A stretch of DNA of 64,000 nucleotides from Moniliella sp. 'wahieum' (taxonomy: Eukaryota). The notes beneath the pieces are model-generated. The model was not told the DNA's origin, searched no databases, and was given only the letters and a program-made list of their open reading frames with translations. This document shows positions 1-64,000 of this stretch, one piece after another (position 1 is the stretch's first letter; every line of letters starts with the position of its first letter). A program made the translations under genes and the position numbers. The stretch lies in contig RSEE01000028.1 in the NCBI GenBank assembly GCA_003971905.1, forward strand, positions 620,001 to 684,000, written 5' to 3'.

Positions 1-752
1 GCGTCACGGGTTCGGCGATGCTCGACGGCCGATGGACTGGGTCTCGCCACGCAAGAGCGCCACCTCGGTTAGTGTTGTGCCAATCCAACGACTCAACGCG
101 CAATCTTTGAATGGATGATGATTACGTGGAACCCGAGTTCGCATATGTCCTGCAAGAGGTCGCTTTGGGTTTACCGCCGATATATCCGAGCATACTCACG
201 TTCAGAATGGCTGGGAAGAGTGAGGCCGATTCAATGGCATTAGACCCCTGCCACTGTGGCTCCACTGCCGCTATGTCTACGTCCCAAAGAGTGTTCCGCG
301 ATCTATATCTTCCACCTTTTCCATCCCAAGGCATTCTATTTGAAAGCCATATAATCCAAAAGGAGATAATGTGTATTGCGTGGTACAAAAAAACGGCCAC
401 AAAAAGGTGAGAATCACCGGCCTCTCACCACCGAAACCCAAAGACACAAAAAGAGGGAAGAGGCAAATTTCCCTATGCTTGCATCACATGAAAAGTGTGG
501 CAAAAAAGTGGTGGGAGGGCCTTGTCGTAGCAGAAACGAGGGTAGGGTATCGGGTAACGGGTATTCCAAAAACGTGGGACTCAACATTTATACCCGTGAT
601 TCCACATCCGTCATCGCCCTCAAAAGGATGGATGGGATCTGAGCGTCTCAAAACAATGTCGGCGGGTATGGGCTGAAGAAGGGAAGCCAAGAAACCGACG
701 GTGCTTGGGGGAGGGAAGTAGGGGAGAAAGAGTCAGAAATTGAAGGAAGAGC

Positions 753-1888
753 CTAGTCTGTCGATTCGGACGGCTTCTCCGTTGTCACAGGCTCTTCAGC
801 TGGCTTGGTATCCGTCTTCTTGGCCGCCTCGTCCGTCTCGGTCTCCTTCGGGGCCTCGGTTGACTTCTTATTGTGTTCAAACTTGCTGGTCGTCCCGAAT
901 GCCTTTTTGGTACGATCAAACAAGGAGTTGGCCCTGAGACTGATACTGTTTCTACCAGCTGCCTTTGTGGCAGGAGTAGGAGTACCTGTTCCAGCTTCTA
1001 CAGTACCGTTGGCAGCTTTGGGAGCGTCACCAGGCTTCTCTTCTTCCTTCTGCTCTTCCTTCGAAACTTCTTCAGCCTTGGCAGCCTTCTCCTTGGGAGT
1101 CTCCTCCGTTTTACTGGCCTCAAACTTGGCTGTAGCATCCTCAATGGCCTTCTTTGTACGGTCCAATAGGCCCGAAGGAAGCTTAGGAACCTTGATACTG
1201 AGGCGCCGACCCGCTTTAGCAGGCGCAGCTGCATCCGGTTTGGCGTTTTCCGCGATCGTGACCTCCTTGGTCTCCTCCTCGGGCTTCTTCTCAGATGTGG
1301 GTTCCTCGGTAGGCTTCTCCTCAGCCTTGGGTTCCTCCTTGGGTGCTTGTTCCACTTTGGCAGCCTTAGTCTTCTCGGGAGGGCTTCTGTCTTGCTGTGC
1401 TCAAACTTGGCCGCAGCATCCTCTATCGCTTTCTTGGTCCGGTCCAGCAGTCCAGCGGGCAACTTAGGAGCTTTGAAGCTGAGCCGGCGCCCGACGTTGT
1501 CCTTGGCAGGCGCAGGAGCATCGGGCTTGGCGTCTTCAGCTACAGCCACCTTGACCTCCTTGGTTTGCTGGTCTTCGGCAGCCTTGGGCTGTGTTTCGCT
1601 TTCGACTGGTGCCTCCTCCTCTAGGCGTCGACGTAGGCGTTGCAGCACTCTCTTTGCTCTTCTTGTACGATAGGGGGGTTAAGAGGGTGTGGAAATTGAA
1701 CACGGGTGCTTAGCGGGCACAGGCTCGGGGACAGGCACGGGCTCGGGCACGGGAGCCGGCTCGGTCTTGGCAGCCGTTTCGGCCTCGGTCTCAGGCGGAA
1801 CAGTAGCCGCCGGCTGCTCGATGGTAGCGGCGGCTGGAACAGGCTCTGCCACAGCGGCAGCCGGCACAGTCTCTAGCGCAACGGACAT
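753..1888 (-). CDS. Low-complexity Glu/Lys/Ala/Pro-rich protein with three internal ~35-aa repeats
   Basis: ORFs 1679..1888, 998..1648 and 753..1355 have matching composition and join through a probable intron (acceptor at ~1621, donor uncertain) and a frameshift near 1380-1400. The motif GRRLS.K.PKLP.GLLDRTKKAIEDA.AKFE is repeated. Confidence 0.65.
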
Positions 1889-2800
1889 GTCTGTGAGGGT
1901 GGTTGCACAAACACACAGCAGCAGTTAGGATCAGCCGTGACCTTTTCACCGGCGTGCAGAGCCGCAACGGATGGAGAAGTGGGGGGAAGGGGTACGTGCC
2001 TTGTAGAGGGGTAGAGGGAGTGGTGGGCAAGATGAAGGCGACGGGGAGGGGTAGGTATGATAGGATAATAGTTGTCTGCCAAGCCCGGTGGTGAGAGGTT
2101 GGGAGAAGGTCGTATATGCGTTGCGGCTCTGTCGACCATGCAAACCTGTATATATAGAGTACCTCCATATGAATACGCAGTTATCAGTTCAGGCCTCACA
2201 GGTGGGTCCGGTGCGCGTGCGGCGCAATAAGCGCGCGCGACGGTGGGGATGGCAAGGCTGACGCCATGGGGGAGGGGTGCGTGTGTGTTTTGCGTTATAT
2301 GCGTTAGTTGTGAGCGCGGAGCGATGAGCCGCTAAAGAGCTAATCTAGTTTTTCGCCCCCAAGTGGGCTGTATATAGGGATCTGACCCAGCCCATGCGAT
2401 CGACGATCGTAGTGTCCGGCAAAAGGGACGTTAGCTACAGCGCACACAGACTACGGAGGAGAGAGAGGACGGCGGTCAGATGCTCTTAGCTGTGATCGAT
2501 GATCTCCAGCCCAATACCCAGGTACGACTGCCTCAGGCCTCGTCGCCGTTCTCCCACCAAGGAATACGCCGATAGGCGCCCCTCTCACCCGGGCTGGGAG
2601 TGCAATCGACACCCCCTGAATTTTATCCTTCCTTTAGCACAGCGGCTCCACAAGTATGCTATGGCGCTCAAGTGCCCTATGCCACGCGCGCCACAGATAC
2701 CGGTGACCGGTGACCCCGCTCGGGGAGTCACAGCGTCATTGCGTCACCGCGCCACAGTATAAGTATACCCCCCCCCCTAAAGGATCCAAATTCAAAGTCC

Positions 2801-3213
2801 ATGGCAGGTATTGGATTTGCCCGCATTATCCGACTTGCTTTCATTGGGCATTGGGCATTGCCCTGATAGTACCTTCTTGCTATTACTGTGCTGCAGCTGT
2901 CCCAACAAAGCTACCATCAAAGACTCTCTCTTCGAGAGAGACATCGTAATTAGGTGCTATGGTTTGTTGGATTTGAAGGACCAATTTGGTCCACCCCATC
3001 GATCGTGTAAAAACGTTTACCAAGTATACTATACGCTCATTCAGCCCCAAGCGCACTGCATTCGGTTCGGACGTGAGTCGTGAGTGGCCGGCGCCAGTAG
3101 TTCCTGATCTGCTGGTGAATCTCTACTGGTTCTCCAATAAAGTCGGCACGAACACGATCGGAGCAACAGCAAATGTCGCCTTTGGTCCACCACCACAATT
3201 GACCGTAGTCTAG
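2801..3213 (+). CDS. Possible small secreted protein (frameshifted)
   Basis: TATA-like GTATAAGTATA at ~2757 and ATG at 2801. A hydrophobic stretch (LGIALIVPSC..CAAAVP), then SLFERD, then ORF 2986..3213; needs frame joins. Confidence 0.3.
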
Positions 3214-3639
3214 CATGAAAATGAGCAACATACTTTATATACCTCGACCGAGAAACCTTCCCGCCTGCCCGCTCCCCGCTTGGCCTTGCCGCGCACAAGA
3301 GGGAAAAAAAGGAGGAGAGAGAGAGATCCATGCGCGGGAAACTGGTCCCCGTGTCCAATCACTGTAGCTACCCACCCTGCGCCCGCCCGCCTTGCATCCT
3401 ACACACTACCTATACTGTGCCGTACCCGCGGAATGGTACGACGGAGGACAGTTTATGCGTGTGGGGAGATGCTAAGTGTGGGGTCACAGCCCCGGGAAGG
3501 GAACAAGGAAGAAGAAGGAGGAAGGAGAAAGGAGGAAGACGATGGAATGTAGCCTCTGGTTGCGTTGGTAAAAACGAGTGTGTATAGTGCGAGCGCGAGG
3601 GATGCAGTGTAGGTGGCAGAAAGTTGCTGGAACGGTATG

Positions 3640-3680
3640 ATAGGTATGGTATGGTGTGGGATGGTGTGGGATGGTATGGG
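3640..3680. repeat. (ATGGT/GTGGG)-type pentamer microsatellite
   Basis: GGTATGGTATGGTGTGGGATGGTGTGGGATGGTATGG. Confidence 0.6.
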
Positions 3681-3981
3681 TGGGGTGCTGTGGGGTGGGT
3701 GGGGAAGACGGCAAACGAAGACAATTGAACAAGGCAGCAAGGGCACGGAGGTACGGAAGCAAACGAAAGCAAGAAACGCCAAAAAAAAGGGGAGAAGGAA
3801 GGAGCGTGGGACCGTGAGGTCAATATGGTTCAATAGGATCCCTCTTCACCAAAGTCAACCCAACTCGAGTGAGTAAAAGGTAAACGGGCGACCAAGAGAC
3901 AAACAAAAAGGACAAGGGGAAACACAAAGGCCAAAGCACAGAGCAGGCTGACAAGGATCCAACACAGCACAGCACAAAGCG

Positions 3982-6977
3982 CTAGCGAAGAGGGAACACA
4001 GCACCCAAAAGGTGGCTCACACTGAACCGGAACAGTGTCAAAGGGGAGAGGGTGTGGAGGGCAGGAGAGGGGTGGGGGGTTCCAAATCCAATCCAACCAA
4101 CATGCATGGCAGACCAACATGTACCGTATCCCACGCTGCGGCCTCCGCTGCTACCAACCAAAGTCCAGGTCCGGCTCGGTCTTGGGTGGTAACTGCAAGC
4201 CACCACGCGCCCCGTACACCCCGGGACGAGAGATGGGGTGTGCGGACGGGAGACGTGTACGGTAAGGCCAGATGGACTCCCGTGTCGCCCGTTTCTCACC
4301 CCTACACGGGAGAGGTAGAGGTGGCCCGGATGCGTGCGCGTGGGTGGACACGCACACGCGAAGGGGGAAGCAGGTACCGCGTGCACCCTGGTTCGGTTGC
4401 CGTCGTACCTGAGGCAGGGGAGGAGGCACAGGAAGTGGATCGGGTACGCGGGCGGGCCAAGGGCGAGGGCGGAGGACGAAGGGAGCACGGGGGGTTCGAG
4501 GGGGAGCGAGGTAGGTCCGGTAAGGCAGAGGACAAGTGTGGGTCGACTCGAGACTGTTACGTGATCGTAAGGGAGACAGTAAAGGGAGGAACAGCTAGGG
4601 TCGCCTCGCATGCTCGGCACCAGGCTGCGGTGGGGGGAGGCAGGGAGCGGGACGGGCGAAGAAGGACAGGCGCCCAAGGATCCCGACAAGCCTAACGAGC
4701 TCACTGCCGCCCAGGTCCAGCTGGGATCCGTTTCGAGCACCTCGCGGTCTTCTGTTTCTTCTGGCGAGAGCGATAGAGCCGAGACGGAGCGACCGTCAAG
4801 AGGAAGGGAGGAGAGCGAGTCGGTGCCATGCTGCGGGTACAGGAGTGGGCTGGGGTGGGACCGCGTCTCCTCTTCGCCCTCCGACGGACAGGAATCTTGT
4901 TTCGCCCGCCAGGCCAGCCAGGCTTCTCTCCGCATCTCCCTATAGTCCCGCTCGAATACCGACTCGGTCCGCGCCGGCGCAGGCGGCAGACCGGGAAGGA
5001 TGGTTTGCGGGTGGTACGTGGGTGCCGGAGCTGGGTCGTCTTCCCATTCGGGCCAGGAAGACGGAGGAAGAGGAGTAGGATGCACAAGTAAGTAGCCGCG
5101 ATCGGCATGGATGAGCCAACGACGCATCTTGCCTACGCCTTCGTACCCTGCTGCACGGGTGGTGGGACGCGCGCGCTCCTCTTCCTCCTCCGAGTCCAGC
5201 CCATACACCCGATACGGTACAAACACTTTCCCGTCCCTCGGCCGGTGGGGCCGCAGTCCAAGGTCGTCCAACGGAAGAGGCGCAACACGGTTCGTGCCTT
5301 TCCCCGTGGGAAGACGTGGCAGTTGCGGAGACCAGGGAGGGATGCTCATCGTCTGGGCCAGCGCACCCCAGCCTCCCGACACGGCGCGATGCCCCTTAAC
5401 CGTACGCATTGGTGAAGGTTCGCGGGAACCAAGGAACGGAGACGGTGCCCCTCCCGCGGACGTGCGGCTGCCAGAGGGGGTGGCGTGCGAGGCGTCGCAA
5501 GAGTCATCCGCAATAGACTCAGGCTCTTCTTCGTCCCATCGGTGGGCTTGGTGTACCACTTCTTTCCCTAGCACCTGAATCTCACTCTCGTGCCGCCTGT
5601 GGATCTCGGCCGCCTGAGCAGGCGAAATCCCATGTGCTTGCACCTCTCCTTCCTCCCCGTTATGGGGTACCGTTCCGGGGGAATGCGCCAGGTTGGGCTC
5701 CAACTCCATCTCCAACTCCATCTTTGGAGACGATACGGGAGACGCCACTTTGGATGGAGAATCTCGATGGCTCACCATCGTAGACGTAGAGGCTGGCAGA
5801 ACTGGACTCAGATTGCGATTCAACACGCCGTAGCCCCATCGTCCCCCCTCGTTACCAGTGGGGTCTGTGCCGGCGTGAGTAGGAGGGTGGGAAGAGGTCC
5901 GACGGGCAGGCACCTTGGTGCCATCAGGAAGCGTGACTGTGCCTGTCCCCCCGGACGAGCAGCAAGGATGGCCTGTCGAGTCTTCCAGCGCGCCAGCTCA
6001 ATCTCTTCCAGCGCTGGGGGCGGTGGCGAGGGGGGCAGGATGACGCGTCGAAAGACCGAGTGGATGGACCTGAAAGATGATTTCCATTATTAGCATTCCT
6101 TTTATACACATTTGAGGGGAGGGTAAATAAATGGCATACCAATTAGACCACACCGCCTGCTCCTCCTCTTCCTGGTCGAGGTGAATGGGACCCGGAGACC
6201 CGAATGCGAGTGTGGGTGGAGGCCGGAGTGGGGAGGAAGTCAGGGGGGCGCAGGATGGATCGGAAGTGGATGAAGCAAGTGGAAGAGCAGCGCTGGCGGC
6301 CCCTGGCGATGCCGAGGGTGAAGAGGAAGGGGCATGGGAGGTGGGCTGGGTAAACGCAAGTGCGAAGCCGAGGGTACGTTCAACGCGGCATAGACGCTGG
6401 GAAGTGGACCGAACCGGACACGTAGGGGGGGACAGGCAGGGGCGGTAGTAGGACCGCAGGTGCAGTGCGATCGTGGCGAACGAAGGGGGGGAAGCGCGGA
6501 TGCGAGCGCGGGGGACGGCGCCTTCGTACAAGGCCTGGGCCGCGGCAGCAGACATGCGTGTATTGATCAGTGCGTTGATCATGGCCAGATCCTCGTCATC
6601 GAGTTGGGGCTGCGGCTCGTCGTCGGCTTCGTGATGCGGGGGCGGGGTGTGGGAGGGGGCGCTGTGGCGGGAGCGCTGCGAGTCGAGGGAGGCAGGGCGC
6701 TGGTGGAGCAGGGCCGGGAGGGAGACACGGGAGGGGAGGGAGGCATGGAAGAGCTGGGAGCGGCGGAGGGCAGGCTCGGCGGGCGGGGCGCGGATGCGGG
6801 TGGCTGTGCCCTGGGCGCTGGGCTCGTGGGCGATGAGGCAGGCGAGGCGGGCGCGGGCGCGGGCGTGGGGGCGGCGCTGAGGAGGATGGAGGGCGGGCCA
6901 TCCATGCGCTGGGCCATCGACGGTTGCGGGCGGTGGGGGGAGAGCGAGGCGGGGGTCGGCGGCCAGGGGGGTGGCAT
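3982..6977 (-). CDS. Hypothetical Pro/Ser-rich protein; 3' end uncertain
   Basis: ORFs 6579..6977, 5998..6582 and 3982..5913 are collinear. Canonical intron 6070..6138 (GTATGC donor, GCTAAT branch, CAG acceptor). No recognised domain. Confidence 0.5.
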
Positions 6978-7779
6978 GGCGGCGGGAGGGAGAGTAAGTC
7001 GGGTGTAATCGGTGCTGGGGTGATCGATGATCGATTACAGCTTAACGCATCAGGCTTAAGAACCAGTGGTTGAGAGGCGCTGCACGCGGGCGGTGTGGCG
7101 TGCGTGCCGGGGATCCGAGCACGTCGCATGCCGCGAACTGCCCAGCACACGCCGGCACTCCTGCACGCCCCACTGCTGCACCTGCTTCCCCTTGCATCTG
7201 GGGCCAGCCCGGCGCGGCCCTCTCGAAGTTCTGTGCGCGCCCGCTCCTGCCCGCCCGCGCTCGGCCAAATGCTGGGCCATGCGCGGGGGACACTGCTGCC
7301 GTGCTGCCTGCCCCGCCCCGCCCCTGCCCCCCGCGGCGGGGTCTATGTGCCCCACAGACAGGCCCCGTGCTGCCTTCTGCCCGAGCTTCTGCGAACCAAA
7401 GGCGTTCGCTGAACACACGATCGAATGTTGAACCATTGAATATTCCACGTTAATCAGCGTCATCGTGTACAGCCCCCAGTGGCAACTAGTCTTTTCTTTT
7501 CGTCTGCGGAGGACTTCGTTGTACAGCAAACCCAGCAGGCCACGTCCCAACAGAAATCAACAGTTGTACAAGCACAAAAGAACGAAGAGGCGTGGGCTGG
7601 TCACCGTCACGATCATCCGTGTCAACCGTTGGGGCCCAGCCATCATGGAAAGGGTGAGGGAGATAATATATACAAAACATGTGGCCCGACAGCAAGAAGA
7701 GAGAGCCCCCCGTCGTCCAGAGGAGACAGTAAGAGGATTATGCAGCGGCTGGGGAGGGAGAGACCATCCACATGTTAGG

Positions 7780-9665
7780 TTAGGCCGTCTTTTTGGCGTC
7801 TGCCTTTTCATCCAGCTCATCGGATGGGGACATGGCATCAACAGCAGGCAGCATGTGCTGGTCCCCCACATGTTCAATCCCTTCTTCATCCTCGACCATT
7901 TCTTCCTGGCGGGAAGGACCATGTTCCGAGGTGCGCACCGCCGTTGTCGCACCAGCAATCGTATCCTTCTCAAAGTGCGCCCCATGTTCTTCCCGGCCCA
8001 CCACAATCACCGTCAACAAGTAAGCGCAGACGACACCGAGCAAAATCCCAGAAACCGTAGCGTAATCGGGCAAGGTACGTTCATTGTCCTTGCCCTCTGG
8101 ACGGGAAGGGTTGTATTCCGGATTGTCAATCCGAATTCCTTCTCCGCCCCGAGTCTCAATCTGGGCCGAAGAGGCCGACACCATGTTGCCCAATTGGTAT
8201 GCCAAGCCACTAAAGTCGCGCGAAAGCCTGGGGGCGAGATTTCCGACAGGTAGACCGGCACGACGCCCCAGGCACCTTGAACCCCAAATTGGAGAAAGAA
8301 CGCGCCGGCGGCCAACCCCCCAAAGCTCGAAGGTAAGATCCACGCTGGATCAGCACGCCCGACAAAATGACAAAGATGGCCATTGTCAAACGACGCCCGA
8401 GCCATTGGGAAATGTACCCGGCCAGCGTACCCCCCACAATCGCACCACAGTTGGAAATAATGGTCGCTTTCGAGGCCAGCATGCTCCCTTCCTTGGCGGG
8501 CAAGTCGGCAAACTTGACCTTCTGAACCATGGTGGGGGTAGAGGTCCTCTGTTGGGCGTTCCAGTCAGCCGTTCTTTTCCCGCAAGAAGAATACAAGATC
8601 AAAACAAGAAAAAGAGAGAGGAGGCAGCGGGCAACGTACGAGACGAATGACTAAGCCAATTAAAGCCCGACATGAGCAAGATGCCATAGATGCACCGGAC
8701 CCAATGTTCCTTGAGCATCGCCCACATATCTGACAAGAACTTGCGCACCTTGGATTGAGTCGTGGTATCGATCCCAGCATCTGCCGCTTCCTTTTGGGCC
8801 TTGTGGTATTCCAAAAACAGTTCCGACTCCCATACCAACGCCCGCACCCCAGCGGAAAACAACGATAGCGCCGCCCCAAAGTAAAACAAGATCTTCCAGT
8901 TGTTGGTCCGGTTGACCACCGATACATTGACCGAGGCGGCCAACAGGTAGCCAAGCGCGTAGCATTGCTGCAACAAACCACTAAACAACCCACGCGGTGC
9001 GACTGGCATGTTTTCTAGGGCGGTGGCCGTGGACATGCCCCAGATGCCACCTGATTGTAGGTAGGTTGAGACGAGGTAGGGAGACTCACACAGTTAGTCG
9101 TCACTCTGTATAGAGACACTTTCTCCATCACCCGCACCGCCTCTGTGTGCTCGTTTCCTCCGCCTACTCTTTGCCGTGAAAGACAAAGGGATACGAAGAG
9201 CACACAGAGAGACAAGAGGAAAGCTGACGTACCCATGAAAATGCCAAAGAGGGAGCGAACCGCCAGGAACGGTCCATAACTCTTGCAGTATGTGGTGGCG
9301 AGCGACAAGGCCGAGACACAGAGCAAGTTGAAGCAGAGGGGCCATTTGCGGCCAAAGCGATCGGAAATCAAGCCAAAGATGGCGGCGCCCAGCGGGCGAA
9401 GAGAAGAGAGCGTGAGCGTGATAGAAGTAGTAATGTCGTTGGTGGATTTGTTGTACAGGACCGAAAGACGCGTGCTGGCCAGACTGACAGAAAAAAAGTC
9501 AACCGAATCGCATGTCCAGGCTACCATGCCAGTGAATAGGTAGATCCATTGCTTCAGCGTGAGCATCGCTGCCAACTTGATGGGGTTGTTGGAGGCCCCA
9601 TGGCGCTCGGCAAGGCGCTGCTCGCGCGTAGGCAGCTTAAAGAGCCCGTGGGTAATGTCGTACAT
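7780..9665 (-). CDS. JEN1: JEN1-type carboxylate:H+ symporter (MFS, sialate:H+ symporter family)
   Basis: Motifs WTCDSVDFF, LRPLGAAIFG..SDRFGRKWP, MGGIWG (across intron 9051..9232), NWLSHSSQDLYPT (across intron 8549..8639), FFLQFGVQGAWGV.P and AYQLGNMVS. Confidence 0.93.
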
Positions 9666-12600
9666 GCCGATAGAGGGGGTGTGGGGGGGGTCGTGGGTCG
9701 TGGGTCGTGGGCGTAAAAAGGGGGGTCGGGGGGTGTATAAGAGGGGGTGGATGGCCTGTGGGAGCTGGTTGTGGGTGGGATGCGGCTATAAGAGAGAGCG
9801 CACCACCATCCCCCACACTCGGATTCGGACGGCACAATATCCCATCAAGCGAGTGTGTGGGCTGGCCAGCCAGTATAGGCCGATTATATCTCGTGCTCAC
9901 GCGCTCAAGCGCTCACGCATCAAGCAGGCCTCCCTCCGTCCGACTGCCCAGCCCAACACACCGACAGCCCTGAATGGCGGGACCTCCTGCCCTGTCAGCA
10001 CGCAGCCGTGTCCTGCCTTGCCACACACCAGGTGCGGTTGGGGGTCCAACGGGCGGGATTTACTTGGTTGAGTATACGTTTTTGAGTACTGCCTACTGCC
10101 TAGTACTCAGACTGAGTACTGCGTACACTTCCTACTGAATCATTATTATTCACTACCCTCAGACTCAGGTGGGCGGATGAGCTCGATGGGCACTCAGGCT
10201 CAGGCTTCAAGCTTGAAGCTTCAGGCTGAAGGCACTCGCCTCAGGCCCTCAGGCGAGCCCTGTTGTGCCTCGCCAGTATCCTCCGGATTCTCCGTTCGCC
10301 CAGCCTGCAACCGCAGATCGCCACTGCTCCCCTGGACCTGTGCCTGATGCCCCGCACGGCTCCGCGCCAGTGCCTGCTTTTCCAGGCCTGCCCCCCATCG
10401 CATTGCAAGTACGAGGTACTCTACGTACCACGTAGGCTTTCGGGTGGTACATGGTACATGGCATACAAAGGGTATACATGGTATGACCGGTGACCTTCTT
10501 AGATGGCAGGGATCTTAGTAGTTACTAGTAACACAGTAAGATCAATGATCCTAGGGTTTTTTTGTTCCGCCCCGCATGTTTCGCCCACAAGGCACGTACA
10601 CACACGCGCCGTGCCTGGCGTTGAATATATTATCGCGGTGGCGAGCACGGGGCTGCTGCGGGGCCGCGAACAGGACGACTGGGGAACAGAGTATCTATAC
10701 TGAGTAACTGTATGAGTACGAGTCTCAGTACGGAGGTACAGAGAGGCATACTGAGGTACTGAGGCCCTGAGAGCTTGGGGTTTGGGGCTTGGCCCTGAGC
10801 CTGAGGACAGATACGAGATGAGATCGATGATCAATTAACGACAAACTGAGGGAGATTGGCACGTGCACATATGTATGTATCCCACCGCCCAACAGCCTCT
10901 CTGTCTCCCTATCGGGGTCCGGCGACGGCCATCATGCATCATCTGCATCATCGATCATCCACATCGAGCATCTTCCCATACACTCCTGGAGGTGCACCGT
11001 GCCTGTATGATGGCCCTCGACCGAAGCCAGTGAGTATACTGAGTGGGCGAATGGATAAGCGCATGGTGGATATGATAGATGAGATCCGAGATCCGAGATC
11101 GAGGACCGCTCCTCAGCTCGTGGCCCCATCTGCGTGTCTACCTGCGGCACAGTGCTTGGTCTGGAAAAAGGCAGGATCGAGGATACTATGTGGGATCTAA
11201 GATGGCCCGCGGCGCTGCTCAACGGGAGCTAATCCAGGGAGCTATTTTGCTCACTGCACTCAGCGAGTACTTACTTCATTTCCCCACCAACCCAGGGTGC
11301 GGTTCTTGGCACTCAGTTGAGTACCTAACCGTCAGGTACCTTTTATGTATCAATCCCCCCCTCTCTCTGAGATTTAACCCCCTTTCTCTCAAACCCCGTT
11401 AATCAATCTTAGTCATCCTATATCTCTCCGGACACCGCAGGTACCAGCACTTACTGGTACCTTTCGAAGCCACGCGTCCATCCTGTATCATGCATCCCAA
11501 CATTCAAGCTTCAAGCTTCAGGCTTCAACGTTCAAGCTGCACGCCTTTTATAGGATTCGTAAAAAGGGTGCAGACGGGAGGGATACATGAAAAAGGAACG
11601 AAGGGGAGGGAAGAGGTGCAGCAAGGGTCTTCAGCTTCAATATGTTGAGAATGGAACGCGTGTGCTTTCAAACGCCTCAAGGTTCAAGCTTCAAGCCCTG
11701 CACCCACATCATCGACATCTTCTGAGGAATTGGGGGTCCCCGAACAACCTGTGGTCCAACCCACGGTTCAGGCAGTTTAGGCTGGCAACTCTCGTACGGT
11801 CTAGTATATAGTAGGGGTGAACTTGGTACAGTACACTGTCCACCCAAGTCATAAGAGAAACAGCAGGGATGTATAAGCATAGCAGACAAAAAAAAACACA
11901 AAGGAGGCACAAGTGAGGCGGTGGAACGTGGATCCTACTATCGTCTTACATACAAGATCTGACAAAACCTTAGATCTTACTACCGCAGGAAAAGAAAGGC
12001 AGATACGTACAGTGGATCAGTGGCCCAGCAGGGCAATCCCGACCCCTGAGGTCTCAGCCTGACGCCTGTAGCCATCCCGATCAGGTCCAGGGCAGTCCAC
12101 ACAACGTAGGTGTTCTGTATAGCCAACAGCCTGGGATACATGAGAGCCAAAGCGGTAGCAAAGATGAAAAAAAGATCGGGGTACCTGCAGTCCAGCAAAC
12201 TCGGTTCCGATTAACTCTTCTCGCGGCGTCTTCTTCGTAAACGACGGAGGGGAGAGAGTAGCCGAATCCGATACGCGCCCAGTGGCGAAACAGGATGTGC
12301 GTCCCCGTTCAACGTTCAACGAAGGGGAAGACAAAAGCGGTGATGGTCGTAGCGTCCCAACACAAATAAAACTCGGGCTAGGTCGCGGGTTGGACACCAG
12401 CGCCCAGTGGCACCCCAATCGTCCCGACGGTAGGCTGTGTTTTTATGGTCGATTGCGGCCACATTCTACCGAGACCTATAACAGACAAGCGGGGCAAACT
12501 CGGCGGCGAATTGGGTGACCAGCCATTAGTAGTGGGAGAGCAACTTTTGTTGGCGAGAAGCAAAACCGGTAAACGGCACGGTAAGCAGGTGCAGGCGATG

Positions 12601-13149
12601 CGAGGGATCGAGCGCAGGGTCGTATCCGTCGTAGCGGGAGGTATTACGCAAAGAACGGAAGAGCACGAGGGACGTACTTTGGCAGTGGCGACGCTGGCAA
12701 CACCGAGGAAGGCGTCGACGTGGCGCAGGTTGCCGAGGAAGCGGGAGAGGCTAATGAGCAGTGGGATCCGGGGGGGGGGGGCTCGCACAGTAGATACATC
12801 CAAACGGCGGGGGTGTCCGTCGACGCGGGAGGGGATGTGTGCTGTGTGAAGTGTGAAGTCACAGGGGAGCAGCAGCGCGGGGGCTAGGGTTAATCCTAGT
12901 GCGCGCCCCGCGTTTCCGCTACCCGCTTGTATCACTAGACTGGTCGCTGGTACTCCGAATCAATCGGTCGCATCCACCGTTTTCTGTCTCGCCGTTCAGC
13001 TGCTGAACGCTGAACGCTGCGTTGCTGAGCGCCGACCCCCTCGATCGCACACCCGGCTGCTTCCTCAACCTATACAGACCATCCGCTACGCTCGCCGCCG
13101 CCACCCATCGCAAATGTGATCGATCGGACCCTCGCATTACCACGCCAGA

Positions 13150-14823
13150 CTAGTCGTCGTCCCAGTTGGGGTTCTGCTTCGGCGCCTTGATGCCCGCGGG
13201 CTTGGCCATGATGATCGAGTCTACGTTGAGCACCGAGATGGCGGCACCAGTAGCGTACTTGATCGCCCACAGCTTGGCCGACAGCGCATCCAGCACGCCT
13301 GCCTTGGTTGCCGACGTTACGCCCGTGTCATCGTTGTTGTCAATGTCCACACCCACCTCGGCCTTGCCGTCCTGGTGCGCGGCATACAAGCGCGCAATCA
13401 CCTCGGTCGCGTCCAGCCCCGCGTTCTCCGACAACGTCCGTGGCACCACCTCCAACGCCGCGCCAAAGCGCTTGATCGCATGCTGCGCCAGCCCGGGCGT
13501 GCGTTCCCCCAGCTTGGTCACCACCTGTGCCAACTCAATCTCCGTCGCACCTGCCCCAGGCACCAGGCGGGCGTCCTTGGTAAGCGACTTGACCACATTC
13601 ACACCATCGTCAATCGCTCGCTCCACATCGTCCAGCACATTCGACGTGGCACCACGCAAAACGATCGTAGCCATTTTCGGTTTGGCCTTGCCCCCCAGCC
13701 CTTGTGGGTCTTGGCGGAAGACAGTGACTCGGTCCCCACCAATCTCAACCACCTCGATGGCGTCGATCCAGCCAGCCTCCTCGGGCAGGGGCGCACCAAG
13801 CCGCGCAAGCGGCGTCGCACCCACCAAGCGCGCCAGACGCGCCACCTCGAACTTGGACAGGACCTTGATACAGAGAATGTTGTATCGGTTGAGGTAGTGG
13901 AGCGCCAACTCGCCCACGAAGATTGAGACACCACCACCTTCACCCCTGCATCGGCAATTTCCTTGATGGCCTTCTCCAGCTGTGTCTCTTCGCCCGCCGA
14001 AAAGGCTTGGAGCTCTTTTGCGTTGCAGCAGGACCGTCCCTTTGGTCTCTGTCTGGCTAATATCGATCCCCTGGGTAAAGATGGCCACCTTGCCTCCCTT
14101 GGGAAGGGCGCGCACCGAGCCTTCGGGTGTCTTACCAAATACCATACCGCGCAAGACTTGCGACTGCGCCAGCGATGCACCCAGAATCTTAACCACCCGC
14201 ACATTGTCCACATTAAACCCAGCGAGCGATGGCTTGGTCTTGTTCATGTCCGGTAAGACGAGCGAGATGGCCTGAGCAACGAGCGGAGCAAGTAGCGTCT
14301 CGTTGCCATACTGTTTGCTTGCTAGAACGGGCTGGATGGCCGTGGTGAGGGACTCAACCGTCGGTGGGGACGCCAACTGCGCCACCGAAAGTTCTTCCAA
14401 CGCTGCCAGCGCAGCGTCCCGCGCCGTCTCGTACCCGGCAATAATCTCGCTCGGGTGCAGGCCAAGCGTGACGAGCGCTTCGGCCTTCTTGAGCAGTTCA
14501 CCAGCCAAGATCAAAACCGTGTTCGTTGCATCGCCCATCTCGGCCTCTTGTTGTTGCGAGGCCATGACAAGGAGTTTTGCAGCGGGATGAACGACTTCGA
14601 GTTCGCGAACGATGGTGGCAGCGTCCGAGGTGACAAAGAGGCGCTCCAGATGGTTGATGACCATCTTGTTGCGGCCATTGGGGCCAAAGGAAGTACGCAC
14701 AATCTCACACAGCTCTGTGACGGCAGTGATGTTGCGCAACACGGCATCTTCAATGCCCGAGTACTGTTTGTACCCTTCTTTGAACAGCTGCGGACCGCCC
14801 GCACGGGGAACTTTGAGGGACAT
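13150..14823 (-). CDS. CCT8: T-complex protein 1 subunit theta (CCT chaperonin)
   Basis: MSLKVP start, RTSFGPNGRNKMVINHL, VTSDAATI, EMGDATN, ETKGTVLL and C-terminal NPNWDDD. Segment ~13920-14030 reads correctly in another frame (NAKELQAFSAGEETQLEKAIKEIADAGVKVVV), i.e. compensating indels. Confidence 0.96.
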   Translation of the reverse strand: MSLKVPRAGGPQLFKEGYKQYSGIEDAVLRNITAVTELCEIVRTSFGPNGRNKMVINHLERLFVTSDAATIVRELEVVHPAAKLLVMASQQQEAEMGDATNTVLILAGELLKKAEALVTLGLHPSEIIAGYETARDAALAALEELSVAQLASPPTVESLTTAIQPVLASKQYGNETLLAPLVAQAISLVLPDMNKTKPSLAGFNVDNVRVVKILGASLAQSQVLRGMVFGKTPEGSVRALPKGGKVAIFTQGIDISQTETKGTVLLQRKRAPSLFGGRRDTAGEGHQGNCRCRGEGGGVSIFVGELALHYLNRYNILCIKVLSKFEVARLARLVGATPLARLGAPLPEEAGWIDAIEVVEIGGDRVTVFRQDPQGLGGKAKPKMATIVLRGATSNVLDDVERAIDDGVNVVKSLTKDARLVPGAGATEIELAQVVTKLGERTPGLAQHAIKRFGAALEVVPRTLSENAGLDATEVIARLYAAHQDGKAEVGVDIDNNDDTGVTSATKAGVLDALSAKLWAIKYATGAAISVLNVDSIIMAKPAGIKAPKQNPNWDDD

Positions 14824-15202
14824 GGCGGCGGAAGGAGAGAAGGTGGTGGGAGGCCAAGCAGGAGGAGCGCCACGCAGCACGTCGCCCGCCGCGTCTCTCC
14901 GCTCTTGTGCTGCGCCGAAGCACACAGAACCCGCGCCACCGGAATTGGGTCTCTGGTTCCGCCCCGGCCGCCCCCTTGCAACGTTCAATAATGGGTGTTA
15001 ACACGTTCAGCGTTCGTTCAAATTTCAGGCTTTCAGACGCTGGTGCGATTGCAACTTTCAAACTCAGGTCTCTGCCTCCGTCCAGCCAACCATCTATTCA
15101 TCCATCTGCCTCCTCCCCGGTCTTTGTACGATCGATCCTTGTGCAGACATGCAGAATTCGCATCCCATCCGCTCGGCCAGCGCTCCTCCCCGCCCATTCC
15201 TC

Positions 15203-15783
15203 TCACCAGCTTGTAAGGAAGGAACTTGCCCGACAGCGTGATCTTGACCCGATCCCCCGCAGGGTTCTCCTCCTTCTCCACCGACCCTTCAAAGTCAATC
15301 GCACTCATGATGCCATCGCCAAACTTTTCGTGGATAATGTTCTTGATCGGGTACCCATACACACTGACGATTTCCTGCAGCCGGACAATCACCGGATCTA
15401 CATCCCCCCCCCCCATCGTGCACCATGCGTCAGCCAATCAGCAAAAGCCCACCGCACGAGACCAACCAGCACAAAAAGATAGGCTTCAACGTACCTTTCG
15501 GAGGGTGTTCGCCGAGTCCGCGATCGGGGTAATATTCCGATCCAAGCGACGCTTCCAAGTACTCATACCGCACGTCCAGCACTTGGCTCAGTTTTTCCAA
15601 ATCTTCCTTGGTCGGCTTGGCTTGGCCATAAAAGATGGCCGCCGTGTACAGCTCGTTGCGGCCGAGCTGCTTGGCAATCGCCTCAAACGACAGCTTCTTT
15701 CGCGTCTTGGCATCCGACAAGGTGGTGAAGATCGACGGAAGCTCGGTCAGCACCTTGGGGCGGCTGGGCGTCGCGTTGCTCAT
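15203..15783 (-). CDS. CYN1: Cyanate hydratase (cyanase)
   Basis: [11 protein letters not shown](K)/DPVIVRLQE across intron 15398..15494 (GTACGT..TAG), [30 protein letters not shown]. Probable terminal W-TGA at 15203-15208 after an indel. Confidence 0.95.
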
Positions 15784-16279
15784 GGTTCTTGTTGTGTCGC
15801 AACCGGCGTGGGAAGTGATAGGGATTCCAGAGTGGAACACCACGGTAACGGGAGTCCGGAGGTAGGTGGTGTTGGTGGACCAAAGAGATGTCGCTTGGAC
15901 CAACGATGGGAGGAAGAACAAGAGAGGCAGGCGGTCGAGCGAAGATCAAGAGGAGAGGGGAGGATCGATGGGGGAGATCGGGGACCGTACCCCAACCTGG
16001 CTCACTTGTAAGTGGCTGACTCGGCCCGCTGAGCGGCTGAGCGGCTCAGGCTGCTGTGCTGAGCCTCAGCGGTCCCCGGGGGACCGTGCACACTGTTTAA
16101 GCCCGCGTTAACCGCAGCCAGGCGCTTGGCCAGGCAAGCCTCTCAGTTGTCCGTGCGCTCCGTTGCAGCGCACCGAGGTAGTACTCGCCTTTGTCTTGGT
16201 GGCGGGCTGAAATTCAACTTTCAACGGGAGGCCCTGCTGAGGTAACCAAATGCGTCATCCCAGCCCGTCTGGCCACGTC

Positions 16280-16324
16280 ATCGATCATCGATCATTCGGT
16301 GCATCATGCATCATGCATCATGCA
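16280..16324. repeat. Adjacent (ATCGAT+C)n and (ATGCAT+C)n heptamer arrays between cyanase and PRO3
   Basis: ATCGATCATCGATCAT followed by TGCATCATGCATCATGCATCATGCA. Confidence 0.85.
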
Positions 16325-16517
16325 CAGTCAAGCTTCCCTTTGGCTGCTCAGCCGCTCAGCGAGTAACTGGTCCCCTCGAGCGGATAGGGTTCGCGGGGTT
16401 CGCCGGGTTACATAAGCACAGACTCCGTTTACCGAAATTTTCTCCGGCGGCGACTCGCAGAAAGCACGGAGAAGACGAGCGTGTCTCCACCGCCTCGCCC
16501 ACCGTCGCCTGAACAAC

Positions 16518-17538
16518 ATGTCCGGCTACACTCTCTGCGTCATTGGCGCCGGCACGATGGGCGTTGCCATCCTCTCGGGCGTGCTGGAAGCCAAGCGGGA
16601 GGTTCAAAAGTCGAGCCCGGTCCAGCAGGGCGACGTGTCGTTGGCCTCGAGCTTGACGGAGGAGGAGCTGCATCAGCTGCCGTCGTCCTTTCTTGCGTGC
16701 GTCAACCGTGCCGAGTCGGGCCGGGCACTGCGCAAGCTCTTGGATCGCGAGGGGTACTTTGAAGTGGAGGTCGTGGTGAAAGGCAATGTCCAGGCAGCCG
16801 AGCGTGCCGACGTCGTCCTCTTGGCTGTCAAACCTCACTTTCTCGCCGAGGTTATGCAAGCACCTGGGATGAAGGAAGCGCTGGACGGAAAATTGGTCAT
16901 TTCCATTGCTGCGGGGGTCCGGATCGATCAGATGAAGCAATGGGTTACGCCAGCTACCAAGGTGGTCCGTGCCATGCCCAACACCCCCTCCAAAATCCGC
17001 GAAGGCATGACCGTCCTCACCCCCTTGCCCCCGAACCCGGATGGTACGCCCAACAAATTCGATCGCGCTATCCTCTTGTCCATCTTTACTGCAATTGGAC
17101 GGGCTCGGTTCCTCGAGGAGAAGCATTTTGATGCCTCTACCGCCTTGGCTGGCTCGGGGCCTGCATTTGCCTGTGTCTTCCTCGAGGCCATGGCAGATGG
17201 CGGGGTTATGATGGGTCTTCCTCGTGCAGAGGCATTGGAACTGGCCCCCAATCGATGCAGGGCGCTGCGAGGATGGTGTTGCAATCGGGAATGCATCCAG
17301 CTGCTCTCAAGGATAGTGTGACCAGTACGTTTCTCGCCATGTCTTCGTTTTTGTTGTGTCTTGTTTTTTCTGCTCTCGTGGTGGACCCATCTAACTCCTG
17401 TAACTTTGCTTAGCGCCTGGCGGATGCACCATTGCGGGCCTACTTAACCTCGAGGATGGGCGCGTGCGGTCCACAGTCGCTCGTACCATCCAGGCTGCGA
17501 CGGAACATGCTGCTGGTCTGGGACAGAGCAAGAAGTAA
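16518..17538 (+). CDS. PRO3: Pyrroline-5-carboxylate reductase
   Basis: IGAGTMG Rossmann motif, LAVKP, VRAMPNTP, ALAGSGPAF. LKDSVT/TPGGCTIAGL spans intron 17325..17413; stop TAA 17536-17538; indel near 17245. Confidence 0.95.
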
Positions 17539-17679
17539 TGGAACAGCAGGTCAATCTGTACTAGAGGAAAAGGCAGTCGATTTCGTCTTGAATATGATTG
17601 ATGCATCACGCAACAAATGGATGGGGGGGACGACCACGCAAGAGTACAGCGAACAGAACATGAACGAGGGAGGTTGAGC

Positions 17680-18240
17680 GATCAGGACGGTGCACCTTCT
17701 ATTATTCGCGTTGGTGCCTTCGAGGCTGCTTGGGTCACGCGTTCATAGGCACCGCCAGCGTCGCAGCCCCCGACAGGTGCCTCAATCATGTCGACAGGTC
17801 GATTCCTTCCTCCTGGTCAGAAATGACGACCGCGTCGACTTGCGCAGGGGGGCGGAGAGACGTTGCTGCTTCCGCCATCACATCAGACATCAAATCCTCA
17901 ATGTTCATCACCTTGACCTTCTTGAATACCTCCAGGTGGACGCAGGTTGCGGCAAGCACGGACATACCATACGCTGGACAGTATCCAATGGCGCACCAGA
18001 GTGCAGGGTGGGAACGGATAGTTGTACAGGAAGAGATCAGGGATGTAGCGGTAGAATACCAACCGAGGTTCCGGAACCGTCAACTTGGGCTGCAGCTCGT
18101 TGGCCGTCAACATGCCGATGGGGAACACCAATCTCAACGACTTCCCCTGAAGGGCGAGAATGATGATGTTCGCTTTGGGTTGAGACAGCGCTCGCACCGC
18201 TTCCTTGTCCGGAACCCTTTTTCATCGCCAATGGTCAACG
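17680..18240 (-). pseudogene. Degenerate coding relic, weakly resembling the N-terminus of an AMP-binding (acyl-CoA synthetase-like) enzyme
   Basis: Reads ANIIILALQG..LVFPIGMLTANELQPKLTVPEPRLVF, reminiscent of ANPAYT..EL..QL..S..KLIF, then continues in another frame with in-frame TGA stops. Identity tentative. Confidence 0.3.
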
Positions 18241-18242
18241 CC

Positions 18243-18543
18243 CTTCCCGCACGCGCTCTGGAAGGGCGCCAGACATGTGGACCCGCCCATGTCGGTGTGG
18301 GTGCTGAGCACAAAGATGGGGAACGTACTTGCCTTTGCAGCGGAATGAGGGACGTGGGCGGTAGGCAAGACGCCGCCGTTGACACAATATCAGGTTACCT
18401 ACTGTACCGCGTTGATACGGTGCTACAACATCGAAAAAGCTCGGCGGGTGCTCGACTAAGAACGGGTTGTCTCTTTCGAAGAGGAGGCCTACCGTTCGGT
18501 ACAGTGGTGGATCAAGACCCATCTCGAGATGATCAAGGCGTAA
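18243..18543 (+). pseudogene. C-terminal fragment of an ERG26/NSDHL-type 3-beta-hydroxysteroid dehydrogenase with in-frame stops
   Basis: Manual translation in one frame: ALWKGARHVDPPMSVWVLSTKMGNVLAFAAE*GTWAVGKTPPLTQYQVTYCTALIRCYNIEKARRVLD*ERVVSFEEEAYRSVQWWIKTHLEMIKA*. Internal stops at 18346 (W position) and 18457 (Y position). Confidence 0.7.
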
Positions 18544-18960
18544 CGATTCATCATGAAAATGAGATTCAATAGATGTTGATCGTGGGCGTGTTGGATAGAC
18601 ACCCGATGATGAGACACGAGGAGAGGTGAACAGTGAGATATAGTGGGGCTTTGTGGTGCCGACCGATTCACCGATATGTAGGCGACCGGCAATGCGTCGG
18701 TGCCTGGCAGAGAGTCGACCCCACCATGTTGGAGGAGGGTTAGGTTACGACTACGAGGGCAGCCTGATCCACGCGTGAACGAAAGGAGTTACTCAGACCA
18801 GTTGTGACTGGTCTGAGGCCTGAGTTGGCCGTTCGGCCATGCCAGTCTGCATGTACCTCCACTTAGCGATGGCTGACGTCGTTGGCTCCTACAATGCAAA
18901 CATTGTACACAGGAAACCCAAATGGACGTCTCAGTAGCACGGCACAAAGAGGGGAAAGGA

Positions 18961-20728
18961 CTAGGACTGAAGCAGGTAGTCCTTAGCAAGGCGACGAGCA
19001 AAGAACCCCTTGCACCGTTCGTACAAGTCTTGCCCGCAATAAAACCAAAAGCACCCAAATGCAGCGCCACCCAAGTGCGCTGCATGGCCCAACGCTTTCC
19101 ATCCCAACACAAGCCCGGTACAGTCGACCAAGAGCAAAACCGACGTGGCTGTCGCGATGGACTGGGGCACAAACAAGGTCAACGGGCCAACCACCTCGGC
19201 ATCCGGCATCTCCAAGGCCAACAAGACCAGCAAACTGTACGCGCCCCCCGATAGACCGATGCTGGGGCGGACGAGATGATCGGCGTACTCTTGCATTAAT
19301 TGTTGGGACCGCGTGTCCCCTCGTGGGCTAGCACGAGCCCAGTGCCGCAAGAGACGGGTCAGAGTGACGCGCGCACGAATGGCGGAAGCTAGGTGGCCTG
19401 TTGCGCCGCCGACCGCGGCACCAGCAATCAAGATGGTGAACGAGAGGGGAAGTAGGGACGATTCAGGTACATGCGGGGTGGAGGTACGTGCGGTCCGGTC
19501 TTTCCCCTTGTCAACAAGACCGTCCGGCGACATTTCACTTGCATGGACCAATCGCTCCACCGCGACAGAGCCAATGGAGTAAATCGCGATCCCATTGGCC
19601 AAGAGGTGGAGGGTAGATATATGTGTCCATCCCGATGTGAGAATGGTGTGTAAGCGCGGCACCTTTTGGCCTGCTTCATATGCCTTCTCTTTCATCAAAG
19701 CCCAGTACAGATGTGGACGAGGAAAGAAGGCGTAGTGCGAGCTCCGGGAGCATGAGCTAGCACCTCCATCAGCCCTAATCGCACTCGTACCGGCGCAATC
19801 TTGAATGGCACATGGACCAGGGCGATCACCAACAGTGGTGCAACCATAGCAGCGTGTCCAGGGGAGAGGGAAAGGTACCATCGCTCACGCTCAGGTAGGT
19901 GTTGACCGTCCACTCCATCCAGCCCTGAGGGAGAACCGACTTGCCCTCTTCCACTAACATTCGAAGCACGTTGCCCAACTTGGCTGCGATCATGTGGGTG
20001 TGGGCAGAGCGTAACCGCGCCTCGCCACCCCCAGGAACGGATCCTCCTGTGGGTCAACCAGCCACGCGTCCCGGTCTCGTCCAAACCGAGAGGGATGGGC
20101 CTTCTCCATGTCCAGCGGCGAGGCAGCAGAGTCAGCAGACGCAGTGGAGGATGTGAAGGAAGTGAGATCCCCCAATCCCTTGAGGAGGGAAATGAGTTTC
20201 CCGCCAGGCGAGTTTTCCCGTTCTTGTGCCCGGACCGCACGAGCCAAGGCGGCCGACGAGTCGACACTGAAGTATGCGGCTACGACAATGGACAGCAGCA
20301 GCGGCGAGAGCAAGGGCAGTCGGACGGAACAGCGGGGGAGGGGCAAAGCCAAATTCGCCAGGCTTGGGATGGGGTGTGCCTGGGATATGGGCAAAGGGCA
20401 CTGTGCGCACTGCTCCCAGGGGAGCGTCCGCATTGGACCCCATCCTCGGCCCCTCCTTGGCAGCAGCGACATTTCCTCCACGGGCATGTGGGCCGCAAGC
20501 CGAGCCAGGTCCTTGTCGCGCTCAGACAGGGGGACCCGCACCCATACTTTGCCCCCGGGGTGGCGGGGGCGGGGGAGCGGAGGGTGATGGGGTTGCGGTA
20601 GAAGGCGGAGCGGGTGGGGCCCCACGGGTCGGCAGGCGCGCCCAGAGCGAGGCGGACGTGTGCAGATGCGCTGCGTGTGGACGCGGCAGGAGCGGGGCGG
20701 CGACGGGGCGCACCGCACGCGCAAACAT
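18961..20728 (-). CDS. Mitochondrial rhomboid protease (PCP1/PARL-like)
   Basis: Presequence-like MFARAVRPVAAPLL; TSGWTHISTLHLLANG; catalytic GLSG serine motif; HAAHLGGAAFG histidine motif; several indels. Confidence 0.8.
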
Positions 20729-21146
20729 CGGGTGGGGATGGGGGTGGGGGGGGCGAGGCGGGTGATGGCCGGTGGATTCAATATTGACTTGGGCGTGAAC
20801 ATTGGATCCGAACCTAAACGTTCAGTCACTCGTTGCTATCACTAGTCACTGCACTCCGATTGCGTGTTGGGCCCAGTTGGACCGCTGCTGCGTCATGCAA
20901 CCAACCCTACCCCAGCGAGCGAACGAGGCAGAAACCGACAGAGGGTATAAGCATGTTACCGCTGTATTACGGTTGATGGCCTGCTTCCCTCAATACCCAC
21001 GCCAGGACCAGCTAGCTGTAGAATGGCCATACCAATCATGCTCTACATTGAGTTCCCACCGCGCGGTTCTCCTCCCTCTTCCCATCTCATGTCAAATCCT
21101 CAAGAAGGGAGCAAGCGCATCGATCGCGATGACTATACAACAGCGA

Positions 21147-23564
21147 TTAAATGTGCCGTTGAACCTCCACGTCCTCGAACGCTTGAATCCGGTCGCCCGG
21201 CTCAAAGTCTTGGAAGTTGTCAAAGGCGATGCCGCATTCGGTGCCCTTACGCACCTCATTCACATCCTTCTTAAGATGCTTGAGGGTATCGAGTTTGCCA
21301 CGGTAAATCTCCTTTCGCTCCTCTCCCCGTAGGACACGCATCTGGCCGCGCGTTTTGATGGACCCATTGACGACGCGAGACCCCGCAACTTTGTGGAATT
21401 TGGCACCGCGAATGTTGATCTCAAATAGGGTAAGTACTTCGGCTTCCCCTAACACCTTGGTCTCGATCCGTGGTGGCAGCAGTTTCGACACTTCATCTCC
21501 TACCCGCTCAATCAAGCGGTAAATTACCTTGTTCTTCCATCACTTCCACCTTGGGAACTTTTCGCTCAGCCAACCTCCGCACGGCACCAGGAACGGCCAC
21601 GTTGAAGCAGACAATTTGAGCATTGGCCGTGCTCGCGAGCGAGACATCCGCCTCGCTCGGCGCGCCCACCGCTGCATCAATCACATGCACCCCCCCTCTT
21701 CGTTCCCAATCCCTTCCAGCGTCGCCTGTACCGCCTCTACCGAGCCTGACACATCTGCCCGGATGAGAATGTTGAGGATCTTGCGACCGGATTCTGCAGG
21801 GGTCGTAATTTCCTTCTGGGCCTTGGCGGCTTCTTGCTCGACCTTGGCGATCGCCTCGCCAATGACACGTTGCAACTGCGCTGGCGGGGGAGGAACAGCC
21901 GAAGGGTTGGGAATGGCTTGGCCACTGCTCAGGTCAAATTCGAGACCTAACCGCGCAGCACGGGCAGCAGCACGTTTCAAGTACTCCATCCGGTCCTTGC
22001 GACTGTCCACTTCGGACTTTTTGCGGCGCATCTCGTTGATCTCCATCACATCGTTAATCATGGCTTCCTCGGCTTCGCGGGTCTTGCGATCCTCGGCAGC
22101 CCGTTTCACATCCGCCTCCGACTTGGCCGACAATACCATGTCGCCTGCCTGTGGCAAATCTTTCCACCCCGATACGACCACAGGGTCCGCCGGGCCAGCT
22201 GTTTTGACCGTCTTGCCATTCGAATCAAACATGGCCTTCACCTTGCACCAGGACGTGCCAGCCAACAAAAACGAACCCGGTTTCAGTTGCCCCCGTTTGA
22301 CCAGCATCGTCGCCACGTTGCCCCTGCCCTTTTCCAAACGCGACTCGACCACCACGCCTTCGGGCAAACCATCCTTCTCGGCCCGGAGGTCCGCAAGTTC
22401 GGCCATCGCCGCCAACGTTTCTTCGAGTTCGTCGAGCCCTTGTCCGGTCTTGCCACTGACTGCAACCATGGGACATCCCCTCCGGCCTCTTCCAGCGGCA
22501 CTCCAGCTGCCAACAATTGGTTCTTGATCGTCTCCGGGTCGTTGCCGGGTTTGTCAATCTTGTTGAGTGCGACGACCATTTGGACCGAATTTTCTTCCCC
22601 CCCTTCTTCTGTGCGCGCATCCTGGTTGATGCGTGTCCAAGTATCAATCACCTCCTTGGTCTGTGGCATCACCCCATCGTCCGCCGCGACAACCAACACA
22701 ATAATGTCGGTCGTCTTGGCCCCGCGTGAACGCATCTCGGAAAACGCGGCATGGCCCGGCGTATCAAGAAAGGTGACTGTGGTGATTTCTCCTGTCCCCT
22801 TAGCAACGGTAGGGGAAACAGCACCCTTCTTGTCCTTCTTGTCCTTCTTATTGTTCTTGTTCTTGCCATCCTTGGCTTGCAATCGCAACCCCACCGGCAC
22901 GGAAAAGGCACCAATGTGCTGCGTAATCCCACCAGCCTCGCCGGCTGCTACAGAAGCGTTACGCAGCCGGTCCAAGAGCGTTGTCTTGCCATGGTCCACA
23001 TGGCCCATCACGGTCACAATCGGAGGACGGAGGGGTACGCGGGATTTGTCCGCCGCCGGTGGTCGCGGGTGCAAATCAAACCCAGCTTGCGACGCGATCG
23101 CCTCGCATCCCAAATCCAGCAACGCCATTTCCGCATCCGCAAAGGTGAGCATTGCGTCGGGTCGGTTGTCGGTCAAGCCGGCTCGGAGGATGGCATTTTG
23201 GAGCACGTCTGTTGATCGATGGGGGGGGGGGGAGGGGGGTTAATGGTTGGAATTGCTAACATACCAGCGAGGTACAGAAGTAAAACGTACGGATGCGCAG
23301 GTTGAGTTTACTGGCCAAGTTCTGGACACTGATAAAGGGAGGCACGTGGGCCGTGGGCGGGGCATACTCGACCGGTTTCTTCAGTCCTCGGCCGGTGCGG
23401 CCTACCCTTGGGGCGGCGCAGGCGGCGGGTGTGGTGTGCAGTGCGCGCGCGGGACGGGGAGGCGGGGAGGCAGGGGTGTGGACGAAGGGACGGTGAGGCG
23501 TGGGAGGAGAGAAGGAGCGCGGCGCATGGGCCGCCGCTCGCAGAAGAAGACGCGCCGAGGCCAT
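21147..23564 (-). CDS. IFM1: Mitochondrial translation initiation factor IF-2
   Basis: [70 protein letters not shown]. Intron 23209..23290; Arg-rich presequence. Confidence 0.95.
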
Positions 23565-23876
23565 TGGGGCTGCGCTGGTGGCAGCTCCACCAGGTGCGAG
23601 CTGCGGCCGTCGTCTCATTTAAGCCGGGCGGAACCACTTCTTCCTGCCGCCCGCGTGCGTTCCGCCTGAGCCTAAGCCAGCCCCGAAAGCTTCATGTTGA
23701 AACTTGAAATGGCGGGGCGCACGGACATTTGAAAGTTGCATGGGGCAGCCCCCTCCCACCGGCTACCCATCCAGCCGATGCCGGCTGCTCGTTTACTGGT
23801 TTCGCAGACTTTCACGCCTCAGCCCGAACGATCTCCTCCCCCCCGCCCCATCCCCGCCCCCACCCCCACCACCACC

Positions 23877-24834
23877 ATGGCCTCCTACACCGCCCTCGAC
23901 GCCCCCATCTACTTCCCCGGCGCCACCGCCGCCCCCAGCACAAGCGACGCCCCTCTGTCCTCGCCCTCGCCCAGGCCGACAAGGGTCTCTGGGTCCTCGC
24001 CTTTACCGGCGCCGAGACACCCGACAATCGCCTGACCCCCTTCCTGCTCCGTGCCTACCTCGAGGCGCTGGACCACGTCGAGGCACAGTGGGAGGCTCTC
24101 TCTTCCGACGAGGAGGCGGTCGCCAAGGGCGCAGCGCTCATCACAGGCCAAATCGAGCCAGGCAGCAAATTCTTCTCCAACGGCCTCGACCTCGCCCAGG
24201 CCATGTCCACCCCAGGCTTCTTTGACCATCCGTTCACCACCGTCTTTCGTCGCTTGCTCACCTTCCCCATCCCGACGGTCGCTGCCATTGGCGGTCACGC
24301 CTTTGCTGGTGCGTGTCCTTGGCCTTGGCACACGACTTCCGCGTTATGACGGTCGCAAGGGTACTTGTGCATGAACGAAATCTTCTTTGGCGCGCCCATC
24401 CCGGCGGGCAGTCGGCCGTGGTCAAGGCGAAAGTGTCGGATGCGCAGGTCCGTCGTGCGCTCTTCCTCGAGGCCACCGCTTCAGTGGTCGCGAAGCCTTT
24501 GACAAGGGCATGGTCGACTGATTGTTCCGTCGGCCGATCACCCCCCGATCCCAGAGGACAAGGCCAAGTGAAGATGCGCTTCAGCCACAGCGTGTGCTCG
24601 ATCCGCACTCGATTGGCTACCAAGGTACGCACCTTGGCGGCCAAAAATGCGGTTTGGGGTCAACAAGGCCATCAATTACGTTGAGGCACTGGAACAGATG
24701 AACATCGAGTACGCCCCCACTCCCTCCTTTCTTGATTAGAGTGTTGTTGACGGACTCTACCCTTGGTGTTAGGCAGGACAGTTACTGCGCACGTCGACCA
24801 GTTGACCGAGGGCCCGGCCAAGGCTAAGCTATAG
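23877..24834 (+). CDS. Crotonase-fold enoyl-CoA isomerase/hydratase with potential C-terminal PTS1 (AKL)
   Basis: PDNRLTP, KFFSNGLDL, PIPTVAAIGGHAFAG, LAHDFRVM. A last intron from 24709 (GTACGC) leads to ..GPAKAKL-TAG at 24832-24834. Confidence 0.85.
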
Positions 24835-25552
24835 GTTCGAAACACGAAAACGAGACACCACGTGTACTGTAAAAATCGTTTCCTTTTCTTCTTTTTGTGG
24901 GATGCGATGCAGGTAGAGACAAATATGGTATGGGTGTGGTGGCGGTACCAAAGTGTCTGTGGGCGGAGACGTTTGGTCTGTATACTTTTTGTTCCTGGCG
25001 GGCCTGGAACTTTTAAGAAGACAAGGCAGGGTTCAGCGTGGTGGATGGAGGATTGTAATCAGAGTCACACGTCATGTAACTTTGAGCTTCAAGCTTCAAG
25101 AACGGTTGCCCGTATCCTTTGCGAAACTGAAGACGTGGTGCCCCACTCGAAATGTCAAGAGCACTTCCAATTTCATGATGCATCGGAGGCGGAAAGTGTG
25201 GGGGCCTAAAGGCCCTCAGCAGCTTGAAGCTTCAACGTCAACGCCCTTGGATTGAACGCACAGTTGAATGATTAGCGCGAATCTTTCGCGTCCGCTGCGT
25301 GACAATCTACATCCATGTGTTGGCCACTGCTATACGCAGGCAGCAACGTGCGACTCCCAACTACTTCCGTCGTCGGGCTGGCTACGCCGACCTGACAGCG
25401 CGGTTTTGTGTGCGGGGAAGCTGACATAATCCACCCCTTGCATCTTCACCGACCCCCAGGCAATGGCCGACGCGATCACCGCGAACACGCGAACACAGCC
25501 ATCACCGCCATCCTCCTTCCCATCCTCCATCCCCTCTTCCCTCCCACCGCCC

Positions 25553-28221
25553 ATGTCGCGTGGCATCCTGGACGCCGGGGCGAGCCCGCCTACCCGCCCC
25601 CGCCCGCCCCCTCCCGTGCTGGCTCTAAGCGCCCGCGTGGGTACGAGTACTATGGCTACTACCTACTACCCCCCCGCCACCTCACGTCCACCCGCCGCTG
25701 GTCCCGGCCGCCACGGCTACCCCAACCAGGGCTGGTACGAATACGAGTACGTACGAGTACGACCACGACCGCAACCGCCGCGCGCCTCCCCCTGTGCGCG
25801 ATCGCTGGTACCGCGACGAATGGGACGCGTACTATGAGCAACCGCCGACGCGGCGCCTGGGACGCGTATGATCGTCAGCGCCACCACGACTATTGGGATT
25901 ACCCACCTGGTCCCACCCCGCGCTCGACGCCTCCAGGCCCTCCCCTCCCCTCCCCCTCCCCATTCCTCGCGGCCAGGACAAGCATCGGTTCCGCCTCTGC
26001 TTCCACTTTTGCCTCCGCAGCCCCCTCAGCCTCCACCATCCCCCCCCGACCCCACAGGAATACTGCACCCGCTCATCCCCATTCCCATCCCCATCCCCCA
26101 CCCCCTCCTTCCCATCCTGCGCAGATGCGCGCACTCGCCTCCTTCCTTATGCACCGGGGCCTCCGGCGCCCAGTTCCTCAGACCACCCGAACCGCCGGTC
26201 ATGGCCGACCCGTACAAGGAGAGACACTGATGCCCTTTAAAGCGTTTGCGCACTGGTTGCGAACGCGCCCGGAGCCTCACAGCGCATATGGGGACCAACC
26301 CTGGAATGAATACCAGGACTACCGCGCCATTGTGCTCAAGCGCCATTGGGGACGTTCTCTCCAAGCCCACCAGAACCACGCTTGGTTCCAAGAACGTTAC
26401 TCACTCTCCCCCGAGTTTACCCTGCGCCGTAATGCACAAGTTCCAAGGACGCCAAGAACGTAAGCCGCACTGGCTGACCGAGTTGGCTCAGGGCAAGCTG
26501 GATGCGCTTACGGGGACGTCCAGCTTTTGAACAGGGAGGAGAGACAGAAGGAGGAAGAGGAGGTGGAGACTATGGAGGAGAACAAATCCGACCGCCGCCG
26601 TGGTTCCGCACCCTCCCTATGGGCTGCTACAACGCGTCTGGGCCTCTCTAGGGTACTCCATGGCAACGAGAAGGTAGAAGACTCAATGCCCCAACTGCTT
26701 CTTACCAAATCTATGCTGATGCCGACCGTGCTGAGTTGGAGGCGATCTTGGTCCGCGTAGCCGGGGACCAGTTCCGCTACCTTGCTATGGGCGAGCCAAG
26801 GGAGACCAAACGTTGGTCCCGCAATGGATTTGCTGTCTTCGAACCTGGCACCGCGGTCGACTCAATCGCAACCCAATTGTCCCACACCTCCTTGGGTGGT
26901 CAGCCTCTCCAAGCTCGTCGTCCAGACCGAAACGCCACGGCACGAGTCCGCGTTCGCACCATGCCTCATCATGCTGGCCCGCGGTTTTGGCACGACCTGC
27001 TCCAAGCACAGAACTGGTAGCCAAGTTGGAGCAAGAAGATCACAATGAGATTTTCGTTGTGGACGTTGTCTTGCCCACAAAGCAGGCTCGTCGACAAGCT
27101 TCAGGGGACAATTCGGAGGCTGGCAAGACCGAGGACGAGGCTGCGGCCAGGGATCTGGTAGCGGAAGCCCAAACGTGGCTTGCGACTTGTGTCACCGATG
27201 CGATTGCCGCACGAGTACAGGATCAATTTGCCATTCCGTTTGACCAGGTTGCCAGCGCGTTTGAGACCGCATCCACGGCCACAGCCACGGCCTCCCCTGC
27301 CTCCCCTCTCGAGCATCGCCGCTCCCCAACCCCACCGGTCAAGTGGGAGAATCAACCGAGTTGACTTCCCGCCAAAACACGTTGGAGTTGGCTTTGAAGC
27401 GGGCTCTCGACCTGCACATTGATGCGCTGCGGGAAATTTGGCACGTGGACTATTACTCGGGCCTGATGCGTGACTTTGAGGAAGAACTGGTACGAGCGGT
27501 ACCGGTGGTGGCACGGCGTTACCTCCCCGACGATGTGACGGCGACCGAGTCGGCGAATCGAGCGCTCAAATTGCTTGATGCTAAGCTGGCCCAGATACTT
27601 CATCCGGACCAGGTGGACCTGGCTGAGCTAGGTGGCAAGCCGCTCGACAAGGAGGTGGAAACTCTCCTTTCCCCCTTTATCTATGAGGTAACCCCTGAGC
27701 GGCACCGTTGTATGGTCCCCCTCACCGATCCGAGTACAGGGGAATCCAAGGTGTGTGGCAAGCCCTTTTCCGCCCCCGTCTTTGTCCGAAAACACTTCGC
27801 CAATAAACATCGGGCCTGGTACCAGGCCCAAACAGAGCCTGTACTGGACCAGGCTCGCTTGCTGAACCAGTACGTACTGGATCCTAACCGGCCCGTGTTG
27901 TTGAGCTCAGCGGTGGCACGAGCCAAGGTCGAGCACGAAGAAGAGGAAGCCCCACCAAGCCAACGGCCGAAGCGCGATGAAGGACCTCTGGCCGCTCGCA
28001 TGGGCGTACGAGCAGCCCAGCCAGGTGCTCCTGCTGTTCGTCGATCGTTCTCGGATCGGTCTTCACCTCTGCCTCTGCCTCTACCTCTGCCTCTGCCTCT
28101 ACCTCCACCTGGAGAGCGACCAGATCCACGTACGTTAGACCCACGCGTTAGCAGGGTGGGACGAAGCTACCAAGATCTGGACGATGCGCCTGTCCGAGGT
28201 GGAGTGGATCTGTTGTATTAA
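25553..28221 (+). CDS. Ars2/SERRATE (SRRT) cap-binding-complex effector
   Basis: LMPFKAFAHW..EYQDY..HAWFQERY, RRM-like middle region, C2H2 finger C..CGKPFSAPVFVRKHFANKH, YVLDPNR, terminal SYQDLD..LY. Start codon uncertain (25553 or 25834); multiple indels. Confidence 0.85.
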
Positions 28222-28368
28222 TCCTGTGCTGTTGCCTACACTCTGCATTCTGCGCTTGCCGCTTGGTTTCGTGACAGGAAAGATACATGACGGTACTAGT
28301 ATAGGTTGTGAAGTCAAGTCGAGTCGATTCGATTTGGTTCGGGTTCGGTTTGATTCAAGGTAAGCTAG

Positions 28369-29199
28369 TTACGAGGCCACCTCAAGAATAGTCTGTATAA
28401 ATCGATCGGGATCATGGGCAAAGCGACCCAAAAAGAGGCCATCCACCCCGTCTTCGATTTTACGGAACGTGCCGGGCCCCGCCGAGCCGCCATAGAGAAT
28501 GCGAATCGACGCAAATTTGCCCCCCTCAGAGCAAAGATAGGGCTTGGCGAGCGCGCGCAGCGCCTGGGTGATCTCTACCACGTACTCGGCCGAGGCTGGC
28601 TGAGACGCACCAATGGCCCAGACGGGCTCGTAGGCCAAGATTACCTCCTTCGTAGCGGTTTCGGGCTGGGACTCGGCCGTACCCTCGGCAGTAAACACGC
28701 CAGCGACTTGTTGCCACACCTCGGCTACCGCCGCCTGCTTTTGGGACGCCACCGACAAGTCGTACCGTCCCACCTCGCCTACGCAGATAAGCGGCGTCAA
28801 CCCCACCGACAAGGCCGCTACGGCCTTTTGGACCACTTGCGCATCCGTCTCGCCAAACAACCGACGCCGTTCGGCATGGCCCAGCTCGACCAACTGTGCA
28901 CCCGCCTGGCGAAGAACGAGGGGAGAAACTTCCCCCGTGTACGCACCCTTGGGCTCAGAAAACGCATCCTGCCCCCCCACCCAGATGCCCTGGGGCGCAA
29001 CCGTCTGCTGCACTGCACAGAGCGTGACAAAGTCCGGAATGAGGAAAATGTCGGTGGCGTACGTATGCGCCGAACGCGTGGCAGCTACTTTGGTCGCGAC
29101 TGCCTGGGCGTAACTCAGTGTCGTCGGCAGATCAAAGTACATCTTCGTCGACACGCCTACCAGTCGGCGCCGGCCAGAGGGAGCAAGAGGAAGCGGCAT
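28369..29199 (-). CDS. Atypical triosephosphate-isomerase family protein (SxKMY type)
   Basis: Intact 276-aa ORF with VGVSTKMYF replacing GNWK; GAYTGEVS, ELGHAERR, AYEPVWAIG, ILYGGSAGPG, GLFLGRFAH. Confidence 0.9.
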   Translation of the reverse strand: MPLPLAPSGRRRLVGVSTKMYFDLPTTLSYAQAVATKVAATRSAHTYATDIFLIPDFVTLCAVQQTVAPQGIWVGGQDAFSEPKGAYTGEVSPLVLRQAGAQLVELGHAERRRLFGETDAQVVQKAVAALSVGLTPLICVGEVGRYDLSVASQKQAAVAEVWQQVAGVFTAEGTAESQPETATKEVILAYEPVWAIGASQPASAEYVVEITQALRALAKPYLCSEGGKFASIRILYGGSAGPGTFRKIEDGVDGLFLGRFAHDPDRFIQTILEVAS

Positions 29200-29544
29200 G
29201 GCGGCGGAGGGTACGTTGGATAGACGCCGGCCGGTGGTGGAGTTGGCGATGGGTCAGGTCAGTGCGCCATTCATTGATTATCCTCAGCCTGGCCCCTGCG
29301 CAAGCCTGCGCCCCACTAGTGGCTGGGGCAGCGATTGGGGCGCGCGGGGCAAGAAGACAACAACCCTATCGCCCCTAACCCCGTGGGGGCGCGAGAGGGT
29401 CATCCGGTCATCGATAATCGATACTCGGTAACTGGTAGCCCATCGTCACCGACACCGATAAGTCATCCGTCAGCCTGATTGGCCTGATCGGGCAGACCGT
29501 CCGGCCCGCATCGCCTCCACCTCCTACCCACGGCGCCCGGAGGC

Positions 29545-30139
29545 ATGCCATTACGGGCAAAGCTGCGTGGCGCGGCCGCTCCTCTCGCTCTCGTCCCCCT
29601 CGGATTGCCCCCCCCCCCCCAGTCTCCCACGCGCAACCCCAGCCCAGGACGCGCCTGTCGCCAGTCCCTCTTCGACGCTTGGCCCGTAGTCTACACCGAC
29701 CAGTGCACCGGCCATACCGACCAGGAGCTTGAATCCTTTCTCTTTGGCGATGACGTGCCCCTCTCTGCCCTCTCGAAGCGCCCATCGCTGCGCGCCTCGC
29801 CTCAAAGGGTACCACCTACCGCCTGCCGCCGCCACTCCTCTCTCTTACGTCGACGACGTTGATGAGATGGGGGCCCATAAGCGTACCGCCCCTCTCCAGC
29901 CCCGGTCGTGTCGCTATCACTTCGTATTACGACCCGCGGGAAGATGGCTTGGACTGCTTCCTTGGGTAGTATCGACATGGGTATTACGTCTTGCTTTCTT
30001 TTTTTGCGCAGCACGGCCTTCGTTTTGGTCTGTTGGTATGGTGCCTCTGGCCATGGGGACGGCTAACGTGGTCGGTTGGGCCGAACATACTGGCTTCACC
30101 ACGACTCATTCGCTTGTGCTTGAGATTGAGATCTTGTGA
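29545..30139 (+). CDS. Possible hypothetical protein divergent from the TPI-like gene
   Basis: Coding-like ORFs 29545..29862 and 29729..30139, the latter with a hydrophobic segment; no recognised domain. Confidence 0.25.
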
Positions 30140-30650
30140 CCAATCCGGATTTTGGTGGCTGCGCCAGTCATCTCCCTGCTCTTTAGGTTCTCCCTACTCG
30201 TCTTGAGGTCTCGTCTGATTTGTTGCCCCTCTCCATCCTGTTGTTCGTCGCCGTTCGGCGCTCTGCGCTCCATACCGTCTTGGTGCTTGATGAACTCGAT
30301 GGACTTGATGGAGGGTACGCTCTATGCGTTCTCCCCCCTAAATGGGGTTTTGCCCGTGCGCATTTTTGCACCCTTGTATACTTTGCCCGGCCCTTCGTTG
30401 CAATAGTGAAGTGTGAAGGTGGATCGCTCGTTCCTGTCGTGTACCCACATCATGGGACGTGGGTCCATGGGTCATGGGACCCTGACACGTTCGTACGGAG
30501 CGCCGCTTGGTTCCTGTGCTGCCTTGCACCCTCTGCGTCACCAAGTAAATGGCACAGACAATCCTCTCTCCCGCTCTTGGGACTCAGGCTGGAAACGAGT
30601 GGGTGTGTGCTGGCCAATATGGTCTCGGTTTACTTCTTGGCGTTTCCTCA

Positions 30651-30673
30651 CTTGAAGCTTGAAGCTTGAAGCT
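30651..30673. repeat. (AAGCTT+G)n heptamer array
   Basis: CTTGAAGCTTGAAGCTTGAAGCT. Confidence 0.85.
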
Positions 30674-33345
30674 AGCTCTTGTTGGCAAGATCTGGATCCA
30701 CTTGGAAGAGCTTAATCATTCTACCTTTTGAAGCTTGGTGGATCCGATTGATGATCCTCCGTTCTCCGTGGCAAGATCTTCGCCCTGCCCATCGGGAGAC
30801 AGTTTGCATTCGTCTGGAGTTGGCCGGGCCACGATCATCCTGATTGAATAGGATTAATGATTCGCCAGGCCCCACAAGATCCCAAAAGGTCCCAGAAGAT
30901 CCCAGATCGGGAACGAAACTGACGCGGCGCGCGGGCCACCGGCCACCCACTTTATGGTGGCATCATGCATCATGCATCATGCAACATGCAACAGACATCA
31001 TATGGCCTGTCCCCACGGGGAAAGAGAACGCAGATCCACAGATGACAAACCGGTCCACGTGCTAGCAGCGGTGAACTTCGCCCGATGTCTCCGCCGTCCC
31101 CTGCCGTCTCATGTTTCGTCCCTAGTCCCTAGTCCTTCCCTGGTTTCTAGTCAGATTACTTGACCGGAGAGCAAACCCTGGTTGCCGGAGGCTCTCCTTA
31201 GGCCTTAGGCCTTAATTATTCTGAAGCCGACAGAGCCACAATCAATTACAGCACCCATCGATATACCCATCCTATACACACGCGCATCATTAACGGCATC
31301 ACTGCGTCATACCAGCACGTTGCAGGTTACGCCGATGAGCGACGGGATCATCAATCATCGATCATCTTAAATCATCGATCTGTCAACTTCCCAAGATCTC
31401 ATATCTCAACGGAGTCAACGTCACAGTCTACTGGCCTGACCGGCTGACCAGGAGCTGTTTGTTTCCTCTCGTGCAAAGGATGCTAGCAACATGCGTCACG
31501 AACAACTGTTGGTGGTTTCCGCTCTTCTGAGACACACTGACACGCTGACCGGCTCAGCGCTGACGCGCTGACGCGGACTCTGGTACCCCAGAGTACCTCA
31601 CGAATCACGTTCTTGGCAACCATTTCGCCGGGCAGATATTTATCTCAGATCTCCGCGCTCATTAATTCCTTACTCTCATTCGGAGTATTTAGCTCAACGC
31701 GCTCACCGTCAGTACTCAGTCTGAGTATACTCTCACTGAGTTCTCAGTGTCTGTACCAATTCGACTTTTTCCGAGCTGGTCTAACGCGGGCGGCCATCGA
31801 CGCGCGACGGTAGGCCACAGAGATTGCCCTCAATTGATTGAACATTGACTCCGGTGCTGGTAGGATAGCGATCCCTCGGTCTCTTTGAGAGAATATAGGT
31901 CGATCAGATAACTACGAGTAGCTGATGCTGTACGACAAAAGTGCTCGATCGTGCGTGCTCCAGGCCGGATAGTCGAAGCTGAATCCTTTGGGGACAGTAG
32001 AGGCAACGACTCAGTCTGGGTACTCAGGGTCGGGATCGCTTGTTTGGGCGCGTCATGCAATGCCCGCTTGCGCCTAGAGGGGGACCAGAATGACGTGTGA
32101 AAATGGCTGATATGTGACAGTGACGCGTGCGCGTAACACCCGAGCAAAAGCAATGTGGACCAGCTAGCAGGGGCTAGCGTTGGCTAGCTACCAAGTAGCA
32201 AACACGGCATCTATTGCATGTCACATATCATGTTCACACCGTGTTAGTAGTGACGCCGATTTGATATTGGGATCTGAGGATCTGAAGTGGAGAGCTCCAC
32301 CTGAGCTTCGTGGCAGGTGACTTGAAGCATGAGGTGCATGGAGCTTGGGCACCTGGGCGAGGGGCGGACTGGAGATTGCGCAGGTTGCGATAAGATCCAA
32401 ATTCCCCGAGCTGAAGCTGCTGAAGCTGCTGAGCGCCGAAGCTTCGCTCGAAGCTTGAAGAAAATGAAGCTCAGATCGAGGGAGAATGAGACGATTCGAA
32501 CAGCTAGTAACTAGGAATCGATGATCACTTCGACCCCCTAGTCACTTGAAGCTCTTGAAACGCTGAAGATTGATCGCTGATCCCGATAGACGAATGATGC
32601 GTGAAGGATGCCGCATGGCTGATCGATGGTCAGCAAAGTGTCGCGTGATAGGCGACAAGCGAAGCGTGATGTGTGCAGGACGTGCGGCGTTCTGGTACTG
32701 GCGCCGTGCGGGGCCTAGTTTCTTACCCCCGCACGCCGTCTCAACCGCAGTTGTCCCGCCCGCACGGGGCCAGTCTGCTGCGCTGCCCCACGACTCCCAA
32801 CTGGACCAACTTCGGTGGGATGCGGTAACCCCGCCCTCGCCTCGTCGCTTCCTCCCTCGGCATCATTCACATCATCCATCGCCCTCGCCTGGGTCTTGCT
32901 GGGCGGCATCGGCTTGTTTCCCTCCCCCCTCCAACCCTCCAACCCTCCCGCCACCACCACTTTCGTGCTTTGGCCCACACCAGTGCAACACCTGTGCACT
33001 GTTCAGCTCCCCCAACCATCAGTATTACCTATCGGGGGCATCCTCTTCTTCCGCCGCGGTTGGATCCTCCGTGCCTCCCACCGCGCAACTGGGCTTTCCA
33101 ACTACTGTGCCTGTCTGTGTCCCCTCTTCCAAGGTATGTCCCGCCCCTCCCCCCCATTCTCTCCCCATGAGCGGGTTGCGGGTCGACGTCACACTGCTGA
33201 CCGTATAACCAATCCTCAGCCTCATACCCACAACACACGCGGCAATCTCGTTTTTCTCCCCTCTTCTGACCTGCCTCGTGCGACGCGAGCTATTTTTCCC
33301 CACCACCTTTTTCCCCTCATCGCCGTACCAGTTTTGTACCTCGCC

Positions 33346-33702
33346 ATGTCCACAGATCTGGACGATCTCATTTCCTCCTTCAAGCAGGTTCATGCCGGTG
33401 GCCGTGGACAAGATTTGCGCCTAATGCGGGAATCGTTGTTCAATTCCTTATCCAGCCATGCCTTGGGCCCCGCTAGCCATCCAGATCCGAGCGCACTGGG
33501 GCTGTCCAGCTCCGGTTTGCACGGAGGAATGGGAAGAATAGCCTGCCCGACCTCCTTGTCCCGCTCTGCATCCCAACAACAGCCTCCTCCTCCCTCCACA
33601 CCGCTCTCGGGACAGGTACAAGCACCTCCCTTGGACTCCTATCCGGGAACGACCGTAGCACCTTGTACCCTGTCGTCGGATACAGCGTCATCGCGTTCTT
33701 GA
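33346..33702 (+). CDS. Small hypothetical protein
   Basis: GCCATG context, MSTDLDDLISSFKQVHAGGRGQDL.. Upstream canonical intron 33134..33219 (GTATGT/GCTGAC/CAG) is consistent with a 5'UTR intron. 3' end uncertain. Confidence 0.5.
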   Translation: MSTDLDDLISSFKQVHAGGRGQDLRLMRESLFNSLSSHALGPASHPDPSALGLSSSGLHGGMGRIACPTSLSRSASQQQPPPPSTPLSGQVQAPPLDSYPGTTVAPCTLSSDTASSRS

Positions 33703-35018
33703 GAGAGAGAGAGGGAAGCGGGACGGGTGTATGGACTCTTGCGTCGCGCTGCACCTCTGCTCCTGCCTTTTTCCCTTCCTCTGCCTCTATCCCGATTTTG
33801 CTGTGGGTGGATCTGTCTCGGCGTGAAAGAGGATGGCCAGTGTCCGATCCTGTTCACGCATGGTCCTGATCCTGACGGAGACACCCTTTGCTTTCCTTTT
33901 CTTCTTCCTTTCTGCCCACGGGAGGGGCTTCGCTTTGCCTGTTTTTTTGGAGTTGGGGATACGTTGATCTCCCTGCGTATCTCTCCATCGTCCGCCTCCC
34001 TTCGTCCCGATCATATCCTGGTAGCTATACGTTTACCCCTGCCCCCCCCTCTCCGCCGCTTTTGGCATCCACATCAACCCCCACGTCCCATACTCTACAT
34101 GAATGCTTAACACATTGTTTACATGGGGACATTGTGTGCACGGGAAGCGTGTGGTGGAGATGGAAGTGGAGGCGGAGGCAGAACTGAGGATGGGGGGAGG
34201 TTTGAGGTCTGATGCATGATGGCCTGATAGGCGGATTGTTGATCCGTTGGATGGCGCACCCCACTCTGTTGTCAGTATTAGTAGTTCTCACATGCATCAC
34301 CCCAACAGATCTAATCGAGCGATAATCGATAATCGAGATAATCGATAACCGGTGGAGTGGGCCAAGTCATCGATCCCTATCATCATCACCCCCACGCGCT
34401 ATGCACCATGCGTCGTGGTCTCGCGGGGTCACGTGCTCCCCACGTGCGCGCCCCACGTGAAAGCACTGCGACACTGGCGTGCTGCGGAGCGAACGGACGG
34501 GAAATGGTGGGAAAGGGTAGGAAAGGGCAGGAAAGCAGGGCCGCATTGACGTCATGCGCGTCATCATGACTCGGACCCCTCGTCGGGGAGTGGCGAATGG
34601 GTGGGTACAGAGTGCGGGCGTCTGTCTGCTGGGACGGCAGAAGTATTTGCGAGTGTCGGCAGATTGTGTTGGTTCAAGATGACCTTGACTTGAAGATTGA
34701 ACGTTTGAACCGTTCATTCAACGCGGACCGGCTGAGCGGCGGACCGGCGGACCGGCAGTCCGGGCCGGGGCGAGGCCGAGTGCCCAGGTTTCATCATCCG
34801 GCATGCGGAAGCACGGCACCGCAGCTGGATTGAACATTCAGATCCCACCTGCTCCCTTCGTCGTCGTGTCTCTCGTCAAACTCGCGACCGCTGAGCTCAG
34901 CCGCCCAGCAACTCAACTGTGGCTGCCTGCGTCCCTCCATCTCGTTCCTCCCGCCCGGCCACCGCAGCCCCCCACCCCCACCCCACCCCCACCACTGCCG
35001 CGTGCCCTCGTCGTACCC

Positions 35019-36185
35019 ATGTCCAGCGAAGATCCCCTGACCCCCTTCGAGAATGCGCTGGCCGGCGCCCTCGGCGGTGTCTTTTCCAATGCCACCACCT
35101 ACCCCCTTGACACGGTCAAGACCCGCCTCCAGGCTGGCTCTCGCTCCGAAAATGGGGAAGCAACCCACGATTCCACCCTAGGGACCGACCCAGGTCTTTT
35201 CAAGGGCGTCTTTCTCCTCGCCCGCGGCGAAGGGGCCAAAGCGCTGTACAAGGGCTTCGGTGCCAACATGGCCAATGCCTTCCTCACTCGTATGTCCCCT
35301 ACCTTTCCCGCCTTGCTCTTGCCCCACCGCATATCACGTCATTCCATCCTCCTTCCCTTCCCCGCCGGCCTTGGCTAACATGCCCCCCCCCCCCCCCTTC
35401 TCCTCCTCCTCAGAGTTTGCCTACTTTTACGCCTACGCCAATGTGCGTCGCGTCTACTTCCGCCTCATTCTCCGCATCCCGCGAGGAACCAAGCGCCCCG
35501 TCCTCTCCACCGCCATGGAGCTGATCCTGGGCGCCCTGGCCGCTGCCATTTCCCAACTCTTCACCATCCCCGTAGGTGTGATTGCAACGCGGCAACAACT
35601 GGGTGCCAAACCTTCGCCCAACTCGCCTCGGACTTCCCGACTGGCTCATGAACCTGCCTCTTCCTCCCCCCTCGGCGCGGCCACGTTGCGCCTCAAGAAA
35701 CTGTGGCTCGAACTGCTGCATGACGAAGAGTCCATCGCAAGTGTCACGCGCGACATTTACCACGAAGATGGCATCTCGGGCTTCTGGCGCGGCCTCAAGC
35801 CGTCGTTGGTCTTGTGCGCCAACCCAGCAATCACCTATGGCGTGTTTGCACGGATCAAGAATGTGGTCATGGCCGCCTCGGGCGATTCGAGAATGACACC
35901 CGGCCAGTCGTTTTTGGTCGGGGCCCTGTCCAAGTCCCTTGCCACCATCATCACCTTCCCCTACATCCTCGCCAAGATCCGATTGCAAGCACGTAACACC
36001 AGTTCACCTCGGCTTGGCGCATGCTGCTGTACATTGCCAAGACCAACGGCTTGCGCGGTTGGTACCAGGGCATGCAGGCCCAAATCACCAAGGCTGTCAT
36101 CTCCCAGGCACTCTTGTTCTGGGCGCGCGAGTACCTCGAGATCTGGACCCGAGCCCTACTGGCCATTGCGGGCGCGAAGAAGTGA
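35019..36185 (+). CDS. ANT1: Mitochondrial carrier family protein, peroxisomal adenine nucleotide transporter-like
   Basis: YPLDTVKTRLQ, EFAYFYAY, TIPVGVIATRQQ, GFWRGLKPSLVLCANPAITYG, GALSKSLATIITFPYILAK. Intron 35290..35413. Confidence 0.88.
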
Positions 36186-36904
36186 GGCAGGACAGGAGGG
36201 GGACCCGGCGGCGCAGTGGCGCTGGGATAAGGGGGCAGACGGACTTTTCTCTTGTCGGTTGCAGAAGAGGGAATATCGAGCCTCGTCGCCACGTGCCATC
36301 TTATCTCCTGCACGTCGAGCTGGTGGTTGTGGTGTGTGGGTGGGTGGGTGCGATGTGGGGCTAGAATACCCTGGGCGTTCATTGCATGCGGGCCTGCTCT
36401 CGTCGAGGCGAGGATGGTGAGCAGGAAGGATCACCAAGCAGACCTTCTATGGTGCTGGCACTTTTTGATGACGACCGCTGCCGTTTCGCACGTTGATAAG
36501 CCGACCCAACCCCCAGCCACACTGGGCTGCCCAGGTGCGTGAATATTTTTCTTCAGTCCCATGGAATGGCACTCGATAATCGACCATCGACAGGCTGTCA
36601 TATTGAATGCCCTAGTGACGTGACACACACCATATCACATGTCACATGTCACACCATACGCATCAGCATTCCCCCGCCTCAATCGGTGCAAACACCTAGT
36701 AGTGCCCAATCCAATAACCCTATTTTCAAGCCATGGCATAAGAAAAGCAAAATGCGGGAGCGTTGAACACTGGGCTGTAGCTACTGGGCCGCAGCATCAA
36801 CCCTACTTTGCGTCCCACCCATCCTCTGATTTCGCTCCCAGCGTCCCCCCAACCCCCGAGCGGCCAGAGCTGTTTGCTTTCGACGTACGCCAACAACCGT
36901 CAAG

Positions 36905-37635
36905 ATGGTGAGTAGCACCGCTATGCTGTTGTGCCTCAGGTGGTGGGCGTGCTAGATGACGGGCACCGACATGGATGTACACCCATGTGCCCCTTCGACA
37001 GCACCGGCTGCCGCCAGGAAGAGAAGAGACTAGGGACAACGCGACTGACTGGGATTGTTGTGCAGGGTGTGGACATTGCCAAGAAGCACGTCAAGAAGGG
37101 CAACCGCACGGCTCCCAAGTCGGAGGACCCCTACCTGCTCCTCTTGGTTAAGCTCTACCGCTACCTCGCCCGCCGCTCGGGAAGCAAGTTCAACAAGGCT
37201 ATCCTCAAGCGCCTGTATATGAGCAAGGTCAACCGCCCGCCCGTGTCGCTTTCGCGTCTGATTTATCTGACGCGCAATGCTGGCACCACCGGCGCGGACG
37301 CCAAGACGGTCGCCGTGGTGGGCACCATCACTGACGACAACCGTCTGCTCGAGGTCCCCCGGGTCTCGGTGGCCGCCCTGCGTTTCACCAAGACTGCCCG
37401 TGCCCGCATCCTGGCTTCCGGCGGCGAAGCCCTCACCTTTGACCAGCTCGCCCTGCGCGCCCCCATGGGCAAGAACGTGGTGCTGATCCGCGGCCCTAAG
37501 AACGCGCGCGAGGCCGTCAAGCACTTTGGCATGGGCCCTCACTCCAACGCCAAGCCTTATGTGCGTGGCAACGGCAAGTCGCGCAAGCGCGAGATGGCCC
37601 GTGGCCGCCGCAAGTCGCGCGGGTTCAAGGTGTAA
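36905..37635 (+). CDS. RPL18: 60S ribosomal protein L18 (eL18)
   Basis: ATG 36905-36907, intron 36908..37065 (GTGAGT..CAG), then [24 protein letters not shown]...[12 protein letters not shown]. Confidence 0.97.
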
Positions 37636-38373
37636 GCCAGCGACTGGAAACCGATTTCCAGTTCCCTCTCTTTGCCTTCTCCGCTCCTCTCCTCTCCGCT
37701 CCCCCTCCTCCCCTCTTCCATCCTTTTTCCTTCCCCTCGCCGTTCCCCCGAGTCGATGGCTCGCAAAAATGTGCTTGGTGCACACACACGCTCTGTGCGC
37801 CCGCTGGGTGCGCGGTGCCCCTGTTATGCTCCGGATGTATCCCGCCTCCCCTCTGTCTATATGAACGAGAGTGGCGTGCGGGCGGTGTGGTGTGCGGAGT
37901 GGTCTATGCAATATGCGCCTGGATGCTGGGGGATGGGTTGGACTCGAGTTGTTAGTTGCCAGTGAGGCCAGTGGCTAGTGACTAGCGAGGCCTCCATTCC
38001 TGAGGCGCAAACCAAGTAGCGAATGAGATCAGGTGATCTGAGGTAGTGCATCGTGGCTGCATGGGCGGACGAGGATGTTGCACCGACCGAGACCCAGACC
38101 TGGGCAAAGCACACAGGCGCTGTGCGGGCAGGACTGGCGGAGTTGGGCGGCGGGGCAGGCGACGACAGGTGAGATGCATGACAGCGAAGCGCTAACATTT
38201 TGGTCCGCTGCGCCACAGTGCGACGTCCTGCGCTCGCGCATTTCTCACTCCCCCCGCGCCCAGCTGCTGCTGCGGGCTGCCGGCGGGGCATCCGACGGCC
38301 TCCTGGGCTTGATTGGCTTGCCACCACCGCCCCTTCTCCCCCACCACCATCACCGCCGTCACTGCATCCAGCC

Positions 38374-39544
38374 ATGCCGCAAGCACAATGGGTCCCGCTC
38401 AGTGCCTACTCATTCGCCCCCGCACTGTCCAGCGCCGGGCTGATGCCTCGCCCGCGCCCGCGCCCTCGACCAATGCCCCTAGCACTCAACCCGGCCCCGC
38501 CTCCACCGACAAACCCAGCGATCAGCCTACTTCCCCCAGTCCCTCGACCCAGGAACCAACCTCCACCCTCCGACGACTACCCCCGGGACTACCGAACCCA
38601 GCAAGTCCCCGTCCACTTCGCCCTCTGACAGTCCCTCCACGTCCCCGTCTACATCACCGTCCACATCACCGTCTACATCGCCTTCCACGTCGCCGTCCAC
38701 GTCGCCATCTACCTCGCCGTCTGCCTCGCCATCTACCTCACCTTCCCCATCGACTTCGCCTTCCACCTCGCCCTCGTCTTCCTCTCCTGCATCGAAGAGC
38801 TCAGACAAAACATCTGCCAGCCATTCTACTTCGGCCACTTCCGCTGGTACCACAGGCCTCTCTTCGTCTTCGTCTTCGTCTTCCTCTTCCTCTCCCGCCA
38901 TTTCTTCCGGCGCCTCTAGCCACAGTGGTGGGACGAACTGGGGTACGTATTTCTTCATCGTTTACTTTTTTCCCCTGCGGGCAGGACACTGATGCATCTG
39001 CTTAGGCGCTATCATTGGTGGTGTCGCTGGAGGGGCCGCTGCACTTGCCATTCTCGCTTTTGCCATTATCATTCCGCTCCGGCGGCGCAAGAGGAGGCAA
39101 GAGCAGGTAGATTGGCTCATTATGCAAAAGAAAGAACGCTTTCCTTCGGATACCGATGTGGTCCTGGACGATCCCCTGCCCAGCCCTAAGGACTTTGATG
39201 ACGACTTTGATGCCAACCCGTACGCAACCCCCGCTGACGGCGGACAAACGTACGCGGCAGGTACCCAGTACTACGATCATTCTTATCCGTACGGCCCTGT
39301 GGGCGAGTATCCCACCACGCACCCAGAGGAGTATTACAGCTCCATGTTTGATCAGCCGGGGCAAGCCTACGCGGATCCTTTCAAGGACCATGTCGAGTCC
39401 CAGGGGTACGACATGTACACCTACCCTGCTTCCAATGTCAGTGGCCCCTCTGCACCGGCCCCGACTGCGGGCGAATCCTTGCCTCTTCCGACCCATTCTA
39501 CAGGCCCGGCTCACGAACCTAACCCCTACGTCGGTCTGGCCTAG
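38374..39544 (+). CDS. Mid2-like single-pass membrane protein with Ser/Thr/Pro-rich ectodomain
   Basis: S/T/P-rich repeats ~38500-38920; intron 38943..39005; TM segment AIIGGVAGGAAALAILAFAIIIPL followed by RRRKRR; Tyr/Pro-rich tail. Confidence 0.7.
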
Positions 39545-42329
39545 ATGTTGCTGTCTTGGCTCTTTCGGGCTTGGATACGAACCTTTCCTCACCAGCCTCC
39601 CTCTTCATTCGAACTCATTTTATACTTGCATTGCTCTCCCTTCTCCTTCTACTGTTTCTGCTGGCTATGTTGCCAATGTACCGCCCGTTCGCCTGTTGAC
39701 GGCGCATGGCCTGATCTAGTTACCTCACATAAGAATTTAAAGCCAAAGTCGGTCAACAGAACTACTATTGTCCCGTACCTGATCTACATCGTAAGGAAGC
39801 GAAGGGACAGGAGGACACAGGAGTGCGGATATGGCGCGACCAAGTGGTGAAAAATGGTATTGGTGCAGGCCAGAGGAATCTCCCAGGAACCTTGTTCCCA
39901 AGAACATCTCGAGGCTGGCAGACTAAACCGTACTAGGCCGACTTGACTTGCCTTTTTTCAGTGTAGTGCATATATGCTCAACCATCACAGGAATCAAGTT
40001 GCCTCGTCCTCGGTGCGATGACCTTCACACGAAAGTAAGATATGTGGCAAGCGAGAGGGGATCACGATCTGTCAACGACCGCTAATATCCTGTGTCTCAG
40101 CCCCCCCGTCGTACCGACCGGGCATTCTGCATCGCCTAGTGTGACTCGCAGAACCAGACTGCGACTTGCACCCTGAATTGGGAAGAGACGAAACAAGTGG
40201 GTGCGGTCAGTACCTAAGACTATTGTCGCGTGGCGTCGCGTCTGCATCAGTGGTATGCCACTTGCGCATTCTTTACCTTTCCCTCAGGCTTGCACGCCTT
40301 CTATCCGAGCTTGGCGAGGGGGAAACCGGTAGATTCTTAGCCTTCTTACCAGACCAAAGATGCTCTCACCTTTTCACGTCCGTTGACACATACAGCCTAC
40401 ACATACACACACACACACACACTGATCGTCATGCCGCACCACCAACACCATATCGTTCGGACCCGAATTGCGTCGGACGGAGACCGCGAAGGAACAGAGC
40501 CGAAAAACGGCATGATCCGTACGTGCGCACTTGAGCCCACCATCTTGACACCGCAGCCCGCGATTCCATCCCTGTGTGGGCTGCATGGGAGGCACGGATG
40601 TCATTGCCCGGAGGGTGAGCGGGGGGGGGCTGGTCTGACTGAGCCCCTCGAACCGTGGAAGGAGGTCCAAGCAAAACCTAAGGCTCCCGGATCGAACCTG
40701 AAACGGGAGAGAGCGTAACCACACGATTAGATTGTACGCGTACCACCGTGTCTGTAAGGGTGCGGACGGCGCCGGGGGGGGTATCATCGAAATCATCTGT
40801 AAGTGTCACGGGCGGGCGCCGCCCGGGGCCGGCGGCCCGTCGCTTGGGGGTTACGGGGTACAATCCCTTGGAGGTCCTAAGGTCGACTCTCGGTAGTTAC
40901 GTGCATGGGCTCTGATTGGTGGGTCCGAGAGGGGCTAGAGACAAGTAGAAGCCTCTCGGCGTATAGCAGACGCGGCTGCAAGTGTGCCAAAGCTGCGTAG
41001 CGTAGAACCGACTTGGGCGACAGTAGCGTGTCTGAAGCCGTCGGGCTCAGGGATTGCGGGGAGTGGCAGCGGAGGACAAAGACAGCCAAAGCTGGGTCTG
41101 GACTGGGACTTGGGGGCGGCGTGGCTGGACAAGGGATCACACGCAGCTGAACTGGGCTGGGCTTCGACATGCCACGTGGGAAGCACACGCGAACTGGGTT
41201 GTCCGCGGGACGGATAGCTGAAGACGGGAGCTTGTGGACGAGGCCAGGAAACGTAGGAGCAACTAAGAGGAGTTGCCTGTACTGGGTTGATCTAATTGAC
41301 GAGGAGAGTAGGGGGAGACGCCAATGAACCGTGGGGAAAACCCACGAACCATTGCTAACAGACAAGGAAACTGGATGGCCGCACGGTGGCCCCCAATTCA
41401 CTTGGGCAAGAGGCGACTATTGTCGTGCGGATACGTAGAACTGGTCGTTGCACTGGCGAGCTTGCCAGCCACGGTCGGACTGAGTTGAATCTGGGAGCGT
41501 GCTCCATTGTTGGGTAGAGCGGATGGGCTTCAAACTCAACTTCAGCGCTCAGCTGAGATCGGATCAGATCGAATCTGACCCAAAGACCAACCTGGGGACG
41601 GGGTTAGGAGGGCGAAGGGCACGCATAGGCTCCGTCGGGCTTGCCAGCCCGTTTTTGCCCGTGACAGTAAGAGAACAACACGCAGGAGGAGGAAGAGAAG
41701 CGATAACGAGACTGACTGATGAGCTCTCGGGATGAGCAGAACGGAAAGATACCTTGAAGCTGAAGCGAAAGGAACATACACAAGACAAGGTCAGATGGTG
41801 ATGTGGAAAAGAGGGGAGGGAATGGTAACGGTAAGGAAAGGTGTGTCACATGTCAGATGTCAGCGCCACCGAGCTCGTACTGAATTCCGACTCTTGTGGC
41901 GCACCCTGGTATTCCCCAACAGCGCTCCGGCCGGATGCGGCAACGCCATCGGGCCTCTGCAGTGCTTTCGTGCCGCCTGCACCACGCACCTCCGACCTCC
42001 GACAGCCAATCACGCGTCACCGCTGCTCCCGGTTGGGTGGACCAGGGCGGAGCCGGGGGCCTTATTAGCCTGAGACCGCCCACCCCATGCGCAGCCTTGG
42101 CGTTTTTTGCTGCACTGCTTGGGGTGACTCTCCACACGTGGACGTTGCACGCTGAACGTACCGAACGTCCGTGAACATACTCAGTAGCATACGGGACGCA
42201 CTATTTATATTAACCCGTACTAACCCCCCCCCTCTGCCGGGACGATGTCCAACGCAGGCTGTGCCACCGTTGCGATAAGCGGCCGCATGTGATAGACACT
42301 CTGCTGATTGCTTCTCCGCAGCCATTCCC

Positions 42330-42375
42330 CCTGAGGCCTGAGGCCTGAGGCTCAGGCCTGAGGCTCAGGCTTCAG
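42330..42375. repeat. (AGGCCT+G)n heptamer array, one of many palindromic arrays
   Basis: CCTGAGGCCTGAGGCCTGAGGCTCAGGCCTGAGGCTCAGGCTTCAGG. Confidence 0.85.
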
Positions 42376-42548
42376 GATCAAGCGCAAGTAAGAACCATGG
42401 CAGTCAATGCTGACTGGCCGGTTGGTCTCCACTACTAGCATTGAGTTCTCATAGGACCTGCCCCGCACCCCCACGAAGAGAGCGCGGCCTAGACCCATCT
42501 CTACGGCATCCAACTCTCTCGCTTTCCTCATCCCCAAACCCATCAACA

Positions 42549-45058
42549 ATGGCGTCGAATGGCCACCCACCGCAGGTGCCGCCGTACCCTATCCCCCTCA
42601 CGTCCCAGCGGCCTCCTCCTCCTAACTCATCCCCGCTAAACTACTATTCGCCACCTCCTAACCCACCGCCGCCGAACCACTATCCTCACCAACCAGTGCT
42701 ACCGCCAAGCTCCTGTCCTCCTGCTCCTCCTCCGCCGCCAACCCACTATCCTTACCACCCTCCGCCGCTGACAAACTGCTATCCGCAAGGACCCCCCCCG
42801 CCTCCGGTCCCCCTGCCGCCGCCGACAAACCGCTATCCCCAAGGACCCCCGCCGCCTCCGGTCCCCCTGCCGCCGCCACAACCTGCTCGGTACGCACAGA
42901 AACAGCAATACGACCATCGCCCACCGCCGCCTCTTCCTCCACGGCATCAGGGTGCTCCACCGCCTGTGCCGCCGCGTCCGACCCCGGGTCCTAGTCATCA
43001 ACGTGTCCAAGAGTCATCGCGTGCATCGCAATCGCAGCCGCCAGTCCCTATTCTGACGGCAGCGACTTTGTCGGATCCCGTAGGGAACACCTTGGCCAAC
43101 AGAGTGGCAGCTATCCAGCTGGCAAGTAATGCATCAAACGCTGCGCAATCTTCACGACTAGCCCAATACGGGGAAGGATACGCTTCAAACATCCCACGCC
43201 CAGCAGACCCTGCACCTCCGTCTGTCCGCACTCCGCACGCTTCAATCCGCCTCCCTATTTTCGAACCTGTCCGTAAGGATGGGCCTGCCAACGAGATCGT
43301 TCGAATGTGTCCAGGGCAGAGCGACAACACGTACGACAGCTATTTCTACTACCACCGTGCAGTGAAAGAGTTTCGGGTGTGCACATTTTGTCACGTTAAA
43401 TATGTACACGCCTCCCCTTTTGCCAGTGAGTTCGTCAAAAGTGACCAACCCACACAAGGCTGGATTTGCTATTTCAACTGCCCTCGCGTGACCAAGAAGC
43501 TGTGGCCGCTCGCTATTAGCACGGGAAATCTGCAGCCGCTCCGGACCTACATGACCAAGCGCGTGACGATCAAGAACTGCCAGGGCGCTGCAGGTGTGGA
43601 CGACAAGGAAGGATTCAAGTGGTACACAGGCAAATCCAATGCTATTAGCATGCTTGCGATTTGCGCTGCTTGCTACGAGCAGAGCGTTGTGGGATCTGGA
43701 ATAGAAGATGAACTGAAACCACTGCACCAGCCCCCAAATGTTCCCTTCTCCTGCGACGCTGCCTTGAGATACATTGACGGCCTTCTCGAAAAGGCTGCCG
43801 AGACATGTTCCGTGTCTGCAAACCAGTTTGTTTCAGGAGTGTCGGAGCGCATGGCGCTGCAGCCCTGCCCGGGCGTGCCCATCGATCCGACCAAAACCAA
43901 TATGGTCTGGTACCAGCCTACCGGGCATCCAGGATCACGGCTCGCGATCTGCAGAACGTGTTACCTTGACTATGTTGCAATGTCCGACTTCTCTGCCGAA
44001 TTCCAGCCAATGAGCGCGCGCGAGGCGAGCAGCGTGAACCCACGCAGTTGCTACTTCACTTCGCACGGAGCCGTGTTTGCCTGGCTGTTCTGTGCGTGGC
44101 TGCTGAAGGACCTTCAGATGTGGCGCCGAATTGCTCAGGCCATATCTTGTTCACCTGACTGCTACGCAACATCCCTGACGCGACAGTCAACCACGTGGTA
44201 TGCTTTCCCCGCCGGTCCTAATGGCCAAAGGGAAAATTTTGACATCTGCACCGGCTGTTTTCACTCCATCATCGTTCCCAGCAAGGCGGATCACCTCTTC
44301 GAACGGGTCACACCGGCAAACACACCGGGCTATAACCCCCAGGCGACCATCATCTGCGACTTGAGCCGTCAAAACCCCAAGCAGGGCGTGTATTACCAAC
44401 GATTGCTGTGGGCGCTGAATTTCAGCGATCTGGGGATCTTCAGGGGTTTTGTGGGACGCATGGAACGCATCCCTCCTTGTCCCGCCGATTCGCATAAACA
44501 GAGCGCCCGTGCACCATCGTGTTTGGTATGGATTCCCGGAATGCTGTACGATTTGTGAAAGCTGCTATGAGGAAGCGGTGCGTGGTTCGGCCCTTGAAGA
44601 CAAATTGCCGGTGAAGGGCGAGATTGTGACTATCGAGGCGAATTCCAACACCATGGTGCCTATATGTGAGCTTTATTCGGCGCGGATGCGCAGATGCTGG
44701 GCAGACGCATGTCGAGCGGGCTCAAGCGGTCTGGATGGCTTTCTGACCATTGCTCGCGAACGGCGTGCCGTAGCTGCACGGATCATGCCACAGCTACAAT
44801 TCCTTCTTCACCAGCAACAGATGGGCAACTTCCAGTTGCTACTCGCGTCCAACAATGCGACAGTGGCGAATTTCTCCATGGCAGGCAGCGCATTGTTGCC
44901 AATGGGCTATATGATCAGCGATGGATGCGGTTACGCTGGCGCATACGAGTGCAAAGGCGTCGATTGCAAACCAAGAGTTCCAGCAACAATTTCGGCTCAA
45001 CACAATGACTCATGGGCAGTTCCAGCTCCTTCTTGCTGAATGGAAGCGATATGAATAA
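42549..45058 (+). CDS. Protein with Pro-rich N-terminus and five Cys-rich C..(W/F)Y..(I/V)CxxC repeats
   Basis: ORFs 42441..44558 and 44449..45039 join by indels. ATG 42549; probable true end ..QLLLAEWKRYE-TAA at 45056-45058; no intron seen. Confidence 0.8.
42762..42878 (+). repeat. 54-bp coding tandem duplication (TNxYPQGPPPPPVPLPPP x2)
   Basis: Two near-identical copies visible in both DNA and protein. Confidence 0.85.
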
Positions 45059-48000
45059 CGAATGTGCTGGCTCGTTCAATGAGGAGGGCTCTCCGTGTGG
45101 TGTTTTGTGAATCAAAAATGGTTGCTATTACTACATGGTGCGTATATCCTGGTGCCGTTTGCCCTCTCCAATAGCAGACGATGTCAATGTAGCAACTAGT
45201 ATATGTAGAGAGCGTTTATCGATTATCGTTCATCATAGAAACTCTTTGAGCTCCTATGGATTCGAAAGGGCTCCCTAGTGTCATAGAGTGCACTGTGGAA
45301 AGTCTGTGCTCAGAATACGGCGATGTCTCACGGGCAGAGCGTCGTATCGACAGCAACGCAAGTAGACTTTTACCTGAGCAAAGAGGACTCTTCCAACGGG
45401 TCAGGTAGAGAGAAAAGGACGGGCGAGTAGCGCCCGGATGAGGTTAATTTAACGCGTATAATGTAAAGGGAGTTTTGGCAGGTGCAGGAGCAGAGCATGG
45501 GCAGGAGACGGTAGATATAGGCTTTTCGCGTTTATGCGGGGGGGGGGGGTGGGCAAACCGCAGCGCAGCATATGGTGTCTGATAGACGAGAGACCTGGAC
45601 GAAAGAGTGTGATGACCAATAATGACCATGTTCTCTTGTCGCATCTCAGCTCCACGAAAGTAGGCTCCAGATTCACCACGGCATCACGGTAACCGTTTCC
45701 TCGTGACTCGTACCCAGTTTGGCACTGTAATCATGTGGGCAAGAAAGTTGCCTTTGGCCACCTCGGGAGGGTAAACGACCCGGGAAAAAAAAGAGGCGCT
45801 GGTAGGACTCCTTGGCCACGTGGCATAGGCATTCCTATGTCGATCTAGTCCGATTGGAATGACACTCCACTCCAGTGACCCCAGCTCTTCTGGCTCCGGG
45901 GCTGGAGTCGACGGGTTTTCGCTGGGCGTTCTTCCCTCCGCCTGTCTGTTAGGCACATACTCAATCCGTGGCTGTGAAAGCCCGCTTTGAGTCGGGCGTT
46001 GGGTCCCTGGCTTCCCGCTGGGCGCCCTCTAACCCAAAGGAACTGGCTATAGAGTTCCGCGTCTCGCCCGCTCCGGATTGCTTACCTTCGCGCCCTCGTT
46101 CCTCTCCTTCCTCTTGTCCCTATTGCATTGAAGGTTGAACTAGCGTCAGTAGCTTACGAGAAGCTATCTCTGACAGTTCCCGTGCCACAGTGCAATCGTC
46201 CTTAGCTTGGTAGCGTAGCTACTTCCCAGTTAACGACAACCGCGGTTCTGGGCTCTCACAGGTGTGACCGTTATCGCGCTTACCGATTGATCGCTCAGTT
46301 TAGTGCTTCGCCCTAGCCCCCCCCCCCCCCCCAGTCTCATGCATCTCATGTCCTGAAGATTTTTATCATTTGAACAACCAGTGCTATTACGCCCCTTTTC
46401 GTCGTGCCAGCTGCCCCAACTTGGCGAGCCCCATAGCCGTTGAGCGTAAATAAGAGGCGGCTTGTACCCAGTTGCCCTTTCCCTCTCTACTACCAGCTTC
46501 ATCCTGAGATGCCCTCTACCCTGCTTGTTTCCGCCAGCATCTCTTTGACTCCCTACGAAATGATGGGCACAATTGGCAAAACTTAAACCGACCGGGGCGC
46601 AGCGGTTCTGTCCCGCCGCTCGCTCATAGTTAGTTCGGCATATAAACAAAGGGCACTGCGATGGTAGTGTGAGTGGATTTGAGATCTGATTTGAGCACAA
46701 CGAGAGGAAACTGAAAGATCCTCGGTCGCACAGGTTGGCTCCAAGCCTGTTCGTATAAGCGCTCGCGAGGTAATTAGCTAGTCTTAACGCGGGAGACAGT
46801 CCCAATATCTTAATCATACCTGCCCGCGAGATCATCAGCCAACACCGCTTCAGATTGGTCTCCAGCTCCGCATCATGTGTCCGTTCCACGCCCAGCATGT
46901 ACAAATGTGTGTTATGTCCTTGCTTGAGCACTTCTTAACATGCACCTACTTTCGGCATCGCTACCATCGTTGGATGTGAGCACCGAACGTTTGGTATAAG
47001 GAAGACGAAATTTCTGCAACTGAATCGTCAGAGGACTTGTGCGAGCTGGGAAGAAGGAAGACGCTGATTCACAGGATTCAGGGTCAGCACGGTTCTGGCA
47101 CCAATTTCAACACTGGCGCCCAGTCCAAAGCTGGCCCCTGGACAACTAGGTGGTGAGGGCGATGATGCTCAACTCGTGGGCAACATCCTCGATACTCAAT
47201 CAGCCAACTGTGGAGGAACAGCACGAGACTAGGACTGGGATCAAGACGATTTCCAAAGACTACCGAGTGCTAGGACCTGTGGACCATTCAGGGGATGATC
47301 AGAAATGGAGTGGGACTACCCATTGCGGGACAGGGGACCACAAATAGTGATATATCCGTACTTATGGATAGTACAAGCGAACACTGCCATTCCTGCTAAC
47401 ACCCCCCCCCCCCCCCCCCCCCCCGAGAATGGGGGCTGTTTCTACTGCCGGAACGAACACATTGCTACAAGGATTCCAAATACCAGGGACGTACCCGAGA
47501 CCCTCCTCCGCTTTGGTCACGACAATGCAACGATTGTGTGCCACGAAAACGGTGAATAAAATGTTTGGACATTGGAAACAATTAATTAACGAGTCTGACT
47601 CTTAATGGAGCTGCGTCACTCCACGGATATGTCCCAGCCTCAATCGTATCCAAAAGAGCACCCTCGATCTTTGAATCAGATAACGGACTCTGGAGCATCT
47701 GATCTGCTGGCGAGACCTCTAGTTTCCTGAGTTAATGCATTGTCAATTATATGTTTCAATATAGTGATTAATCAGTCACAAAGAACCACACACCGTGTTA
47801 GGTGTCCCATGTGAAGTCAAGCTATTGTTTGTGTCCCCATGATTGTAACAGGTAATAAATCGCCACACCACTGAACCTGAGAACAAAGACTGCCCTTACC
47901 GAGTGCCAGGATTCGAGTCACTGGATGGAACGAAGAGCACCAGTATCAGACATCTGAACAATTTTCACCCTTCGTCAGTCGAGCGCAGCGATCCTCAGTT

Positions 48001-48905
48001 GAACTGTGACTATCTCAGTATCCACGGGAGAATGGCCACCAAAAAGGCCAATGCAGTTAGAAACGCTGGAAATTCTGGATGCCGTGAATATGGATCGTCC
48101 GGTTTCTCACGATCCTCTGGGCGGTATAGCAATGCCTTGCCCAAGAACATCCTCCTGTCGCCGATTCCTGTTCACTACGAGAAGGTTGCTCTACTATTTT
48201 GCAGAGGAGACATTTCCTGCGAGTTGGACAGTATGCATTTCGAAAATTCATAAACAATGGGGTGTGGTTACCGGATGAAGGTTACGCACTCACCCAAAAT
48301 AAGCAACCTTAGCCAGCGGATGATTTCGTTGTCATTGTCATCATTTCTGCAAATTGTTGTACGGGTTAATTGCGTGCTTAAGTGGTTGCATGGAGATCAA
48401 ATCTTCCTTTTCTTCTTTAATGGGGGCATGGCTCTTGTCAGATCTATGCAGTGAATATCTTCACTACCTCCGTGTCCAGGTCGCTGTGCACTCCAAATAT
48501 CATGAACACCATATGCTACTTAGTGGTGAGAAATGTAGTCATCCAAACACATGTCCTGATGGACTGCGTATGCTGAAGAGACGAATATTGGGGCGGCATT
48601 CCAAATCTTAAAATGGGGCAGTTGATTGTATCTGTGGGCACTCAGCCAATGTGTGACAAGTGAAAGCAACGCTTCACAATTAATTGTCGACTATTTTCTG
48701 TCGCCCTTGCAACTACCACTGCATGTGGGTACTATACACCCGATTAGGCAAGCAGTCTCTGGGACTGAATTGTCTAGAAGACTGGCTGGCTTTAACAAGG
48801 GTAAATTATCTTGGCTTGGCCTAGGAGAGTCGACTATGATTGGCCCGGCCGAGCGCTGAAGTTGGGAAAGGGCATTCCGTAGTGTTCATGCCCAGATTTT
48901 AACAA

Positions 48906-48961
48906 TTCTAATACCAATTATAAGGCCACTAGGTTCTAATACCAATTATAAGGCTACTAGA
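48906..48961. repeat. 28-bp direct tandem duplication
   Basis: TTCTAATACCAATTATAAGGCCACTAGG followed directly by TTCTAATACCAATTATAAGGCTACTAGA. Confidence 0.9.
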
Positions 48962-51900
48962 GGCGGGTTTTCATTGCAGTTCGAAGCAGAGCAGCGGATT
49001 GGCTGGAGAATCCATACATTATCGACACCATCCTAAACTAACCCCTTCCACAAAATGACCATGCTTCAATGACGTGTTGACGTCTATGAGTTCGTAGGCT
49101 TGGTCCTTCGCCGTGCCAGGACGAGCGAAGGGAGGTGTCCCCTGGTATGATGTTTTGCACACGTTGTTGGAGAGCAGCGATCAAAGAGATGTTAAACGCG
49201 GGATGACCAGGCCGGATTGATACTTCCGCGAAATTGGGATCAGAAAGCCAGCAATCCTCATTCACTTTCGGAGCCTGTCTTTTCGAGGTGGTGGACGTTC
49301 CTTGGGCAGGTAGCCGCTCAGGAAGCCAGCGTACAAGGGTTGTTAACCGATATTTTAATAGATTCTCTGGACGGAATCAAAGCAGCAGTTTTGTAGCACT
49401 CCCTCAATGTTATTGATGCGTATTGTGCGGCTAAATGGGGATGGTGCTACAGTCATACCATTCACTGCCTAGCTCCGACAAGAGCTATGCTCCCATTCAC
49501 AGGAAGGGAAAAGATAAGAACGGGGCTGCTGCAGAGCGCCATTGGTCACTATCACCAGCGCAACACGCCAATTAATCCACACAAGAAGATGTGCTTGGAA
49601 GAACACTGACTACTGACTGATGAACCAGCGAAGGTCGCGCTATTCTCAAGTTCTCAGAAGATATACGCTTTCGGTCAGTGTGCCAACAGCATTTTTAAAT
49701 CCACTTCCGCCCCATCTCACAAAAGGCTTTCAGGGTCGGCGGGACTAAGAACCGCTTTTCGGGCGGAATCCCATCCCTCACGACCGAAAGAAGGAGGGGC
49801 GTGCGTAGCATTGGCATGTTCATATTTGCCTGCTCTTCTCATGTCTTCCGTCCCACTCATCGAATTTCTCGAACCGTCTAGGATGAATGCACCAATCGGG
49901 TAAACGGTATTGCATCACGTTGTTGGATCCGACAGTCACTATTTCGCGACGACTGCTGATACGTCACGAGGCGAGCTTTGGGTCGCCTTTCACAGCCACA
50001 TCCACTCCCATGTCGTAGCTCTTGCTTCTCCCTTTCTCCATATCACTACTTACGTTCTCTAATATATTTGCTATCGTGACTCGGATTCTCTGGCTATTTA
50101 TGAACCGGTTGACAACAATCGTCTCTTCTCCATTGGCGCTCATCTAAAATCCAAAACACTACTCATGGTTTCGACTGGTTTTCATAAGACCTGGAGTTCG
50201 GATGGTCCTCAATGGCGATGCAATCGTCCTGGTAGCGGTAGTGGTCTAAGCCAACCAGCACGCCTACAAAGGAACATCAAGCAGCGGGTCGCCACCAGGG
50301 GCGGGCCAAGCGCGGAACAAAAAAAAGGGAGATAAGACTACGAAAATCCATGGGTCTGGGGAGGAATTGAAGGGACGTTGGCTAAAGCAGGACACCCGAT
50401 GGCTCAATAGGTTTCCCCTCATTTTCTCGTCTTGAGCTCGCTTTGGCCTTGACCCTCGGCCTCGTCTCTCACCTCGTGCCTTGCGTGCTTGGTCCTTTTC
50501 CCCCCCTTTTCGTTGTAGACGTGTTCGTCTTTAGTTTGTTCCCCTCTCTTCTATCAAGCATGCCTGTTCTTCGATCAAATCGTGATGGCCCACCAAGCCG
50601 CCCATCATTCTTTTCCCCTCACCCTTCTTTTATGAAAACTCCATTCCAGAAGAACTACCTCTCCGATCAGCTCGCTTGTCCTCTTCGCCCATCGGAGCGC
50701 CGCACTTTCTCGTCCGGCCCGTAACGTGAAACTCCTTGCAGACGCTACCTGGCTCTGCCTGACGAACAGCAAAGCACTGCTTGCGACCTCCTACGTTCAG
50801 TCCAGTTTCCTTGGACTGTGAATCTGACACGCGCGTTCAGTTTTCCGTGAGTATTGTCTCGGATGGGCAGGGATGGCCCCGCCTGGGAAGCCAGCAACCC
50901 CATTGCAGGGTGATCCTATGAGCCGCAGCGTCATCTTTCCGGTCAGGCGATCTCATATACGGCGAGGCGATGACGATGCTCCTTCCCGCATCGCCTTCCA
51001 AGAGGGGGTCACAAACCCAGATTGTATCCTCGTTCGGTTCGGGCCAAAACACTACACCCCATCTGACCACTGCCGCCGCTGTCTCTTCCTCTTTTTATGA
51101 CAATGATGTTCATATACATCGCCAACCCCCCGCCACCGAGCTCTTGGGCCACGCCATGTGCGCTTAAAAGCATGATAAAGCCTCCATGGCCCACTTATCA
51201 TATCGTGGCCGCTGTCAAAAGGGTCCATATGGCCTTCAGTTGTGCCCGCGGAGGTCTGTACGCGACAATATATGGTGGACGAACGATTTGGCGCCTGTGC
51301 ATTACGCCACAGCCCGAGGCTTCTGTCCCGTGCCGATGAAGCTGGTGCTCTCCTGACCGGCTTAATTCCTGATGATTGGATACTCGAGCATGAGGACGCC
51401 GTGGTTCGCAGGGATTTGTAACCTGCGACATCTTTAACCTGTCGAACTTCCTCGTTAGTGGAGACGGGTCATGTGTGCATATAGCTAAGCCCATGCAGCT
51501 TCTTTCCCTTTCTCGCCTTGGCCGGTTCCAGCACCAACCCGACCTCTTCCTGCTTCTGAGCCCAAACGACTCGAAATTCGCTCCCAACCCCAACCTATTT
51601 TTGATCGTAGGGTGCGATTGTACTATAGCTCGATGGCCGAGAGTGTGGCTACGTATCCTTGGCACGAGAGAGAGCTCCTTCCCCTTTGTCTGTTTGCATT
51701 TACTTCTAAATGGCGCTGCTTTTCTATTATGGGACTGAGCTCTCGCCGTCGTCTTCCTTCTTTCGAGTTCCTTGCCCCCGTGGGGAAAGAGAGCATCTTT
51801 TTCTTGGTGACCGCGCTCCTGAATCCCGTGCTTTCCTTCAGTTTTCCCTCGACTGCGCTGTTTCCATTTACTCACTGCCTGAATGCAGTAGGTCGTGGCT

Positions 51901-53540
51901 CTCTCCAAGATCTACCACTTCCTCCGTCAATTGATCAACCCACAGGGAACTTCTTCCTCTCCTATTAATTGCCCCCAGCACCCAGCCCTCCAAGCACTCT
52001 CGATCTTAGAGCACTCAGTCTCATATAACCCTCTCCAAGTCCGTAAGCGTCGGTACTAATGTGCATTGTCGGAATCTTAACTGAGCGCCTTGCCACTCGC
52101 GGCAATCGCTCAGCGAGTCCTGTTGCTTTTAGTTGCTCGTACCGAGAGACCCACGGCCGCCGGCACTATCCGCCCTGGCTTGTTTGCGGATGACCCTCTC
52201 ACTGAGCTTCCTCTCCCGATCAGCCTTTTCGTACTAGCTCAGCAAGAGCTCAAAACTTCAATACATGACGTCCAGGTCCTCTCTTGACCGTTCTGGGTCC
52301 CATTACACGTCTGCACCTGTGTTGGAGGGTACCATGTGTAAGGAAGAGCAACATCTATCACTCTATTGGCAGGCCTCTTCCTGGTATGCATCGTCCGCTC
52401 TTGCCTCTACTATGGGGCCTGCATACTGTGCCAGTTCGCTGCCGCATGATCCAATTACACCTGCAAGCAGCCTGTGGAACACTGACTGCGTTCCTGTCGT
52501 GTACAACATATAGTTGTGGTGAGCCTGAGGCCCGACGGGAACTGGGTCCCGCTGGTCCACTAACGCGGTGAAGGAACATTTGCGCGCAAGTCTGGCACCA
52601 TTAATGCGGAATGGAGTGTCCATGTGGCCAAGGGTGCAAAAGCGGTGGTCTGTTAGGAGACCACAAACAATGGACGTAGCTCGTTCAGGAGCCAAAATAG
52701 AGAGCCAAAGCCATCAAACGAATTTGAAAAGAGAGCGATATGCCTCCCAAAGATAGCCAAGAGCGTACGACTGATATTGCAGCAATAGGGTGCCCGAACG
52801 GAGATGTCGTAGACGATGCTGTGAGCCTCCATGACAAATGAATAACGTCTGCATCATTAACCCTTCACAACGTAGCATGTTGACCGCAGTATGGTCTGGG
52901 AAGGTCGGGGAAAACGATATTCTTGCCACACAGGCGGTGTCTAGTATGGTACCCTGTGCGCATCCACTAAGGTAAATATGTTCCTCGTTCTCGGCCGCGT
53001 GCAGCGTCTCGATCCACTCGTTGTCGACCTCGATCCGAGCGGTGGCGAGCTGAAAACGCGCATAAACCCGCTTCTTCCGCCATATGCAGCACGTCATACT
53101 TGTGGGCTAGTTGTAAGCTAGTTGTTGGCCGGTTGATGCGGGACGCTGGACGGACGAGCAGACGGCAGAAGATACGTCTTGTGTCCGAGTCCCGCGGCGC
53201 CATATGTCACGTGCGGTGTCGATCGGGCGGGCGGGAGTGACATGTGACACGTGACACGTGACCGCGCGTGACGCGTGCGACGCGTTCCGGGATGCACGTG
53301 GCGGCTAGCGCGTCGCGAAGACAAATTTTTACTAGACACTGTCCTTTCTACCGATTCGCCACGCCACTACACTTACGCTTGCACCATACCCATACAGCAG
53401 CGGCGCAAGCAATCTTTCCATCTATCCACCCAACCATACGCAAAACCAGCACTAGACAGGACGGCAACCAAGCCAGTAGATAGTTGCACTTGCACAAAGC
53501 GCGATCGAGCAATTCCATCGACCACGATGCAAGTCCAGGC

Positions 53541-55401
<1,861 letters not shown>

Positions 55402-56517
55402 GGGGCGGGTGGTGGTGGGTGGGTGGAGGCGTCGGCGGGAGCGTCCTGCGTCTGCCGCTCCCTCGACCGCTGCGGCGCAGCCCACAGCGCCGCGCACACT
55501 GCCCCGTGCCCCCGTCCGCCCCGCCACACCCGCGGCGTGCATGAGGCATGCCACTCCGCTCACCCGTCGCCGCCCGTCACCAGACCGCCCCCCTTTTGAC
55601 ACCCAACAACAGCCGTTTTCCAGCTCCACTCGGTCCATTCGTCCATGCGTCTGCGTCTATCGGGAGGCTTCCGTCGTGTGGGGGAACGGGGAAGGGGGTT
55701 GCCTCATCGAAGCGCCGTGCAGCTCTGCACTGGACAGAAGAGGGGGCGGCGTGTAAGGTGCTCCTCCCCCCCAAGCAAGCGTTGCAAGGGCCGCCAGTGG
55801 AAACGCCTGGAGCTTTCCTGAAGCTTGAACCTTGAACGTTTGCGTTTGGACGCGTTGAGCCAGGCTGAGCTAAGCGTGCCTACTTTAACGTGCAAGCTTC
55901 AAACTTTGCGACTGCAAAAGACCTGAGCCTGAACATGCATCCCCCAGGAGCAGGGCCTGGTCGGTCTGGTCGATGGTGCGTGTGGAGCGGCAGTGCTCGT
56001 GCTCCATCCGGCTCGTTGGCAACATGCCTCTACAGGACCGACGCTGATGGAGGTGAAGAGGCTGGCACCGTTGGAGCTGTGAGGGATACGTGCCAACAGC
56101 GGCCCGGGCGAGACGCAACAGGACGCAGCCCCGCAGACGAGACGCTCGCTCTGCCGCATGAACGTTCACGGGCCCTGCCCCCGCCCGGCTGTCTGCCTCG
56201 GCGCGTCCTCTGGCACTCCACCCGTCTCGCACGGGCCCGGTCCATCCCATATGCCAAGGGGTTCAGTGAACGAACCCAGTATTCAGTGCCCGGTGTATAC
56301 TACGTGACGTGACGCTACTGCCACGATATTTATACGCTCCCCACCGCTTCCATCCGGCCCCCCCCCCCCCCCCCATCACCCTCACCACCTCATTTTCTCC
56401 AACGTACGTTGTTGTCGCCGCATGGCGCTTTTGCGCCAAACCCATCCCCCGCCTACGTTATATCCCGCTAACCCCGTATTATCCTCTTCTAACGCTGGCG
56501 CTAGGAAGAAAGTGCTC

Positions 56518-57147
56518 ATGTCGCCCCACCACGCTCCCAAAGTCATTGCCGTCGTCGGCGCCCTCGGCCGGGCCGGGTCGGAGATTGTAAAAGAATTTGC
56601 GGCACGTGGCCACAAAGTGATTGCGATTGGGCGCGTTCGGTGGCCGGATCCCTACGGTCCCGGGATCGTGCCGACGGAAGGCGATGCGTCGGATCCGGCA
56701 TCGTTGGCACCGTTTTGGAAGGAGCCAGTGCGCTGGTGAGCGCGAGGCGGTTCGATGTACCGGTGGAAACGTTGTTGGAGGCGATGGCGCCCGTAGGGAT
56801 CAACCGGTTGCTGGTGATTGGGGTGCAGCGGCGTTGTATGTTGAGCCCGGGATGCGGATGATTGATATATGCCCGACTTTGATCCCGAGTTCAAACAGTA
56901 TGTTTGCAAGGGAGTCCGGTGGATTGATGTGTTGGAGTCCACGCCTGCGTCGTTGGACTGGACGTACTTTGCGCCTCCAATGCGTTTGGTCCGGGCCCGC
57001 GCCTCGGTCGTTTCCGTCTCGGCCACGACAAACTCGTTGCCGACGAGTGTGGTGAGTCATCCCTCAGCATGGCCGACGCTGCGATTGCCATTGCCGATGC
57101 GATCGAGAAAGATCTGCACCGCCCAAGTTTTCACCGCGGCCTACTAA
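56518..57147 (+). CDS. YwnB/COG2910-type NAD(P)H-binding oxidoreductase (bacterial-like)
   Basis: Frames joined manually: IAVVGALGRAGSEIVKEFAARGHKVIAIGR, GDASD, RLLVIG.AAALYVEPG, LDWTYFAPP, GRFRLGHDKL, SMADAAIAIADAIE, FTAAY-stop. No intron seen. Confidence 0.82.
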
Positions 57148-57401
57148 GCGGGCCAACTGCTAGCTATCCTGTGTGGTATGGCTCGTACACCCACCGCGCC
57201 CTGTTATTTCCCCCACCTCTCTTATCTATATTGTAGCAGCCTTTTCATCAGCTTCCCACCTATAGTCACTGTGTGTTAATAAGTCAATGTGTCCTTATAA
57301 TGACTGCTTGCAAGCTTCAAGCTTCCCGACACCCAATAACGAATGACACCAGGAGTTCCCCCCAGACAACCATGTACTAACTAACCCATGTGCGAGGTGA
57401 G

Positions 57402-58859
57402 TTACTTCGCAAGGGGAGGGACGGCAACCGCAGCTGGCGCGCCTTGCCGGCTTTTGCTTCCGCAGGACCTTTGCGTCCGCGACCGCGAGGCTTCCGCGGC
57501 GCCGACGCGTCCGAGGCCTTGCCGGGACCCGAGCCTTGCTTGCACTCGACGCCTTGCCTGCACCCGACACCTTGCCTGTACCCGACGCCTTGCCTGCACC
57601 CGCTGCAGCCGGGCGGTCCTGACGCGGCCTGCGGCTGGACGGCCGCGGCGGGCGATCCTGCTCCTCCTCAGTGGGGGTGGGAGCTGGTACGCGGCCGGAG
57701 GTGGCCGTGGCATTTCGGGAATGGATTGGCCGATCAACCTCTCGATCGACTTTAAGTTGGGGACGTCGTCCTGGGAGACCAAGGAGACGGCGCTGCCCTC
57801 TGCGCCTGCGCGGGCAGTGCGACCGATCCGATGCACGTACTGTTCTGCCACGTCGGGCAGGGCGACATTGACCACGTGCGAGACGCCCTGGACGTCGATC
57901 CCGCGCGCGGCGATATCCGTTGCGCACAGGACGCGTACCTTGCCCGTTTTGAATCCCTCGAGGGCGGCCTGGCGAGCGGTCTGGGACTTGTTCCCGTGGA
58001 TGGCGGCGGCTGAGATGGAGGCCTTTTGGAGCGTAGCAGCAAACTTGTTGGCCTGGTGCTTCATCTCGGTAAAGAGGATGACACGGCTGAATGCCGGGTC
58101 AGAGAGCAAATCGACAGCCAATTGTCGCTTCTCCTTCTGGCCACAAAAGATGACGTTCTGCTTAATCTTTCCGCCGTCGTGGCAGCTGGGGTGACCTCGA
58201 CCCGAACAGGGTCGGGACGGAGAAGGGTGTGAGCCAACTGGGCCACCTTCGGGGGCATGGTAGCCGAAAAAAAGTAATTTTGCCGTTCCGACGCCGGCGG
58301 CAACTGAGCAACGATCCTGCGCACATCATGAATGAACCCCATATCCAACATCCGATCCGCTTCGTCCAGAACAAACGTTTCGACCTGTCGAAACGAACGT
58401 AGCCTTGGCCGTGCAGGTCAAGCAGACGACGTACGGGCGTAGCAATCAAAACGTCCAGCCCACCCTGCAAGGCGGTCGTCTGAGGCTTTGGCCGACGCCA
58501 CCGGAAATGACAGCGTGATGGATGCTCGATGGGCCCGAGCTGGGCAAGTGTTGGCTGTACTTGGCGATGGAACGGTCAATCTGGATGGCAAGCTCGCGGG
58601 TTGGGGTGACAATGAGGGCACGGAAAGCGTTGGTTACGCGCTTGACTGGGTGGGTGGAGAGACGCTGAAGGATGGGGAGAGTAAAGGCAGCAGTTTTGCC
58701 CGTACCGGTCTGGGCAATCCCCAATAGATCTTGGCCCGCGAGCGCAACAGGGATCGCCTGGGCCTGGATGGGGGTCGGATGGACATACCCAGCCATGGCA
58801 AGCGCCTGTTGCAGCTCGGGCCGCAGCCCGAGTGCGGTAAACTTGGTGCGGGTGTTCAT
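57402..58859 (-). CDS. rhlE: DEAD-box RNA helicase of bacterial RhlE type
   Basis: Q motif [73 protein letters not shown]. No intron seen; indels present. Confidence 0.88.
57533..57602 (-). repeat. 18-bp tandem repeat (~4 copies) in the helicase C-terminal tail
   Basis: Plus-strand unit GACGCCTTGCCTGCACCC with variants. Confidence 0.85.
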
Positions 58860-61038
58860 GGGCGGCTGTGGAGGGTGGAGTGGTGGGAGGGAGGCCAAAG
58901 AGAAAACACAAAGAAGAAATCCAAGGCCTGCTCTGCCCGCCCAACGGAAGAAAGGAGGGGGGCAGCCCTACGTGGACGACGGCACAAGTGGAGTCCATTC
59001 CATCGATCGGTGCAGACAAAACTTGCACTTTTCTTTAACTTTCAAAAGACGGGCTTCAAAGATTCAACGTGTTGTTTGTTTCCTGCCATGGTGGAAGCCA
59101 TGTTCAACATGTTGGACTTGACTGAATGTAGTAGTAGCGGTGTGCTGCTGCCACTCAAAGGGCTGTCGCACCCAATGGACGGGGCAGAACATGTGGGGCT
59201 GTGCGTACACCGCCGGAGAACCAAAAGGCCAACACACACACACGGCCATCCACAGCCAGCGCGAAAATTAAAGAGAACGTTTGGGGAGTGCAAAAGCGGT
59301 GCAGAGCCTGAGGGACAAGGACAACACTCCTTGGCCCCTCCCTAGAAACTTGAATTAGGAGCTTCAATAAGCTTCAAGCTTGAGCGCGCGGTCAATCTCA
59401 GTCCGGCCCCCTGCGTGCCGACAAAAGGAGGAGTTGCACGGTTTTACCTTGTAGGCCTTGTCCGGACTTTTATGCTCCTGCTGTAAGAGGCGGATAGGAG
59501 CTCTTTAGTATAGGTGTTTGTATGATACAGACACTAACTTACTAACGTCCGGTGGGCTCGCTGGTGATCCAGGTCGAGCATCTCTACTACGTCTGATGCA
59601 TCTCTTCTCCTTTTCAGACCGCAGTCTGGACGTCCGGTCCGTGTGTCGTCTTGTCCCCATGTTTTTGGCCTGCTGCGCCCAGCTTGTGCTATAGGCATGC
59701 AGAGCCATGTGGAGCCTTGCACGGAAGCTTTTTAGCCTAGTATATTAGGCTTTCTGCCCAAGGTCACAGTGGCCTTTAAGCTATAAGCCGCTGTTACATG
59801 TTATAAGATCGAATCAATCGCTCCCACGCGGCATACCTCTTTCCTACTACATCCTGTGGGGCATGTGACTAGCTCTAGAGACCATATCTCGCTCGCGTAC
59901 AAACAATCTCCTTCTCTACAACCTGCGAGGACCTGACCCAGTCATCGATCATCTACAATCAATGACCAACAATCATTATCACTTGACTACTAGTCAACGT
60001 CAACATTCAACGTTCAACTTGCGCTCCCGCACGACACACACCAAGCTCCCAACTGTCATGTCTTTCCAGCACCGATGCAGCGACGAGGAACTGCCCCAAG
60101 CGAGCAAAATAGGTAGGTACGAGAAGAGACTATGGCGGGAAATGGGGAGATCACAACGAGACAACAGTATGCGTGTTTTCTGCTGAAGAACTGACGAGGC
60201 GGTTGGGAGGAAGAGATATTGCGGGTAAATCCTGGGAAGGTATACGAGAGTGGGAATAAGGACGAAGGTAGCGGATGAAGTTTCATCCATTCAATCGGAG
60301 CTGACCGGCTGACTGGTTATCTTACATCCATCCATCCATCATGAAATAGCGCGACTGTGCCCCTCGGACGCCGGAAGTCCGTGCATGCGAGAGCCGGTTG
60401 GGTAGCACTTGACGAAAATCTCAAACATCCGGCGCCGCGCCGAGGCGCGGGGCGATTAGCGAGGCCTGAGGCACCGAGTTGCTCCTGGGGTACTCCGTAT
60501 TCACTAGCACTGCCCTGCTCAGCGCGCTCACCACTAGTCATCCTAAGGCCTAAGGCCTAATTAACTCCTAAGGCCTAATAGGTCCTCTGGCGCTCTCTGG
60601 CGATGGGGCTGAGCAGGCTGGGGGTTACGTTGTTGGGTGCGCGCGTGAGCGGAGTTTTGGTGCGTCCTGTGGCTTGCTTGGGAAGGCTTGGCGGTCATCG
60701 ATCATCGCCATCGGTCATTAATCATTGGCCTGACAAAAAGTCACAATATCATGCCACAGCCGCCCCGTGCTCCGCGGGGAGCACCGTGCGCGTTGAAAAT
60801 TAACTATTAACCTTGAATAATCATTAATCGTTAACCACATTGTGCTTACGATCGGCCAGAGTATAGATTCGATCCACACTGCCCCTGCGATCTGACGCCG
60901 AGACGTCAGAAGTCCGGTGGAGAGGGCGCAGGCCGGCGTGTGTGCCCCTGCGTCTTCCTCTCCATCGCGCGCACCTGCAGCTCGGCAACGGCTTTTGGTC
61001 TCCCAGGGGCGCAGAGGATCGATCTCGGAATGGAGGGA

Positions 61039-61045
61039 TATATAA
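61039..61045 (+). promoter_or_regulatory. Putative TATA box of the secreted-protein gene
   Basis: TATATAA ~130 nt upstream of ATG 61171, followed by a CT-rich tract and a CA-rich leader. Confidence 0.5.
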
Positions 61046-61170
61046 CCACAGGCCGGTGTCAGCCCTCCTCTCCCTACCGCCACATACTGTCTTTTCTCTC
61101 TCTGGCACTCTCACTACCACTACCACTACCACCAACACAACACCAACACCAACACCACTGCTTCCACAAC

Positions 61171-61882
61171 ATGCGCCTACCCTCACTAGCACTGCTTTGT
61201 TGGCCTCTGCCTGTGCCGCCGGTATGGTCCAAGCCTTCCCCGCCCCGTCGGCCCCGAATCTCGAAGCTCGCGACGATAGCTCCTCCCCTATTGGCCCTTT
61301 GTCATCCAGCTCAAGGATCAGTGGATCACGCTCAACCAAGACGAGATGGACGTGACGTCCGACAAGGACGCGCGTACCCATTTCCTGTTTACCCCGGCCG
61401 AGTCGAACATGTACGATGTGCACGGTACGATTGGAGGGTACAAGGCGTTTGGGACGAAACGTTTGGCTTTTCTCGCCGGCGGACGATACAGTAGAGTAAG
61501 TGGTACAGGGGCAGAGCAACTACACTCGTGCTACGCACTTTACTGTGGGTCCCTGTACCAAGCACAAGGGCTCTGCCGAGTTTGGGCTGCAGCTCTTCCC
61601 ATGCTCGCTGGTTCGGCGTATGACGAGCAGCCGTCAATCACACAACTACACCACGGATTGGATTCCCTTTGGCGAAAAGGGTCCTACCGAGCCAGGGGAT
61701 ACAACGCGTACGGGTCCTCGAAACCAATGAACGGATGGCGCTTTTACCCGCGCAAGTCGGATGGGTGCGCCTGCAGGCCCAACCCATCGGCAATGGGGTA
61801 GGCGACACATTGCAGTTCCTCAACGAGACATTGTACAAACATTAAAGGGTATGTCCACCGGACGAAGGACGATGAATTTTGA
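61171..61882 (+). CDS. Small secreted protein of unknown function
   Basis: Joined frames give MRLPSLALL..ASACAAGMVQAFPAPSAPNLEAR-DD (signal peptide plus propeptide). Continues in ORF 61346..61801; end approximate. Confidence 0.6.
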
Positions 61883-63389
61883 ATGTTGAGCGTTGCCACA
61901 ACATAACCCCCTCTGCCCCACCCGCGCGCTGCCAAATGCGTTTCGATGAGACTGTTGGTTCAAACCCTCGTTTTTCTCCCTTGGCAAAGTCATTTACTTT
62001 CTCATGATGCCCGTAGGCCTCATTAGCCTCTGGTACGTTTCGAATGGGGGCGCGGTCGGGAAAATATTTTCTTTTGCGGACGTTTGAGCCTGAACTTTTG
62101 AGGGATCTCAGGGCTCACGATTGACATGGAGGATGTCAAATCAGTCGATTGATGTTTACTTTGAACAAGTGAACCGTACGGAACGTTGAATGACCACCCG
62201 AGCTTGGGGTCTCTGCGACCAGTAGGCACTCGCTATAGACAGTGCGTGCTCGTAGTTTCGACGTATACGTACCTGTCGGCAAGAAACTCTGTATTCAGCA
62301 ATGAGCCTTATTTAGCATCGACATTGAGGCTTTGGATTTGAGGTTATATATGCCCAGTTCTCTGCCCAGCTGTTTCGATCGTATAATCCCTACTAGAACC
62401 CTCGCCACAGGAGGAAGGGATATGCCAAAGACAATGTGCAGTGTACCATTGTACGTTTTCCTCTTCCACTCTGCCCAAGCAAAGAGTCCAGCGTTGGAGT
62501 GACAACTTCTAAGGAGACAGGCCGCCAAGGAGTAGGGCCGAATCGTCAGGCCTAACGGTGAGAACGACAATACAAAGAAAAGGAAGAACGAAGGAAAAGA
62601 GCCACAAACCCAAACGTGTCCGTGCCAATCACCTCCGTCCAACCGTCCCAAGGGCCAAGAAAGAAAAGGATAAGCGTGGTAGCAGGGGGGGTGGCAGAGG
62701 GGGTCGGATGGGCATACGTGCGGGTAGGCGAATCATATTCTTCTTAATGGTTGGTCGTCAACATGTGAACGAGACAGGGTGGTGTGCTACAGATGACCTC
62801 CTTGCTCGGGCCTGCCGGGGTGCACAGGAACGTCTCACCTCGGTTGCTCCCTTCCTCTAGTATATCTCCGCCTGCATTCTCTCACGGATGTACTTGCGTG
62901 TTGCGATGCGGCTACGAATACTTCCGTTGCTCTCTACCATTTACTGTGGAGCTTGGTACCCCAAGTGTGCAACCCCAAAGCACTTACGCTTACGGTGTAG
63001 GCTGTATCTGAGCACGATAGCACTGCATCTAGTCCATCCAAGACAAATGGATTTGGATTTTGAGTCACCCGCCCAAGCCCGAGCGGGTGTATGAATGCCC
63101 GTGTCGAGCAGACGCAGAGGATCATGCAACCCAGGACCGTGTCAATCAGGAGGGCTGGGGGAGAAGAGGGGGAAGAAGCATGACAAGTGACAGGAGGGAA
63201 GAGAGACCTCACTTCTCATTCCCCAGAATTCAAATACCTAGCAACGCACTGCACGGCTACCGCAACGCAACGCAACGCAATGCAGCGCGGGGCATGGAAC
63301 GATGTGGGCTACCCATAGATGGCCCGATCCGACCGGGAGGGAGACACACACGGCCGACCGAGCCCGCGCCCGCACGTGGGAAACACGCA

Positions 63390-63805
63390 GCGCTTCGCGG
63401 CGGTCTTCTTGAGCTCTTGGCCAAGAGCTTCCTCCGCTGCTGCTTGAGGTGGGTGATTTCGAAGCGTTGGGAAGTCGGGGTGGTAGACTTCTAGCCTGAC
63501 GGGCAGCCAGGTCTTGGCCCAGTTGGACGCTGCCACTTCTCGGCCACACCGGCCTTTTCAAGTACTTCTTTCGACCTTGGAGCGAGCTGCCGCGGGGCAA
63601 GTCCTTGACCACAAACTTGGTAAGGATCAAACTTGTACTGGAACGCTTGGCGTGCCACGCCGGTCGTGGGCCCGTCAATTATGGCCCGGTTGGCATCGAT
63701 GATCTCGGCAATGACGGCCAACTTGCCATGATCGGCGACGTTCGTCGTTGATCAGCACACACGGCCCCTCGACGAAACGCTTGAAAGAGGATACTGGCTC
63801 GACAT
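63390..63805 (-). CDS. RPL14: 60S ribosomal protein L14 (eL14); upstream exon not located
   Basis: SFKRFVE.GRV, GKLAVIAEIIDANRAIIDGPTTGVARQ, LTKFVVKDLPRG, EKWAASNWAK, DFQRF. Acceptor at 63806 with CTAAC branch at ~63840. Confidence 0.92.
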
Positions 63806-64000
63806 CTGCACCACAGGCAAAAGCGCAAGGAAGGAAGGGTTAGTGGTGCGAGGGGGAGGGCGACTGCAGGGCCAAGGCCACGTACGGGAAAGGACGACCT
63901 TGGAGAGAGATGGAGAGAAACAAGCGACCGCTGGGAGACACCGTGCGTGGTCTTCGGGCGAACGGGACGGGGGCGCTACAGCGCACGCGGGTTGCGTGCT

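Follow-up and report, generated by a model that had tools for sequence, protein, structure and literature searches.

This locus, part of a 64-kb stretch of DNA from Moniliella sp. 'wahieum' (contig RSEE01000028.1; the stretch was analyzed at its full length of 64,000 nt and is called the window below), raises the question of how a gene for what looks like a bacterial RNA helicase comes to stand among the genes of a fungus. An earlier note on the sequence had described the gene as encoding a DEAD-box helicase of the bacterial RhlE type, resident in a fungal chromosome. The transfer of genes from bacteria to fungi is well documented and has mostly involved metabolic enzymes and transporters. That process and the RhlE-like family of DEAD-box helicases are both already known; what has to be decided here is whether the one brought a member of the other into this genome, and whether the gene is still intact.

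Organization of the helicase gene

The helicase coding sequence, when read through, occupies positions 57402..58859 of the minus strand, with its ATG at 58859 and, in the frame of its last piece, a stop codon at 57402-57404. That it encodes a DEAD-box helicase, as the earlier note held, was borne out by matches to Pfam DEAD (PF00270) in two pieces of the gene (73 and 47 bits) and to Helicase_C (PF00271; 96 bits), all of them above the gathering scores, and by the presence of every protein string that the note had quoted, VNVALP included, in a three-frame translation. The note had also called the gene apparently intronless. Indeed, in a frameshift-aware alignment with four bacterial homologues (proteins P0003, P0004, P0010 and P0011) the gene is colinear with them, starting at the initial methionine and continuing through the whole core, with no room left for an intron. 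However, the gene is not a single open reading frame: the three-frame translation and the same alignment revealed three frame changes in the core and perhaps one more in the tail.

The gene is thus read in four in-frame pieces, all on the minus strand. The first (58488..58859) carries the Q motif, motif I (AQTGTGKT), motif Ia (PTRELA) and the GG motif, corresponds to positions 1-71 of the 167 in the Pfam DEAD model, and scores 120 bits against the NCBIfam RhlE model. The second (58387..58485) is 33 aa long and contains an altered motif Ib. The third (58166..58384), which corresponds to positions 114-166 of the Pfam DEAD model, carries motif II (DEAD), the string DMGFIHD and motif III (SAT), and scores 91 bits against NCBIfam RhlE2 and 77 bits against RhlE. 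The fourth (57405..58160) contains the second RecA-like domain, with motifs IV, V and VI and the match to Helicase_C, followed by a basic low-complexity tail. This C-terminal extension is ~100 residues long and enriched in R, A, Q and G, has an uncertain reading frame, and includes an 18-nt tandem repeat present in 5.2 copies (57511..57602, minus strand).

At each of the three breaks in the core the assembled sequence is one base short relative to the homologues. Break 1 (58486..58487) lies at a short run of A and was placed at 58487 with P0003, P0004 and P0011 and at 58484 with P0010; break 2 (58385..58386) was placed at 58386 with P0003, P0004 and P0011 and at 58380 with P0010; and break 3 (58161..58165) was placed at 58162 with all four references. 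A possible fourth break, which is uncertain, was proposed with all four references at 57688..57689, within the low-complexity tail. (All four coordinates refer to features of the minus strand.) The reading frame of the tail, and hence the true stop codon of the gene, is uncertain. Once the frame is followed across the breaks, the 482 codons of the gene contain no in-frame stop.

An RhlE-like protein with an altered motif Ib

The top NCBIfam model was RhlE (PRK10590) or RhlE2 for every one of the three scoring pieces; the 33-aa piece had no match. Taken together, the three pieces sum to ~364 bits, far below the cut-off of 743 bits for the RhlE equivalog, a difference that sets the protein apart from RhlE of E. 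coli. The bacterial proteins that we find below to be its sisters also score under this cut-off (501-524 bits; 502 for P0011 and 501 for P0003), so the cut-off marks E. coli-type equivalogs and not the wider RhlE-like group. On these scores the fitting label for the protein is RhlE-like, as distinct from a strict RhlE equivalog. (Note that the Protein Atlas label for its C-terminal domain reads only 'Helicase_C, Bacteria', which is unusable as a statement of origin.)

The core of a DEAD-box protein is defined by a set of motifs, namely Q, I, Ia, GG, Ib, II (DEAD), III (SAT), IV, V and VI. All of these are readable in the helicase save motif Ib, which reads TPVRR where at least 95% of 119 bacterial relatives read TPGR; the change arose through a gain of three bases and one substitution. 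Two other sites, FTEMKH and VNVALP, had been singled out in the earlier note as altered. Both strings are present, but the positions concerned vary among the bacterial relatives too and lie outside the 136 columns that are conserved at 95% or more in the 119 relatives. The helicase matches 130 of these 136 columns, and so differs at six strongly conserved positions, against a mean of 1.0 mismatches and a maximum of 7 among the bacterial relatives. This degree of retention indicates that purifying selection acted on the protein over most of what, as described below, is a long branch.

The nearest relatives are alphaproteobacterial

The 239-aa C-terminal piece was used as the query in a search of 5.8 billion proteins, which was run in two length classes at E ≤1e-10 and returned 7999 and 7957 matches. 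Among the best 120 of the 7999 and the best 120 of the 7957, every protein that carried the name of its source was bacterial, with identities of 47-66%. Most of the named relatives among the matches listed carried the name RhlE, and their sources included Aliidongia, Rhodospirillales, Arenibaculum, Kiloniellaceae, Beijerinckiaceae, Caulobacterales and Myxococcales. When identity was counted with the frame breaks taken into account, 269 of 431 residues were shared with P0004 and 262 of 397 with P0003, and no bacterial protein closer than 66-67% was present among the matches listed from the 5.8 billion proteins. (The top-scoring protein, P0002, was rejected as a closer relative; it is an odd protein with a duplicated C-terminal domain.) Searches with peptides specific to the window as patterns likewise returned neither a closer copy nor a fungal contig from prokaryote genomes (20 relatives) or metagenomes (11), in which identities reached at most 60-61%.

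Not one eukaryotic or fungal protein appeared among the 240 best matches listed, in a database that yields many fungal proteomes when it is queried with CCT8. With the same 239-aa query, bacterial RhlE-like proteins scored 164-189 bits. Proteins of solved structure reached no more than 95 bits (CshA, DeaD, Hera and SrmB), and the eukaryotic DEAD-box proteins among them, which included Prp28 and Sub2, scored 77-92 bits (86 for yeast Dbp2, 80-85 for eIF4A and 86 for Dbp10). Membership of a native fungal DEAD-box family, such as those of Dbp2, Ded1 or eIF4A, was accordingly rejected: the solved members of these families score about half of what bacterial RhlE-like proteins do.

The position of the helicase among bacterial proteins was established with two trees, a quick tree of 78 rows and a careful maximum-likelihood tree (IQ-TREE) of 33 rows; both were built of sequences other than eukaryotic DEAD-box proteins, which were compared through the bit scores given above. 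In the 33-row tree the helicase is sister to seven Aliidongia-type rows, with an ultrafast bootstrap of 98 and an SH-aLRT of 92, and the clade that encloses them, of 20 rows, has a support of 100/98. Its placement in the 78-row tree is identical. Aliidongia is classed in the Dongiaceae (Rhodospirillales, Alphaproteobacteria). The end branch of the helicase is long, at 0.82 substitutions per site; the median is 0.21, and the sisters of the helicase lie ~0.3 from the shared node. A phylogeny with bacterial RhlE proteins had been proposed in the earlier note as a check, and its outcome, together with the bit scores, bears out the note's view of the protein as a bacterial RhlE type and not a native fungal one. 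These comparisons support the assignment of the helicase to the bacterial RhlE kind, nested in an alphaproteobacterial clade.

Could such a protein have been inherited vertically, either from the alphaproteobacterial ancestor of mitochondria or as an ancient fungal DEAD-box family, and have been kept in this lineage only? The nearest relatives are Alphaproteobacteria and the branch is long, as this reading would have it, and PMC9887622 names prokaryotic DEAD/RhlE proteins as the presumed source of eukaryotic DDX helicases overall. However, the helicase is not basal to the Alphaproteobacteria; it is nested within a single family-level clade of the Aliidongia type, inside Rhodospirillales-like sequences, at the supports given above (98/92 and 100/98). 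Moreover, neither the absence of eukaryotic proteins from the 240 best matches listed, in the face of the many fungal proteomes found for CCT8, nor the half-strength scores of the solved eukaryotic proteins would be expected of an old eukaryotic gene. We disfavor vertical inheritance and consider it exceedingly improbable.

Genomic context of the helicase gene

The window contains ordinary eukaryotic genes, including those for CCT8, triosephosphate isomerase, ribosomal protein L18e, mitochondrial carriers, mitochondrial IF2, ARS2 and others. The CCT8 protein (13153-14997) is 71% identical to that of Pseudozyma hubeiensis and 70% identical to that of Thecaphora frezii, and its top named matches all come from Ustilaginomycotina or other Basidiomycota. 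It is 89% identical to protein P0243 as assembled, a figure that becomes 526 of 556 residues after two frame breaks are corrected. These sequences place the host in the Ustilaginomycotina, among the Basidiomycota.

The immediate left neighbor of the helicase gene is a broken gene for an NAD(P)H-binding protein (56518-57147, plus strand), for which homologues were found and which is convergent with the helicase gene; further left, at 53.5-54.7 kb, lie pieces of a protein-kinase domain. The earlier note had placed the helicase gene between CDC7 and RPL14. These neighbors were named wrongly in part. The kinase pieces are at most a candidate for CDC7, the NAD(P)H-binding gene went unmentioned, and open reading frames of at least 30 aa at 59.4-62.5 kb, or of at least 70 aa up to 64 kb, yielded no domain of ribosomal protein L14; L18e (36916-37632) is the sole ribosomal protein seen in the window. 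No gene recognizable by Pfam, and little codon periodicity, was found in the right flank (59.4-64 kb). The tetranucleotide usage of this flank is nevertheless that of the host, with a correlation of r=0.75 to host DNA against 0.24 to pooled bacterial loci, and other host segments behave alike; the helicase gene itself is intermediate, correlating with the host at r=0.61 and with bacteria at 0.53.

Arrays of a heptamer characteristic of the host flank the gene on both sides, as the earlier note had observed in describing them as TTCAAGC arrays. One, with the unit GCTTCAA, lies at 57306..57325, ~80 nt beyond the stop codon of the helicase gene, and the other at 59360..59381, ~500 nt upstream of the ATG. 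The heptamer core, AAGCTTCAAGCTT, has 18 matches in the window with at most one mismatch, where 0.03 are expected, a number reached in none of 100 shuffles; the arrays occur at ten places in the window and are always intergenic. A tblastx comparison of the flanks of the helicase gene (55000-57400 and 58860-60000) with 31 bacterial loci gave no match, so there is no sign that a larger block was transferred together with the gene or that synteny is shared.

Codon usage and leader

The leader upstream of the ATG (58860..58960, minus strand) is pyrimidine-rich, as the note had reported, the 60 nt that precede the ATG being 82% pyrimidine, and neither a purine-rich ribosome-binding site nor a promoter resembling those of sigma-70 was found in it. 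The GC content at third codon positions (GC3) is 0.71, inside the host range of 0.66-0.85, although this measure has no discriminating power by itself, given that rhlE genes of bacteria span 0.34-0.93. With codon choice scored conditional on the amino acid, a host model described the helicase gene better than bacterial models did. The gain in log-likelihood per codon was +0.047 and +0.056, which falls among the values of 14 host segments; for bacterial rhlE genes comparable in GC3 it is about zero. Thus, by these sequence measures, the gene has host-like codon usage and what appears to be a leader of fungal type.

These observations bear on the possibility that a bacterial contaminant was misjoined into a fungal contig during assembly. 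The base quality of the assembly is low, the nearest relatives of the helicase are soil bacteria, and the right flank holds no recognizable gene, all of which a misjoin would accommodate. But the bacterial-like stretch is only ~1.5 kb long and internal, so that two false junctions would be needed around an insert that is already host-adapted in its codon usage and whose leader lacks bacterial signals, which makes a chimeric join unlikely. In addition, both flanks bear the host tetranucleotide signature, with the host arrays at 80 nt and ~500 nt from the gene; the flanks are dissimilar to the DNA around bacterial rhlE genes; and a contaminant would have to come from a bacterium whose protein has no match closer than 66-67% among those listed from the 5.8 billion. 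In the assembly, the gene is linked leftward to host genes (the kinase, CCT8 and others) and rightward to host-like DNA. The arrays and the tetranucleotide usage on both sides agree with the earlier note in arguing against contamination, and we regard an assembly artefact as very unlikely. Horizontal transfer into the fungal chromosome, with the gene now probably integrated there, is by comparison well supported by the sequence.

Origin of the frame breaks

Whether the transferred gene is still intact depends on how its frame breaks are to be read, and host genes in the same window provide a standard. CCT8, an essential gene, contains two frame breaks in the assembly, and the stretch between them, which is out of frame, still encodes a conserved peptide. 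The gene for mitochondrial IF2 shows at least three frame changes with no gap the size of an intron, one of them at a run of seven G, and the kinase gene has at least one frame break, located in a stretch of 32 nt into which 15 profile positions have to fit, too little to accommodate an intron. The assembly is therefore error-prone, with frequent single-base deletions even in essential genes. In the helicase gene and its NAD(P)H-binding neighbor, eight of eight breaks are equivalent to the loss of a single base, and no nonsense codon was found at the breaks in the helicase gene or in the aligned neighbor. As a rule, a gene that truly decays accumulates substitutions in several-fold excess over indels, and damage that consists of indels only points to sequencing error. 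Because essential host genes in the window are broken in like manner and the helicase gene has no in-frame stop, its frame breaks argue only weakly that it is dead.

A pseudogene would nonetheless be consistent with part of the evidence. In that case the transfer and the integration would both be real, and so would the breaks, with the NAD(P)H-binding neighbor decaying as well. The helicase gene has three to four breaks in 1.46 kb (2-3 per kb) and the neighbor four to five in 0.63 kb (~7 per kb), a density about three times that of CCT8, mitochondrial IF2, triosephosphate isomerase and L18e combined, which in a small sample have ~5 breaks in ~4.8 kb (~1 per kb). The higher density may reflect genuine decay; the GC content around the helicase gene and its neighbor is, however, the highest in the window. 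There is, moreover, the alteration of motif Ib, by a change that a deletion-prone error process does not explain, since it involves a gain of three bases and a substitution; the end branch of the helicase is long (0.82 against the median of 0.21); and neither the protein itself nor an orthologue is present among the database matches listed. Against decay stand the complete lack of in-frame stops in the 482 helicase codons and in the aligned neighbor, where substitutions would ordinarily outnumber indels; the uniformity of the eight breaks, all of them losses of one base like those in essential host genes; and the retention of 130 of the 136 strongly conserved positions. We consider it unlikely, though far from negligible, that the gene is a pseudogene, and put an intact gene at about twice the probability of a dead one. 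Most likely, the assembly dropped single bases in error at the three or four breaks of the helicase gene, and the real gene is probably intact.

Discussion

The reading that we favor, and hold to be somewhat better than an even chance in all its parts, is that a fungus of the Ustilaginomycotina gained an RhlE-like helicase from an alphaproteobacterium related to Aliidongia, and that the gene is chromosomally resident, host-adapted and probably intact. Residence in the fungal chromosome would have been long enough for the gene to acquire the codon usage of its host together with a pyrimidine-rich leader of fungal type, and over that time the protein would have evolved at about three times the rate of its bacterial sisters. 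A bolder form of this proposal is that the helicase has been domesticated by the basidiomycete as a working nuclear gene, intact, expressed from a fungal promoter and fast-evolving, with a remodeled RNA-binding motif (Ib), an expanded repeat in the disordered tail and a new role in RNA metabolism (for example, in adaptation to cold or stress) that dispenses with degradosome partners. On the sequence evidence we judge this to fall a little short of an even chance. The suggestion in the earlier note that the protein may be diverging in function is a conjecture, which would draw on the long branch and on one altered motif (Ib).

The earlier note, in classing RhlE as an 'informational' gene of a kind rarely transferred, overstated how surprising its transfer would be. 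RhlE is an accessory enzyme, dispensable and able to function alone, so that such a transfer does not strain the complexity hypothesis. By homology with RhlE-like helicases, the two RecA-like domains would close on ATP and single-stranded RNA, and thereby locally unwind or remodel RNA duplexes, and the basic disordered tail, with its 5.2-copy repeat of 18 nt, may add affinity for RNA. Fungi, to our knowledge, have no RNase E degradosome, and any role that the helicase has kept in its host would be one that is independent of partners, or else a new one.

Comparison with known helicases illustrates both the origin of the protein and its departures. It most resembles the Aliidongia-type RhlE-like proteins (P0011 of A. 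dinghuensis, P0009 of Aliidongia sp., and P0003-P0008), to which it is sister in the tree and with which it shares the same start, colinearity that begins at residue 1 and runs through the helicase core, 62-66% identity, a basic low-complexity C-terminal tail and the signature motif strings. Unlike them, the copy in the fungal genome has host-like codons, a leader of fungal type and a branch about three times longer, as well as TPVRR in place of TPGR, the 18-nt repeat in its tail, and three to four frame breaks in the assembly. Native fungal DEAD-box proteins (Dbp2, eIF4A, Prp28, Dbp10, Sub2, Has1 and Dhh1) have the superfamily fold and the core motifs in common with it, but as solved structures they reach just 77-86 bits with the C-terminal piece, and the helicase in the window is free of introns and of extensions of the eukaryotic type.

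With RhlE of E. coli (PRK10590) and with RhlE1 and RhlE2 of P. aeruginosa (NF053711 and NF053710), which provide the best family models, the helicase has in common a two-domain RecA-like core and a disordered basic tail (PMC8266600 and PMC11260450); PMC11260450 also reports that the disordered tails determine the functional specificity of the Pseudomonas RhlE proteins. RhlE aids ribosome assembly in bacteria, according to work cited in PMC9887622. Caulobacter crescentus RhlE, which is alphaproteobacterial as well, is a cold-shock helicase and becomes part of the RNA degradosome in the cold (PMC5472812), and RNA remodeling at low temperature is likely the kind of role that the ancestor of the fungal copy had. 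However, the Caulobacterales fall in another clade of the tree, and a role as a degradosome partner would have been lost or replaced in a fungus.

There are also consequences for the genome itself. Frameshifts of the kind found in this assembly mean that a pseudogene reading of any of its genes calls for support from the sequencing reads, and many of its genes, the helicase gene included, are probably absent or broken in automated annotation.

No published transfer of RhlE, or of any other DEAD-box protein, into a fungus was found in the literature that we searched, the coverage of which left subscription journals aside. If our reading is correct, the helicase would be the first bacterial DEAD-box RNA helicase described, as far as that literature extends, to have been transferred into a fungus. 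A transferred helicase that is under constraint would show that a stand-alone enzyme of RNA remodeling can be plugged into a eukaryotic cell, and it would offer a natural experiment in which the action of RhlE can be followed without RNase E and without bacterial ribosomes.

Database match and tail of the helicase gene

In the protein database searches, the top-scoring match to the RhlE-like helicase was P0002, a 479-aa protein predicted from a 2.6-kb contig. This protein owes its top score to the duplication, within a single predicted protein, of the Helicase_C segment, and the duplication is probably an artefact of assembly or prediction. P0002 is probably not a closer relative. The low-complexity C-terminal tail of the helicase contains an 18-nt tandem repeat (window 57511–57602; 5.2 copies, 84% matches), and a weaker 17-nt repeat is present at 57473–57518.

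Genomic surroundings of the helicase gene

An NAD(P)H-binding (NmrA/NAD_binding_10-like) gene of ~205 aa lies on the plus strand at 56518–57147, convergent with the helicase gene; its coding region is split by four to five one-base frame breaks, and its product is 47% identical over the full length to P0373, a 203-aa database protein. A very GC-rich (0.70–0.72) low-complexity stretch at 54990–55760, with several frames open on both strands, is Gly/Arg-rich on one strand and Pro-rich on the other, and may belong to the kinase gene as its low-complexity N-terminal portion. The earlier note had placed the helicase between CDC7 and RPL14; we did not find RPL14 in the ~4.6 kb to the right of the helicase (59400–64000), where no Pfam-recognisable gene was detected and codon periodicity is weak except for a possible short coding stretch at 61.1–61.5 kb.

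Short arrays of the heptamer TTCAAGC/GCTTCAA, commonly in the form AAGCTTCAAGCTT, recur in intergenic DNA of the window (10202–10221, 11506–11525, 11679–11691, 25084–25096, 25220–25232, 30655–30674, 55821–55833, 55894–55906, 57306–57325 and 59360–59381). We observed 18 matches, compared with an expectation of 0.03, and GAAnnTTC, a sequence resembling a pair of heat-shock element half-sites, is present in some of the copies.

Frame breaks in host genes

Single-base frame breaks without an intron-sized gap occur in each of three essential or conserved host genes, namely those encoding CCT8 (13919–14025), mitochondrial IF2 (about 21545, 21690 and 22470–22510) and the kinase (about 54484); one falls in a run of seven G. 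Deletion errors seem to be frequent in this assembly, and frameshifts in this genome are therefore no evidence of pseudogenes.
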